Assembly (NCBI GenBank): GCA_027923505.1
Contig: BROI01000035.1
Coordinates: forward strand, 124,001 to 188,000
Direction: 5' to 3'
Source of the DNA: Mayamaea pseudoterrestris
Lineage: Eukaryota
Length of the DNA stretch: 64,000 bases
Of this stretch, positions 1 to 64,000 are shown piece after piece; position 1 is the stretch's first letter; every line of letters starts with the position of its first letter. Made by a program: the position numbers and the translations under genes. Below the pieces are notes generated by a model. The model saw nothing but the letters and a program-made list of their open reading frames with translations, made no database searches and was not told the DNA's origin.

Positions 1-2
1 AC

Positions 3-1289
3 TTGCCGGAACCGCATGAGAAACCTAGCTACGCGCTCGATCGCACCAAGGAAGAGGAGCCAATATTAGTCTCCGCCAAATCCACTGATCCCTTGCTCGC
101 CTTGGCGTTCAAATTGGACGAAACGCCTTTTGGTCAGCTGACTTACATACGCATATATCAAGGTACTTTGAAGAAAGGCAACACAATTTACAATGTTACG
201 GATGGTAAAAAGATTAAGCTTTCGCGTATCGTACGCATGCACTCGGACGATATGGAGGACATTATTGAGGCAGGCGCTGGCGAAGTCGTTGCAATTTTTG
301 GAATTGATTGTCGATCAATGGACACGTTTTCGGACGGCAACATGAATCTTGCCATGAGCTCCATGTTTGTGCCAGAGCCAGTTATGAGCATTTCCATTAA
401 ACCGGCCAAGACGACCATGCAGAACAATTTCGCCAAGGCACTTGGTAAATTTTCTAAGGAGGACCCCACTCTCCGTATCAAGGTGGACCCCGATACCAAG
501 GAAACTATATTGAGTGGCATGGGTGAGCTGCATTTGGAAGTATACATCGAGCGAATGCTGCGCGAGTACAATGTCGAGTGCGTCACTGGTGCTCCCAATG
601 TAAACTACAAGGAGACGATTGGCAGCAAACAAAAGTTTGATTGGCTTCACAAGAAGCAAACAGGTGGATCTGGGCAATACGCCAAGGTGATTGGATACAT
701 TGAGCCGTTGAGCGAGGAGGATCGAAAGGAAGCTGGCAAGGTCAATGCGTTTGTTAACAAATGCATTGGCACAAATATTCCTCCCGAATACTACAGCTCG
801 TGTGAGAAGGGAACTCAAGATGCATTCACGGAAGGAGCTCTGGTCGGTTGTGAAGTGGAAGGTGTCCGCGTCGTCCTAGAGGATGGAGCCGCTCACGCGG
901 TCGATTCCAGTGATCAAGCGTTTCGAACCTGCATGGCAAACGCCATCCGCGATACCATGAAGAAGGCAAAGCCTTCTATCTTGGAGCCAGTCATGACAGT
1001 TGAGGTGCAGGTTCCCAGTGAATTCCAAGGGACTGTTGTTGCTGGCTTAAACAAGCGTATGGGAATGATCTTGTCAAGTGATGTCAATGACGATGGTTCC
1101 GGCATTACCATTCTAGCTGACATACCGTTAGCTAACATGTTTGGCTACTCGACGGAGATTCGAAGCCAAACCCAAGGCAAGGGCGAGTTTACAATGGAAT
1201 ACAAGAGGCATACACAAGTTCCTCGTAGCACGCAAGAGGAGTTGATGAAGAAGTACAAGGAAGAACGCGATAGCGAGAATGCTGCGTAG
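3..1289 (+). CDS. GFM1: Mitochondrial translation elongation factor G (EF-G1), 5'-partial
   Basis: EF-G domain II-V motifs: LAFKLDETPFGQLTYIRIYQG, KEDPTLRI, SGMGELHLEVYIERM, KKQTGGSGQYAKV, DGAAHAVDSS, ILEPVM, MFGYSTEIRSQTQGKGEFTMEY. The frame is open from the window edge. Confidence 0.93.
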   Translation: MPEPHEKPSYALDRTKEEEPILVSAKSTDPLLALAFKLDETPFGQLTYIRIYQGTLKKGNTIYNVTDGKKIKLSRIVRMHSDDMEDIIEAGAGEVVAIFGIDCRSMDTFSDGNMNLAMSSMFVPEPVMSISIKPAKTTMQNNFAKALGKFSKEDPTLRIKVDPDTKETILSGMGELHLEVYIERMLREYNVECVTGAPNVNYKETIGSKQKFDWLHKKQTGGSGQYAKVIGYIEPLSEEDRKEAGKVNAFVNKCIGTNIPPEYYSSCEKGTQDAFTEGALVGCEVEGVRVVLEDGAAHAVDSSDQAFRTCMANAIRDTMKKAKPSILEPVMTVEVQVPSEFQGTVVAGLNKRMGMILSSDVNDDGSGITILADIPLANMFGYSTEIRSQTQGKGEFTMEYKRHTQVPRSTQEELMKKYKEERDSENAA

Positions 1290-1499
1290 AGAGAATAATG
1301 TCGAAAGTATGTACGGGTTTTGAATGACTCTATATCTATGAGTATATATTATGGGTGCTGTAGTGTGATGGAAACTATCGGTACATACTACGACTCGTAC
1401 GTCGTACGTATGTGCTAGCAAGATAACGGTACCGATACGACAGTCATCGAGAAACGCCGACTTTCGCTCCACAGAAATTCATGTGGTAGCCTCATCACC

Positions 1500-2537
1500 A
1501 TGGCACATCACGCAGTCCAAAGCTTTACAATTCTCGCACTGTACGAATTTATAGATCCGAAACTAAATGATGAAGGAACTTTGGGACTAAAGAATGAGAT
1601 TGAAGTGTTTCTGCGCGGCCACAAGGCCCGTGGAGCAGTTCTCGTCTCGACGGAAGGAATTAACGGCACGATTTGCTACCATTCCTTTCAAGCAAATGGA
1701 GAGTTATATGACCGAGAAAAAGATGTTATATTGGGCTTCTTTCTAAAACTATTCTCGGGACTCCGGACTCGAGTATCATTTTGCGACTCAAATGTCTTTT
1801 TCCGTCTGCGGGTTCGAGTCAAGTCGGAGATTGTCACCATGGGAATGGAAAACGTTTGCCCTGCGCAAAAAGTGGGCGAATACGTTCCACCAGGTCCCGA
1901 ATGGGACAAGCTGCTTGAAGATCCAGATTGTCTTGTTATTGACACAAGAAACGATTATGAATATGGGATAGGAACATTCAAAAATGCAGTTAATCCAAAC
2001 ACATTGAGCTTTAACGAGCTTCCCCAATGGCTCGAGGACAATGTTAAAAATGCTACCAAGAAACCAGCAAAGATTGCCATGTTTTGTACTGGTGGCATTC
2101 GCTGCGAAAAGTCAACATCCTTTGCCTTAGACATGTTCAAAGAGGAGCAAATGCCAATTTACCATCTCGAGGGAGGCGTGCTAGCCTATCTCGACACGGT
2201 TCCGCCCGAGCAATCCTTGTTCCGGGGCGAATGCTACGTTTTCGACCAGAGGGTTGCAGTATCGCATGGCCTGAAGCCTACGCACGAGTTTATAGCTTGC
2301 CACGCATGCCGACTGCCACTTTCGCCGCAGGATCGAACACATCCTGACTTTAAGCAAGGCGTTCAATGCGGCAACTGCGTTCAGGACGATGTTCGACAGG
2401 GGCGACGACAGCGCTACGAAAATAGACACCTCCAAATGAAGATACACGAGAAAAAGGGTCTTCCGCATATATATGACAACAAGGAAGTATGTTTGTATAC
2501 GAGACAAGCAGAAAAGAAGGCGAGTGCGTCGACATAG
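1500..2537 (+). CDS. Rhodanese-domain protein, UPF0176/TrhO (tRNA U34 hydroxylase)-like
   Basis: EGINGT, FFRLRVRVKSEIVTMG, IDTRNDYEYGIGTF, MFCTGGIRCEK, YHLEGGVLAYL, GECYVFDQR and C-terminal CxxC pairs. Confidence 0.88.
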   Translation: MAHHAVQSFTILALYEFIDPKLNDEGTLGLKNEIEVFLRGHKARGAVLVSTEGINGTICYHSFQANGELYDREKDVILGFFLKLFSGLRTRVSFCDSNVFFRLRVRVKSEIVTMGMENVCPAQKVGEYVPPGPEWDKLLEDPDCLVIDTRNDYEYGIGTFKNAVNPNTLSFNELPQWLEDNVKNATKKPAKIAMFCTGGIRCEKSTSFALDMFKEEQMPIYHLEGGVLAYLDTVPPEQSLFRGECYVFDQRVAVSHGLKPTHEFIACHACRLPLSPQDRTHPDFKQGVQCGNCVQDDVRQGRRQRYENRHLQMKIHEKKGLPHIYDNKEVCLYTRQAEKKASAST

Positions 2538-2575
2538 AGGTTCATTAATCAATTACTTTCGTCTACATAATATAT

Positions 2576-3464
2576 TTAAAGATCCGTCACTTCCATCTCC
2601 ATGCCACGTCTTCCATTTCGTTGCGGAATGAGACTCTTGATTCGATTTTGGATTTCTTGCGGCGGAAACGCCGAGAATCGACTTGCGCTCGACTGAAAGG
2701 CCCTTCGCTTGGCATCGGTTCCAGTCCAAACCACGTAGAGGGTCAAGTCGCACGTGGAAGTTCCGTTCTGTCCAAGCAAATCGTTGCATTGTTCCGCCGT
2801 CGCGAAGCAGCCTGACGATGGCTGTCCACTGGACTCCGTCGTCTGTGAAATGCCATTGTAATTGTAGGTGATTTCCTCACATTCGTTCGGTCCGCAAAAT
2901 ACGCAAGCATCGTCCCAAGTGATGCCATTAATAATGCCATCTCGAACGTCGATAATTGCAGTTAAGAACGGGTATACCTTTTGCGTCGTCTTGTTGTAAA
3001 AATTTCGCAAGAAAGAAAGACTCGTGGAGGAAGCAGCGCCAACGAAAATGTCACCACCGTTGAACAAGGTTCCAACTGCGTCGGCGTAGACTGAAGCAAG
3101 GAAGGAGAGAGTGTTAAACGATAAATAGTTATATTCATGATTTCATTCCTGCTTCATACTTACATCCCGGTACTCTCAATCGACTATACTGATCAGCCTT
3201 TGGGCTCAATGAAACTCGTTGATAGGAAACTCCGCTCGTCCAATCGGACGTATTGGCAATATTCAAGCAAACATACGTTGGCTTTCCAATTGTTACTTTG
3301 ACATCTCCGTCTGAGTCTTCAACGTTGGGATTGACGCAGCCTCCCCATGGAGTGGCCGTCGGCGATGAGGTTTCGGTTGGAGTGACGGAGGGTGAAGCGG
3401 TCTGACCTTGTGCCGCCATAAATGGAAGCAGCAAGCAAGTGAAAAGGACTGACAAACGACTCAT
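2576..3464 (-). CDS. Secreted Cys-rich protein (resembles the plant 'Expp1'-like family); exons 3464-3164, 3090-2576
   Basis: Signal peptide MSRLSVLFTCLLLPFMAAQG. A GTAAG..AG intron at 3163-3091 joins RLRVPG|FYADAVGTLFNGG in frame. C-terminal ITWDDACVFC...CDLTLYVVWTGTD pattern. The family name is from memory only. Confidence 0.7.
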
Positions 3465-3758
3465 AATAAAATGTAAGGCGGAGTATATTTACGCAGTCGA
3501 AAAATGAATAAAACTTTCCAGTTGGTAGTGCCGAATAAAATGAATTTGGACGGAATAGATAATGGATGACCCATCGTGGTTTCGCGGTTTCGGAGGCATG
3601 AAGGATTTGATGTCGCATCGCAACGCATTTCAACCGCTACGACAAGGAAGACTAGCTTAGCGCCAAAAAGATCGAGGCATGCACAATGATCATGTCATTG
3701 CTTCGACCAAATCCGATATATCCAAGCAAGCAGCAAGCCTTAACACAAATCAACTACC

Positions 3759-4624
3759 ATGATGAACCCGTACAGCAAAGAGAAAACTACAGAAGTTGGT
3801 GATTTGGAATCTAAACTCCAAAACATTGCCGAAAGCTTGCGTCGCGAGCGTGGACAGGCGCATCGTCGCAAGCAGCTTGTTCAGGAGCGCCTTCGATTGG
3901 CCAAAGAGGAATTCAAGGCGGCCGATCTGAGCACCAAGGATCACCAAGATAGCTTGAATGAGCTCGAGCGCAAGAGTGGTGACGACGCATTGGCGGAGTT
4001 AGGTGAATTTGAGAAGGAGCTGCAAGAATTCGCCGACAAGGTGAGAATGCAAAACTTTTTTGTCACCAGATCCTGACGAACGCTACATTAACAATCTAAC
4101 CATTCATAATATTTCTCGTTATTTATAATTTATATCTGCAGGTCAACTTTCAGCACAAGGAGTTTCTGCAGATGCGTGAGAAGATGGAGTTTAAAATCGA
4201 GTCGGATGCGTCACGAGCCAACAAGCGTACGATTCTACTTGGTCGATTGGATAGCGGCGTCGGACCTCGTCGCGAAAAGGTTCGTGATGAGGAAACTGCT
4301 AAAGGTTTTGCGGAAATCATGGATCAAAGCTATGTACTAGCTGTTATGGATACGGACTTGAATTTCGGTTTGCATGTAAGTTGGCCGTATGTCCTCTCAA
4401 GCAAGGCGGACGATTTGTTTCAGGAGTCACATGACATGATGGTGACAATGGAAGGATCGGAAGATATTAAAGTTGGATATGAATCCAAGTTTGGATTGCT
4501 TCTTGTTGGCGGGCAAGGCGATGGAAATGATGCGCGCAAGGATGAGCCTGGCGACAAGCATGATACTGGATCAATGCCGGACGACGAGGAGACGAATGTC
4601 ACCATGCCAGACAGTACGGCATAG
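3759..4624 (+). CDS. Hypothetical coiled-coil protein; exons 3759-4040, 4142-4624
   Basis: A GTGAGA..CAG intron at 4041-4141 joins FADK|VNFQHKEFLQMREK in frame. The N-terminal half is E/K/R/L-rich and heptad-like. Confidence 0.72.
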
Positions 4625-4749
4625 TCAAGCTGGAACTCTGTCGGAAATGTTGCTCTCTATGTCGACGAAAGTTTATCTGCTGTGTGTAACATTGCTCCTG
4701 CATCGTATGATCAATGATACAATATGTCACATTCTATTTATTATTCACT

Positions 4750-5652
4750 TTAATGTCTTGACCAAACTTCCTCGGATATGACAAGGCCGCTCATTGCCAT
4801 TCTTGATCGTTCCCGGTTTCCCTCGCCAGCATCTAGCTGTTGAATGGCTTGCGAGATGGCTCGCTCGACCCAAACCTTCCGTCGTTGCTTCCGTCGTCTC
4901 GCCGTATCTGCATTACTACTCCCAATTGAGACAAGTTTCGGAAATCGCAATCGCGCCCATGCTAATGCCATACCCAAATCTTTTCTGTGTAACGACAATT
5001 GAACCAATAAGTCGGCCAGTTCTAAATGCCACGGCTTTACGTCAAGGACGACGAGACAATGTTCCAGAGCCTGCAAAATATTTCGGTTCTCGTGTAGATA
5101 CAGGTGCGCAAGTCGAAGCCTTGGGTCGGCCCAATGAGGATGTTTTCGAATTTGTCGTAGCAAACGTCGCTCTTCACCCGACATGATCCAATAGCGTTGC
5201 CAAATTGTTCGTGGAAAAGAGTCGTTGTCAACATGAACTTTCGGTAGCGGCGTAATTGATGCGGCAAAGGGTTCCTTCTCAATCTTCCAAAGCTCCTGTA
5301 GTTGTTGAAGATCATCGTCTGATTCAGCGAGACTCTGCAACAGTTGGACTTCGCGTCGAAATGCTGGAGGTCCTCGGTTTATTGCTGTACTCGTGTTGAC
5401 GGCGTTGAAGGAAGCGAGCGTCTGTGCGATTTCGGCTGCAACTTTTTCCTCTATGAATGACAGTTCAGCCCTAGACTCTAGCGATATACTTTCGTCGTGT
5501 GCATCAGATGCAGCTGTGCGAGCTTGCATTTGGACGTCATTCCGTAGTGGCATGCTGGAGCTTGCGCAAGCCGATGACGATGGCTGACTTTGAAACGAGT
5601 GGCAGCAAAAAAGCAAAGCAAGAAATAACACCAAGCACATTGTTCGAGCCAT
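4750..5652 (-). CDS. TPR-like helical protein with a bipartite plastid-type presequence
   Basis: First ATG at 5652 gives MARTMCLVLFLALLFCCHS-FQSQPSSS. The HPHWADPRLRLAHLY...LDVKPWHLE segment is TPR-like. Clear similarity to the gene at 47875-48770. Confidence 0.72.
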   Translation of the reverse strand: MARTMCLVLFLALLFCCHSFQSQPSSSACASSSMPLRNDVQMQARTAASDAHDESISLESRAELSFIEEKVAAEIAQTLASFNAVNTSTAINRGPPAFRREVQLLQSLAESDDDLQQLQELWKIEKEPFAASITPLPKVHVDNDSFPRTIWQRYWIMSGEERRLLRQIRKHPHWADPRLRLAHLYLHENRNILQALEHCLVVLDVKPWHLELADLLVQLSLHRKDLGMALAWARLRFPKLVSIGSSNADTARRRKQRRKVWVERAISQAIQQLDAGEGNRERSRMAMSGLVISEEVWSRH

Positions 5653-5921
5653 CACTAAAAATAGATTGACTTTATCCAAGAACTCTCAATCCTATCAAGC
5701 TGCATGGTGGTCGTTATCTGGTGCTCGTTTGCTTGTGCAATGGGCGCCATCACATTCATCATGCTGCTCCTGTCAGTGCGAGTCGCAGTGCGTCGTACTG
5801 GTACTCAAGGTGACTCGCCAAATTCAACTATCCAACCCGTCTGGATTGACAGAAGCAGTATTAACTGAAAAGCGAAAGTTTACAGAAACGCTTTGACATA
5901 ACAATCAAAATACTATATTCA

Positions 5922-8900
5922 TTATTGACCCTTTGCATATTCGGCTATCCTCACAATATCTTTTCCAAGATTGACAATGACTGGGAGAAGCGCCTTTTCC
6001 TCGGGAGGAAAGTCAAGGTCAGAACCAAGATGAAATTCATCCAGAAATGCCTTGACAAAAGCTACCGACCCGCTCGTTTCGGCCTTGGTAAGACATGGAC
6101 CTCCTTGGCGTACCAGGTTGTTCAATAACACAAAGACTCGATGCATTATCTCAAGTCGGCCAGACTGCAACATGGAGGTCATTGATTCATCGAATTTTGC
6201 CAAGTCAACAAGCACACGGGCAATTTCCGAATCCTGAGTTGCCATGGCCAGTGCTCCAGCAGCGGCGCGAGAGCATTCGTATCGACCTTCGTAGTCTTCC
6301 GCAAACGCCAGCCACAGTCGCAGATTGTCTGGCACTTTCAAATGCTCCATCATGGCCTCGTGAGGGATCAAGTTACTCAATGCCTCTGTCGCTGCTTGTT
6401 GCACCATTTCGTGGTCAGAAAACATTAGATAGTGAAGCGGGCCAATGCCCTTCTCGATGACGATTCGATTCTTGGCATCGTCGCCCGAGCCAGCAATGTT
6501 GGTAAGAGCCATGAGAGCTTCAAAATGCTGTAAATCACTACCATGAATGTCTCGCACGAGTTGTAAAAGCGGCTTAATTGAACCGAGGCGCTGTGCTGAC
6601 GTAAGCATGGAGGGGTTTTGCGTTATAAGCATCTTGGCGATCGAGTGTCGGGCGTGTCGAGTCAGCTTCTTCATTGTGTCTGAATCTGTTGGCTGCTCCT
6701 GCTTCTCCATCTTAATCATTGCCGAAAGAACACCTTGTTGAATCAGAATACCTCTTGTCGATTGTTCGCAGGCCATCCGGCTGACGGTCAGTATGATTTG
6801 CTCCAGCGTATGCTCGCTGGCGCCTTCAATTAGATTTACCAACGCATGTGGCACGCTGGCGGCAGCCATTTTTCGAATGCGCTCATCGCAGGAAGCCTGT
6901 GTGTCAGAATCACTCGTCTGCTGGTGGAGAATCTCCTTTTCCTCCTCCGTCTTGCCCATTTCTTGCATTTGATCGAACTGCTCCATAGTGTACTCCTTGC
7001 CTTCAAACATTTCCTTGCGGAGTACTTGATTCATTACAGCCATGTACTGAAATATTGACGCTAGTGCAAACCCAGAAAGTGATTCTCCAGCCATGGGCAT
7101 GTCGCAAATCTCGACAAGTCGGTCCATGGCGGAATGCTTCATTCCAACATCACAATGATAGCCAGCTGCTAGCTCCTCCTTGATGCTAGTGTTTGCGACA
7201 AGGTAATTTATCATTTCGATGCCGCGCTCGACGGATGACGACGCGAATGAACTAAAATGTTCACTCTTCATGCCTTCAGCTCTGGCTTTTGCGGCTTTAT
7301 TCTTTTCGGCATCACTCCGATCCTCTAACAAGTCACAGGCACCCTGCAACAGCGTCATGAGCTCCAACTCATCCTGCTGTTTCTCTCTATTCGACAATCC
7401 AAGCTTTGCCACCGCCGACGCGGCACCCGACCGAATGTCGCGATTGGAATGTGTGACAAGCTTCGCCATGGAACCGCCATCGATGAACCGCTTGATCATG
7501 TCCGCCGCTGTTTCCAACGTGGCAGCCGCCGAAATGACTTCAGACGCCAAACACATAGCTCGCAAGTCGTCCGACTCGATCAAATCGGGCAAGTCAATCT
7601 GCGAGGTTGGCCATCCAGATCCGAGTGCCCAGGCCCCACACTCCTTGTTAGACATGAGCAGCGCCGTCGTAATAATGGCCCGCTGCATTTTCGTTTCCAG
7701 TGTGACTGGTTTCATAGGGCTTTCGTCGTCCGCCACATCGACAACTTTGCCTTCATCCTCCTTGTCGCCGACTTCCTCGATCACCACCCCCAGCGTTTGC
7801 TCCGTGTCTGCGTTGTCGCTCGTCGATGGTGAGTCCTGCAAAAATCTTCTCAACACTGACTTTAGTTGTTCATGATCCTCCAGGCCGGCGCATATGCGCG
7901 AAACAACCACGGTAATCTCGCGACGGACAACATGATCTTCGCAGCACGCTCCGGCACCCAAAAGCGATTCTAATCCATGCTCCATATAATACAAAGCACG
8001 TTCGTATAGCTGAGCTTCGTCGCGGACGCGCTTGTCGTAGGTGCGCTTTTGGTGAGCGGCGTAATTTTGTGGACTCATACTATCAAGTTCAGCCTTTGCT
8101 TTCGGAAGCGGCAACAACGGATCCTTGACGTTTGGTCCGAGCGAGGCGCGTACCATTGTGTCGCGGTCCTTGCCCGCCGTCCATGTGCTAATGACGTCAA
8201 GGACGGCGCGAATAACTGTCTTGTCATTGTGCATTTTGAGCGCAGCGTTGGTCATTTCGACGAGATTCTTATGGTCAATGAGCGTCTTCCCACTTATATC
8301 AGAATGCGGATCGTCCCGGTCTGCGTGCAGCAAGATGCGAACGAGAATCGCCAAGATGGAAACGATCGTTTCTGATGAAAACTGAGCAGTGCTGTTTTCG
8401 AAATAACTTGCAACTTGCTTTAATAACATGTCTTTCAGCTGCACTTGCGTGTGCACCAAGTACTGTCGAACAAACTCTGGTTTGGCTCCAGCCGAGGAAA
8501 GACAAGTCAATGCCAGCACTGCCGCCTTGGTAGAAGAATGGTTTAGCGCCAAATACAGCAAGTTGTCGACTCCAGCAAGTCTACCCAGCTCCATGGGCGC
8601 GTGCGATGGATCATTCTCCAGCAAGCCTAGAAGCATCTTGATATACTGTTCCATCTGTGTATCTGAACAATTGTCTTGTCGAAGGGCTTCTAGCTTCTTG
8701 GCAATAGGTGTCGTGGCCGTAGCACCTTGCTTGTGCTGAATGCGAATCGTTTGCAGCAGTTTCGTCGCTTCCTGGTTGGACGGCTCATCATTTAACAAGG
8801 TCAGCAAGTCCTTGGCGGCTGTCTGTAGTAGTTCATTGTTATTACTACCTGATTGCTGCGTGATGCTCACATTGGACAGGAGAAAGGATGCTTTGGCTCG

Positions 8901-9194
8901 TCGAAACAAGAGCTTTCCGTGCAATTTTGATTCTGGGTTCGACGACAATGCCGTCGTACAATCGTCAATGCATTCCTGCAACTGCATGGTTTTCAGAAAA
9001 CACATGGCTCGATTGGATAGTAAGGTCGCTTTGACTTGTGACCATGTCGTATTCGTTCCTGTAGTGCGATCTAGAGCGACGATTCCTTGCGCGTAGGCTG
9101 AAATGGCCTCCTCGTAACAGGCCTTTGCGAACGCCTCATTGCCCTTTGTCTTCCATTCTTCAGCTTGCTGCACTACAGACTCTTCAGATGGCAT
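5922..9194 (-). CDS. UNC45: UNC-45-like myosin chaperone (N-terminal TPR, central ARM region, UCS domain)
   Basis: TPR motifs AEEWKTKGNEAF, LLSNRAMCFLK, KLLFRRAKA. UCS motifs RGILIQQG, HSIAKMLITQNP, LQHFEALMALTNIA, MFSDHEMVQQAATEALSNL, RAAAGALAM, EIMHR. Start placed at MPSEE; the ORF is open to 9353. Confidence 0.88.
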   Translation of the reverse strand: MPSEESVVQQAEEWKTKGNEAFAKACYEEAISAYAQGIVALDRTTGTNTTWSQVKATLLSNRAMCFLKTMQLQECIDDCTTALSSNPESKLHGKLLFRRAKASFLLSNVSITQQSGSNNNELLQTAAKDLLTLLNDEPSNQEATKLLQTIRIQHKQGATATTPIAKKLEALRQDNCSDTQMEQYIKMLLGLLENDPSHAPMELGRLAGVDNLLYLALNHSSTKAAVLALTCLSSAGAKPEFVRQYLVHTQVQLKDMLLKQVASYFENSTAQFSSETIVSILAILVRILLHADRDDPHSDISGKTLIDHKNLVEMTNAALKMHNDKTVIRAVLDVISTWTAGKDRDTMVRASLGPNVKDPLLPLPKAKAELDSMSPQNYAAHQKRTYDKRVRDEAQLYERALYYMEHGLESLLGAGACCEDHVVRREITVVVSRICAGLEDHEQLKSVLRRFLQDSPSTSDNADTEQTLGVVIEEVGDKEDEGKVVDVADDESPMKPVTLETKMQRAIITTALLMSNKECGAWALGSGWPTSQIDLPDLIESDDLRAMCLASEVISAAATLETAADMIKRFIDGGSMAKLVTHSNRDIRSGAASAVAKLGLSNREKQQDELELMTLLQGACDLLEDRSDAEKNKAAKARAEGMKSEHFSSFASSSVERGIEMINYLVANTSIKEELAAGYHCDVGMKHSAMDRLVEICDMPMAGESLSGFALASIFQYMAVMNQVLRKEMFEGKEYTMEQFDQMQEMGKTEEEKEILHQQTSDSDTQASCDERIRKMAAASVPHALVNLIEGASEHTLEQIILTVSRMACEQSTRGILIQQGVLSAMIKMEKQEQPTDSDTMKKLTRHARHSIAKMLITQNPSMLTSAQRLGSIKPLLQLVRDIHGSDLQHFEALMALTNIAGSGDDAKNRIVIEKGIGPLHYLMFSDHEMVQQAATEALSNLIPHEAMMEHLKVPDNLRLWLAFAEDYEGRYECSRAAAGALAMATQDSEIARVLVDLAKFDESMTSMLQSGRLEIMHRVFVLLNNLVRQGGPCLTKAETSGSVAFVKAFLDEFHLGSDLDFPPEEKALLPVIVNLGKDIVRIAEYAKGQ

Positions 9195-9522
9195 ACTGTA
9201 AGTGTCGCTCCTTGTGATGAGAGCAAGACAAGATGTTTCTGCTCGGCGAATGACTGCGAAAATGTCTGGTCTTGTTTGACTGTGAATGGATTTGACGCAT
9301 CGCCGCGCTCCATGCGTGTCATAACCGGTATGACATATCAGTTTCCGTTCCATGCGGGAACGACGAGCGAGCCGGTCATCCGTGGTTCAAAATTTCGCAG
9401 GCATCAACTACTTCACCAATTCTTTCGTCGGCACTTGGGGCAGCCGGAGCCAGCTTATCCAGGACTTGGAATTAGAAAGTCGCCTTTAAAGTCCAACTCA
9501 TCGCAAAACGCTGCTGATAAGC

Positions 9523-10818
9523 ATGGAACCGCCTTGCCTTCCGTCTTTTTCCTTTGAGCGTCACTTGCAGGAAAAGTCAATCCATCGACTTCTCGAACAG
9601 CGACGACGCGATAGGCGAGCAAGATACCAGGCGTCGTCAGCAAATGATTACAAAACCTATTTGACGAGGCAAGCATACGCCATGAGTAACTGTGAAAATA
9701 AGACGCAGTCACCTCCAAATATGGAAGAGCTTTTGCGACAGGAATGGTACCACTGGCGCACGGATCCGCTCACTAGCAAAAGCGACTGGATTTTGGAGGT
9801 GCGAGTCGACCCAGACAAGCCTTCAACTTCTGATGATGGATGCGCCAAGGATCTTTCACTAGAAACGAGTTCAGACGATGACTCAGACATGCTGCTACCA
9901 GTAGAACTTTACCATGTTCACAAGGCTGTGCTGAAACGGCGGAGCAAGTACTTGGCACGAGTCGTTGAAGCGTCAGCAAAATCAGCCTGCGAGCTGCACT
10001 TACCGCCCATTGCAGCATCCGTGGTTCCAGTATGGCTGGATTGCATGTATGGAGTGCCTCTCATTCTACAATCGCCGCAGTCGGCCGTCGGCCTGCATCA
10101 TTTAGCTGGTTTGCTGGACACTCCAGACATCCGGCAAGCCGCAATGGAATACATACAAAACAACATCAGTCTCCAGAACGTCCATTTATACTACAAGCAC
10201 GCCGGCAGGGTTTATGAACAAGACATTGTGAAAGCCGCCGCAAACTACGTCGGACGCAAAATTCGCAGAATGGATTGGAGCGTTCCACTCATTGACGAAT
10301 GTCGAGCAACCTTTTGGGCACACGTCTTGCCTTACTGCGCATGCTCGAGAAGAGCAAGTCTCTTTGTCGCCATGGCGTGTGCGCGCGACCACTCGGAGCA
10401 GCGTCTTGATGCTGCTTTGTTTCAGAATTTGACGAGGCGCAAATATTTGCCCGAAATTGATGCGAGGGTGGCGTGCACGTTGCTGCGCATTGAAGCCGAA
10501 CTTGCATCGACAGTGACGAGACAATCGTCAAATCTGACTATGAACGAATTAACTTGCCTCCAGCGTCGGTGCTTTGCATCCTTGGCGAAAGACTGGCTCA
10601 AAATTACACCTGAAACGTTGTCGTTTTTGACCAAGAACGTTCCGGCCAAACTTTTGGAACTGCTTATGGTAGAGCTTGATCACGTCAGTGATGGACATTC
10701 TGTCGTACTACCGGTGCTTGCTAACAAGGCAAACAGATCAAGTCAGATTTCGGTGGTGTCGTCGGTGATTGACGACATGAACAATATGCTATCTGGACCT
10801 GGTAAATACGCAGTTTAA
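9523..10818 (+). CDS. BTB/POZ-domain protein
   Basis: SDWILEV...YHVHKAVLKRRSKYL...LDCMYG followed by a BACK-like helical region. Start codon uncertain. Confidence 0.78.
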   Translation: MEPPCLPSFSFERHLQEKSIHRLLEQRRRDRRARYQASSANDYKTYLTRQAYAMSNCENKTQSPPNMEELLRQEWYHWRTDPLTSKSDWILEVRVDPDKPSTSDDGCAKDLSLETSSDDDSDMLLPVELYHVHKAVLKRRSKYLARVVEASAKSACELHLPPIAASVVPVWLDCMYGVPLILQSPQSAVGLHHLAGLLDTPDIRQAAMEYIQNNISLQNVHLYYKHAGRVYEQDIVKAAANYVGRKIRRMDWSVPLIDECRATFWAHVLPYCACSRRASLFVAMACARDHSEQRLDAALFQNLTRRKYLPEIDARVACTLLRIEAELASTVTRQSSNLTMNELTCLQRRCFASLAKDWLKITPETLSFLTKNVPAKLLELLMVELDHVSDGHSVVLPVLANKANRSSQISVVSSVIDDMNNMLSGPGKYAV

Positions 10819-11360
10819 TGGTACATGTATACGGAAAGATGAGGAGTTGACGTTTCTCCCAATCCAATACTCAGTAGCAAACATCTCTTAGTGTGTATAA
10901 TATTATGACAAATTAGAATCACAATCATTATATAGTCATGCAGAACTCGGCTTTCATGTTGATGCCGGGCTTTCTGTCGGCGTAGTCATATCTGTGCTCC
11001 GGCTCATGGCGAATGCACTTAGAGGAAGTTGCCTTGGGACACTCATAAGATACCTTATGAGTTCAGCACTGAACTTCTTGTGCTGATTGCTTGTGAAAGT
11101 ATAGACGAAACTTCAGGAACCATCGAAGCAAAATGCCAGAGATGAGCTAACCTTGCTGCCGGACCTGTTGGATCGTGCTGCGACGTACGTAGTGCAACTA
11201 CCAGCTGCAGAGGTACACAAAGCGCGGCAGTGACAATCCGGCTGCGCTCGCGACAGTCACACAATTTGAGCGCGTGCGTCTTCGACCGATCCACTTGCCC
11301 CTTGCAGTCGACATGAGATCCATTCCATCACGTACTCCATCTTCTGCAACAATCCTCAGC

Positions 11361-12914
11361 ATGCTCGTTTCTCTCATCGCTCGAAAACAATCCGCGGCGT
11401 TTGTGTCGCGTGCTGCCTTTCAAACGGCTCGTTCCATCAGCTCGACGCCATTGCCCCTTGCCAAGGCTGGACAGGCTGAAGTTGTTCTTGTTGGATGCGG
11501 CGCTCCCAACCGAGGTATGTATGATAGGTTCAACTTGGACGAAAGTGAGGACGAAAGTGAGAAAATGTTCGCTCTGTTAACGACTTTACTGGCCATGTTC
11601 GTTTGGCTGCCGGTACTTGATGAAACAGAATCTTTTGTTAAGGAAGAAGAAAGGCGAGGTGCGCGATGTTCCTTAGATACGTACACCCTCGCCCCTCACA
11701 TTTCCTCGTCACAATTATCTATGATACAGGCATGGGATGGTACCATGCGATTCAGATGCTTGAGAACCGTAAGTAGCTAGTAGGCGTGCGAGGATTAAGG
11801 AAATTATAAGAGTCGACAACTAGGAAGCCGATGGATACTACTGTTAAATTGGAAATGACTTTTGGCTGTTACATCTACTCAGTCTCTCATCATTGCTCTC
11901 AACTTCAACTGCATGCACATAGAATGCCCACATGCTTCGCTGGATTACATTGTTGAGCCTTGGTTCATGGGCGACGGCGGCAATTCACCAGCCGGACAAG
12001 AATTCCAAGAGTTCCAAGCCGACGCCGAAGCTAAGTACGGCACCAAGTTTGCCAAGGACCTTTCCGAGCTTCCTCCTCCGGATCAGCCACGACTGGCTCT
12101 CATTTCAGGCCGTACTGCCGACAATCCAAGACTCTTGACTGAAAGTATCAAGCATGGAGCCAAGTGCGTTTACCTTGAAAAGCCAGGTGCACCCACTGTT
12201 GCTGAGCTTGAGCAAATGAAGAAAGAGGCTGAAGCTGCTGGCGTTGAAGTGTTGATGGGATACAACAAGAATGTATGCAAGTATGTTCGCAAGACGCGCG
12301 AGTACGCGTCAGAGCATGGTGGACACGTTACATTTGTCAGCAACAATGCCTACGAAAACACGCCCGAGTCGCTTGGCGAATGCTTTGAGCGCAACGCCGA
12401 AGGCATGCTCAAGAACATGGCCATCCATGAGCTTGCCTTGTTGGTGAGCTTTTACGACGTTTCGGTTGATAACATTGCTGAAGTCACTGCCGACAAGGAG
12501 TTTTCTTCCATGCAGACATTGCCAGGCCCAAGTGGCAAAATGTTTACCGACTTTGACAAGATTAAGTTTACCATCAAAACCAAGAACGGCAATGAAGTTT
12601 CTGTTGCAGCCGACCGCTGTGGTGGAACCGACTCGTACGCCACGGTCAGCGATAAATCCGGCAAGGAAGTCTTTCGGTACTACATGCCCGACGAGGAGGA
12701 CAAGAAGCATGTTCAGGAACTTCAAGCCAAGTACCCAACGGCCATGCCCTACTTTTTCACGCAAGATCCCGACTACATTACCGTCAAGGAGCGCGTGGCC
12801 AAGCACACTGTTGATGGCGCGCCTGCCGAAGGCATTGCCACCATTTCCACCGCTGTTGAAACCTTGCGCGTGGCCGAGTACTTGACACCCATTCTTCAGG
12901 AACAATTGAAGTAA
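11361..12914 (+). CDS. Gfo/Idh/MocA-family NAD(P)-dependent oxidoreductase; exons 11361-11514, 11730-11768, 11923-12914
   Basis: Splicing rebuilds the Rossmann segment VVLVGCGAPNRG|MGWYHAIQMLENQ|CPHASL. YLEKPGA motif, LMGYNK, KNMAIHE. The R/S/A-rich N-terminus resembles an organellar presequence. Confidence 0.85.
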
Positions 12915-13161
12915 AATGAGTAGCGAAATTTGGATTGTCTAATTTAAAGAATGTTATAGTCTCTGACTGCGTCAAGGACTGCGTCAAGCTATCAGAAACA
13001 TTAATTCATACTCGTTAGGCAGTCGATCATATCAAGAGGAGGTGTGTTCATAAAACTTGTAAAAGAAGTTTGTACGCCACATATTATGTACCCGTAGAGC
13101 GATCATACACTCGCCCATGCAGGAAAGGCTTTAACTGAAACAGGGGACGAAATTACTCACA

Positions 13162-16100
13162 TTATCGTGGTAGACCGTCCGACACTGTAGAACCTTCGTC
13201 GGTACCGAAACGAAATACTTGGTCTCGTCCAGCGCTGTCCAACGAACGTGTTGTCAATGGCACTGCAGGTTGCTGCCTACCAAGCAGGTTAAAGTGTCTT
13301 GGAACGTCGTCACCCTCAATCGATGTTGCACTGGATTCCGACTCAGAGTCGCTGTTGGGTTTACTTCGTCGAAAACGGAACTGGGAATAGTTTGGAGCGC
13401 TGGATTGGAGCGTTGGCCCGTTCGGATTAAACGCTATTCCTGCTTCAAACATATTTCTCCTATATTCCGATGCGGCGTTACCAAAATAGATTGCATGAGG
13501 TGACTTGCCAGCTGACCCAAAGTAAATTGGCTTTACTTCTGGCCGTGTCGATGTTTCGTTCGTAACCAACTGGGCTGCATCAGTATTTTCTTGGCTCAGC
13601 GAAAGGGATGCGAGAGGATGGTTCATGGTTCCGCCCAGTGCATCTCCTTTTGTCGGGCTCTTCGCTGCTACACTTTTAAAGGTATCGTTCATACCTGCGC
13701 AAGATCCGAATACGAGTTTCGTATCACACTCATCTCCATCGTCCACCATTTTGTCATCCTTCAGCGGCGTGCTAGCATGCTGCGTCCCAGCACTTTTGCC
13801 ACGGCTTTCAATTTCGTGAGCGGGTGCATCCTTCACGGTTTTGGCTGGGAGCGTCTCCCAGTCATCATCATTTTCACACAAAGGGAATTGTATTGCATGT
13901 TTCGCATCAATCTCTGCACTGCCCTGCGTGGCAAGGAACGGCGAAGGTGTGTTTGTCGTGCTGCTCCATGGTGTCGACGAAATGATTGACGTCCGGTCTG
14001 TAAAAGCTCCGGTAGAAGCATTAGTTGGCGAAGATGGTGGGGTTCTTTGCAGTGTTGACAGTAGCATTCGCTTGTTTCGACAATGTGTTTGCGGGCGACT
14101 TGACACTATTACTCGCCGCGCTCGATAGGACCTTAAATAGTCCTGTATCGCCAAAATCGCGTTATTTCTTTTTCGCAAATTACGCTGCGCTTCGTGTAGG
14201 CGTAACAGATGGGCTTTTCGTGCAAGAAAAATCAACCACGCGGATTGAATCCTTACTGCGGCGTCGTTCACAATCATTTTGCGTTTGAGCGCACGAAGAG
14301 CTAAACCACTGCGCTGTCTTGCCTGGAAACCACGCCATGAAGTCTGCAACATCGTAGTTGCGTATGTTACCCAAATCAGTTCGGCTGTGTACGCCTTCCT
14401 CGCTAGAAACTTCCTCGCCACATTCTGGATTCGGACGGTAGCAGACGCTCGTTGTGTAGCCGAATCATCTGTGGCAATTTTGCGAGCGCGGTTCATGGAC
14501 TGAATTCTAACTGCAGCAGAGTGCCTCCGCACAGCAAGTGCATCTACAAATTGTTGTCGCCGGTGGAAATCTCGTCGTGCGATAAAACCGCGACATGATC
14601 GCTGTATCGACATAGCAGCAGCATTCTGCAAATCTTCGCGCCTCTTATGAAGCGCCACCAAGAAGGCTTTTTTCGTGGTATATCCTCGCACTGTCTTTTG
14701 AATTATGACTATCGCTTGATGGGCCTGGTGCAAGTGTGTCCTCGCTAAGAACGCTCTGACCTTGCTTTGTACCAAGACAGCCGCAATGAATTTTCGATTT
14801 GCTCGCAGGCTCTGGTATCTTCGCCGGGTCATGAAAGCACGGAAGCTACTTTGAAGGCAAATTGTCGCAGTGTCTCGCTGGGCACTATATTTGCCATGTG
14901 ATGGTCGCCTCTTTTTTATTTTCAATCGCGCAAGGTAACCGCGAGCCACGCGCTGAACGAGCGCTGCCTTTGCCTGTTGTCGAACATGCGCGAATCGTTT
15001 CCTGGCTAGCGCACGGCGCACACATCGCTGAAGAGACAACACAACTGAGTGCTTTCCATCGTCCCAGTCAATGAAACTCAGTTGCAATGGATCTGTCGCT
15101 GAGTTGTGCTCATGGATTGGTTCGCTTGAGAAGTGTTGATTTGGTAATGATCGCGCGCGCGTGGACGAATTGATATTGCTTAGCTGAACCAGCAGGTGGG
15201 ACATTAAATTTGTCCTCAGCTCCTTTTCAATTAATTGGTAGCCCAGCAACGAGACCATCTCCATCTCGTGCATCGTCGCTACAGCAGCTTCGTTGGTAGG
15301 CGTGAGAGATTCGTTGATCGTCGCCGAAGCTGAATATCTGTCGGTCAACTCTTTCGCTTGTTCATGAACTAAAGGGTGCCCAACCGCGTTAATTTCGCTC
15401 TTGTAGTCAACTGATAATGAGTCCAATGGGTGCATATTCGCGCAAGAGAAACCGCATACGATGATCTCATCAATGTCATCCACCAAATCCACAAGGTGCT
15501 TGTTTGGAAAGGGAAACGGGGCAGCATCTAAAACTCGGCTTTTGCCGTCATTGGCCTGCGCTTCCAACGATGCCCCGCCAAGAAGTAGAAGCAGAGGATC
15601 TGCATATACATGAGTAACTCTGGATACATTTGACTCGGGAAGCAGAATGCAACGCGACGTGCTGTGACACGGCATCTCTGGTGGCCTAGTAGATTTAAAA
15701 GCCACTCTTTGCGGAAAGTACAGCAAAATTTGTTCCGCGAGGTGAACTTCCACTAGAGAAAGCCGCCTCTGAAAGCGCGTCGATTCCGAAGCATGTGCCT
15801 CATCGTCCAGGATTTCTTCCTCAAATTCATCGCCAGACAAAAAAAGCGGCTCCGTCGAATGTGCATCAAATTTTTTGCCAGTTCCTTGCAGACTAGGAAA
15901 ACCAAACTTGAATCCTTGCGTTTTGTCGATTGGCTGCTTTTGCATTTCGTCAGATTCATCAGGATTTCGTAGCAACGACCTCTCCAGTGCGAAGTTTAAG
16001 GAAGTCAAGCTATTCTCCGTCACCTTTTTTGTAACCGGAGGAACAATTGACGCTGCGAAGATTGGTCGAGCTAGGGACTTTGGTCGACTGACAGGAATCG

Positions 16101-18840
16101 GCCATCCAGATGTAGCTGCGGTCTGCGTCGTGTTCATCGCGTATGCTGCAGGTATTGCACGAGCAGCTTGCGATGGCGAGGATGCGAGATTGCCATTTTC
16201 TCTGCATTTACTGTTAAAGATGGATGGCGGTGTTGCGCCACCAGTGACAGTAGTGGCTATTGCAACGCTTGAATCATTCTTAACGACCAATCTTTCGTTA
16301 AAAGTGACAGTTGTTAAAATGCAATTTGGTCTCATGCAATGATCGGCCACTCGATAACCAGTTTCGTCTATCGGCACTGCATCGATGCCATGCTGGTAGC
16401 CAGTACTACGTTGACCAAAGGCTTCACTATCTAGAGACACTCCTTCTTTTTCCACTTCATTACCAGCTCGTGCAATAGCATCACCTTCGCTCTCGAGATC
16501 AATTAGCACATCATTCGCCGCTGAGATGCATGTGGATAATACTACTTGCTTGTGGTGATGGTTAATCATGACATAATCGTCCGACAAGCACTTTTTGGTG
16601 TGCTCTGCTTCCTCGTCAACCCCTTGCTGTTCAGACAACTCAACACCGTCACTTGCAATCGCGGAGGCGTCATCAGACACTGGTGCGTGTATCGATCCCT
16701 TATCACCGCCGCCGTCTTTGTCGTCTTGCGCGACTTCGAAAGCCTTGATCGAAGCATTGGAAGTCCCATCAACTTTCAAGGCAGTTTCTCGCTGCTGTGT
16801 CTTTTCAAAAGAAGTTGGTGTCGGCGTTTCAGCGACAGGAAATGTTAATGGAAAGACAGTCTGAGCTGATCCGAAATTTTCAATTAAAACGGAAGCATCG
16901 GGCAGTGTAAAAGATGTTGATTGAAAATTATTGCCAGTTACCGGGATAGTTATATCGAAACCAGTCGTTTGAGTGAGCTCCGGCATCTCCTGGTCAATGC
17001 TTTGTCGACAAGTCGAATCGTCCGAACTGCCAGTAGATGTTGAGTCAGCTAATTTGGAATCGTCATCATCATCCAAATTGCACCTGGAGTCTCGATATAA
17101 TGTAGAGGGCTTCATAACCATATTTGGCGCGGACTCCACGCCAAATATAGTTGACGTTCCTGATATCTGCTGCGGAACTCCAAATAGATCCTTACTTGAC
17201 AAAGCAGGCGTCGAGGTGGAATTTGACAAGGCGCCGCCGAAATAGGAAGTTTTGTTGTCAAACGCGCGGCCACCAAAGGACGCTTGTGCTGCAGACGCTG
17301 TTGGAGCCGGTCCAAAAGTCCCAGTGGAAAGCTGATTAAACGACGATTGCACTTGACCCCCACACGAAGCAAATGACAAGGGTTTCGTCATTGCTGTTGC
17401 CGCAGCGGCGCCAAATACGCTCGCCGATGGAATTGTAGCACGTTCCAGAGAAGAATCGATTTGTATGTAATGCGCCGTTTGCATTATTGCAGTAGGTGGA
17501 CTCTTTGAAATTGAAGATTGACCAAATGGCGTCTGCGACTGGCCGCTCCATGAGCCAAACGATAAGGGTGTCGTTGAAGCAGCAAGAGGGACGCCAAATA
17601 TAGTCGTTGATGATTGGGTGGCCGTTTGGAAAGAAGCGACTCGGGATACCTCCTCTTGAGTGGCAGCAGCATCACTACTAGATTCATGACTCGTCGTGAC
17701 TGTCACTTGCCCACAGTCTTGAATTATGATTTGTTCCTTGGGCCGTTGCTTTTCATCTGTCGGTACCATTCCAATCTGCTGCACAACCTGGATTCCACTA
17801 ACAACGCGACCAAATACCACATGCTTGCCATCCAATTGCTTGAGTGGCGCCTTCAGCGTAATAAAGAATTGGCTCGAGTTGCGATTCGTGCCATTGTTTG
17901 CCATGCTTACAAGTCCAACTTGTGAATGCTGCAAAAAGGCTTCATCGACAAAGTTTCCCCAAAGGTCCGTCTTTTGCGGCAGATTTGGAGCAAAAATGGA
18001 CTCTCCGCCCGTCCCATCAGCTTTGGTAAAGTCTCCGGCTTGAATGCAAAAGTTTGGCACGACGCGATGAACGTACGTGTTTCGATAGTGCAACGGTTTC
18101 TTCGAGCGGCCTACTCCCTTTTCTCCAGTGCAAAGGGCACGAAAGTTTTCGCAGGCTAGCGGACAGGTGTTTTGGAAAAGTTGAATCGTAATGCGACCGT
18201 ACTTTGCAATCTCCAAGTAGCAAAGAGTACCTTGGCAATCATCTGCTAATGGCGGAAGCGGAATGTTCGACTCGTATCGCGCGTGTAGCTTGGCGAACAA
18301 TTCCTCCTCCCGGCCCAGATACGATGCCAACGTCTTGTCAATGTTATCAAGTTTGGATGAATTAAACTTGGTATAAAAGTCAATGAGGCGCTTGCGGTAA
18401 TCAGTTGTTGCTGGAAAGAGTGCAGGTGCAGGTGAGAATGCCGGTGTTGTCGATGCGTATTGTTGCGTAGGAGCATCAATAGCCGCAGCCTTAGTAGCAG
18501 TTTCGTCAAGCGCAAGCGGAGTCTCCTTTACAGTGAATTCACTAGCTTCAAGTAAGCCTTCTGCTACTGTCGTAATTGTAGATTGCTGGCTCGAGGACTT
18601 TAAAGCAATTTGTGTAAAGGGGATTTGCACTGGAATAACAATGGGTGGCGACGGCGCAAGTCTAATGGGCTGAATCTTTCGTCGCTCCCGCGCAAACCAA
18701 GCATCTCGGCGAGCTCGAAAGTAGGGACTTGATTCTCTCGACGGAACACCAGTAGCAGTCAGGTAAAGATTGTTACTTCCAGTGGGAGCATGCAGCGGCG
18801 GCGTGGAGGACGTTTCCCCTGATGAGGACTGCGACTCCAT
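13162..18840 (-). CDS. Large multidomain protein: cyclophilin-type PPIase domain, FG-rich low-complexity region and IQ-motif array
   Basis: Single 1892-aa ORF. Cyclophilin motifs ENFRALCTGEKG, HRVVPNFCIQAGDF, SMANNG..NSSQFFITL, LDGKHVVFGRV (about 18230-17705). About 10 IQxxxRGxxxR-type motifs (about 15045-14100). Many FG dipeptides. Confidence 0.85.
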   Translation of the reverse strand: MESQSSSGETSSTPPLHAPTGSNNLYLTATGVPSRESSPYFRARRDAWFARERRKIQPIRLAPSPPIVIPVQIPFTQIALKSSSQQSTITTVAEGLLEASEFTVKETPLALDETATKAAAIDAPTQQYASTTPAFSPAPALFPATTDYRKRLIDFYTKFNSSKLDNIDKTLASYLGREEELFAKLHARYESNIPLPPLADDCQGTLCYLEIAKYGRITIQLFQNTCPLACENFRALCTGEKGVGRSKKPLHYRNTYVHRVVPNFCIQAGDFTKADGTGGESIFAPNLPQKTDLWGNFVDEAFLQHSQVGLVSMANNGTNRNSSQFFITLKAPLKQLDGKHVVFGRVVSGIQVVQQIGMVPTDEKQRPKEQIIIQDCGQVTVTTSHESSSDAAATQEEVSRVASFQTATQSSTTIFGVPLAASTTPLSFGSWSGQSQTPFGQSSISKSPPTAIMQTAHYIQIDSSLERATIPSASVFGAAAATAMTKPLSFASCGGQVQSSFNQLSTGTFGPAPTASAAQASFGGRAFDNKTSYFGGALSNSTSTPALSSKDLFGVPQQISGTSTIFGVESAPNMVMKPSTLYRDSRCNLDDDDDSKLADSTSTGSSDDSTCRQSIDQEMPELTQTTGFDITIPVTGNNFQSTSFTLPDASVLIENFGSAQTVFPLTFPVAETPTPTSFEKTQQRETALKVDGTSNASIKAFEVAQDDKDGGGDKGSIHAPVSDDASAIASDGVELSEQQGVDEEAEHTKKCLSDDYVMINHHHKQVVLSTCISAANDVLIDLESEGDAIARAGNEVEKEGVSLDSEAFGQRSTGYQHGIDAVPIDETGYRVADHCMRPNCILTTVTFNERLVVKNDSSVAIATTVTGGATPPSIFNSKCRENGNLASSPSQAARAIPAAYAMNTTQTAATSGWPIPVSRPKSLARPIFAASIVPPVTKKVTENSLTSLNFALERSLLRNPDESDEMQKQPIDKTQGFKFGFPSLQGTGKKFDAHSTEPLFLSGDEFEEEILDDEAHASESTRFQRRLSLVEVHLAEQILLYFPQRVAFKSTRPPEMPCHSTSRCILLPESNVSRVTHVYADPLLLLLGGASLEAQANDGKSRVLDAAPFPFPNKHLVDLVDDIDEIIVCGFSCANMHPLDSLSVDYKSEINAVGHPLVHEQAKELTDRYSASATINESLTPTNEAAVATMHEMEMVSLLGYQLIEKELRTNLMSHLLVQLSNINSSTRARSLPNQHFSSEPIHEHNSATDPLQLSFIDWDDGKHSVVLSLQRCVRRALARKRFAHVRQQAKAALVQRVARGYLARLKIKKRRPSHGKYSAQRDTATICLQSSFRAFMTRRRYQSLRANRKFIAAVLVQSKVRAFLARTHLHQAHQAIVIIQKTVRGYTTKKAFLVALHKRREDLQNAAAMSIQRSCRGFIARRDFHRRQQFVDALAVRRHSAAVRIQSMNRARKIATDDSATQRASATVRIQNVARKFLARKAYTAELIWVTYATTMLQTSWRGFQARQRSGLALRALKRKMIVNDAAVRIQSAWLIFLARKAHLLRLHEAQRNLRKRNNAILAIQDYLRSYRARRVIVSSRPQTHCRNKRMLLSTLQRTPPSSPTNASTGAFTDRTSIISSTPWSSTTNTPSPFLATQGSAEIDAKHAIQFPLCENDDDWETLPAKTVKDAPAHEIESRGKSAGTQHASTPLKDDKMVDDGDECDTKLVFGSCAGMNDTFKSVAAKSPTKGDALGGTMNHPLASLSLSQENTDAAQLVTNETSTRPEVKPIYFGSAGKSPHAIYFGNAASEYRRNMFEAGIAFNPNGPTLQSSAPNYSQFRFRRSKPNSDSESESSATSIEGDDVPRHFNLLGRQQPAVPLTTRSLDSAGRDQVFRFGTDEGSTVSDGLPR

Positions 18841-19105
18841 TACTGTTTACTGCTATCGACTGGCAGCTAACGTTAATGATCACCAAAAAAATGAAATCTT
18901 TTATGTTTCAGTTGATTCTATCTCGCTGACCGGACGAGACTCCAAACAGATTCGCGCACGAGGAACGAGGAGGACAAGCTGCTGTTTGTGTTGCCATGGC
19001 GCAGCGACGCTGCGCAATTTTTACACGCGGTAATGAAAACTGAAACGTCATCATGTCTTACATCAAGATCCGTTTCCGCAAGTCGTTCGACGACCTTGCA
19101 TCGAA

Positions 19106-20245
19106 ATGTTTCGTATCGTCTCCACACTTGCTACCTATAGAATGGTCAAATCGGCAGCCTTTTATGCCGTCGCGGCAGGACGTAACGTTGGAGTCTATCG
19201 GACATGGAATGACTGTCAAGCGCAGGTATGCTATCATCAACGAGACACGACACCTCTCATGTCTCGTGCTACCGGTAGCCTGCCTCATTGCTACAATCAT
19301 ACGGTAGACTCACTTACTTTACACTTTTTATACAGACCAAAGGATTTTCCAAGGCCCGTTTCAAAAAATTTAATACCTTGAAGGATGCCCAAGACTTTGT
19401 TGCTGCAGATGGCAATGCAGCTGCCGGCATGTACACCACGCCATCTTCCGCTTCAACTCATGGCCAAGCGCACTCACAAAAGCGAACACTCAGTAGCAAC
19501 AGAGACTCGGAAGTGACTCCTAGTAGTACGGCATACTCTTCCAGTGACAGATACCACAAAGAATGTTTGGATGTCACGATCCATTTTGATGGAGGCTCAA
19601 GAGGAAATCCTGGTGTCGCTGGATCCGGCGCCGTTGTTACCATTCGAGAGTTTTCGCCATTTGTCACGCACTCATCGCAAGGCAGCAAGCGACACAAAAT
19701 AACGAGTCACCGGCAAAACAAAGAGATTCATATATGTAGATCTGTTGGAACAAAGCATACCAACAATCAAGCCGAGTATCAGGGCGTCATTGACGGATTG
19801 CAAATCGCCAAGCAGGAGATTGCCAAGTATGTTGACGGCACCAATAAAACTGAACCGTCCAGCAAAAACCTTGTGAATATAAATGTCTCGGTTCTTGGCG
19901 ACTCAAATTTAGTCATTGAGCAGCTAAAGGGAAACTGGCAGTGCCGCAACGGTGGACTGGTTCCACTATGTCAGGAGGCCAAGCGACTGCTGCATGACTT
20001 GCGCGCTGGTAATGGGGCGCGCGTTGCACTCACTCATGTTTACCGGCACTTGAATGGAGAAGCCGATCGTAAGTATCATACAATCAATGCAATGCTTTAT
20101 GCGCGCGCTGCTCGTGTTCATTGGCTGTGGCTCACGCATATATCTCCGCTCATGTATTCCAGGCCTGGCTAACTTGGCCATGGACACCAAGGAAACCTTT
20201 GTGACTACGAGCGACGACAACCATGAGCAACGTATTCCATTTTAA
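19106..20245 (+). CDS. RNH1: Ribonuclease H1 (N-terminal hybrid-binding domain plus RNase HI domain); exons 19106-19225, 19336-20068, 20163-20245
   Basis: Hybrid-binding domain FYAVAAGRNVGVYRTWNDCQAQ|TKGFSKARFKKF. Catalytic FDGGSRGNPG, TNNQAEY, GDSNLV, HVYRHLNGEADR|LANLAMD. Both GT-AG introns keep the frame. Confidence 0.9.
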
Positions 20246-20443
20246 CTTACTGTCAGTAAATGTAATATTTATGCTAAGGAGTGAACTACCTAGGTATGCA
20301 TTTGCATTGCGACGGCTTTGTCCTTGCACCTTCTGTCGAAGGCGACAATGACGATTAGCTGTAAGACCAGTACGGTAGCTCCATTCTAAGTCTATCATTC
20401 GCAGATAAAGCTAGCTCGCTCACCCAATCACTCAATCATCAAT

Positions 20444-20926
20444 TTACTTTTGCCATGGAAACTTGAATCCCTCCTTAGCTCGCTTCTCGTCTTCTGGATC
20501 AACCCATCCCGATTCAAAGTATGGCATGCTTGTCTGCTTGGAATTGCCATCGGCATCGACCAGATTGTTGGCTTCAAGCGTAAACATGAATCGACCAGTC
20601 TCCTCGTCAATGCCTTGATAGTCTCCCAAAAATGGAGCACCGAGTCCAGCTGTGATGAGTTGAATGACGCCGCTCCAACCAATCTTGGGGTCGGGAACTT
20701 GTGATTGCTGTTTGCTATTGTCGTTTGGCGATTGTACGTTCTCATCAACGGATTCGGGTGTCGTAAACCATGATGGCAAGCCAAAGGAGAGTCTCGTTAA
20801 CGTTTTTTGGCTGTTACTGGAAATGGTCGTCGGTAATGCAAACGATTCAACGGTACAAGTAGAGATGAAAGCGAAGAAAAGGAGCGAGACCAACTTGGTG
20901 GCCGCAGCAGTTCTGTCCTTTGGCAT
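20444..20926 (-). CDS. Small plastid-targeted protein of unknown function
   Basis: Signal peptide ending TVES-FALP, then an S/T-rich transit peptide and a compact C-terminal domain WSGVIQLITAGLGAPFLGD...PYFESGWVD. Confidence 0.72.
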   Translation of the reverse strand: MPKDRTAAATKLVSLLFFAFISTCTVESFALPTTISSNSQKTLTRLSFGLPSWFTTPESVDENVQSPNDNSKQQSQVPDPKIGWSGVIQLITAGLGAPFLGDYQGIDEETGRFMFTLEANNLVDADGNSKQTSMPYFESGWVDPEDEKRAKEGFKFPWQK

Positions 20927-21096
20927 ATGGATAATCAAGAGTTACTATGAGTGTCGAACGAGTCGTCGAAATGCGTATGCCACAAGTCGAAGGGTGATTA
21001 ACATATGCATACAAGCAAATAATAGTGTGCGAGTAAAAAATACGACGAGCGCAAGCAAACACTGCCGCAACATGGCGCGGTACGCACGATCAAAAA

Positions 21097-21104
21097 TGAC
21101 GTCA
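21097..21104. promoter_or_regulatory. Palindromic TGACGTCA (CRE/bZIP-type) element in the divergent promoter shared by PGR5 and a plastid-protein gene
   Basis: Exact 8-bp palindrome midway in the roughly 340-bp head-to-head intergenic region, with a second ACGTCA at 21145-21150. Function is inferred only. Confidence 0.3.
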
Positions 21105-21268
21105 GCACTTCTTTGCATGGTCATCAGGGTTAAGGCTTTCGAACACGTCATCTTCGCGGTGCATGCATTCCAGCACGCGACCACCACCATGATCCTGATC
21201 CTCACCTGCCTTTCTTGTTAACGCGACTACAAATTCACAGCCCTTGTGTATTGCTCTATCAGATAGCA

Positions 21269-21685
21269 ATGAAATCAATTGTATCCATTCTTCTCTTTAC
21301 TCTGGCGCTAATTGTCTCGTCGGCTGATGCCTTTGGCGTGAACAAAATGTCATCGCTGGGCAGCTCTGGAGGAACATCCTTTGTCATCTCACAACGACCA
21401 ACTCGAGTAGCTACCGGTAGCAGCAACAATAGTAGCCACCAGCGCATTACTCGCGGAGACATGCGTATGGGAAACGTTGCCAAGTTTGGCGTATTTTCGC
21501 CGGCAGTCGTTGTCGCCAAGCTCGTCTTGGGACAAGAAAAATTGAACAAGATTCGAGGCAAGGCCATTGCCCTTCACAGTGAAAAGATCTCACAGTTCTC
21601 CGAGTGGCTGGGAGCGTACCACCTTCGAACGAAGCTTATCAAGAAGGCCAAGCAAAACGGAGACGTTCTTGGGTTCCTCGTGTAA
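21269..21685 (+). CDS. PGR5: PROTON GRADIENT REGULATION 5, plastid precursor
   Basis: Bipartite presequence (SSADA-FGV). Mature region GVFSPAVVVAKLVLGQEKLNKIRGKAIALHS...LIKKAKQNGDVLGFLV matches the PGR5 consensus. Confidence 0.92.
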   Translation: MKSIVSILLFTLALIVSSADAFGVNKMSSLGSSGGTSFVISQRPTRVATGSSNNSSHQRITRGDMRMGNVAKFGVFSPAVVVAKLVLGQEKLNKIRGKAIALHSEKISQFSEWLGAYHLRTKLIKKAKQNGDVLGFLV

Positions 21686-21951
21686 GGATTGGGAGCGAAA
21701 ACCTAACATAGTGGCGAAATCAAAGGCACTAGCATTCTAGCATCGACATGTTACTTTACTTTGCAATAATACGTTTGGCTTACAAATAGGTATAGCCCAA
21801 AGTGTCTGTACTTGAGTGCTATCTCAGTGTACCAGTGTACAGGCAATCATTGCACGTCATCGTCCACCATCATTCGCTCACAAGCAAGACAACATGAGTC
21901 TACTCGTCATTCTCAATCACTGCTTTTCTTCTTCTGCTTCTTCGTCGTCGT

Positions 21952-23979
21952 CTACTTCATTGTTCGTCGCTTCTTCGCCGGGCTGGAACCTGCGGATTCA
22001 TCAGCAGCAGGTCGCTTCTTGTCCAGGTCGGCTAGACTACCATCCATCACCTCAACCACATCATCATCATCGTCTTCTTCCTCGGCTGCAGGCTTACTCG
22101 CCACACCATCCGCCCCAACAAGGTTGCTACTGTCGCTTTTAACAGGTACTGGCTTGCTGCTGCCGAGGTTGAACTTATACTTATTTTCGTCGCCTTCCGA
22201 AGAAGTATCCTCGTCAGTCTCTTTCTCCCACACATCTTGCTGCGTCACAACAATTTCCACTTCAAGTTCCTGCGAAAAATCGTCAATCAAAAGTGTAGCA
22301 CCATTCTTGATGCCACCATAAGGAAGAGCCGTCAACATCTTGCCCGCGTTTTCGCCGAAACTCTCCACGTCGGCACCTTCGCCTTCTTCCCAGACGCAGT
22401 TGCCTTCAATCATGACGGATGGCTCGGCAAAACCAAGCTCCTGTTTGACAATCTTTTCCAAAAACTCGGCAAAAGTCCAATTGTTGACATTCATTGCCAG
22501 CGGAATGCTTGCTGCCTTGCGACATACATAACATTTTGGGTTCGGCGGCTCCAAACTCGCCGCCGTGAGCAACTGACCGTTGCGCGTCGTTTCGCGCAAA
22601 ATGTTGCCATATCGACACTTGGTTGCCAGTCCACCCGACTTGTTGCCAGACTCTTTTTGCTGCCGGAGAATGATGAAGGCTTGAAGAATTTGAAGACCAG
22701 CGGCAATGGCATTCGTCGTGGCAATCGCCGGAATAATGTTTCCAGCAATGCCCTTGGCCGAGTAAAAGGATTGTATTGGTTCAATTCCAAACACATAGCT
22801 TCGAAGGTTAGATGTAACCGTGACAAATCGCATGCTGAGCAAGTCGTCCTTGTCAAACGACGGCAAAACTTGACCAGTCTGTGCTTCCTGCAGGCAATCT
22901 ACAAACTCGGCAATGCAGTCAGTAATAGTAGGAATGTCCGTCTGCTTGTACTTTGCAGTCTTGAATGGAGCAGTCTGTTCAATGGCAGAGTCGATGGCTT
23001 TGGCATCCATTGGGACAGGCGTCTTGAGGGCCGTCTTATACCGGTCCATGTCAAGCTGCTTGATAATTTCGTCGCGATAAAACTTGTGTAAAAGCTTCTT
23101 GGCGGCTTGCTGCTTGGCAGAGTTGCTGTTTCCATCATCATTCGCTGCCATGATCTTGCGAAAGTCCGAGACAGCTTCCATAACGACGGAATTATCCGGC
23201 CCATCGGGATCTTCGTACAACATGCTTTCTTCTACCTTTTCGTGGAACAATAGCTTGTAAAACTCCTTTGCCCAAACGATGGTATGTACCGGCATGGACG
23301 GTGTCGATCTGCATGATTTGTATGAGCAATGTTTTTAGAAACAGACGCGATCGGAAAGTGAGCCGACTAGTGCTCTTACGGTGAGTAACGCTCATAACAC
23401 TCTCATTTCATTCCCATATCAAACTCACCGAATCGTACAAATCGGATAAACCTTTTGCGTCTCCTGCGTCTTGCATTCATAACAAGCTACTCCCGACTCC
23501 TTGTCAATGACATTGACTTGTCCCAAGTAGCCCGTCGTGCCAGCTTCCACGAGCGGCACCCCTGCCGCCAAGCAAATGCGATTGACGCGACGACGAGCCG
23601 TGACGTTGTCGAGGGCGTTCAAAACCAAATCAAAATTTTGCTGAACGAATTGCGTATTGAAAAATGAATTGTCGCAAACATTGCCGAGGTGCGGAATATA
23701 TTCAACTTGCGAGGACGCCATGTTTGCAGCAACTTGACAAGCAACCGTGCATTTTGGTTGCCCAACGTGCTGACTCCGAAACAAAAGCTGACGATTCAGG
23801 TTTGAGACGTCAATCGTATCAAGGTCAATGACATGGACTTTGCGAAAGCCGCAAAGAGCTAGATTCTTGAGCAGCTCGCATCCAATGCCGCCAGCTCCAA
23901 CGACGAGCAATTGTGCGTCGCGAATCTTTTGCAAGAGGTCGGAGCCGACAGTTGCTTCCATTCCAGTCAGTTGATTCAT
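21952..23979 (-). CDS. UBA2: SUMO-activating enzyme subunit 2; exons 23979-23429, 23308-21952
   Basis: VVGAGGIGCELLKNL, DLDTIDVSNLNRQLLFR, CYEC, the spliced active site YPICTIR|STPSMPVHTIVWAK, FDKDD, AGNIIPAIATTNAI, PPNPKCYVC, and a C-terminal NLS PAKKRR. Confidence 0.95.
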
Positions 23980-25060
23980 GTGCTCGATCACTTCGATTAT
24001 AGTTGTAGCGATGTATTCAATGTATTCGTGACGACGCTAACAAGGGGATAAGCAGCCGGGCAGAGAAACGGTACTATGCCGCAGCGGACAAGGAAGTATG
24101 TTCATGGCGACCGACGACTTTGGACTGGATCGTCAATTGGATTGTCGTAGCGCGACTAACTGCGACTTACAGCTAGCTATTACGAGTATGAGTAATGATA
24201 CGTACGGTATTCGGATGCTCTCTCATCTTGGAAATGACAAAATAGCATTTGCCATATCATACCATCAATGGACAGTGCACATACAAGTTCTGGTTAGGAT
24301 GGGTTTACATTGACAAGACTCTAGTCATTTCAATGATGCTATCTTGTGCCTGTATTCACACTTGCCTGCCAAAAGCAGCAGTCTAGTTAAAAACTGACAC
24401 GCACATGGAAGCTACGTCTATTTCTCTGGACAACAGCTCATGCGGACAGTGGTTATGCAACATTGTAAAGATAGGTGGTCCCAAGCCAACAATGATGCTC
24501 CTCTGGCATTGCTCGGTTCAAAAAGCTTTCCAATGCATTAGAGAGTGCACGTTTCGTTCTTTACCTTATGCAAGACCCCTTACTATGAAATTCGGTTGCT
24601 GCAAGGCAGGTATGCATATAGCGCGACGTTGCGGTAGTTTCTCGCGGGCATGCCTTCTGTCGGCACGTTCTTTCCCGAACCTTATGTTTCGAGGTGCGCC
24701 CTTGCGGTGATGTCTCGCTGCACTTTGCGGAAGGCAAGTGTCAAGGAAACGTCAAAAACCCGGATCCAAGGAGATCGCAAGGAAGAAGAAACCAACGAGG
24801 AAAGGCGAACACTTTTTTCTCCGCCCTCGTCAAGCATCCATTGAACTCAATGTTACAGGATTGATCCCGGTATTTCACTTCTTTGATACAATCTTTCTAG
24901 CTTGATATAAATACGTAAGTACTTTACTTTTCGCTAGAAGCTCATCGAGGCATTTGTCAATTACCATTGATCCATTGACATCCTCGCATCCTTCGGCGTA
25001 TCTTTTTGCGCCTCGACCTTCGCTCACTCTTGACGTCGTCTTGCTGCAGCTCTTACCACC

Positions 25061-26190
25061 ATGTCTACGCAAACCATGACGATTGAACCTTTCACAGTTG
25101 AGGAGCTGATCCAGTCGGAGTACTTTCCGTCTACCAAGCCGCAGCAGAGCAACCATCACTCGTTGTCGACCATGATGACACTGCTCAGCCCCAAGTATCA
25201 GCCCACGCTGGAGGCTGTATTGAAGAAGCTACAAGCGACTTCTACTACTCTGGAGGAAGTCACAAAGACTCCCAAGATGGTGTCGTTTTCGGCAGATGAT
25301 ATCAAAATCATTGCGGCTGAAGCTCTTCGCATCACGAACGAGCAAACCATTGTCTCGCCCATTACCAGCAACGACGAGGAATCGAATGGTACGTTTCGTT
25401 TCAAATCAAATGAGTAGTCCTGCTATTCGCCTGCGACTTCATTGCCGTATACTGACGAGATTTACCTTATCTTTGACTCGCAGAAATGGACTCACGCATG
25501 CAACTATCGCAAATGCCAACTACCGGTACATCATGTTCATCATCCCCGACTACAACCACCATTAACTCGATCAATATTGCTTCTACGTTTCGTCTCAACA
25601 AGTTTGTCCGTATCTTGCATGACATGCTTATTGCCGAAGCCGATTCTGGCATTGTTGAGTGGCGTCGTGGCTTGCTTGTGCTCCACAGCACGGATATGTT
25701 TGCCAAAACAATTCTTCCCAAGTATTTCAACACGCGCAACTTTAAGACATTTCGCCGTCAATTGAACTACTATGGCTTTGTTCATGTCCGAAGTTTTAGC
25801 ACAACTGGATCAGCCACGACGGCCTTGTGGGTGAATCGAGAGCTGGCGCAGTCTGGAACCAACGACATTGCGTCGGTGCTTTTGCTTCGCCGCGTCGAAC
25901 CGGATCAAGTTAACAAGACTGCCGAAGGCCGACGAGTGCGTAAAGAACAAGCGATACACACGGTGGAAGATGACATTGGAGTTAACCAAAAGAGCTTGCA
26001 GATGGAACAGATTAGGAGCACGACGATGCGCCGAGTCGTCTATGCGGATGTGGTAACGTCTGCTACTTGTACAGCACAAACAGTGACTAAAAGTTTACCA
26101 ACGACAGCGTGCACCATGGATTCGTCTTCTGGTGACAACGACGAGAATGCAAGCGCTGCAAACTTGTTACTGCTTCTTTCAAGGTCGTAA
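25061..26190 (+). CDS. HSF-type DNA-binding transcription factor; exons 25061-25388, 25484-26190
   Basis: HSF domain KFVRILHDML...IVEW...FAKTILPKYFNTRNFKTFRRQLNYYGF. The GTACGT..CAG intron at 25389-25483 is in frame. C-terminal AANLLLLLS motif. Confidence 0.88.
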
Positions 26191-26925
26191 GCGACACGAT
26201 GAAGCAAACGACGGACTACGAGATGAGACAACATTTGCTCCTTTAATGACGGTCAAAACTGAATCAATTATATCTCTAGCTAATACCTACACCTTCGCGG
26301 TTAGCTTTGGATTGCACTTTTGATTTCCGTAGTCCTTTAAACGCGAACCGACACTTGAACGGCCGTGCATGTAAATCATCCCAAGCCAGCTCGAGACGAC
26401 GCCATTCGAAATATCTTTTAACAGATCGGATGCAGTCACGATATACATTGGCATCTATCATGCCACTACGCGGCAGTTCAACCTTCTTATTCGCGTTTAC
26501 CAGCTTGGCCCTCTTTGCTATCGTATGGGGTGGTCACTTCGTCACTTCCACCTCCAGGATTTCTACTCACGTATTGTTTCTTCGTTGCCAGGGACGCAAG
26601 CTCGGCATCGCCTTCTTTAATACATCGCAACCAAACAACCAGAGTCATAACGTTGACTCATCAATCAATGCCTTTTGTGTTGTAGCTATCGATTCGACCG
26701 AACGATGTGCGGCTTGTGCGGCACGTCAGTCTACAAAACTTGCATTCGACAAATGCAACTTACTGACCGGCTGCGGCTATTAGAGCTTGGTTGCGCGATC
26801 AAGATGGACGATCTTCGTAACTAAAGTAACCGCGATGCCTTTTTAATCAAAAATCGGGATCACTTTGTGCTTTATGCTGACTTACAAGACAGGATCAATC
26901 AACACCACTCCGTCTAAAATCTCGA

Positions 26926-27385
26926 GGCAACACAATTTCGAAACAAGGGCAGCGAAAATGCGTCAACAGGCAATGGTGTGAAACGAGTGCAAGTGTCAAT
27001 TACGTCACAAGGCAATAGTGTTAAACGAGTGCCAGTGAAAACTGCGTCGCGAGGCAATAGTATGAAACGAGTGCCAGTGTCAATGACGTCATAAGGCATT
27101 ATTGTGAAACGAGTGCCAGTGTCAATTACGTCAAGAGGCAATACTGTGAAACGAGTGCCAGTGTCAATTACGTCACAAGGCAATAGTGTGAAACGAGTGC
27201 CAGTGAAAACTGCGTCGCGAGGCAATAGTGTGAAACGAGTGCCAGTGAAAACTGCGTCATGAGGCAATAGGTTAATCGAGTGCCTGTGAAAACTGCGTCA
27301 TGAGGCAATAATGCGAAACGAGTGCCAATGAAAACTGCGTCACGAGGCAATAGTGTGAAACGAGTGCCAGTGAAAACTGCGTCAT
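26926..27385. repeat. 42-bp minisatellite, about 10 copies plus 1 degenerate copy
   Basis: Unit GGCAATAGTGTGAAACGAGTGCCAGTG(AAAACTG/TCAATTA)CGTCNNRA starts at 26969, 27011, 27053, 27095, 27137, 27179, 27221, 27263 (41 bp), 27304 and 27346, with a degenerate copy at 26926. Confidence 0.95.
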
Positions 27386-27606
27386 CATTGTGTTGGCGCA
27401 ACCACCATGAACATCATCTGCCTCCGTCGACCCGCTGGCCGAATCTCCATGCGTTTTACGTGAGCGATTCAGCTTGTAAAACATAATTGCATTGAGCAGC
27501 TGTAGCCCACTTTTCGTTTTGCTGAAGGATTCCTCCACCTTATTGCTTTTGTTCTCGCACTCAATACGATCGATAGACCCGACCACGCTCCGATTGTTTG
27601 ATCATA

Positions 27607-27939
27607 ATGACAATCACAAATGCTGTAGAATATCTGGAGCAACGAATTGCAGCTCTTGAAGGTGGTGCCAAATACGACGCTACCAAGGAGGAAATCCGCA
27701 GAGTGGAAACGGAGTTTTTGCAAAAGCTTAAGGCGATTCGTGCCCAAGTCGTAGCGGAGCAACAGGGACGAGGGGGGTTGACTTCAAATGCAGCAGATAC
27801 TGCGGAGCTAGTGAGATTGCGTGACGAGAACGCGAAACTGAAGCTACAGAATGAAAAGCTCTCACACCGCGTCAAGCACGTTGTGACGAATTTGAACATG
27901 CTTTTGGATGAAAAGAATCGGCAGCAGGCAAGCGAGTGA
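27607..27939 (+). CDS. Small coiled-coil protein, unknown function
   Basis: 110-aa ORF from ATG 27607 with heptad patterns LEQRIAALE and LVRLRDENAKLKLQNEKLSHRVKHV. Confidence 0.7.
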   Translation: MTITNAVEYLEQRIAALEGGAKYDATKEEIRRVETEFLQKLKAIRAQVVAEQQGRGGLTSNAADTAELVRLRDENAKLKLQNEKLSHRVKHVVTNLNMLLDEKNRQQASE

Positions 27940-28077
27940 GCAAACTACGTATTTACCTCAGCTACATAAGTATGTTTAGGTCATGAAATGCGTGCACGAA
28001 GGAAACCAACGCTGCTGTACGCAGTACATTGCAAGGGATATGTTTTTTCATAGCCAAAAGTAACGTTACTCGTCGCA

Positions 28078-29887
28078 TCATCGAACACTAGTTTCATCCG
28101 TCGACGTCCCTCCACTACCGCCAAGTATATTTTCGTCTACCCACGGCGCCAATGCTAACGCAGCTCCTAATCGTACTGGAACGAACAGACGAGCAATGTT
28201 GGCGCCGGCAAATATGAAACCCAGCACTGCCGCGCGGTCAGTCGTTTCGTTGATCACATCCGGCCAGTGACCCGTCGATTGATAGAGAGCGTAAGCTGCA
28301 ACAGGAAAGGCTACAATCCAAAATGCCAGCTCCGTTAAAACGTAAGCCAATGTTCCGGCGACGCCATATTTTTTCACGTCGCTCATTGACAAGGCTGGTG
28401 CGCCATCGCCATTTTCACTCGACAGAAAGCCAAGTGGATTCCACTGTCCTTCCTTGTCGGAGAGTTTAAAGTATTGATAGGCTGTCATGGCTGGAATACC
28501 GACAATCATGGCCGTTGCCACCAGCGGATTGGGCGTGAACGGCAGATCCAAGCCAAGCTCCCCATACTTGACCAAGTAGCTCGTCGCGAGAGTAGCGGCC
28601 ACTAGCTTGGCGGCCAAGGCTTGATTGCTTTCAACTGCCTTGCTTTTTGCGTCCACAATGAGCGGCATGGCTGCAATTCCCTCCGCAACCAACCCTTCGG
28701 GACTTGTGGATGACTGCGGCAATGGATTCAGATTCGCTAAGGTCCATCCGTTGCTCCGCGCAATCCGGAAGGCCGCAATCATGCACGTCAAGTTGCCGAG
28801 AAACGTCAAGCCAGCCTGCGATGACACCAAGAATTGCAACTCGGGTACGTTGTAGAAAAAGTGGTATGTGCATGCACAGACACCCGAGGCGTGCAGAGGC
28901 AGCATGCCCCATGTGAGCCCCTTCCATTTTGGATTATTTGTAGCCTTGCTAAAGTCCCAAACAAGGCTCATGGCATATAGATATTCAAAGATGGAACTGA
29001 AATGAATCGCCCATGTTGGAATGCTCAAAGCATTGGCTGGTTCGTTGTGATTGACCCATGGCAATGTGAGTGCAAAGTCACTGGGCAAGTCTCCTATTCC
29101 AAACAGAAAGGGTGAGTGCACGCCAAACCCAAGTAGATTGGTGCCGAGCCCACATGCCACGGCAAAGATTCCAGCAGTAGCGAGTGCCAAGTTGCGAGAG
29201 TTGTTCACCGTTTCTTCTGGTGCTGGTTCTGGGTCGGTAAGGGCTTGCTTCAACCCGAGGACCTGCAGGTGTGGAATAGGTGTATGAGTGAATGAGACTT
29301 AGTCGTTGCTGTTCACACGCATTATCTGTATAGAGCATTATAAAGCAGTAATTACTTACCACGAGTACATTTGCCACAGTTAACAGCGACTCTGCGCCTC
29401 CATGCAGCCAATCCACATTGGCCAAGCTTGTTCCATAGACAGCCTTGCTAAGAATTCCACTAGGAATGGTGCTCAGGACGAACACAAGTATAAATTGAAA
29501 GCCAAAGTTCGCCGTGGATGGGATGCGGTTTGCTTTGAACGAGAGAAAGTACAGAAATAGTAGATAGGGTAAAAGTGAAGCTTGAAAGAACATTCCAGCC
29601 AAGTTTTGTCCTTGGTCGGCAAAGGCTGTCAACAAGTCGGATCCGAATGAGGGAATTGCTGATTCAATCACAGCAGAAGTCGCTATGGACGTGAATAAAT
29701 CTTGAGCTTGCGGAAGAGCGATCGAAAAAGCGTCCATTGCGTTTATTGGGTCCAATACCATGTTCAATTTGATATTTGTTGTCGTGGTTGAGGTTCTTTG
29801 AGGAAACGACGTGACAAGACGTGGCGACGTTGGCGCAAAGGCTGCTGCCGGCGCCAGCAAAGCGCCCCAAAGAAATATGCGATGCAT
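28078..29887 (-). CDS. Plastid membrane protein: DUF3593-like plus DUF2499/Ycf49-like plus extra C-terminal membrane domain; exons 29887-29360, 29262-28078
   Basis: AAA-FAP presequence. DUF3593-like FQASLLPYLLFLYFL...LANVDWLHGGAESLLTVANVLV|VLGLK. Ycf49-like ALSIPTWAIHFSSIFEY...WKGLTWGMLPLHASGVCACTYHFFYN. Confidence 0.85.
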
Positions 29888-30187
29888 TCTTATCGTGATG
29901 ATTGTAGCTAATGCGATGCAAAAGTATGGTGAATGATATTGGTTGATTGGTCGTCCATCAGTCGGCGACGGATGGAACGCGTCGGTCGATTCAAAACTTC
30001 AACTTGCTGGCATCACTCTGTGGCGTTCTGCGTCGAACGCTTCATTTAATGACGTCGTCAACTGTGAACGCCTAAGAGCAGCTGTCGATCCAAAGCGCGC
30101 CATCAGAAACTGATCATCGAACAGCCTAACATTGGAAGCAACCATACGACTGTCGTTACTACAACCTGCATAATATAGACTATCAGC

Positions 30188-31767
30188 ATGCATTTCACCC
30201 CAAAAATTGTGCTAACCGCTATCATGCTGCCAGGCGCAGCGGCTTTTGCGCCTTATTCGTCGTCGTCACGCCGTGCCTCTCCACTCTCTGCCACGACCGT
30301 CGAACCACCCACTCGGGAAGCACCAGGCGCTGGATACGTTCCAGCGTGGGAGGATCGACCCGGCAAGCCGCAAGACGAATTTTTAAAATCTGATTTGAGC
30401 CAGGAGGATCTGAGTGAAATGTGGGAATGTCCACTGACGCGATGGGACAGTGATGGGTGCGTAGCATAGCTTGATGCTTTGCCGTCGAAACGAAATTAAA
30501 TGATTTTTGCCGCGTAACCATCTGACTATCTTTTTCATATATAATTGCACACAGAATCAATGTTCGACAGGCGCAGCGAGAAGCTGCCAAAATGCCAAAG
30601 TGCCCAAAAGAGCTGCGAGCAACAAAGGCCGACAATTCACAGGGCATTGCCTACTTCACGAAGAACAGGAATCGCATACGACAAGACTTGTTAAAGCATG
30701 GAGCCGTTTGGTTACGAGGATTTGAGTTGATGCAGGATGTTTCTGGCTTTCGAAGCATGCACGAGGCGCTTGGATTGGAAGCGTGCTTGGATCCCCTACA
30801 TTCCTCTGGTCTGCGCAAGTTTGCATCGGAGCGTGACGCCTTGTACGAGGAAGTAAACAAGCCTTCGTTGCGACAGCATTACATTGGACTACACTGCGAG
30901 TCAACCACCAAGCGTACAGCTGCGTACGCTGCCTTTGTTTGCTTCCAAAAGGCAACCGAAGGGGGAGGTCGATTTCTCGTGGCGGATGGAGCGGCAATTT
31001 TAGCCGAAATGGATACCAAGGTACTAGAAAGGCTCTATGATCGCAAAATTCGCATTAGTGTGAGCAACTTGGATATTCCTCCGGCTTTGCCAGGCTTCGT
31101 CAAGGAAGGTATCAAAGGCTTGGTTGACGCAGCCGTTGCACCAAAGTTTGACATGGACTTGGAAATGGTTTATGAAGCCGATGGCAAGCCTGGTCGGTTG
31201 CAGGTATGTATATCAGCTGCCTTGAAATGTAAAATCTGATTCCTATTGTGATATGCGTTCGTCGCTTAACTCAATATCGTACTCAAACTCTTCAAATCCT
31301 TCCATTCCATCTTGCAGGCCATTGAGTTGGCCGAATCACCCATCAACCGTCACCCCGTCACTGGCTTGCCGGTTTGGTTCAACAATGCGCACAACCACGC
31401 CCGCAAGCTTCGCGACCGTCGTCCTTGCGGTGTCCCCGAGGTTGGCATGACGGAAGTCTTTTATGCCGACACTTTGGAGCCTCTTTCCTTGGAGGATTGT
31501 CAAGAGATCAAGCGAGCGAGTGAGAAGCACATTACTGCACTTAGTATGGAACCTGGCGATGTCCTTTTGGTGGACAATTACCGCGCATTGCATGGTCGCG
31601 ATGTATTCCAGGGCGATCGCTTTCATGCCGTGAGTTGGTTCACCTGGGACGACAAGCCCGAGTGGCGTGGCGATGAGCGACGAATTCTTGAAAAGAATGC
31701 CATGAACAAGGTCATTAATCAAATGATGGACTGGCTGCCAAAAGATTTTGAGTCGAATCAGAGTTAA
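30188..31767 (+). CDS. Plastid-targeted TauD/TfdA-family Fe(II)/2-oxoglutarate dioxygenase; exons 30188-30456, 30555-31203, 31318-31767
   Basis: AAA-FAP presequence. LLKHGAVWLRGF, metal motif IGLHCES (HxE), HPVTGLPVWFN, GDVLLVDNYRALHGR. Two in-frame GT-AG introns. Confidence 0.87.
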
Positions 31768-32209
31768 TAGAGGATCGCACAGTCTACTAGAGCTAAGCTG
31801 ACTAATCACACGCGTCGATTTCGTGAATGTTGTGTGGCTGCGATGAAATGAGATGTAAACATTTGAAGGCAATCAACTAATAATAGAGAAACTTTTGGTT
31901 TAACATGTAGATTTAAGCAGCTTAGCTATCTTGTACAACTATCGGTTTGTACAAGATAGCCTCCGCTTGATGGGCTTCCAATTCGAAAAAGGATCGACAA
32001 GTTGAAGTGTGACATTTCCGGGTGAGTCGGAGTGCGACACGCGCAACTGCGTGCGATCGCGCGTGATGGGATGTAACCGCACAGTTTCTCATCATCGCAA
32101 CTGCGGCTTTTCCGTTCCATCCGATCAAGACGAAATAGCATCAGTAACGAGGGAGGCTTGTGTGTATACGACAATATACAGTCGCTACCGAGCGCTAGAT
32201 TGACTCACG

Positions 32210-34480
32210 ATGCGTATATCCGTCGGCTGTCTCGCGCTGCTTTTGCTTTCACAGCAAAGTAGCGGCTTTACAGTGCTGCCAATATCATCGGTTCGGAATC
32301 GTCACACGCTACAACGATATGTTGTCAAAGACATGGATCAAGACATTGAAGCAAGTGATACAATGTCTGTGTTGAGTAGCGATACAATGTCAAATTCTAG
32401 CTTTCAAGTGCACGATAATATCCCTCGCAATCTGCGCATTCGCGGCTATGGCATTCCGTCGCGCAAGGAGCGCATTCAGCCTCTTGAAACAACCACGTAT
32501 GAAGCCAAGCTTATTCAAACTTGGGACGTTGATCCATCGAGACAACGTGGGTTCGACTGGGAGATTGAGAAAGCCCGTCGCTTCTTCGCTGGCTTACGCA
32601 TGCGTGAGGATGGAACATGGGTCAAGCAGCCGTCGCTATTTGACTTTTTGGTCAGCAAGGGCAAGGTATCTACCAGCATATCTGCTAGTGATCATCCAAG
32701 ACCAGTTAATCTTATGGATGTTGGAAAGTTGGTCATGATTAACATGTTGACATCGATTGGATTTGGACCACAGCTTGGCATGGCAGCGGTTCCAACGGCT
32801 GTCATTCAAAAGTACGAAGGGTCCTTTTTCAGCTTTATCAAGGGCGCTCTTGGTGGAGATTTACAAACTCTAGCAGGAGGTCCGTTGTTCTTGTTATTAG
32901 CCAAGTACTTTGAAGATTATGGACCAATATTTTACCTTGCATTTGGACCAAAATCCTTCACCGTCATTTCGGATCCAGTCATGGCTCGCAAGATTTTACG
33001 CGAGTCGGGACCCGATCAATATTGCAAAGGCATGCTAGCAGAGATTTTGGAACCAATTATGGGCAAGGGACTTATTCCAGCCGACCCCCAAACATGGAAG
33101 GTTCGTCGAAGAGCGGTGGTGCCGGGTTTTCACAAAAAGTGGCTAAATCGCATGGTCAATTTGTTCTGCGATCGTGCCGAAATTTTGGTGGATGACTTGT
33201 CGCCCAAGGCATCATCTGCCACTGTCATCGACATGGAGGAACGTTTCTGCAGCGTGACGCTTGACATTATCGGCAAGGCCGTCTTTAACTATGACTTTGG
33301 GAGTGTTACGAAGGAATCGCCCATTGTCAAGGCTGTCTATCGGGTTCTGCGCGAAGCCGAGCACCGTTCGTCCAGTTTCATTCCGTATTGGAATTTGCCA
33401 TATGCGGATCAGTGGATGGGCAAGCAAGTCGAGTTTCGAGAAGACATGACAATGCTCGACAATATACTGGCGGATTTGATCAATCGAGCTGTCGATACGC
33501 GCAGCGAAGCCTCAATCGAAGATTTGGAAGAACGAGAGAATGAGGACGATCCTTCGCTTCTTCGCTTCTTGGTGGATATGAGAGGGGACGATGTTTCGTC
33601 CATTGCGCTTCGTGACGATTTGATGACCATGCTCATTGCTGGGCATGAAACGACAGCGGCAGTCCTGACATGGTCATTGTTTGAATTGTCGAGGGGCGAT
33701 GTAGGGTTGCTCCATGAGATTCAGTCGGAAGTTCGAACAGTGCTCAAAGGCAAAAAGCGACCAGACTATGACGATATCGTGGCAATGAAAAAATTGCGCT
33801 TCGCCTTGATTGAAGCTCTTCGATTGTATCCGGAGCCACCAGTGTTGATTCGACGGGCGCGGACGGAAGATAATTTGCCAGCAGGTAGCTCAGAGCTCAG
33901 CGGAGGAATCAAAGTGTTGCGCGGAACGGACATTTTCATTAGCACTTGGAATTTGCATCGATCACCAGATCTATGGGAGAATCCAGAGCAATTTGACCCG
34001 ACGCGATGGGAGCGGCCATTTAAAAATGTGAGCGTCAAAGGCTGGGAGGGCTACAATCCCGACAAAGTGACTGGTTTATATCCGAATGAGCAAGCAGCTG
34101 ACTTTGCATTCTTACCATTTGGAGGTGGCCAGCGGAAGTGCATTGGTGATCAATTTGCCATGCTCGAAGCTGCGGCGACAATGTCCATGCTTGTCAAGAA
34201 TTATGACTTCGACTTCGCCATTCCACCGGAAGAAGTTGGCATGAAGACTGGAGCGACAATCCACACGATGAACGGCCTCATGATGAGAGCAAGACGAGTT
34301 TCTGACGATACTCCAATTCCATCTAGCGAAAACTGGTGGGAGATGCAACATCTCAAGCGAGGGCTGAGTGCAAGTGGACGACCATTTGCTAGCGAGGAAG
34401 AAGTAATGCGCCAAGCGAACAAGGCATCCGACAAGGGACTGTCGGTAGACCCTTCTGGCTGCCCGATGCACGATCTGTGA
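32210..34480 (+). CDS. CYP97: Cytochrome P450 of the CYP97 (carotenoid hydroxylase) family, plastid precursor
   Basis: SSG-FTV presequence. CYP97 hallmarks LAFGPKSF.VISDP, KGMLAEILEPIMGKGLIPAD, LREAEHRS, LRDDLMTMLIAGHETTAAVLTW, EALRLYPEPPVLIRR, and heme motif PFGGGQRKCIGDQFA. Confidence 0.95.
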   Translation: MRISVGCLALLLLSQQSSGFTVLPISSVRNRHTLQRYVVKDMDQDIEASDTMSVLSSDTMSNSSFQVHDNIPRNLRIRGYGIPSRKERIQPLETTTYEAKLIQTWDVDPSRQRGFDWEIEKARRFFAGLRMREDGTWVKQPSLFDFLVSKGKVSTSISASDHPRPVNLMDVGKLVMINMLTSIGFGPQLGMAAVPTAVIQKYEGSFFSFIKGALGGDLQTLAGGPLFLLLAKYFEDYGPIFYLAFGPKSFTVISDPVMARKILRESGPDQYCKGMLAEILEPIMGKGLIPADPQTWKVRRRAVVPGFHKKWLNRMVNLFCDRAEILVDDLSPKASSATVIDMEERFCSVTLDIIGKAVFNYDFGSVTKESPIVKAVYRVLREAEHRSSSFIPYWNLPYADQWMGKQVEFREDMTMLDNILADLINRAVDTRSEASIEDLEERENEDDPSLLRFLVDMRGDDVSSIALRDDLMTMLIAGHETTAAVLTWSLFELSRGDVGLLHEIQSEVRTVLKGKKRPDYDDIVAMKKLRFALIEALRLYPEPPVLIRRARTEDNLPAGSSELSGGIKVLRGTDIFISTWNLHRSPDLWENPEQFDPTRWERPFKNVSVKGWEGYNPDKVTGLYPNEQAADFAFLPFGGGQRKCIGDQFAMLEAAATMSMLVKNYDFDFAIPPEEVGMKTGATIHTMNGLMMRARRVSDDTPIPSSENWWEMQHLKRGLSASGRPFASEEEVMRQANKASDKGLSVDPSGCPMHDL

Positions 34481-34666
34481 TCAAATATCTTCATAAAACT
34501 TGTTTGCAGCCTCCTCCATCCATGTTTCGCGATTGCATCCAACCACTTTCCGCACACGCCTACCACTGTAACACTTGCAATGCGTATCTAATTCTATAAC
34601 AACTTATGTATACCAACGTTTAGTAAAGCATATATCAGCGAATATAGCGTGCTGTCTTATACACTG

Positions 34667-35359
34667 TTAATCTTTGCACATGAGACTTTCCCTCGTATCA
34701 ACACCAGTCTTTGGGTTGGTTCCTTTCGCGGTCGGATGATTGCACAGATACTTTTGCTGATCCGCTCGCAAGTATGTCTCGGACCAGTCAGAGTTTTCAA
34801 TGTCCTTGACACCTTCAAACAAGGTAGAGCCGGACACATACATTTCGCGAAGTACGGCGTTGTGCAGATTGGCGCGGTTAAACTGCGCCATTTCAACATT
34901 GGCCAAACTCATGTCCGCGTCTTGAAAGTTGCTTCCATCTAGTGTTGCATCAAAAAAGGATGCACCAACTAGGTTGCATCCGCTGAAATCGGCGTCTCGG
35001 ACAATTGATTGCTGAAAGGCAACACCTTTGAGATTCAAGCCTTGAAAGGACTCGCGATCGAGGTTGACTCCTCGCGTAATGGCAATCGTGCGTCCACTCT
35101 GTAGAGTTGAAGCTCCACCAGTCGTGATTTTGGCATTAGATCCAGTGCTGGCTCCTCCCAGATCTACAGCTCCTGCAGTGACAGGTATTGTCGATACTGC
35201 GAGTGACGCGAAAACAAAGGCGGAAACGGAGTTGCGATGGATCGTCTTCCAAAGCGTCTCATGTCTTCCCACAGCTTTTGACGGTTTCGTTACTCCAAAG
35301 CTTTCTGCCACATTCAATACGGCAAGAAAGACTAGCAAAAATGAAAATGAGAGCTTCAT
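34667..35359 (-). CDS. Thylakoid-lumen pentapeptide-repeat protein (TL17-like)
   Basis: AES-FGV presequence plus a second hydrophobic segment ending AGA. A(D/N)Lxx-type pentapeptide repeats and the C-terminal LC...[18 protein letters not shown] signature. Confidence 0.85.
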
Positions 35360-36084
35360 GATGACTGAATCAGCTCGGACGATGAGATGGAGGATGGAGA
35401 TGGATGATGGATTGCTTTGCGCAAAGAAAAATTGTCGCCCCACGTCACAATCCATAATCGCTACGACTCTAAGCTATTGCGTCTACTGGTAGAAGGCTAA
35501 CGTACTTGTACTGCAACGCAGTCTACAACATTATAATTCAGAGCGAAATACGAAAGTGTCCCTCCACATATCACAATGCTCCAGCGAACGACAACCTGAA
35601 GTGCACCTACTTCTGATACTACCTGAAGTGTTCGATAAATTTCGAGTGCGGTCACTACTAGAGGACGCCATCATGACGAACCTCCAACCCATTCTACTAA
35701 TGCAGCCCAAACCTCACCAATGGCACCCCTGGCAGCAGCCCAGGTCAGCACAGAGCAGATGGAAATAGGCTCGGACAGGTTTATATGTTTATATACGGCA
35801 CAGTCTCCATTTTCTGCAATTACAGGAAACTTGGGGACGGATCCCCCCGAAACTAGAACAGAGAGTCAAAGCCGAACAGTGGATAGTGCATACAATTTGA
35901 CTTGGCATCCGAGGGGCATGGGAAGCGCAGGAACGAACGACTACAAACACAACTGAACAGAGCTACAATCCAACAAATCACCAAAGAATTAACTGTCGGT
36001 CAATTGTAAGCAGTGACTTCTCCAGCAAGATGCAGCCTGAGCCATACTACAATTCCTTATTGGTTTATGATTTAAACATCAACG

Positions 36085-39000
36085 TTACTCGCCTCCGCCG
36101 CCTTCCGCATGACGAACAATGGCCGAAAAAACCGAGTTTTCATCGTCAAGTAGCTCCTGCGGCGGCGCAAACTCTGCGACCAGTCCGTCCTGCATGACAA
36201 GAATCTTGTCGCTGTCCAGGATCGTATTGATGCGATGGGCGATTGTCAAAACGGTGCGGCCTGGGAATGCTTCGCGAATGGTGCGCTGTATTTGGCGGTC
36301 GGTTTCATAATCGACGCTACTCGTGGCCTCGTCGAGTCTAAAATGGAGGAGAAACGCGTAAGAGCATGTCAGTCTCTCATCAAAGTATCGAAACATCGTC
36401 AACAAGCACGAGCAACGTACAGAAGGACGCGACATTGACGCAACAATGCTCGACCGAGGACAAGCATTTGACGGCTTCCAGCGCTCAGATTCTCGCCATA
36501 TTCAGCGACTGCCGCCGACAGCTGGCCTGGCATTTCTTCAACTGCCACCTTCATACCGCACTGCTCGAGAGCCCACCAAATCTCCTTGTCTGGATACTCA
36601 TCAAATGGATCTACGTTGCTTCTCACCGTACCCGAGAAAAGAACTGGATTCTGGGGAATGATGCATAGCTTGCTCCGCAGATCGCGAAGACCGATGCGCA
36701 TTGTATCAACACCGTCGATGGTTATGGGCGCCTGGTAATGGTCCATATCCTTCACTTCAAGGTACGGTTCAACAAGGCGCAGTAACGTCAAGAGCAGCGA
36801 CGACTGTGATACGGCCGCTACGATGTGAGTTCAGTGCACAATGCCAGTATTACACAATGCCAATTCTGCTTACGATATACTTGCCTTGCCTGAACCCGTT
36901 CTCCCAACGATTCCTATTCGTTCGCCAGCATCAATCGAAACGTTCAATCCCTTCAGCACAAGCGGTGTATCATCGCGATATTTCATGCGCAAGTTCGTAA
37001 AGGTCACATTGCCTGCATCTGGCCATCCGGACGGCATTTCTGCAGCCTTTCCTCCCGAGGCAGCGACAGCTAAAGCAGATGGCGCAGACGGAGGAAGGTC
37101 CTTGGTAGAGCTGACAAGAGCTTCCAATTCAATCGAAGTTCTTGGTGCTTCTTGCGGAATTTCCTCCGAATAGTACAGGACGCGTTCCACTCCATTCATT
37201 CCAGCTTCAAGCTGAGCAAAGGTTCTCACGCTGTAGAACAACGACCGAAATAAAGTAGGTAAGGTTATTGACGCAACACGACCGCAGCGAGCATTAAACC
37301 TTACCACCAGTTGAGCATGCCTGTGATTGAGATCGCAAACGAAATCGACAACCCAGCCAACGATGCAAATGCCTGATCGGAAGAGCGTCCAGACACGGAC
37401 GCAGAGATTACCACATTACATGCAAAAATGGCTGCGAGCCCTGCAATGGTGGCGCCAATGGCTTCAAGGCGCACCGACAACCACCGATCTGCCGTTTTGA
37501 TACAGTAGTATGCTCGAATGTTCTCATCAGACTTCTTGTCAAATTCATCGTGAAACCGTGTTGCTTGACCATAAGCACGAATTGTTGTAAGACCTCCCAA
37601 GGTTTCCGAGAAATGAGCGTAAACTGGTGAGCGAGACAGACTTTCCAATCGCTTCGTTTCGCGTGACACGTTGCGAAAGTAATTCAGAATTGTTATGTAG
37701 AAGAACCCAAGCGGCAACACCGCAATGCCAAACCACGGGGTCACGAACAAGATGCTGCCAATCGAAAGTATGACTGACAGGACCATCGAGAGGAAGAAAC
37801 TCAGATTATCCGATACTTCAATGTCGATGGAGTAGAAATCCTTCGAAAATCTTGACAAGATACGACCAACTGGAGTTGTGTCAAAAAAACTCTGCGGCGC
37901 TGCCATTATCGAGTATAGCAAAGATTCATGCAGCTTGGCCGAAGCGTTCACGCCAAATCGAACCAGCATGAATGTTCGCACGTAAGTACAACATCCTAGC
38001 CCAATTGCAATTGCAGCATATATACCGAGATAAAATCCAGGACCAAACCTCACATATCCTACGTCGCTTGTCCAAAAAGATACCCATGCAGTGCTGGAAA
38101 TTTGTATCAAAGAGCAGAGCAGAAAAGCCATTAAAACAAAAAAGAATTTGAGATAGCCTCCGCCACTCACAAGGTATTTCTTGTAAACTTGAAACTCGAC
38201 GGCTCCAATATTGCGTTCCTCCTTGCTAATCAAGTTCTTCTCTTCAACTTTCTCTGCCTTGACGGGGACATCCACCTTCGCTTCTAAAAGTTCTGCCGTC
38301 TTGTCTTTCTTTGTCGGGGTCATGCTTGATCCGCCTTCGCGGTGTCGGCTTGCCTTGTCGTCGTCAAGAATGCGCTTCATTTCGCTGTCATCGCGCTCAG
38401 TCAGCTCGAAAAAGCTTCCTTGCTCCAATACTCTACGATGGCCGAGAGCGACGATGCGATCACATTTTTGCAAAAATTGGATCTGATTTGTCACAAACAG
38501 CCGCGTCTTTCCTCCCATTAACCCGACGATGCACTCTTCAAATAAACGCTTGCCAACTTCGGGGTCTAAAGCGCTCAACGGATCGTCTGCGGCAACAAAA
38601 TGGCAGGTGAGTACATGCGAGGAACAGATGTCGTCACACGCAACATATGTTTACCGCAAGTATATACGCACCGAGTATGATAATGTCAGCGTCGCTGTAA
38701 GCTGCTCTGGCGACGCTCACGCGCTGACGCTGCCCTCCCGAAATATTAATTCCTCGCTCTCCAATTTCCGTCTGGTCGCCGTTTGACAGAAGTTCAATGT
38801 CATACGTAAGTTGACACGCCTTGATTATTCGTTCGTATTTCTCTTTGTCGTACGGCTTTCCAAAAAGAATATTGTCGCGCAGTGTCGCATTTAAAATCCA
38901 AGCAGTCTGCGCAACATAGGCGACACTTCCCTTCATGACAATCTCGCCTTCGGGCAAAATAGCCTCGTTCAACACGGCTGCGCACAGTGTGCTCTTGCCG

Positions 39001-40759
39001 GATGCGACACGTCCTACGACGGCGCAAAGCTCACCCGGTTTAACATGAAGGTTGACGTTGTTCAATATCGCCTTAGGATAACGTCTTGGAAGTCCATCCT
39101 CAACTTCAGTAGCGGTGTCCTTCGTACTCTTAATATCGGTGCTACTCGCGACGCTCGTAACGTCATCGTCAGAAAATTCGGCAATTGGCGTTGATGGATC
39201 GTTCCAGTAAATTGTGGCGTCCTTGACAATAATTTCACCTGCTTGGCCAGTTTCATTGTCGTGCGGAACGGCAGCGTCCTCGCGAATGTAGTGGCCACCT
39301 CCTGTATATTCTCCCTTCCCAACTTCCTTCATGTTGAGATAATTCTCTACACGAGCGGCACTTGTTCCAGCCTGTGCCAGGGCGGCAAATGCCACGGGGT
39401 AAAAGAGCAGGGGAAAGCGAAGCTGATCAAATGCGGCGAGAGCTGCAAAAAGAACAGAAGCATTGTTGGATGCTCCATCATATGCAAATGTGTAAACGAC
39501 GAAGCAGATCACAGCCACAATATTCGGCAAGGCCGTCATGTACGCCGTCGACTGCAAAGACAAAATTTGATCAGTAATGTGGAGAAGGCAAACTACTATT
39601 TTCTTCGCCGTTTGTGCGTAACACTTACAAATCCTCTCAGATAAGCAACACTCTTGAGCAACCCCAATTCCTTGTTTCGGCTCTTGTTAATTTCCTTTTC
39701 AAATGAATCCTCCCAGCAAAACATCTTGACTGACTGGATGCCTTGGATCGCTTCATTCGTCGTCTTGACTCTGGTATCCGTGAGTCTTGAGTACTGGTAG
39801 TTGAGCCCAAACAGTCGCTTCATGATAATTCCTTGCAATGGACCCGCCGCAGCCATGACAACCAACCCAACAAAACAAGGCCATCCTATCAGAGTATAGA
39901 GAATGACCATGTATCCACAAATCTGGAGTATTCCGTCCCATAGTACATGCACTTGCGGAATGAACATTTCAATCTTGGTGGCGTCCACCTGCATGAGATT
40001 GATCAATTCGCCAAGCGTCGTCGACTGCCTTTCCGCATTGGCAAGTCTCAAGGCCTTGTTATATACGGCGACGGACACAGCAACTCGACTCTGGTAGCCT
40101 GCGCGATAGGTGCGGTTAAAGTAAGCATTCTCGGTCATGGCCTTGGCAAACATGCAGGCAAAGAGAATGCACGACAACCAATAACCTCTGTAGCGATCTC
40201 CCCCTGACGAATTTAGAGAAATGGCTCCGCTCTGCGTGTCTTCAATAAATGCTAGAATCTGCTGCAGCAAAATAGGATAAGAGAATTGCAAGCATGTATT
40301 GATAAGCTTGATCAAGCCAGCCAAAAGAAAGGGCCTTCCCACCACCGCAGCAAGTGCCTTGCGCATGTGCTTGGTGTCTTGACCCTTCTTCTTCTCCTTT
40401 CCAGCATTATTAGCATCAGCAGTAAGGCTCTCCTTTTGGTTTTCTTCCTTTTGCAAGTCTGCCGCCCAAGATTCTTCAAAGACGGTGCCGACACGAGAGG
40501 CCAAATCCTGCGGAGGAAGCGGCAGCAAATCGTCATGCTCGAGTGCTTGCCCCTTCTTGCTCAGATAGTAGGCTCGCTGAAACAACGGACGCGCCCAAAA
40601 GAACAAAAGTCGAGACGGCAAGTAGGCATCGTCCTCTGGAATCGTTCCCTGCTTGTAGCGATGCTTGGGCCAAGTAGACTTGTCGCTCTCAACGACTTCA
40701 TCCTTGGTTTTCGGAGCAGTTGCTGCTGCAGCAGCTTCCTCCTGCTTCGATGACGACAT
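36085..40759 (-). CDS. ABCC/MRP-family ABC transporter; exons 40759-39629, 39551-38672, 38586-37305, 37230-36885, 36803-36421, 36337-36085
   Basis: TMD1, NBD1 (GRVASGKST, ISGGQRQR, IIILD|DPLSALD), TMD2 (FFDTTPVGRILSRFSKD), NBD2 (GRTGSGK|SSL, NLSAGSRQML, LL|LDEATSSVD, TIAHR). All junctions are in frame, and one needs a GC donor. Confidence 0.93.
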
Positions 40760-41094
40760 TGTATATTTCTTGGTGAAACTTTCGTAGTTTCCAGTTACTT
40801 GTTAAACACTCTGCTAGCTTGATGGATGGCAATGGATGTAATAAGACGGCACTCTGTATGCCGAGCAAAAAGTGACGAGGTCATCACGAGATTTTGCTGG
40901 CGCACGAGGAACGCGAACACAATCGAAGATCGATGAGGTTCGCAAGTAACTCGAACCCTAAATAAGAATTACGTAGACTTTAGCTATGGTCCGCCAACAT
41001 GCATATAATTTTGAAGCTTATTTACAGTAGAATACAGGATATATTTATAACTACGCTGCCTTACTTTTCTCAATAGGAAGGCGCCAATAAGAGT

Positions 41095-44000
41095 TTAATT
41101 GCTGCTATTATTCACTGGAGAAGCTCCGTTATGCTGCCAGTTCTCGCTCAGCGGCTGAACGGCATTCTTGGGTTTGTTCTCAAACAAACTGATTATATGA
41201 TTGAAGTTCGAATTTTTGCTGCGTGGTGAAACTTGAGCAGGACGCTTAAAGCCAATAGGCCTTGGTAGTTGCTGCGGGGGTAAGGATGAAACCATTGTAG
41301 GTGAAACATCCATAGCGGACCTAGAGTTCTTGCTGGTAGTCGGTACTGCCGCAAGTCCCTTTACAGGTGCCAGATTTGGTGATGAACTGCGGTAACTTGC
41401 GTAATTCCGAGTCGGCGATTTGGCAGCGACCAACGTTTGTCCACTTGTAAAGTTTTCGAAGGCAGCTGATGCACTTCGATTCCGTGCAGGGGACTGGGAT
41501 TTTCTCACTGATTTTGACACAAGCTGCTCTGCCATCTCGATTCCTGCGCTTGGTTTTGCCGCCTCCATGTTGCTCATAGATGCAGGAAACTGTACAGCGT
41601 GCTTGGTAGCTCGGGGTGGAGTTAGTCCAATATCTTCATCTGGCCCTGGCGGGCCACTAGCGGTGCTTGTCGGCGTTACGCCATGTTCCGCATCACTTTC
41701 ACCGCTATCGTCTGGTGTGACTGAAGCAAATTGTCGTATTTCAGCTTTATCTTCGCCGGTCCGCAAGGATAGCAAATGGTTTGAAGGCCTTTGCACATCG
41801 AACCGCCCAATGCCGAGTCGACCAATATCCTCAACAATATTGTCATTTTCGGATTTGTCCTCGTTCATGGACGCAGCTCGGGGGTCCACGGAGCGGTCAC
41901 GACGCATGAAGGCTGCGGCTTGTTGGAACAAGCTTATCTTGGAATATTTGGTAGATAACACATCAATACTGCTGTTACGACTAGGCGAGAATGAGTTAGT
42001 ACTTCGACGAGGCGAGCTTCTCGAGGTTTCTAAACGTTCCAGCAAAGGGTTTGGCGGCGGCAACTCAGAGACAGTATAGCTTGTCGCCATTTCCTCTCGA
42101 ACCGACTTTTCGAATTCTTTCTTTTGTCCGTAACGCTTGACATAATCACTCAGGCGAGCCACTTCCTCCAGCATGTCACCAGGGTCAACATCATTGTCGC
42201 TGTCGTCCGAACTAAGCTCATTCAACAGGTCATCGAAGTCACGCAACTGGTACGGTTCGTATGTCTCAGTACCTTCCGTTTGTTGCTGATCTCCGTTTTG
42301 CGCGTGTTCGGCGGTCAATTTTTGTTGCGCTAGGGGATACGCAAAGCTATAATTCGATAATATTCTTCTGCCACTCCTCTGAGGATCAAGCGATTGTTCA
42401 TCGCCGTATGGCTCAAAGTTTCCATCGTCCTCCTCCTCCATGCAATTTTCTCCTTCTCCGCGAGGAGTGACTTGCAGTAGGACGCCATCCGCATCCCATC
42501 TGACGGCTTCATTTATACTCACCTCAACGCCATCGTGATGCTGGAAGGATGTGCCGGGGTCATTCTCGTCACCATAAGGAAAGGAATTGATTCGTTGTAT
42601 CGGTTCTTGTCCCTCACGACCAGCATATACGCCAGCGGAGGGCCTCGGACGTTGCTGCGAAGAAGTGCTTCGTTCTTTGTTTCCATTTCGCGCCCAAGGT
42701 GCCGGAGATACTAATTCACGCGAAGCCATATCCATGTGTTCCTTCTGCCGCAATATCTCTCTCCACGCCATCTGATCCAAGGAGACAGCGTCCTGCAACT
42801 CCCGAGCAAACGGATCCGAGTCAATGTCATTTTCAATATTATCCATTGGCTCACTGAAGCTATCGAGACCAGGATAGTTGGAACTGTTGCTGCTCGAGTC
42901 GTCTTCTTCATTGGTGGTTGGAAGTGGATCCATGGCTGGATAGAGTGACGAAGCCACAGATGGCGGAGGAACCCCTCGTGCCTTTCCGATAATTCCATGC
43001 ATTTGCGGCGGTAAACGTGCCAACTTTGACTGCGACTGACGTAGCTCTGCCAGACGCTTTCGTTTTCGTTCCTTTTGTCGCTTTGTGTATAAGAGGCGGA
43101 CCCAAAATAACAAAGATGCTAGCGTGAGAAAGAGGAGAATAAAGCCAGCAGTGATGCGCCCAGTGCTTGGTCGCTTCGTGTCTGAATAGTTGCTGCTATC
43201 ATTCGTGGTATTCATGCTAGTTGTGACGCTTATGACAATGGTGTCGGTTCCGCCAAGTGTCAAAGCTTGCTGCAGACTCTCTTGCGTATGAATCGTGTCC
43301 ATAATGTTCTGGGCTGATAGCATGAATTCATCGTCCGTCATGCTACTTCTGTTAACGAAAAATCCAGCTGATCCAATAGCCTTCAGGTCTAAGCGTTGTG
43401 TTGTTCGCAAATTTCGAGAAATGAGCAAGGCAGACAAGTAATTCCCCGTTGCAGAAGCTGCCGGCGTTGCATTGAAAGCCCTCAAATCATATCGCCGTCG
43501 CAGTTTCCGCCGTCTCTGTTGGCTATTGCCGTCGAGACTCACTACCAACTTAACATCACTAGGTTGAATTTCAGCATTGGTACGATAAATTGCTCGCAAT
43601 CGTGCTGCCATGTACGTTTCCCAAATTCTTTCGCAGTTCGCCGCCAATCGCTGGGGCGTTTCATACGTTGGCGCCTGCACCGTCGCTGCAAAGTTGATTG
43701 GAATTGATGCTGGGAATGACGACAAGTTTGATTCGTCAACCGCAGGAGTCGTCATGATTGGTTTCTGCGTGTAACTGATGGGCGAAAGAGTCTTCTTTAA
43801 TTGAGGAGTGGGTGAAACGGTAGGTTTCTTGCTCACCGGAGCTTTGGTTGGTTGGAGCGATGGCTTGCGAGTGGCTGGTTTTCGCGTCGTTGGAACTCTT
43901 GTAGGAATGCGTGTCGGTTTGGGTGATGGTTGCTCTGTTTCGACTGTAGCGTTTACAGTTGGTTCAGATGTGTTGCTGCTGGTGTTGTTGCTGCTGCTGC

Positions 44001-44499
44001 TGCTGATTGCTGTTTGAGAAACCGTTGGTTCCGTCGTCTCCATTTCGGTTGCAGCAACCGTAGGCTCATTCGTCGCAGAAGTTTTCGGATTTGTCGGAGA
44101 CGCTGTTGCTGGTTGTTCCGCTAAAGTTGGAGTCGTTGTCGGTGCGTCTGTCGTTGGCGAGAACGATGGAGGTGCAGTAGGAGCGAGCGAAGTAGGTCGA
44201 CGGGTTGAATAAGCCGGAGTCGGTGCGGGTGAAACATCAATCTCTGGTGGAACTTCCCGGACTGGCGTGCCTTCCGACGCGGCGAATGCACAATGTATCC
44301 GATCGGATTGGAAGAGAAGAAAAGCATTGACAGATGCGACGAGCAACCGAGATAATGGAAATGTTCCTCGATTTCTTTTCCTCTGCGATAATTTTCGTTG
44401 AATTCCTTTACGATAAGAGCAACTATAGCATAACCAATCTTCTTCTTGACATTTCCCTTGCCGACAGCTACAATTTTCGTGGTTAACAATTGCCGGCAT
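41095..44499 (-). CDS. Single-pass membrane protein with a P/T/S-rich mucin-like ectodomain and a long disordered tail
   Basis: 1134-aa ORF with PTxxP repeats, a basic RRRKLRRR/RNL region, and TM helix ITAGFILLFLTLASLLFWVRLLY followed by KRQKERKRKR. Confidence 0.8.
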   Translation of the reverse strand: MPAIVNHENCSCRQGKCQEEDWLCYSCSYRKGIQRKLSQRKRNRGTFPLSRLLVASVNAFLLFQSDRIHCAFAASEGTPVREVPPEIDVSPAPTPAYSTRRPTSLAPTAPPSFSPTTDAPTTTPTLAEQPATASPTNPKTSATNEPTVAATEMETTEPTVSQTAISSSSSNNTSSNTSEPTVNATVETEQPSPKPTRIPTRVPTTRKPATRKPSLQPTKAPVSKKPTVSPTPQLKKTLSPISYTQKPIMTTPAVDESNLSSFPASIPINFAATVQAPTYETPQRLAANCERIWETYMAARLRAIYRTNAEIQPSDVKLVVSLDGNSQQRRRKLRRRYDLRAFNATPAASATGNYLSALLISRNLRTTQRLDLKAIGSAGFFVNRSSMTDDEFMLSAQNIMDTIHTQESLQQALTLGGTDTIVISVTTSMNTTNDSSNYSDTKRPSTGRITAGFILLFLTLASLLFWVRLLYTKRQKERKRKRLAELRQSQSKLARLPPQMHGIIGKARGVPPPSVASSLYPAMDPLPTTNEEDDSSSNSSNYPGLDSFSEPMDNIENDIDSDPFARELQDAVSLDQMAWREILRQKEHMDMASRELVSPAPWARNGNKERSTSSQQRPRPSAGVYAGREGQEPIQRINSFPYGDENDPGTSFQHHDGVEVSINEAVRWDADGVLLQVTPRGEGENCMEEEDDGNFEPYGDEQSLDPQRSGRRILSNYSFAYPLAQQKLTAEHAQNGDQQQTEGTETYEPYQLRDFDDLLNELSSDDSDNDVDPGDMLEEVARLSDYVKRYGQKKEFEKSVREEMATSYTVSELPPPNPLLERLETSRSSPRRSTNSFSPSRNSSIDVLSTKYSKISLFQQAAAFMRRDRSVDPRAASMNEDKSENDNIVEDIGRLGIGRFDVQRPSNHLLSLRTGEDKAEIRQFASVTPDDSGESDAEHGVTPTSTASGPPGPDEDIGLTPPRATKHAVQFPASMSNMEAAKPSAGIEMAEQLVSKSVRKSQSPARNRSASAAFENFTSGQTLVAAKSPTRNYASYRSSSPNLAPVKGLAAVPTTSKNSRSAMDVSPTMVSSLPPQQLPRPIGFKRPAQVSPRSKNSNFNHIISLFENKPKNAVQPLSENWQHNGASPVNNSSN

Positions 44500-44751
44500 G
44501 ATGGTCCGTGTCGATGATGCATGCCTGCCTCCATGGAATATTTACTCGAACGATTGGATCGAGAGGTGCAGGCTTTCGGCGATCCGAGCGAGCTGGCCAG
44601 CATGATCGTATCCTGGAATGTTGGTACGACATTTGGAGTAATACCGTAGCGACAAAGCGTGACAATTTTTCGTTTTTCCATCGGGCGAACCATCCGACTC
44701 GTTTTCGCCTTCATCTTTCTCATCCTCCACAGCAAGTTTGATCACGCGAGA

Positions 44752-46662
44752 ATGAACCATTGTACCATGATGAAGCGGTCTTTACAACATACTCTGTCTT
44801 GCGGCTGGCGATCAAGTCTATCTAGTATTTTACACTCCACTACCAGGCGACAGATTTTCCTTCGCCGCCATCTTGTCGGACATCTCCAGCATTCAGCCCT
44901 ATCAACGAATGCAGCATCGGCATCGTCTTTGTGGAAGATTGACTCTTGGAACGGCCTCTTGACGAGAAAAATATCCAAAGATTCCAGTGATCAGGATTTG
45001 CTAATCTACCAAGTCATAGTCGGTCTCGAAATTCATGCCCAGCTCGACATTCCAAGCAAACTCTTTTCAAACGCTCCATCGGCTTCTCAGCGACGCTCAC
45101 AAAACACCGTTCCCAATACTCTTCTGAGTCCATTTGACATTGCCGTTCCAGGATACTTGCCCTCCATATCGAAATCAGCCGTACAAAAGGCCGTATTGGC
45201 AGCGGCAGCACTTGATTGCAAACTCTCATCCGTCTCAAGGTTTGAACGCAAACACTACTCCTACGCGGACCTTCCACATTCCTATCAAATTACGCAACAG
45301 CGATGGCCGCTGGCTACTCATGGGAGTGTGACATGCCAATCTATCGAAAAAGCTACGAAGAACAACAAGGCGTCGACCACTAACGGCGAGATACATTGTC
45401 GGATTGAACGCATCCAACTCGAATGCGACACGGCCAAGACCACTTTGACGCACGTTGATCCAACAACGCATCAAACAAATACCTCATTTGTTTGGTCACT
45501 CATTGACTACACACGGGCAGGGACGGCATTGATGGAAATTGTAACAGCACCCGATTTACGATCGTCCAAACAAGCAGTGGCGGTGGTTTCACACATTCGC
45601 CAGTTGTTGCAGCACGTGCATGCATGCGAGGGGAAAATGCAGGAAGGACACTTGCGAGTAGACGTGAACGTGAATCTGCAGCGTGTCGAATCTAGCGGCA
45701 ATCAAGATATGCACAACGCTCGCGTTGAAGTAAAGAACCTGAATTCCTTCCAACAAATCGCCGACGCGATCGACTATGAAGCCATTCGACAAGCACACGA
45801 ATGGAGTCAGCGTGACAAACAAGGTGGACAAGTAGCACCTTCATTGGGCGAGACGAGAACGTGGGATGTTTTGAATGAATGTACTAAGCTAATCCGACGC
45901 AAGAATGAGGCCGACGACTATCGATTCTTGCCCGAGCCAGATCTGCCACCAATACATTTGAACGAAGCTGCATTCGACGGCTTATCGCTTGATGAGTTTA
46001 TTAAACTTAATTTACCAGAACTCCCTGCTGCAGCCATCCAGCGTATACGACATAATTATGGGATATCTGCGGGCCAAGCGCATGTTCTTGCCAGCGACCC
46101 GGCTGCTATTCGCTTCTTGGATGAAGCCATGACGCATGCTCCGACTCTAAACGACAAGGCATTTGCCAGAACGACCAGCAACCTCATATGCAACGAACTT
46201 TTCGCGCTCATCAAGGACAACATTGATGAGAATGATGATTGCGTGGGTGATCACAGCAAGGACGGTGCGAGTATCGCTCTTTCCACTGTTTCAGCTCATC
46301 AACTCGGTGAGCTGGCCCTTATGCAACACAAAGGTGCAATATCCAGTACCATGGCAAAAAAGATACTGTCGATTCTGTTTCGAGCAGATAACTTTACCAC
46401 AAGTCCTCGCCAAATTGCAGCCGAGCATGAGCTGGAACTCATCTCGGACCCCCAGCAACTCCTTACTATTTGCCGTCAAATTGTGGCGAAACATCCTAAT
46501 GAAGTTGAAGTTTATCGCAAGGGCGGAAAGTTTGTTGTAAAGATGCAAAAATTGTTCACCGGCAAGGCCATGGCAGCATGTCGTGGCAATGCGCACCCGG
46601 AGCGACTTCACGAAGCCGTCGAACAAGCGCTTGAAGAAGCTACTACATCAACCAGGCAGTAG
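44752..46662 (+). CDS. gatB: Glu-tRNA(Gln) amidotransferase subunit B, probably mitochondrial
   Basis: VGLEIHAQL, PGYLP, FERKHYSYADLPHSYQITQ, IERIQLECDTAK, LMEIVTAPD, LRVDVNVNL, RVEVKNLNS, DYRFLPEPDLP and a Yqey-like C-terminus. R/S-rich presequence. Confidence 0.93.
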   Translation: MNHCTMMKRSLQHTLSCGWRSSLSSILHSTTRRQIFLRRHLVGHLQHSALSTNAASASSLWKIDSWNGLLTRKISKDSSDQDLLIYQVIVGLEIHAQLDIPSKLFSNAPSASQRRSQNTVPNTLLSPFDIAVPGYLPSISKSAVQKAVLAAAALDCKLSSVSRFERKHYSYADLPHSYQITQQRWPLATHGSVTCQSIEKATKNNKASTTNGEIHCRIERIQLECDTAKTTLTHVDPTTHQTNTSFVWSLIDYTRAGTALMEIVTAPDLRSSKQAVAVVSHIRQLLQHVHACEGKMQEGHLRVDVNVNLQRVESSGNQDMHNARVEVKNLNSFQQIADAIDYEAIRQAHEWSQRDKQGGQVAPSLGETRTWDVLNECTKLIRRKNEADDYRFLPEPDLPPIHLNEAAFDGLSLDEFIKLNLPELPAAAIQRIRHNYGISAGQAHVLASDPAAIRFLDEAMTHAPTLNDKAFARTTSNLICNELFALIKDNIDENDDCVGDHSKDGASIALSTVSAHQLGELALMQHKGAISSTMAKKILSILFRADNFTTSPRQIAAEHELELISDPQQLLTICRQIVAKHPNEVEVYRKGGKFVVKMQKLFTGKAMAACRGNAHPERLHEAVEQALEEATTSTRQ

Positions 46663-46751
46663 TTGATATCAGAAATATATGATGTAGTTAATGCACATTT
46701 TGACCGCTACCGGTAGGTCTGCATCTTGATTACTGGTTATCTTGTCGTCAT

Positions 46752-47594
46752 TCAATTTATCTCGCCCAGTTCTCTAAGTTTGTGAATGGCAAGGAGGCTG
46801 GCCCATCCTCCCACAACTGTCAGCTGTCCACTAGCAATGAGCTCCATAAGTTCTGGTATCGTAGTACCTGTCACGACTTCCATACCTTCCTCGGTCTCGT
46901 CCCTTGGTAGTGCGTGTTCGACAGCAACAGGCTCTGGATCAATGACCAAGTACACTCCAAGTCTCGTCGTACAATACTTATCCATGGCACTGTCGTGCTC
47001 TGTCACCCTGTACCAGGTGCCTCCCTTCATGCGACATTCCTCCTCTAGTTCGTACTCGGCCGCAGTAAGACTCCTGTCCTTGTCGCAATTGCTGCTACTT
47101 CCATGAAGTGACGCATCGTGTCTCGCATCTTGCGTGGCATGTTTTGAATCTTCTACCATGCCAGCCGCCAGTCCAAGGACTCGTTTATGTAGTGCGGGCA
47201 TGTATTCTCTAATAAGAGTTACAGTCTTTGTGCGACTATGCCAAACGAAAACAAGGACTGCTTGATCGGTGCCGCGCTGTCCTACAATTTCAAATTCGAC
47301 TTGTAGCGAGCTTGGCAAAGTGACGGTTCGTCGAACTAGTTTTCTCCAACCGTCATGAATGACACGATCGGAAATAATGGCAAAGTCATTGTTGGTGCTT
47401 ATGCCATGGTCCGAGCCACCTCGTCGATTCGATGAGATTGGAGCTGCGACGACGGAAGTCCCGAATTGATCGGCAGGCAAGGGAGAAGCGACAGGGATAT
47501 TCGGTATAGAAAGGATCATACAAAAACATGCCAGCATATATACGACTTGCCATTTAACATATTGCATCGACTTATTGAGCGCCATTGGATTCAT
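46752..47594 (-). CDS. Nudix hydrolase (ADP-ribose pyrophosphatase-like) with an N-terminal hydrophobic segment
   Basis: TLIREYMP...LGLAAGMVE...AAEYELEEEC Nudix box and RDETEEGMEV. Start uncertain (several in-frame ATGs). Confidence 0.78.
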   Translation of the reverse strand: MNPMALNKSMQYVKWQVVYMLACFCMILSIPNIPVASPLPADQFGTSVVAAPISSNRRGGSDHGISTNNDFAIISDRVIHDGWRKLVRRTVTLPSSLQVEFEIVGQRGTDQAVLVFVWHSRTKTVTLIREYMPALHKRVLGLAAGMVEDSKHATQDARHDASLHGSSSNCDKDRSLTAAEYELEEECRMKGGTWYRVTEHDSAMDKYCTTRLGVYLVIDPEPVAVEHALPRDETEEGMEVVTGTTIPELMELIASGQLTVVGGWASLLAIHKLRELGEIN

Positions 47595-47874
47595 GAATGA
47601 TAGGCATTTTGTTGGACACTTTGTTGGATGGAACGGATCGTTCGAAATGTTGGAAAGGATCATCAAACTCATCGCATCGGTTTCCAATCGATTGATACTT
47701 TTTCGGAACCTTCTTTGCGTTCGCTAAACAGCTAAAAAGCGATCTTTCGCCACCTGCGTGACACCACCATGAACGGGCCATGAATCGCGCGACAATCCAC
47801 TCCAAAATCTACCAAATAAACTTCGACAAACTGCTCTTTAGGTTGATAGTCTCTCTTTTCATTTTGTCGATAAT

Positions 47875-48770
47875 ATGACGCGTTTGATCCTCCTCGCGGC
47901 TGCCATGAGCATCTTGGCATTGCCACTGACAACTGACTGACGCCTTTTTGCAAATCTTACCATCATCCATGATTCGACAAGGTAAAGATCATCAACAAGA
48001 AGCTCTGCATCAAGCTGAACTTAATAGTTTTGACGATTTGGACGAGGCTCGACGATCCTTTGAGCAAATTCTGGACCAGCATGCCCCTGAATTTGCACTG
48101 CGCCATCTGCATGTTTTGACGTCCTCTTGTCGTCGGCGCAAACAACTCGAAATTCAACTTTTACAAAGTCTTGAAGACTCAGATGAGGCACTGGAGGAGT
48201 TGATACACTTGTGGATACATGAAGGGGCTCCAGAAGATGCAAACATAATTTTAGATATGCAGGAAGAGTGCTCGCCAGGGCTCGTCAAGGAGGAAGCGCT
48301 CTTGAAAAAGATGATACGCAAGCATCCATCTTGGTGCGAGCCATCTCTACGATTAGCGACGTTACTCTTTTACAAGGGTCGAACAGAAGAAAGCTTCGAG
48401 TTGGCGCATCGAGCTAGAGAGCTCAAGGTATGTTGAACATACACAATGTTTCACTGCGGCGTTTGCATGAACTGGTTTTCAAAGTTGGCAGCATGCTCAC
48501 GTACTTGGTTTATATTTACAGCCATGGCATTTTGAAGTATATCCTTTATTGATCATGTTGAATCTGCGAGGACCGAATCCAAGTTTTCAAAGCGCCATTG
48601 GCTGGGCAAGAATGGGTCTACCAAAACTCCATGGCCGGCGTCGTCACGAATGGGTGATGAGAGCAGTCGAGCAAGCAGAGACGCAATTTGAAACAGCGAA
48701 GGCAATCTCCGAGCAAATAATGCTTCGACCGCAATCGGAACTGACGGCCGAAACATTCACGTGGCAGTGA
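47875..48770 (+). CDS. TPR-like protein (paralogue of 4750-5652) whose presequence is frameshifted by a 4-bp duplication; intron 48428-48521
   Basis: Main frame LLQSLEDSDEALEELIHLW...KHPSWCEPSLRLATLLF...ELK|PWHFE...WARMGLPKL. ATG 47875 encodes a signal peptide that ends at TGA 47938-47940 within TGACTGAC. The next in-frame ATG is 47969. Confidence 0.75.
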
Positions 48771-49243
48771 GCCATGTTTTAAATATCCAGTTGCGGAGCT
48801 GTAACACATCGACGCTCCTCTTACTCCTACACTAGCAATCTATATTCATATTTATTGGTTGAAGTCCTGGTGAGCGATGTACATACCACTGTAACAGTTG
48901 GGGATGGCGTCTGATTTTTGTCTGATAGCCGAGCAGCAACTACAATCGTACGAACCACCTGCGATCTTTAAACGCTTAAGCCACTCTGGTCTGCCCGTTG
49001 TTTCACTTAAGCCTCTGAGTCATTTGACTTCATGCAAGATCGTATTCAAGTCATCAACGCAAAAGGCATAAGTAAAAAGTTTCCATTGATCAACGTGAGT
49101 TCGCAGTTGGTCACTGGAAGCGCAATCTGATCTTGCTTGCCGCATGCCCGAGTATCATATAGCTTGCAGTTCAGCTTGCTCTGCCATACAGTAAGCAACT
49201 TGGGTCTGCAATCAAGCTGCACTAAAAGAGACTTTGATTGACC

Positions 49244-52132
49244 ATGAAGCTGATAATCAGCGTAGCCGCCATTGCGGGCTTGACGACGGCTGTCCATGGC
49301 CGTCCTCGCTTCCTCCAAGACTCTGGTGCCTCGAACAATTTCGTCTGCAAGTACGACACCCCGCCCGATGTGATTCCCTTTACACCGGATGAGAGTCCTG
49401 TACCGACCAGAGCGCCTTTTCCTACTGCGGCTTTCCAGTTACCGCCTGTCGACTGCATTCCAGACATTGAGATTGATGGTGAATTGACAATGGTGGGAGA
49501 TGACTTTGACTATCCTCCCATCAACATTCTCAAGTACGAAGAAGACAAAGTCACGTTTACAGCCTCGCAAACTTGGGCTGACAAGACTCTCTGCCAAGTT
49601 GCTGTCGACTACAGCAGCGCTGATCAAGGCGGCGACATGGTGTGTGATCCTCATGCTGGAGTTGCTGCTGGCGAAATCGGAAGCTACACGGCCATGTGCA
49701 TCGATGGCTTTGCCACCATTACACTATACGCTCAAGACGACTTTTTCAAGCCCAACGGAAATGCCAAAAGCGTTCCTTCTCGCTGTGGGACAGATCTTAC
49801 GCCTGGCTCAAGTACCATTACGCATACCATCAAGATTCCTTGCGTCATGGAACCAGGCTGTCCGGCGAATGAGCCACCTGTTTGTGACGGATCCGAAGAC
49901 ATGATCGTTGCTCCACTGGAAACCTTTGAAAATGACAATGTCGATGGCTGGCTCTACGCCAATCCAGGCAGTGAAGGAGGAAACGGCTTCCTTGGACCCA
50001 CTTCGGAAACGGTAAAGGCATTCTGGGTTCCAACTGAGGCTGATGCACTCACCATTACCTTCACCGTCTTGGAGCTCTCCTGCGACAGCAAAATGGTGGT
50101 TCGATTGGACGACTCGTTGATTGAGCTTGGATCGGCCTTTGATTGCGTCAAGCAAGACGTTTACAAGGGATACGCCGGCGATGTTTACATTGAATCGACG
50201 CCAGTTTCAAACACGGAGAATCAAGTCACTATGCTCGTCCCTCCTGAATGGTTCCAAGACACTGGACGCTTGGTGGTTGGTTTCGTCGCCTCAACTGTCG
50301 GTATTGACGACTTTGATATTACATCGGTGTGCAGCGGCCCCGTCGAATGGCCAGTCGTCGAAACGGAGGCTCCTTCGAGCGCGCCCACTGCTGACTGCGT
50401 TCCCAACGTACTTATTGATGGTGCTCCAGGATTTCCATCTGACTTGGATTATGATCCAATTGAGATTCTTTCGTTTGATAATAAGGAGGTTGTCTTTTCG
50501 GCATCGCAAACATGGGCGGACCAAACCCTTTGTCAGGTGGCTGTCGACTACAGTGCGGCCAGCGCCCAGGGAAACATGGTCTGCGATCCACACAGTGCCG
50601 TTGGCCCTGGAGAATTTGGTACCTATCGCGCCGTTTGCGTCAATGGGTTTGCTACCATTACAGTCTATGCTCAAGATGACTTCTTTAAGCCCATTGGCAA
50701 TGCCAAGAGTGTTCCAAGCCGCTGCGGATCCATCACGCCTGGATCAAGTACGATTACTCATACCATCAAGATCCCATGCTCTCTGGAACCAGGGTGCCCC
50801 GCCAATGAGCCTCCTGTTTGTGACGGCTCGGAAGACATGGTTGTTGTCGAAGAGGAAACTTTTACAGATGGCGTTGACGGATGGTTGTACGCCAATCCCG
50901 GCCTCAAGAATGGCAACGGATTCCTCGGACCTACAGAGGAAACGGCCAAGACTTTTGCTGTCCCTACGGTTGCCGAAGCCGTGGTTGTCACATTCAAGGT
51001 TTTAGAGCTTGACTGCGACGCACATTTTGTCCTTCGTGTTGATGATGCCCTCGTCGAACTTGGATCGGCGTTTGACTGCACCAAGCTTGACTCATACGCT
51101 GGTTATGCTGGTGATATGTGGGTCCAGTCAACAGCTATCACTGCAACGGAGAATGAAATGCAGCTAATAATTCCTGCCGACTGGTTCAAGGACTCTGGGC
51201 GTCTAACCATTGGTTTCGTGTCTTCAACGGTGGGCATTGACGACTTTACCATGGAATCTGATTGCAGTGGGTCCGTGGAGTGGCCAGCGGGTGATTGTGT
51301 ACCCGACATTGAGTTTGTACAAGGCTTGTCAACAGATTTTGAGTACCCGCCCATTGAGATCCTTTCGTACGAAGGAGACAAGGTTGTTTTTTCCGCTTCG
51401 CAGACTTGGACGGAGGACACTCTCTGCCAGGTTGCCGTCGATTACAGCGCCGCTGACAAGAATGGTGCCATGACTTGTGATTCACATGCAGGGGTTGCTC
51501 CAGGCGAAATCGACGTCTACCGCGCCGTTTGCGTCAAAGGATTTGCCCACATTGACGTTTACGCGCACGATGAATTCTTTGCCGAAACGACGCTTAATGT
51601 TCCGTCTCGTTGCTCCGTGGCGAACGGCGCGCACACGCACTCCTACAAGATTGTCATTCCATGCAACCCTGAACCAGGCTGCGCATCAAAGACTGACGAA
51701 GCCATCTGTGCTGGCGCTGGGACGAAGCGCGTTGCGTTTGACGACTTTCAGAACGATGAGGCAAGCTCCTGGATGTTTGGCGACACTGGAAGAGCGGCTG
51801 GCGGTTCCTTCCTCGCTCCCACGACGGCTGAAGTCAGCAAGACTTTTAGTGTACCCAAGACTGCTTCGTCTGTCAGCGTGAGCTTCAAGACGATCAAGTT
51901 TGCGACTAAGAATTCCGTCCATTTGCGCATTGAAAATCACGTGATCGACTTGGGCGATGTCACTGCTGCCAAGGGTTTCTTCGGTGACATTGAAATGACT
52001 ACGACGAACGGACAGGTGAAGCTCAAGGTTCCCAAGGAGTGGTATGCGGATACGGGCCGTTTGACGCTTGGATTCGTTGACTCTAACGCCGGTATTGACG
52101 AGTTTGCGATTGACGCTACGTGCGGAGGGTGA
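49244..52132 (+). CDS. Secreted Cys-rich acidic protein made of three roughly 300-aa tandem repeats
   Basis: Signal peptide MKLIISVAAIAGLTTAVHG followed by RPRFLQ. Repeats start at about 49451, 50393 and 51293 and share PI.IL....V.F.ASQTW...TLCQVAVDYS...C..GFA.I.VYA.D...VPSRC...IPC..EPGC and W..D.GRL..GFV....GID.F. Confidence 0.88.
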   Translation: MKLIISVAAIAGLTTAVHGRPRFLQDSGASNNFVCKYDTPPDVIPFTPDESPVPTRAPFPTAAFQLPPVDCIPDIEIDGELTMVGDDFDYPPINILKYEEDKVTFTASQTWADKTLCQVAVDYSSADQGGDMVCDPHAGVAAGEIGSYTAMCIDGFATITLYAQDDFFKPNGNAKSVPSRCGTDLTPGSSTITHTIKIPCVMEPGCPANEPPVCDGSEDMIVAPLETFENDNVDGWLYANPGSEGGNGFLGPTSETVKAFWVPTEADALTITFTVLELSCDSKMVVRLDDSLIELGSAFDCVKQDVYKGYAGDVYIESTPVSNTENQVTMLVPPEWFQDTGRLVVGFVASTVGIDDFDITSVCSGPVEWPVVETEAPSSAPTADCVPNVLIDGAPGFPSDLDYDPIEILSFDNKEVVFSASQTWADQTLCQVAVDYSAASAQGNMVCDPHSAVGPGEFGTYRAVCVNGFATITVYAQDDFFKPIGNAKSVPSRCGSITPGSSTITHTIKIPCSLEPGCPANEPPVCDGSEDMVVVEEETFTDGVDGWLYANPGLKNGNGFLGPTEETAKTFAVPTVAEAVVVTFKVLELDCDAHFVLRVDDALVELGSAFDCTKLDSYAGYAGDMWVQSTAITATENEMQLIIPADWFKDSGRLTIGFVSSTVGIDDFTMESDCSGSVEWPAGDCVPDIEFVQGLSTDFEYPPIEILSYEGDKVVFSASQTWTEDTLCQVAVDYSAADKNGAMTCDSHAGVAPGEIDVYRAVCVKGFAHIDVYAHDEFFAETTLNVPSRCSVANGAHTHSYKIVIPCNPEPGCASKTDEAICAGAGTKRVAFDDFQNDEASSWMFGDTGRAAGGSFLAPTTAEVSKTFSVPKTASSVSVSFKTIKFATKNSVHLRIENHVIDLGDVTAAKGFFGDIEMTTTNGQVKLKVPKEWYADTGRLTLGFVDSNAGIDEFAIDATCGG

Positions 52133-52480
52133 GTTGAATTAGTTCGGTATAAATGATAAGAGTAGCCAATGTCTCTATCAATGATTATCAACGCTGCAAC
52201 AGTGTACTTAAAGAGTGAACAGGGCTCTTTGTTTGCGGTATATTGCTTTTGACAGCTCACTTATGGCGGATTTGTTGATGCCTCTAGTATAGCTGGCGTC
52301 GCACCGTTTTACGGTCAGACCAGTTCCGCAGACGAGACAGCTGATGACGTTTTGCTCGACCTTGGCGCGCCTTGCAATTCATTATTTCGCTCACATCAAT
52401 TATTGTTCCGCACAATTGCGTTGCTGGTGCTTACATGATCCTGCAACTCTAATGCATCATAAAGGAGGTTTGTGAAAGTA

Positions 52481-55264
52481 ATGCTGACATTCGGTCGACT
52501 GGATTTTCTCCTCGTCCTTCTATTTGCCGTCGAAATTCTGTCATTTTATCCGCAGCCTCATTCTTTTGCCCTTAGACTGCGCTTTCAGTATGGCTACAAA
52601 AGTGAGAAAAGTCCGCGGTTACAACAGACTAAAACAAGTTTGAGTAATCTTTGCTACGAAATTGCTCCTGTTCTGGATAGTATTCCAGAAAAGTTTGACT
52701 CTTTCTTTCGTAGCGTCATCAACGCAACGGCGATTCGAGGTGCCGATACATCCAACCAAGGGCATGATTCATTTCGCTATGAATGGGGCACTTGGGTCGT
52801 TGATTCTTCTCTTGAGTATCTAATGGAGCAGGTCAATAGAGTAAGACTTGTAAAGGGAGCGTATGAAACTCTTGTGGCTGCAGCAACTGACGGCAACGAC
52901 ATAGATGCCTTGCCAAAGCCGGAGCGTTTTCGAATTGCTGGAAGCACATACTGGGACTGCATACTTCATGTACTTCCACCAGATTCAAATTGGCAAGGAA
53001 GATGGCCGACTGGATCTTGGACAATCGTCAAGGTTTTGACAGGAGTCGTGCAAATTGCTTCCCTGTCGGGTCCGGATCGCCATGGCAGTTTCAAGACTAA
53101 AACGTCGCGCGATCTACGGGGTGGGAGCGACGGCTCATTGGGATCGGGACAATCCACGAAAGGAGACGACTGTATCAAATACGTTGGAGGTCCTTTGCGA
53201 AGCTATAGAGGCAAGTATGGCAAGACTGTTTTGCTGGAAGTTGTCGTTCGCGCTCCCACTGGAATGGAAAGCATGTTGGCAGACATTGAACCCTTACTTG
53301 ACCTACAATCCATTATTGAAATTGTTGAGTCGGAAGGGGTGATTGAAGAAGCGCCAGTAGCTGAGCAAAATACCAAAGCTGCTATTAATGCACATTTGGG
53401 AAGTAAGCTTGGCATGGAATTTGAGAAGGTCGGTGGACTCGACAAGCAGCTCGATGCGATTGTGCGACGTGTCTTGGCGTCACGCGCTAATCCAAAGGCT
53501 GCAAAACGACTTGGGGTTGGCCATGTGCGAGGAATTTTACTCAGTGGACCTCCGGGATGTGGCAAGACGCTCCTTGCTAGAGAATTGTCACGGATGCTTG
53601 GGGCGCGTGAACCAATTATTGTCAATGGACCGGAAATTTTGGACAAGTACATTGGCGAGGCGGAAAAGAAGGTGCGAGAGCTCTTTTTGCCAGCTGAGCA
53701 AGAGTACAAGGTACTTGGTGACGATTCTGCCTTACATGTGATCGTTCTGGATGAGATGGACTCGATTGCGAGAAAGCGAGGAACCATGACGGCAGATACA
53801 ACGGGCGTCAGAGATTCGGTTGTCAATCAGTTGCTGGCTAAAATGGATGGAGTCAGAGAAGCAAGCAACATTCTAGTTATCGGTCTGACCAATCGACCAG
53901 ATCTCTTGGATCCTGCCCTGCTTCGTCCTGGACGCTTGGAAGTCCAGTTACGGGTGGAGCTGCCTGATCGAGAAGGTATGTTGAAACTAAAGGCTCGATT
54001 ACCAGGCTTCCTCGGCATGTGCCTCACTTTGCTCATTGTATCATTTCAGGCCGACGCGCTATATTAAGAATACACACACGTCAAATGAAAGAAGCTGGTG
54101 GACTGGGTGCGGACGCTATGAAGTGGATCGAGGATTTGAGCGATATGGGTCTAGCAGCGAAGTCGGAGTACTACTCTGGGGCTGAACTGGCGGGTTTAGT
54201 AAGGAGTGCGGCATCCTTTGCATTGAGTCGAGCAATAGAGGAGGATAACAACGACGCAGGTGCAGTTACTCGAAAAGATTTTCAAGAAAGTCTACAAGAA
54301 GTGCGACCTGCTTTGGGGAAGCAAGATGAGCTGTTAAAATCTAGATATCCACTCGGCATTAGCGCTTGTTCGGCATCAATCCAACGAGTCATGAGGGATC
54401 TTGAGCGATTTACGCGTCCAACTGTGTTCCATGCACCTCGCATACAATCACTCCTTCTGGTAGGGTCTGGAGGGCAAGGCGGTGCCGGGGTTACAGCGCT
54501 CGCCGCTTGGGCAGCTGCAAATGCTTCCAACAACGATTTAACGGACTATGTTCGCTTCGTCACTGCGCTTGATTTAATTACTGCGTCTGAAGGCGGCAAT
54601 GACGCCGCGCGTGCTGCAGCACTCGTATCAAAGTTTGAAGCGGCCAAGGAAATGCCACACTCATTGATTGTATTTGATGATGTGGATCAGCTGTGCGCTG
54701 GTAGTGGACAAGCTGGTTACAGCAGTGTCATGATTGCCACTATACGCGCACTTTTGCGAGTACCTCCAACGACGATGAATGCCAAAGCAGGAGGTAGAGT
54801 TGAATCGAAGGTCATTGGTGGAGCAAGAACAGTTCGTGTCATTGCGACAACATCAAGGTCTGATGCGGCCTGTGTAGTTCTCCATGAGCTTTTCGACGAG
54901 ACAATCGGTGAGTTATTTAGTCCCTTCCCATGTTTTTGATATCTTATTTATATGCTGTACTAACTGACATTATTCAGTCGTCCCACTTTTAGAGCATGCA
55001 TGCGAAGTTGCATCCTTGTTGCGTGATGCGGACGGATTCTCTAGCAAAATCGTCGATTGTGAAGACACGGCAAGGCGGATAATCAATAAACTGGACAAAG
55101 TCGGCATCAAAACCGCTCTTCGGATAGCTGAGCGCGTCGTAGCAGAGACGAGGCAAGAGACGGAAGATGTTGGATCAACGCAATCGAGTGCTCTGGACCT
55201 TATTTTGAATGATTTATCCTCAGATGGTGACTCGGCTCTACAGCTTTGTGAAGTCATCGCGTGA
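52481..55264 (+). CDS. NSF/Sec18-like AAA+ ATPase with an N-terminal signal peptide; exons 52481-53975, 54050-54907, 54978-55264
   Basis: NSF-type D1: [128 protein letters not shown]2 is degenerate. Confidence 0.85.
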
Positions 55265-55508
55265 GGATAGCCATAGAGGCCGCACTGCGAAGCAGTACTT
55301 ACCAGGCTTTGCCTATGAACAGATGTAAAAGTCACTCGAGCACTGTTAGACGTATTGCTTATTATTGAGTTACTATTCCGATACTTGTATCGCAACAGCT
55401 AAGCCACGTTAAGAGATACCTAAATCCCTTCATCGTCGAGAGAGTTACCTTGACCTCGCTTGTGCAGCATTGAAAAAGGTGCAGGAGACAACATCAACTG
55501 CACATGAT

Positions 55509-57665
55509 TTACTCGCTGCCAATGCTAGTGTCGTTTCGAGCACCAAGAAAGCTTGGGCGGGTGTAGCCAGACTCGCTATACTTACCAGCCTTAACTTTAA
55601 TACCCGACGAGTACTGCTGCAGAAGGACATCATCAGGAGATCTGTCGCAACCGTAGGGATCCTTTTGGCGTTGCTTCTTCTTGCCCTTTTTGCCTCCCTT
55701 TGGTTGCTTGTGATGCTTCTTATCGTTGCGCTGCTTCTCTGTACCGGCAATGGACATGTCGTTGCCATCCTCGTGCCGATCCATGAAATCTAGCAGCCCA
55801 TCGTCTTCGTCGTTGCGACCACCAGCGGCGAATAAATCCGCTGACTCTGTCGGGCGGACACTCGCCGTCAGCTGATGCTGGCGTTCAAGCTTTTGCCGCA
55901 GCTTCTGAGTATTCGCCAAAGCCGTGGCAATAGTCTCCTTCGCAAACACTTCCTCGTCTTCAACAGTTGGAGGAGGATGGCAATAAAGCAGCTTTCCTGC
56001 CGCGTAATCCTTAATGATCATACGCGCTGCCCGAGTATAGTCTGGTACACCCGACGACGCCGCCAGCATACTTCTTGCCACGCACAGAGTTGCGAGAAAC
56101 TCCTCAGATGTGGGCGGTGGCACTTGCGTTAAACCTCGTTCACGTAATTCCAGCAGCGTTGGCACCGGAAGCGTTATGCCGTATTGGGCATTGATAATGT
56201 CGCGTGGAATGCGCTGGCAAATTAAGTTGACAACGGGCCAGTGATCTCGCATTTGCGCAATGGGATATACGCCAGCGGCAATGAGATCGGCAGTGTTTGA
56301 TACAAAAGAAGGAAATACCAATCCAGGACAATCGCACAACATCATGTCGTCTCGATCCGGTAGCAGCAACGTTTGAAAATGTTTCGTTTTACCTGGTTGA
56401 CTCGCCACACCGACGCGGACGATTCCATGCGTATGCTTGCTTGATCCCACGCAAACGTTGATGACGCTCGATTTACCAACATTAGGAAATCCTACCATTC
56501 CGAATTGGATGCGATCATCATAGCGCGGGTCCGGCTGACAGTCATGCTTTAAAGCAAACGACATCATGGCTTCCAGCAATTGCTCACGTGTTAAAGGCAC
56601 GTCAACGCCAAAGCCGTCCGCCGAAAATGCTTTGTCGGTTTCAAGTTCGGATGTTTCACTTACGACAGTGTCATCTGCTGCTCTAGCTGCAGAAGCTCTT
56701 GGCTCACGTTCTTGCTCATCTTGTGACTCGTCGTCCTCGTCATCCTCATCCGATTCTAATTCATCGAACTCATCAGACTCTTTATCAGTTTCCAAGTCTA
56801 ATCGAGGATCCATTGCAAGCGCCTGTTCCATTCTTTCCTCGTGAGCCGCCGCATCGAGTTTGGCTTGCTCGTGGGTGGCCGAAAAGAATAAGAATTCCCA
56901 ACCACGCTCCGTCAGGTAGTCACTCCACTGCTCACGCTGCCTACGACTCAAGTAGTCACTTTTGTTTATCAAAACAAGCATTGGTTTTCCAAGCGAGTCA
57001 GCATAGTCCTTCAAGTCGTCCGAAAGGTAAAAAAGTGGGTTCCTTGCGTCAACCAGCTGTAACAAGCAAGCGGATCGCTCCAATACGCGCCAGAGCTGCC
57101 TCCATACTTCAATATTCTTCTCAAAGGGTGTAACATTAAGTGAGTCCCAGGACGTTGAATGCCTCATCAATTCCTCCTCCTTCATGGCAATGTTTCTTCG
57201 CCAATCCAAAAAGGCAGCTTGCTCCTGCCGATCCAAGTCTTGTGCCGACATGCTTGCATCCCAAAGGGGTCTTCGCGGAACGCATAGTTCCTGAAAGACA
57301 AAATTCGTCTTTTGATCAGCAAACTGTACACTGGAAGGTCTATAAGCATGCGTATTTGCATCTACAACAACGACTCCTTCTCGCTCCGACATGAACTCTC
57401 GATTTGCCAAATCTGCTTGCAGCAAAAAGTCGTCAACATTTTGTAGCTCCAAAATGCTCTTAGTTTTTGCTTCTGTGACTGTATCAACTAATCCAATGGA
57501 AGCGACTCCATTTCGTTGCTGCATGCCATCCGTCGATGGTTTTGGTGTTCCCTTCGGTCGCAAGGGATTGGCCCGATGAGCCTTTTGCAAAGCGTTCCCG
57601 AGACCGACGCTTCGCTCAAGCTTGCCGGGTTTTCCTTTACGGGATGTTCCCTGATTTCGGGGCAT
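55509..57665 (-). CDS. LSG1: Large-subunit GTPase 1 (circularly permuted GTPase)
   Basis: TPFEKNIEVWRQLWRVLERS, DARNP, NKSD (G4), GFPNVGKSS (G1), PGKTKHFQT (G2), LCDCPGLVFPSF (G3), GKLLYCHPPP. Confidence 0.94.
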   Translation of the reverse strand: MPRNQGTSRKGKPGKLERSVGLGNALQKAHRANPLRPKGTPKPSTDGMQQRNGVASIGLVDTVTEAKTKSILELQNVDDFLLQADLANREFMSEREGVVVVDANTHAYRPSSVQFADQKTNFVFQELCVPRRPLWDASMSAQDLDRQEQAAFLDWRRNIAMKEEELMRHSTSWDSLNVTPFEKNIEVWRQLWRVLERSACLLQLVDARNPLFYLSDDLKDYADSLGKPMLVLINKSDYLSRRQREQWSDYLTERGWEFLFFSATHEQAKLDAAAHEERMEQALAMDPRLDLETDKESDEFDELESDEDDEDDESQDEQEREPRASAARAADDTVVSETSELETDKAFSADGFGVDVPLTREQLLEAMMSFALKHDCQPDPRYDDRIQFGMVGFPNVGKSSVINVCVGSSKHTHGIVRVGVASQPGKTKHFQTLLLPDRDDMMLCDCPGLVFPSFVSNTADLIAAGVYPIAQMRDHWPVVNLICQRIPRDIINAQYGITLPVPTLLELRERGLTQVPPPTSEEFLATLCVARSMLAASSGVPDYTRAARMIIKDYAAGKLLYCHPPPTVEDEEVFAKETIATALANTQKLRQKLERQHQLTASVRPTESADLFAAGGRNDEDDGLLDFMDRHEDGNDMSIAGTEKQRNDKKHHKQPKGGKKGKKKQRQKDPYGCDRSPDDVLLQQYSSGIKVKAGKYSESGYTRPSFLGARNDTSIGSE

Positions 57666-58307
57666 GTTTGTTAAAGTACAAATGTAGCTTGTTTCTGTAA
57701 TTTCTCGTTTGCTACTGTATGATCTTTTATGTGAAGAAGTAGCGACGAGCAACTTGCTTGTTGCTTGGATGTGATTTCCGTTTTCTGTGAAACCCGCGCG
57801 TTTGACTGGTTCTCCTTCCAAAAGGTTCGCGCCCTTTTTTAGTCGAACGAGTCATGAGTATCTTGGCTGACGTGTCAATAGTCACAGCCTCATCCTTATT
57901 GGAGTCCGATCCATGTTGGTCGTCGGCTCCACCATGATACAACATGCTCTCGTTCGACTTGCTCTTGATTTACATCCTCTACCTGTAGCCGACAAAACTC
58001 TCTTGATACAAGTCTATCTCTAAAATCGAATATACTGTCTGGATTGTATACGAGCTGAAAAAGTCATCAAAAGGGTCATTTGACAAGCTCTTGTAATCCA
58101 TTGATTCTTCATTCGAGCCTCATCTGCTCATCTGGCTGCTGTTTGCAAGCAATTGGCTGAACAACGAAAAAGTAAGCAAGCAGTCACTTTAACAAGAAGC
58201 TTGACGAAACGAAAAGCTGCAGTCAATAGCTGCAGTCAATATTGTGAGCACTTACTCGGTCATTCATCAACGAAACAACTTCATCATTCCCCCACTCGAA
58301 CGACACC

Positions 58308-59276
58308 ATGGCATCACGACGATACAGTGTCACACGAGCGGAAGTCCAAGCGCTTCCTCGATTCCTCCTGTCAAGTTCAAATGCCGATGATTCCGATGAG
58401 GAAGTAGAAGTCATCGAGGAAACAACCAAAGTGCAACCAGCAGGGCGGCCCAGTCCAAGCAGCATTCTACGAAAACCAACCATAGTTGCCAAACCTCCTA
58501 CTACCAGTATTCAGCAAGCTCCACAAAACTTGGCGGAACTTTCAATAGAAGATGACGAAACGGTTATTGACGAGGAGGAGATATTTGAGGAGGAAGAATA
58601 CGAAGAAATTATTGAAGAAGAGGAGGAGGAAATTATTGACGATGATTTAGCTCGTTCCAGTCATTCCACCAGTAAAACGAGAAAAGCAACATGCGATGCG
58701 AATCCACTAGCTTATGCTTCCACGTCGGCATTGACAGCAGCTGCTGCACGGGTCACTCACGAAACCTTTGCAGCAGCGTCTCGACAGGACGACGATCATG
58801 ACGACGATGACGATGAACCAGCCGAGGATGAAGAAAGCTTGCCAGACGCTGAAGACGTGTTGGAAGCGCTCCGCTACATTTTACGACAAGAAAAACCTGT
58901 TGAGAATGGTTACATTACCGACCAACAGGAAGCTCAAATGCTTGGATTGCCGCTCTCGGAAATGGTTGACATTATGAAACACTTTGAGCTATGCGATAAC
59001 GAGAATGCTCCCATTCGTTGGGACTTGGTTTGTCTCATGATTAATGCCGTTCAAGACGAGCCAGACATGTCAGAGGAAGAGCTACTAGAGGAGGAGGAGG
59101 ACGACGACGACGACGACCTTTTGGATGAGACTGGTCGCATTGATGACAGCGACAATGATTTGGAAGCGTTGGATGAAGTTGGCAGCCTTGGGTCAGGCTA
59201 CGAATTGGAAGCAAAGGACGATACTTGTCACTCGGACTTGTCGGAATTTAACGAGAGTGGAATACATGCAGATTAA
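58308..59276 (+). CDS. Highly acidic low-complexity hypothetical protein
   Basis: 322-aa ORF with D/E tracts flanking a short, probably folded segment (DVLEALRYILRQEK...PIRWDLV). Confidence 0.7.
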   Translation: MASRRYSVTRAEVQALPRFLLSSSNADDSDEEVEVIEETTKVQPAGRPSPSSILRKPTIVAKPPTTSIQQAPQNLAELSIEDDETVIDEEEIFEEEEYEEIIEEEEEEIIDDDLARSSHSTSKTRKATCDANPLAYASTSALTAAAARVTHETFAAASRQDDDHDDDDDEPAEDEESLPDAEDVLEALRYILRQEKPVENGYITDQQEAQMLGLPLSEMVDIMKHFELCDNENAPIRWDLVCLMINAVQDEPDMSEEELLEEEEDDDDDDLLDETGRIDDSDNDLEALDEVGSLGSGYELEAKDDTCHSDLSEFNESGIHAD

Positions 59277-59571
59277 AGATCGGCATGCAGACTGCAAGTC
59301 ATGGATGCAGCAGAAGTCGAATAGCTCCGATTGGTGCTTGGCGTTGACTTGGAAGTATGGAAGAAATGTTCCCGGGATTTTTATTTTTGCGTGTAATAGA
59401 ACAATTTGATCTTACAGTGAGTATGTACCGGTACTAGCGAAATCATGACGTACGGTTTGATGCCATAGTAGTTTTAGGTATACTATTCATGTGTCGCTTC
59501 ATGCGTTATTCATAGGTAACCAATATATACCATTTCGCAAAAGTTCCCGTCATGATATTCACTCCACTTGG

Positions 59572-60589
59572 TCACTTGCTGTAGAATGCGACCATGACGG
59601 TGACATTATCGGACGTTCCTCTTCGAATGGACTCGTCCACCAAACATTGGGCGGCAGTTTTATGAGGCGTCGGATATTGCTGATAGCTGCGCACCAAGTC
59701 AACCGCCTGCTGATCCGTCACTACATCAAAAAAGCCGTCACATGCGACAATGACAAAGGGATCTTGGTCTAACGTTACTGTAATGTCTTGAACATGAGGA
59801 TGAGCAATTACAAATGGCTTCAATTGATGATCGCCAAGGCTCCTTGTAATGGCAAGAATGCCCATGACTCTGTTTTTGAATATAAATCCTCCGGCTTGTT
59901 CAATTCGTATAACTTCCATCGGATCTTGAGCATTGTGGTCGTGCGTCAAACGAATAGCCATGGTTCGTTTGCTGTGGCCACGAACGTATTTGCCAACCAC
60001 AATGCGAGCATCGCCGGCATTCGCGGCTGTAATGCGAAGCTGAGTTGAACCGAGTCTCTGCATGCAATAGTATTTGCGTGTTAAGGACATTGTTGTCAGA
60101 GTCAGAATGCTACCGTAAGTATCGACTGCTACAGTAGCCAATGCATCCGTTCAAACATTTGCCAGTCTCGCCCGACTACCGGTAGCAACGACTCACCTGA
60201 ATTACGCAGCAAGCTACAGTTGCTCCACTATTCGTGACTCCAGACTTTAAGGCATGAATATCAGTGATTAGAAAGGCTCGTTCAAGGCGAGTCGACAATT
60301 CAACCGTTTCATCGTCATCCAAAATTTCATGAGCTAAATGTCGACTTAAGGAATGCTCCAGAAAATCCACCATGTCTCTACCACCGTGGCCATCATATAC
60401 TGCAAGATATGCTTTATCGTTCAATGCTTTTCCAGACAGTGGCCAGTCTCCCGCCGCATGAATGACGTGAATATCCTCCATCTGGGGTCGTCGAGACGGA
60501 TTCATTGCTTCGGCAACTGTTACATGCATGTCAGCAGATTCAAAATCGTCATGATAAGGAAATAACGACGTCGAGGCGCTGCTGCTCAT
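59572..60589 (-). CDS. Protein phosphatase 2C (PPM family); exons 60589-60197, 60057-59572
   Basis: RRPQMEDIH, VYDGHGG, SGATV, ANAGDAR, LTHDHNA, LAITRSLGD, IVACDGFFDV, GTSDNVTV. The GTGAGT..CAG intron is in frame. Confidence 0.93.
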
Positions 60590-60912
60590 GGCTATATCAA
60601 TTTGGAGCTAATAGATTGCGAAGGGAAGAATGACGGGCGATCAATGGACGACGGACGACGGACGACGGCTCGATCCGTCATGGTCGAAGCTCGCATCGTC
60701 CTTCCAATGCGTCCATAACCTGTGCGACCATCAACATTTAGCTATCGGTAGGGTGCAAGTCCAGAATTTTAGCGTTTGGGCTCACAACGTCTTCCTACTT
60801 CCCATTGTAGAAGAAGTTGCTGTACTACAACGATGAGATGTAATAAATGGCAGCAGCTGGTTTCTAATTTGCGTTTTGCTCTTGCTGTATTTAAAATACT
60901 CAACTTTGGGTT

Positions 60913-62593
60913 TTACTTCGTCTTGCTCGTGACCAAGTCAACAGCAACCTTGCACCCGTCGTAAATGTGAATCTTGTTATTGTTCATAATAGCCGTATTC
61001 ATGCTCGTCAACAAGTCCGGTCCTTCCAAGAACAAGTTGATGTAATGCATGGCGTCGGAAATTTCGCGCGCCTCCTCTGTTCCATCACCCAATTCGCTTG
61101 AACGCTTGGCCGAGTCAGCTTCATGGTCACCAACACGACGAATATGCAACTTGGGCACGCAATAAAAGGCCAATTCACTTGGCTTGCAAGCCAGGACATC
61201 CGTCACGCGCGACAAAATGTCAGTCGTGGCCACGGCCGGAAAGTACTCGTCAAACGTAAAGAGGGTTACATCCGACTTGGGCTCCTTCTTGCCATCAAGC
61301 AAAGACTTTTGAAAATCATAGACACCCTCCGTCGTCGTGACGGTTTCAAACGAAACACCAGACTCGTCGAGAATTTGGCAAAAGGCAGTCTTCATGTGAG
61401 CATGGTCACCCGCATTGAGCAGCAGCTGGATCTTGCCTTGACGCAATAGATCCGTGCAAGCCTTGACGAGCGAAATGATAAACTTGCGCTGTGCACCGGC
61501 TCCACCTACCGGCACCAAAAGACGGAGAGGACGGCCAGCCTTGGCGCGATCCATGCGGCGCTGGCAATCAGCGTCAATATTGTCCACCATTTCAGCCGGG
61601 CACCAATGTCCAGCCCACTGGAGCTCCTTGGCGGCAATCCCCATGCGACGAAAGGATTCGTAATTGACCGGTCCTTGGCAAAGGTTAATCGTGTTTGGGA
61701 CCGTCAAGAACCACTGTGGGTGATTATCAACAACGAGGTTGACAACATTGGTAAAGCCAGCAGCCGAGGCAGTCAGCGCCACGAGCTGGTGAGTCGTGAC
61801 AATGGGCGTATCCTTGCCAAAGGTCAAGAGAAGCGGCTGCAAGTGAGCAGCGGTCAATGCGGCCATGCGTAGTGCATTACTGCATGCAAAAGTGAGGAGA
61901 GAGTGATGTGAGCGAATAAAGTGAGAGAGAGAATCGCCAACAATGTAAAGGTGATTCTTCCCATTGCCATACGTACGCATCTCCGCCCAACATGGCAGCG
62001 CCCCACAACTTTTCAATGGGTCCGCCCATCTCCGAGGCCCAGCGCGAAAACTTGCTATACATTGCATCGGTACTCTTGACCAAGTCGGCTTCCTTAGACT
62101 GGATGGCAATCAAGTCGTGAAAAATGGTCGTGCGACCAGTCTTGAGTGCCCAGCTGCAGGCACTGTAAGCCAATCGATGATGGCCAAATCCCATGCGAAT
62201 CGTAGCCACGACAATGGGAGGCGACGTTGAGGACTTCAATACTTGCGCAATAGACTGCACATTCTTGGCCTTTGCATCACAAGTTCCAGCCTTGCGCGTT
62301 ACCAACAAGCCAGGAACGTGAGGAGATTCGAAGCAGTCGAGTGAAATGGGTTCAGACGAAGCCTTGTGATTTCCATTGGCAAGCTTGTGGCCGAGAACAA
62401 CCTTGATTGGATTGACAGGATTCTTCTTGGCGTCCACGAACGAGTCAATGTCGCAATGCGTTTTTGGAGAAACAAGGAGCTTTTCGTAAGTCACCTTGGC
62501 CCACGCCGTCAAAACGACAAGGAGGAACAGGATGCTGGCTACGATTGCTGCCAAGACAATGAGAAAGACGGCCCATGGTGCAAAGACTGCCAT
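60913..62593 (-). CDS. Membrane-anchored GT-B-fold glycosyltransferase-like protein; exons 62593-61977, 61879-60913
   Basis: N-terminal TM anchor. IRMGFGHHRLAYSA (GT28/MGDG-synthase-like xGxGH loop), VTTHQLVA, LLVPVGGAGAQ, DVLACKPSELAF, RRVGDHE. The intron joins GGDA|NALRM in frame. Confidence 0.65.
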
Positions 62594-62826
62594 GTTGCTC
62601 TTGTACTTGCTCTTGTTGATGCAAATTAATGTCTTGCTTGCTTTCTCCTGGCTATTCTTCACTGGCAAGAGAGAGGAGAGGAATATATGAACGGAGCTGT
62701 CGAGAGAGGAACACGCAGCGAGAGCGAAGAAGCGACTTCTTGCGGTTTCGAAAGATCTTCATGGAACGAGGCGCGCTGTTGGAAGATGCGTCCGTGGCGC
62801 TCGTTCAATTCAACTATCGTCGTGAA

Positions 62827-62930
62827 TTGGCACTACTGTTTGCTTCATAGTGCCAAAAACTTTGATTTTCAACGTTCTTGGCAGTACTCTATTTCCTATA
62901 GTGCCAAAAATTAAAGTTTTTGGCAGTACA
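62827..62930. repeat. Cluster of five alternating TTGGCA/TGCCAA motifs forming nested inverted and direct repeats
   Basis: TTGGCACTA (62827) pairs with TAGTGCCAA (62848). TGCCAAAAA (62902) pairs with TTTTTGGCA (62917). Direct repeats ATAGTGCCAAAAA x2 and TTGGCAGTAC x2. Confidence 0.7.
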
Positions 62931-63097
62931 TTTTGGTTGATAGTGATCACAAACGATATGCCTCAGCGGTACTGGATCATATGGCGTCGCAGAATCGAAG
63001 AATGGCCTCTTGCACCTTGCCCGAGCTGCATGCAACAAAACGAACCAAGCAGCAAGCAGCAAGCTAACAAGCAACCAATCTACCGATAGTATCGCAA

Positions 63098-63499
63098 ATG
63101 TCTAAAAGGTTCCCTGCTGCCGGATCCCGTGCCGAGGACGATGATGTCATCAACCAAGCCATTGACAAGGCCAAACCACTCATGGCAAAACTAACCTTTG
63201 GCTCATTCGTTGGATACTGCAGCGGCATGGCAACGCAGAGAATTGCCAGAGCTACGGCCCTTTTGATTGGAGTGACATTTATCGGAATTCAGATTGCTGC
63301 ATCAGCTGGAATTTTGACCATGGACTGGAACAAGCTTCAATTGCATTGTACCAAATTGATGGACGTTTCCGGCAATGGCAAGTTTGATGGAGAAGACGTC
63401 AAGGTATACTGGAAAAAGGTTCGAACGATATTGACCAAGAATATTCCATCGGCGGGTGGATTCAGTTTTGGGTTCTTGTACGGAGTGCGGTACGGATAG
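63098..63499 (+). CDS. FUN14-domain mitochondrial outer-membrane protein
   Basis: LTFGSFVGYCSGMATQRIAR...IGVTFIGIQIAASAGILTMDWNKL...LTKNIPSAGGFSFGFLYG. Confidence 0.88.
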   Translation: MSKRFPAAGSRAEDDDVINQAIDKAKPLMAKLTFGSFVGYCSGMATQRIARATALLIGVTFIGIQIAASAGILTMDWNKLQLHCTKLMDVSGNGKFDGEDVKVYWKKVRTILTKNIPSAGGFSFGFLYGVRYG

Positions 63500-63789
63500 A
63501 TGCGCAAGCGCGGCGTTTCGGATGGAACGACTTGAGAGTGACGTTTCACTTGGCAGTAACAATACTTTACTTCATATGCTCCTTCCATAAATGGCAATCA
63601 ACTCTCTGATTGGCAGCTTCTCGTAAAGATAGACGCCGTAAAGACTTATTTATGTGTAACGCAATATTCCATGTAGCGTCGAGCTTGCATCCACTGGTTT
63701 ATTAATACAAATACAATGGCAGCTGGATCGAGCGATTGACGAACACCGCTATTTACCATCACACTGCAAAATTCATCATTGATGTACAT

Positions 63790-64000
63790 TTATCTATATT
63801 TCTTTACATTCTGGATTACACTATCGCATCGAATGCGATAGATTTGAACGTCGCGGCGTGGCTGAACAAACTTGGTCGGAAAGAGCGGCGGCAACCTTTC
63901 GCATTCTTGACCAGTGAAAAGAATCTCCAAGGACAAACCAACGTCAACTAGCTCTCTTCTAAATAAATTCAATGAAGCCTTGTTCCGTAGCGTCGCCGCA
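63790..64000 (-). CDS. 3' end of a gene entering from the right edge, possibly a seven-beta-strand lysine methyltransferase (FAM86/METTL21-like)
   Basis: Frame open from the edge: AATLRNKASLNLFRRELVDVGL...LFPTKFVQPRRDVQIYRI. This resembles the A.T.RN......F...L C-terminal pattern of that family, but only about 70 aa are visible. Confidence 0.4.
   Translation of the reverse strand, partial: AATLRNKASLNLFRRELVDVGLSLEILFTGQECERLPPLFPTKFVQPRRDVQIYRIRCDSVIQNVKKYR

What the first reader, a model, noticed from the sequence alone, without database searches (positions are those of the whole stretch)
52481..55264. NSF/Sec18-like ATPase with a plastid-type presequence, a replaced N-domain and a dead D2 Walker A
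Seen: D1 has NSF-specific motifs ([47 protein letters not shown]). The N-terminus is a signal peptide with Phe at the likely +1 position ([17 protein letters not shown]) followed by a basic/Ser-rich stretch. Next come about 220 aa ([41 protein letters not shown]) that I cannot recognise as the NSF N-domain. The D2 Walker A reads [12 protein letters not shown], with no Lys. Established: canonical NSF is cytosolic, binds SNAP/SNARE through its N-domain, and has no signal peptide; diatom plastid proteins use a signal peptide plus +1 Phe. Inference: a host fusion ATPase re-targeted into the complex plastid with a new substrate domain, i.e. a possible undescribed organellar unfoldase or remodelling system.
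Basis: partly seen in the sequence, partly recalled or inferred. Interest (0 to 1): 0.7.

Follow-up and report, generated by a model that had tools for sequence, protein, structure and literature searches.

The report
Plastid-targeted NSF relative with cupin head
This diatom gene encodes a second, non-canonical copy of the membrane-fusion ATPase NSF that carries a chloroplast import label, has a dead-enzyme cupin domain where NSF binds its SNARE adaptor, and belongs to an apparently undescribed family shared by diatoms, pelagophytes and haptophytes.

Summary
The gene (52481-55264, +; three exons, 879 aa) is identical to a hypothetical protein of the diatom Mayamaea pseudoterrestris. Spliced transcript contigs match my exon model and run upstream of the ATG.

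- **D1 ring:** NSF-type. It scores 239 bits in one stretch against NSF D1, versus about 128 bits per Cdc48/VAT domain. Walker A, Walker B and the pore-loop Tyr are present.
- **D2 ring:** collinear with NSF/Sec18 D2. The Walker A Lys is missing in 0 of 76 family members, against 105 of 105 canonical diatom NSFs.
- **N-domain:** new result. It is not NSF-N. It folds (pLDDT 85) as a thiol-dioxygenase-type cupin (PCO/ADO/CDO, Z 11-13), with no conserved His triad, so it is probably a pseudo-enzyme.
- **Targeting signal:** a signal peptide followed by [ASGCT]|Phe occurs in 69 of 110 complete N-termini. Shuffled sequences give at most 15.
- **Paralogy:** a separate canonical NSF exists in the same genome (P0238).
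- **Phylogeny:** the family groups with NSF against archaeal Cdc48, as sister to 24 canonical NSFs. Host versus symbiont origin is unresolved (AU p 0.135).

My reading is a plastid-imported NSF-derived unfoldase or remodeller with a new recognition domain. Location and substrate are untested. My searches found no description in print.

The parts
52392..52480 (+). 5' leader present in spliced transcript contigs. Holds two tiny upstream ORFs (ATG at 52435 and 52452) and an in-frame TAA at 52460-52462.
   Evidence: contig of run X3 starts at 52392, that of X4 at 52427. Sequence.
52481..53975 (+). Exon 1 (aa 1-498 plus the first base of codon 499): presequence, cupin N-domain, acidic linker, D1 large subdomain.
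52481..52543 (+). Signal-peptide-like segment, aa 1-21 ([21 protein letters not shown]). Phe22 is at the predicted +1 position.
   Evidence: heuristic site ILS|FYPQP. The same layout occurs in 69 of 110 family N-termini.
52544..52678 (+). Transit-peptide-like stretch, aa 22-66. Basic and Ser/Thr/Gln-rich, poorly conserved, low pLDDT.
52679..53311 (+). N-domain, aa 67-277: thiol-dioxygenase-like cupin (helical N-terminal part plus beta-barrel) without a conserved His triad.
   Evidence: Z 11-13 to PCO, ADO, CDO. (no His at the metal positions).
53312..53410 (+). Acidic, variable linker, aa 278-310.
   Evidence: pLDDT under 50; up to about 190 aa long in P0021 and P0022.
53411..53975 (+). D1 AAA+ large subdomain, aa 311-498. 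Walker A GPPGCGKT at 53546-53569, pore loop KYIGE at 53645-53659, Walker B VLDEMD, RPGRLE arginines.
53976..54049 (+). Intron 1 (74 nt, GT..AG).
54050..54907 (+). Exon 2 (aa 499-785): D1 lid, D1-D2 linker, D2 large subdomain.
54463..54498 (+). Degenerate D2 P-loop [12 protein letters not shown] (aa 637-648). Val646 sits where NSF and Sec18 have the Walker A Lys, and the loop is 3 residues longer.
54908..54977 (+). Intron 2 (70 nt, GT..AG).
54978..55264 (+). Exon 3 (aa 785-879 and the stop codon): D2 small subdomain and C-terminal tail ending LCEVIA. The Cys at position -4 is conserved in at least 90% of 23 aligned members.

Best explanation
This is a nucleus-encoded, plastid-imported type II AAA+ ATPase that descends from the NSF lineage but no longer works on SNAREs. 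The N-terminal signal peptide takes it into the ER lumen around the complex plastid. The Phe at +1 and the basic, hydroxylated stretch behind it take it on across the inner plastid membranes. The mature protein would form an NSF-like ring. D1 is the working motor, with intact Walker A and B, arginine fingers and an aromatic pore loop, and it pulls on a protein substrate. D2 has lost nucleotide binding and serves only as a scaffold. The NSF N-domain, which binds SNAP-SNARE complexes, has been replaced by a thiol-dioxygenase-type cupin that has lost its iron-binding histidines. This pseudo-enzyme domain is the likely recognition module for a plastid substrate or adaptor, possibly a peptide terminus as in its PCO/ADO relatives. 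Shown: gene model, expression, domain identities, fold, loss of the Lys and His residues, conservation of the targeting motif, paralogy to a canonical NSF. Inferred: location, ring assembly, unfoldase activity, the role of the cupin.
For: - Gene and mRNA: (spliced contigs X3 and X4 cover the presequence).
- NSF-type D1: one stretch of 239 bits to NSF D1 (229 to Sec18), against 128.7 and 129.2 bits for the two VAT domains.
- D2: exon 2 is collinear with the Sec18/NSF lid, linker and D2 (E 1.5e-13 and 1e-11), ahead of VAT at 3.9e-9.
- Paralogy: 37% identity over aa 312-836 to the canonical NSF of the same organism, and nothing over aa 1-311.
- Tree: family plus NSF against archaeal Cdc48, SH-aLRT 100.
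- D1 motifs among 145 motif-picked members: Walker A in 129; aromatic pore loop in 115 (99 Phe, 16 Tyr); DE Walker B in 108.
- D2 Lys position: 0 Lys in 76 family members, against 105 of 105 canonical diatom NSFs.
- Cupin fold: model pLDDT 84.9, pTM 0.85. Foldseek best hit is PCO5 at E 1.3e-8. VIA-align gives Z 13.2 to 11.4 over 154-181 residues to PCO, ADO and CDO. In the Foldseek-independent search the top 6 of 48,161 chains are all thiol dioxygenases, and generic cupins reach only Z 9.1 or less.
- Targeting: 69 of 110 N-termini have an h-region followed by [ASGCT]|F. The mean of 200 shuffles is 7.7 and the maximum 15.
- Family spread: diatoms, Chrysophaeum (pelagophyte) and Prymnesium (haptophyte).
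Against: - There is no localisation experiment. No SignalP, ASAFind or HECTAR was available, so the targeting count comes from my own heuristic.
- 41 of 110 N-termini fail that heuristic. Many look truncated or are near misses. Haptophyte-like members have Arg, Leu or Pro instead of Phe.
- The window's own h-region contains Asp8 and Glu18.
- In NSF, D2-bound ATP holds the hexamer together (recalled knowledge). A Lys-less D2 may therefore assemble differently or not at all.
- The link to thiol dioxygenases is structural only. Pfam finds nothing at E up to 10 in 18 members. hhalign against 7 bacterial CDO_I sequences gives probability 1%, E 0.05. The residue register for the lost histidines is therefore tentative.
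- The cupin's role as a binding module is inferred from its position in the protein only.
Confidence: 0.6

Rival explanations
1. It is a relict membrane-fusion factor of the periplastidial compartment or periplastid reticulum. The NSF-derived ATPase would recycle a much-changed fusion machinery between the plastid's outer membranes rather than act in the stroma.
For: It is an NSF descendant carrying a bipartite signal. Passages of PMC5756292 argue that a stripped-down periplastid vesicle system may exist and that its proteins would be hard to recognise. PMC3101018 screened Rabs, SNAREs and coat proteins, and NSF does not occur in its main text.
Against: Phe at +1 is conserved. By the rule established in diatoms (recalled from Gould 2006 and Gruber 2007) this sends proteins beyond the periplastidial compartment. 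The SNAP-SNARE binding N-domain is gone. No periplastid SNAREs were found by Moog et al. (passages).
Confidence: 0.1
2. It is an active enzyme-motor fusion. The cupin would still bind a metal or substrate through other residues (for example His95/Asp96, Asp159, His163, Glu253) and would modify a thiol or another group on the substrate that D1 then unfolds.
For: Several acidic and His columns are well conserved: H95 77/105, D96 75/105, D159 90/104, H163 81/104, E253 100/103. Some non-diatom members keep a His two residues after the GG motif (GGALH, GGLHQH; 6 of 104).
Against: H95 and H163 are replaced in pelagophyte- and haptophyte-like members (S, G, R, Y). No column besides these two has His in 60% or more of members. 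The strand that carries HxH in CDO reads RWPTGSW.
Confidence: 0.1
3. It is a secretory-pathway or ER-lumen protein. Only the signal peptide would be functional, and the Phe motif would be incidental.
For: A hydrophobic N-terminus is the only part of the signal that my simple heuristic measures directly.
Against: The [ASGCT]|F site followed by a non-hydrophobic stretch is about 9 times more frequent than in shuffles (69 against 7.7 of 110). An ATP-driven motor in the ER lumen would be unusual. The family is so far named only from algae with red-derived complex plastids.
Confidence: 0.08
4. It is a gene-model artefact. The real protein would start downstream and be cytosolic.
For: None found.
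Against: Spliced contigs extend 54 and 89 nt upstream of the ATG. The next in-frame Met is residue 115, inside the conserved domain that starts near residue 62. An in-frame stop lies 7 codons upstream. Presequences recur in independent assemblies.
Confidence: 0.02

Closest known systems
Canonical NSF / Sec18 (vesicle-fusing ATPase), including the organism's own copy P0238 (MPSEU_000433500)
   Same: Both have tandem D1-D2 AAA+ rings that align collinearly (aa 312-836 against 234-733, 37% identity). D1 has GPPGCGKT, an aromatic pore loop, a DE Walker B and RPGRLE. The D1 lid and the D1-D2 linker match best to NSF and Sec18.
   Different: There is no CDC48_N/CDC48_2-type N-domain; a cupin stands in its place. 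The D2 Walker A Lys is lost and the loop is 3 residues longer. It has an N-terminal bipartite targeting signal. It branches outside the 24 sampled canonical NSFs (SH-aLRT 96).
sCdc48 of the SELMA translocon (symbiont-derived Cdc48 sent into the periplastidial compartment of red complex plastids)
   Same: It is a member of the same double-ring AAA+ superfamily, duplicated and re-targeted to the complex plastid in the same algal groups, and fast-diverging (PMC5070193, passages seen).
   Different: sCdc48 keeps the Cdc48 N-domain and works with Ufd1/Npl4. Recalled knowledge: its signal lacks the aromatic +1 residue and it stays in the periplastidial compartment. The present family derives from the NSF branch, has a new N-domain and carries Phe at +1.
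Thiol dioxygenases of the cupin superfamily (plant cysteine oxidases PCO2/4/5, human ADO, CDO, 3-mercaptopropionate dioxygenase)
   Same: They share the fold, including the N-terminal helical part. VIA-align gives Z 13.2 to 11.4, rmsd 3.4-4.6 A, over 154-181 of 233 residues. They are the top 6 of 48,161 chains in the independent search.
   Different: No sequence-level membership was found. The three histidines that are invariant in 7 bacterial CDO_I sequences have no conserved counterparts. The domain is fused to an AAA+ motor.
Ycf2-FtsHi complex of green plastids (recalled from Kikuchi et al. 2018, not read here)
   Same: A plastid AAA+ assembly that mixes active and degenerate ATPase modules. 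This is a functional analogy only.
   Different: It belongs to the FtsH lineage, is membrane-anchored and is restricted to the green lineage. No sequence relation was tested here.

Membership tests
NSF/Sec18 | Two tandem AAA+ domains, with D1 closest to NSF D1 | tested here: met
   one stretch of 239 bits to NSF, against about 128 bits per VAT domain; clade with NSF against archaeal Cdc48, SH-aLRT 100; collinear with P0238.
NSF/Sec18 | N-domain of the CDC48_N/CDC48_2 type that binds SNAP-SNARE | tested here: not met
   no Pfam match in aa 1-310 at E up to 1, whereas 3 of 8 control canonical NSFs show CDC48_N or CDC48_2; the fold is a cupin; no alignment to the N-domain of P0238.
NSF/Sec18 | D2 Walker A Lys (nucleotide-binding D2 ring) | tested here: not met
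   Lys in 0 of 76 family members (V 31, A 35, S 4, T 4, C 2) against 105 of 105 canonical diatom NSFs. GAGVTALAA aligned to GSGKTALAA.
NSF/Sec18 | Cytosolic, with no signal peptide | tested here: not met
   a hydrophobic presequence is present in the mRNA and conserved.
NSF/Sec18 | Disassembles SNARE complexes with SNAP | not testable with these tools
   This needs biochemistry.
Thiol dioxygenases (PCO_ADO PF07847, CDO_I PF05995) | Cupin barrel with the family's N-terminal helical extension | tested here: met
   (Z 11-13, covering model residues 14-224).
Thiol dioxygenases (PCO_ADO PF07847, CDO_I PF05995) | Three conserved metal-binding His (HxH plus a third His) | tested here: not met
   H75, H77 and H134 are invariant in 7 CDO_I sequences; hhalign places H75 and H77 on R174 and P176, but this is a low-probability alignment; only columns 95 and 163 are 60% His or more, neither is universal, and position 240 reads R 85, Q 11, H 6 of 104.
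Thiol dioxygenases (PCO_ADO PF07847, CDO_I PF05995) | Match to the family's sequence profile | tested here: not met
   no hit at E up to 10 in 18 N-domain sequences; the N-domain profile finds no dioxygenase in the PDB; hhalign probability 1%.
Diatom-type bipartite plastid targeting signal (ASAFAP type) | Signal peptide followed by a small residue|Phe cleavage motif and a non-hydrophobic transit-peptide-like stretch | tested here: met
   69 of 110 complete N-termini, against a shuffle mean of 7.7 and maximum of 15. The window reads ILS|FYPQP. This is my own heuristic, not ASAFind or SignalP.
Diatom-type bipartite plastid targeting signal (ASAFAP type) | Import into the plastid shown in vivo | not testable with these tools
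   This needs GFP fusions.

The most novel reading that the evidence does not exclude
Algae with red-derived four-membrane plastids (diatoms, pelagophytes, haptophytes) have an undescribed plastid-internal AAA+ machine built from an NSF motor and a pseudo-thiol-dioxygenase head. The head would read protein termini in the way PCO and ADO read N-terminal cysteine, and would feed those proteins into the D1 pore. This would be either a new organellar quality-control (N-degron-like) unfoldase or the missing ATP-driven pulling motor of protein import at the inner envelope in lineages that lack the green Ycf2-FtsHi motor.
Probability: 0.2. Interest if true: 0.85.

Novelty: new variant of a known kind. 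Interest (0 to 1): 0.72.

Why it matters
Diatoms and haptophytes carry out a large share of ocean photosynthesis. Much of the protein machinery that builds and maintains their four-membrane plastids is still unknown.

NSF is usually treated as a single-purpose, universally cytosolic SNARE recycler. A conserved second lineage that has lost the SNARE-binding head, gained a dead dioxygenase domain and acquired a plastid import signal shows that the NSF motor was re-used for another job inside an organelle.

The finding gives plastid biologists a concrete candidate for two open questions. It has clear orthologues in transformable model diatoms. The questions are which motors act behind the inner plastid membranes of red-lineage algae, and whether any fusion-type machinery survives in complex plastids. 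It is also a clean example of a pseudo-enzyme recruited as the head of an AAA+ machine.

Tried and rejected
- **Whole genome:** none is held for the window, so the canonical paralogue was found indirectly.
- **ESM Atlas:** no usable hit for the N-domain.
- **Earlier scan findings:** none by sequence. The word search returned one unrelated note on a viral FtsH, which I did not use.
- **RNA runs:** no RNA holder was listed. Two of the four runs nevertheless gave spliced contigs.
- **Sequence-level link of the N-domain to known families:** all attempts failed. Pfam gave nothing. The N-domain profile against the PDB gave only two chance hits, E 0.05 and 1.7. hhalign against CDO_I gave probability 1%. 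PF07847 was not found in the 5 bacterial genomes I searched to get PCO/ADO sequences.
- **NSF-N or Cdc48-N fold for aa 54-286:** not among the 50 best rows of either VIA-align search.
- **First attempt to fetch canonical NSFs:** the list was filled by family members and double-domain Cdc48 proteins.
- **First targeting heuristic:** it picked sites inside the h-region and was replaced (then).
- **Careful IQ-TREE run:** it did not finish in time, so the trees are 'quick' (SH-aLRT only), with a long-branch warning.
- **Recent duplication of the diatom host NSF:** not favoured by the tree but not rejected (AU p 0.135).
- **Literature:** no paper on a plastid NSF-like protein in 9 searches. The supplements of PMC5462543, which list 770 conserved plastid proteins and may include this family, could not be read.
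Full report
**Gene and expression.**
The region holds one gene on the + strand. It has three exons (52481-53975, 54050-54907, 54978-55264) and two GT..AG introns of 74 and 70 nt, giving 879 aa. The product is 100% identical, over 100% of the searched stretch (aa 40-310), to a stored 879-aa protein of the same length. A source names that protein hypothetical protein MPSEU_001072800 of the diatom Mayamaea pseudoterrestris (P0001).

Four public runs hold the stretch. X1 and X2 give unspliced contigs. X3 and X4 each give one contig that skips exactly the two introns. Those contigs begin at 52392 and 52427, which is 89 and 54 nt upstream of the ATG.

Contigs cannot fix a transcript start. They do show that a spliced molecule includes the presequence. 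An in-frame TAA lies 7 codons upstream. The next in-frame Met is residue 115, inside the conserved N-domain.

**The AAA+ part is NSF-type.**
- Pfam sees AAA at aa 352-493 (E 2.1e-35), AAA_lid_3 (E 2.5e-8) and a weak second AAA (E 1.5e-4). It sees nothing in aa 1-310 or in exon 3.
- Against PDB sequences, D1 matches NSF D1 in a single stretch of 239 bits (aa 313-497 against 217-403) and Sec18 at 229 bits. VAT scores higher in total only because two of its domains each give about 129 bits.
- Exon 2 (D1 lid, linker, D2) matches Sec18 (E 1.5e-13) and NSF (E 1e-11) collinearly, ahead of VAT at 3.9e-9.
- D1 keeps GPPGCGKT, the pore loop KYIGE, VLDEMD and RPGRLE.
- I picked 145 family members by a D1 motif. 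Walker A was found in 129, an aromatic pore-loop residue in 115 (99 Phe, 16 Tyr) and a DE Walker B in 108.

**D2 is degenerate across the family.**
The loop [12 protein letters not shown] aligns to GSGKTALAA of Sec18 and NSF. Val stands at the Lys position and the loop has three extra residues. That position is Lys in 0 of 76 family members (V 31, A 35, S 4, T 4, C 2). It is Lys in 105 of 105 canonical diatom NSFs. The DD of the Walker B site is kept.

**The N-domain is a thiol-dioxygenase-like cupin.** This is the main new result.
- The N region (aa 40-310) finds only proteins of the same architecture. There were 23 longer proteins in the 5.8-billion set and 83 representatives out of 1.84 billion. 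In the hits I read, the stretch stands alone only in short records, not shown to be complete proteins.
- An AlphaFold2 model of aa 54-286 with 23 aligned sequences has pLDDT 84.9 and pTM 0.85.
- Foldseek against the PDB puts plant cysteine oxidases first (PCO5 E 1.3e-8), followed by ADO and CDO.
- VIA-align gives Z 13.2 (PCO4, 163 residues), 12.8 (PCO2, 181), 12.7 (ADO, 172) and 11.9 (CDO, 155).
- In the search that does not depend on Foldseek, the six best of 48,161 chains are all thiol dioxygenases (Z 12.1 to 10.7). Generic cupins follow at Z 9.1 or less over about 100 residues. No NSF-N or Cdc48-N chain is among the rows shown, so 'aa 60-300 fold as a normal NSF-N domain' is not supported.
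- At sequence level the link is invisible. Pfam finds nothing at E up to 10 in 18 N-domain sequences. The PDB profile search gives only chance hits.
- To examine the metal site I fetched 7 bacterial CDO_I sequences. Three His and the Ser-His-Tyr triad are invariant in them. hhalign of the two profiles is not significant (probability 1%, E 0.05). Its single alignment does lie on the expected strands and puts the HxH of CDO on R174 and P176 of the motif RWPTGSW.
- In 105 N-domains, position 174 is R/Q/K, 176 is P (82), and 240 (after the invariant GG) is R 85, Q 11, H 6. Only columns 95 (77/105) and 163 (81/104) are mostly His, and both change in pelagophyte- and haptophyte-like members.
- That these histidines bind iron in thiol dioxygenases is recalled knowledge. 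I conclude that the domain is most likely a pseudo-enzyme, and I rate the residue register as tentative.

**Targeting signal.**
The window protein starts [51 protein letters not shown]. Reading the relatives by eye shows classic motifs: SSA|FSTP, GVA|FAPS, ASA|FVAP and AAS|FAPH.

My heuristic asks for a hydrophobic window, then [ASGCT]|F, then a non-hydrophobic stretch. It is met by 69 of 110 N-termini that start with Met and have at least 45 residues before the domain. In 200 shuffles of the same N-termini the mean is 7.7 and the maximum 15.

The 41 misses include near misses (for example RP|F and SQG|F), evidently truncated models, and haptophyte-like sequences with Arg, Leu or Pro after the signal peptide. 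The rule that an aromatic +1 residue sends diatom proteins beyond the periplastidial compartment is recalled from the literature, not tested here.

**Family spread and paralogy.**
Named members come from these diatoms: Mayamaea, Epithemia, Cylindrotheca, Bacillariaceae sp., Thalassiosira, Stephanocyclus, Stephanodiscus and Attheya. Others come from the pelagophyte Chrysophaeum taylorii (P0089) and the haptophyte Prymnesium parvum (P0202).

Canonical NSFs were obtained with a degenerate motif scan of metagenome contigs. Of 118 loci, 96 had NSF-like hits. Eight ORFs that I checked have two AAA stretches. Three of the eight also match CDC48_N or CDC48_2.

One locus (L141) is 100% identical over 70% of its length to a P. 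tricornutum protein. Searching with it returned P0238, the 760-aa MPSEU_000433500 of Mayamaea, along with canonical NSFs of Epithemia, Cylindrotheca and Nitzschia. The organism therefore has a separate canonical NSF.

P0001 and P0238 align over aa 312-836 against 234-733 at 37% identity. Their N-domains do not align at all.

**Phylogeny.**
Quick IQ-TREE trees (LG+C20 PMSF, D1 to the C-terminus) were built from 16 family members, 19 or 24 canonical NSFs and 5 archaeal Cdc48 proteins.
- They put family plus NSF together (SH-aLRT 100).
- They put all canonical NSFs, including the diatom clade with Mayamaea, in one clade without the family (SH-aLRT 96).
- They make the family one clade (SH-aLRT 82-85).
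- Within the family, diatoms split from the rest.

Five near-duplicate rows were dropped before the runs. The careful search did not finish, and a long-branch warning was printed.

A tree that forces the family together with the 7 diatom NSFs is 12.7 log-likelihood units worse but is not rejected (p-AU 0.135). 'D1 groups with NSF' holds. 'Host copy' against 'symbiont copy' remains open. No named red-algal NSF and no other eukaryotic Cdc48-family paralogue was in the tree.

**Mechanism.**
I read the protein as a plastid-imported NSF-derived ring ATPase with three parts:
- D1 is the motor.
- D2 is a nucleotide-free scaffold.
- The pseudo-dioxygenase cupin, joined through a variable acidic linker, selects a non-SNARE substrate or adaptor.

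Location, assembly and substrate are all inferred. The rivals are:
- a periplastidial fusion relic, made less likely by Phe at +1 and the loss of the SNAP-binding head;
- a still-active enzyme head, made less likely by the missing His triad;
- an ER or secretory protein;
- a gene-model artefact, made very unlikely.

**Literature.**
Nine full-text searches found no description of a plastid-targeted NSF-like protein.
- In PMC5070193, a survey of the Cdc48 family, the passages I read treat sCdc48 of SELMA and describe NSF as universal. They mention no second NSF lineage.
- PMC3101018 reports no periplastidial vesicle-trafficking factors, and 'NSF' does not occur in its main text (passages).
- PMC5756292 argues that any periplastid vesicle machinery would be strongly modified (passages).
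- PMC5462543 has none of my terms in its main text, and its supplementary tables could not be read. The family may be listed there without comment.

**Verdict.**
The domain architecture (bipartite signal, dead thiol-dioxygenase cupin, NSF D1, Lys-less D2) is a new variant of the NSF/Cdc48 kind. It is conserved across major chlorophyll-c algae, and I could not find it described.

Noticed in passing
window 49244-52132 (+): Intron-free 962-aa ORF directly upstream. It has a signal-peptide-like start (MKLIISVAAIAGLTTAVHG) and three internal repeats of about 300 aa, each rich in conserved Cys. The only Pfam hit is a weak Big_5 match (E 3.4e-5). It is probably a secreted or cell-surface repeat protein.
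   Followed up: partly
window 55509-57665 (-): Convergent 718-aa ORF with an MMR_HSR1 GTPase domain (E 4.7e-12) and a long acidic insert. Its stop lies 245 nt from the stop of the NSF-like gene.
   Followed up: partly
window 52435-52475 (+): Two tiny upstream ORFs (ATG at 52435, 5 codons; ATG at 52452, 7 codons) lie in the 5' leader that the spliced contigs cover.
   Followed up: no
window 52877 and 9 single-base sites between 52499 and 55358: All four public runs lack 3 bases at 52877, which removes one residue in the Ala run at aa 132-134. They also differ from the window at a few single bases. This is allelic or strain variation relative to the assembly.
   Followed up: no
P0021, P0022 (relatives): Some Bacillariaceae members carry an extremely acidic insert of about 190 aa between the cupin and D1. 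The window protein has 33 residues there.
   Followed up: no
P0080 (815 aa): One representative has the presequence and only the first part of the N-domain (up to about RLRPGAYDSL), followed by a low-complexity stretch and leucine-rich repeats. It is either a chimeric gene model or a real domain shuffle.
   Followed up: no
L121:388-2316 (-): In a myxobacterial genome (G003) a CDO_I-type cupin lies in one uninterrupted 643-aa frame with an ABC-type ATPase domain. If it is a single gene, this is a bacterial example of a thiol-dioxygenase-like cupin fused to an ATPase.
   Followed up: no
family C-termini (alignment A1): The last residues are conserved as L-C-[EN]-V-x, with the Cys in at least 90% of 23 sequences. 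This is not the HbYX motif of Cdc48 and its meaning is unknown.
   Followed up: no
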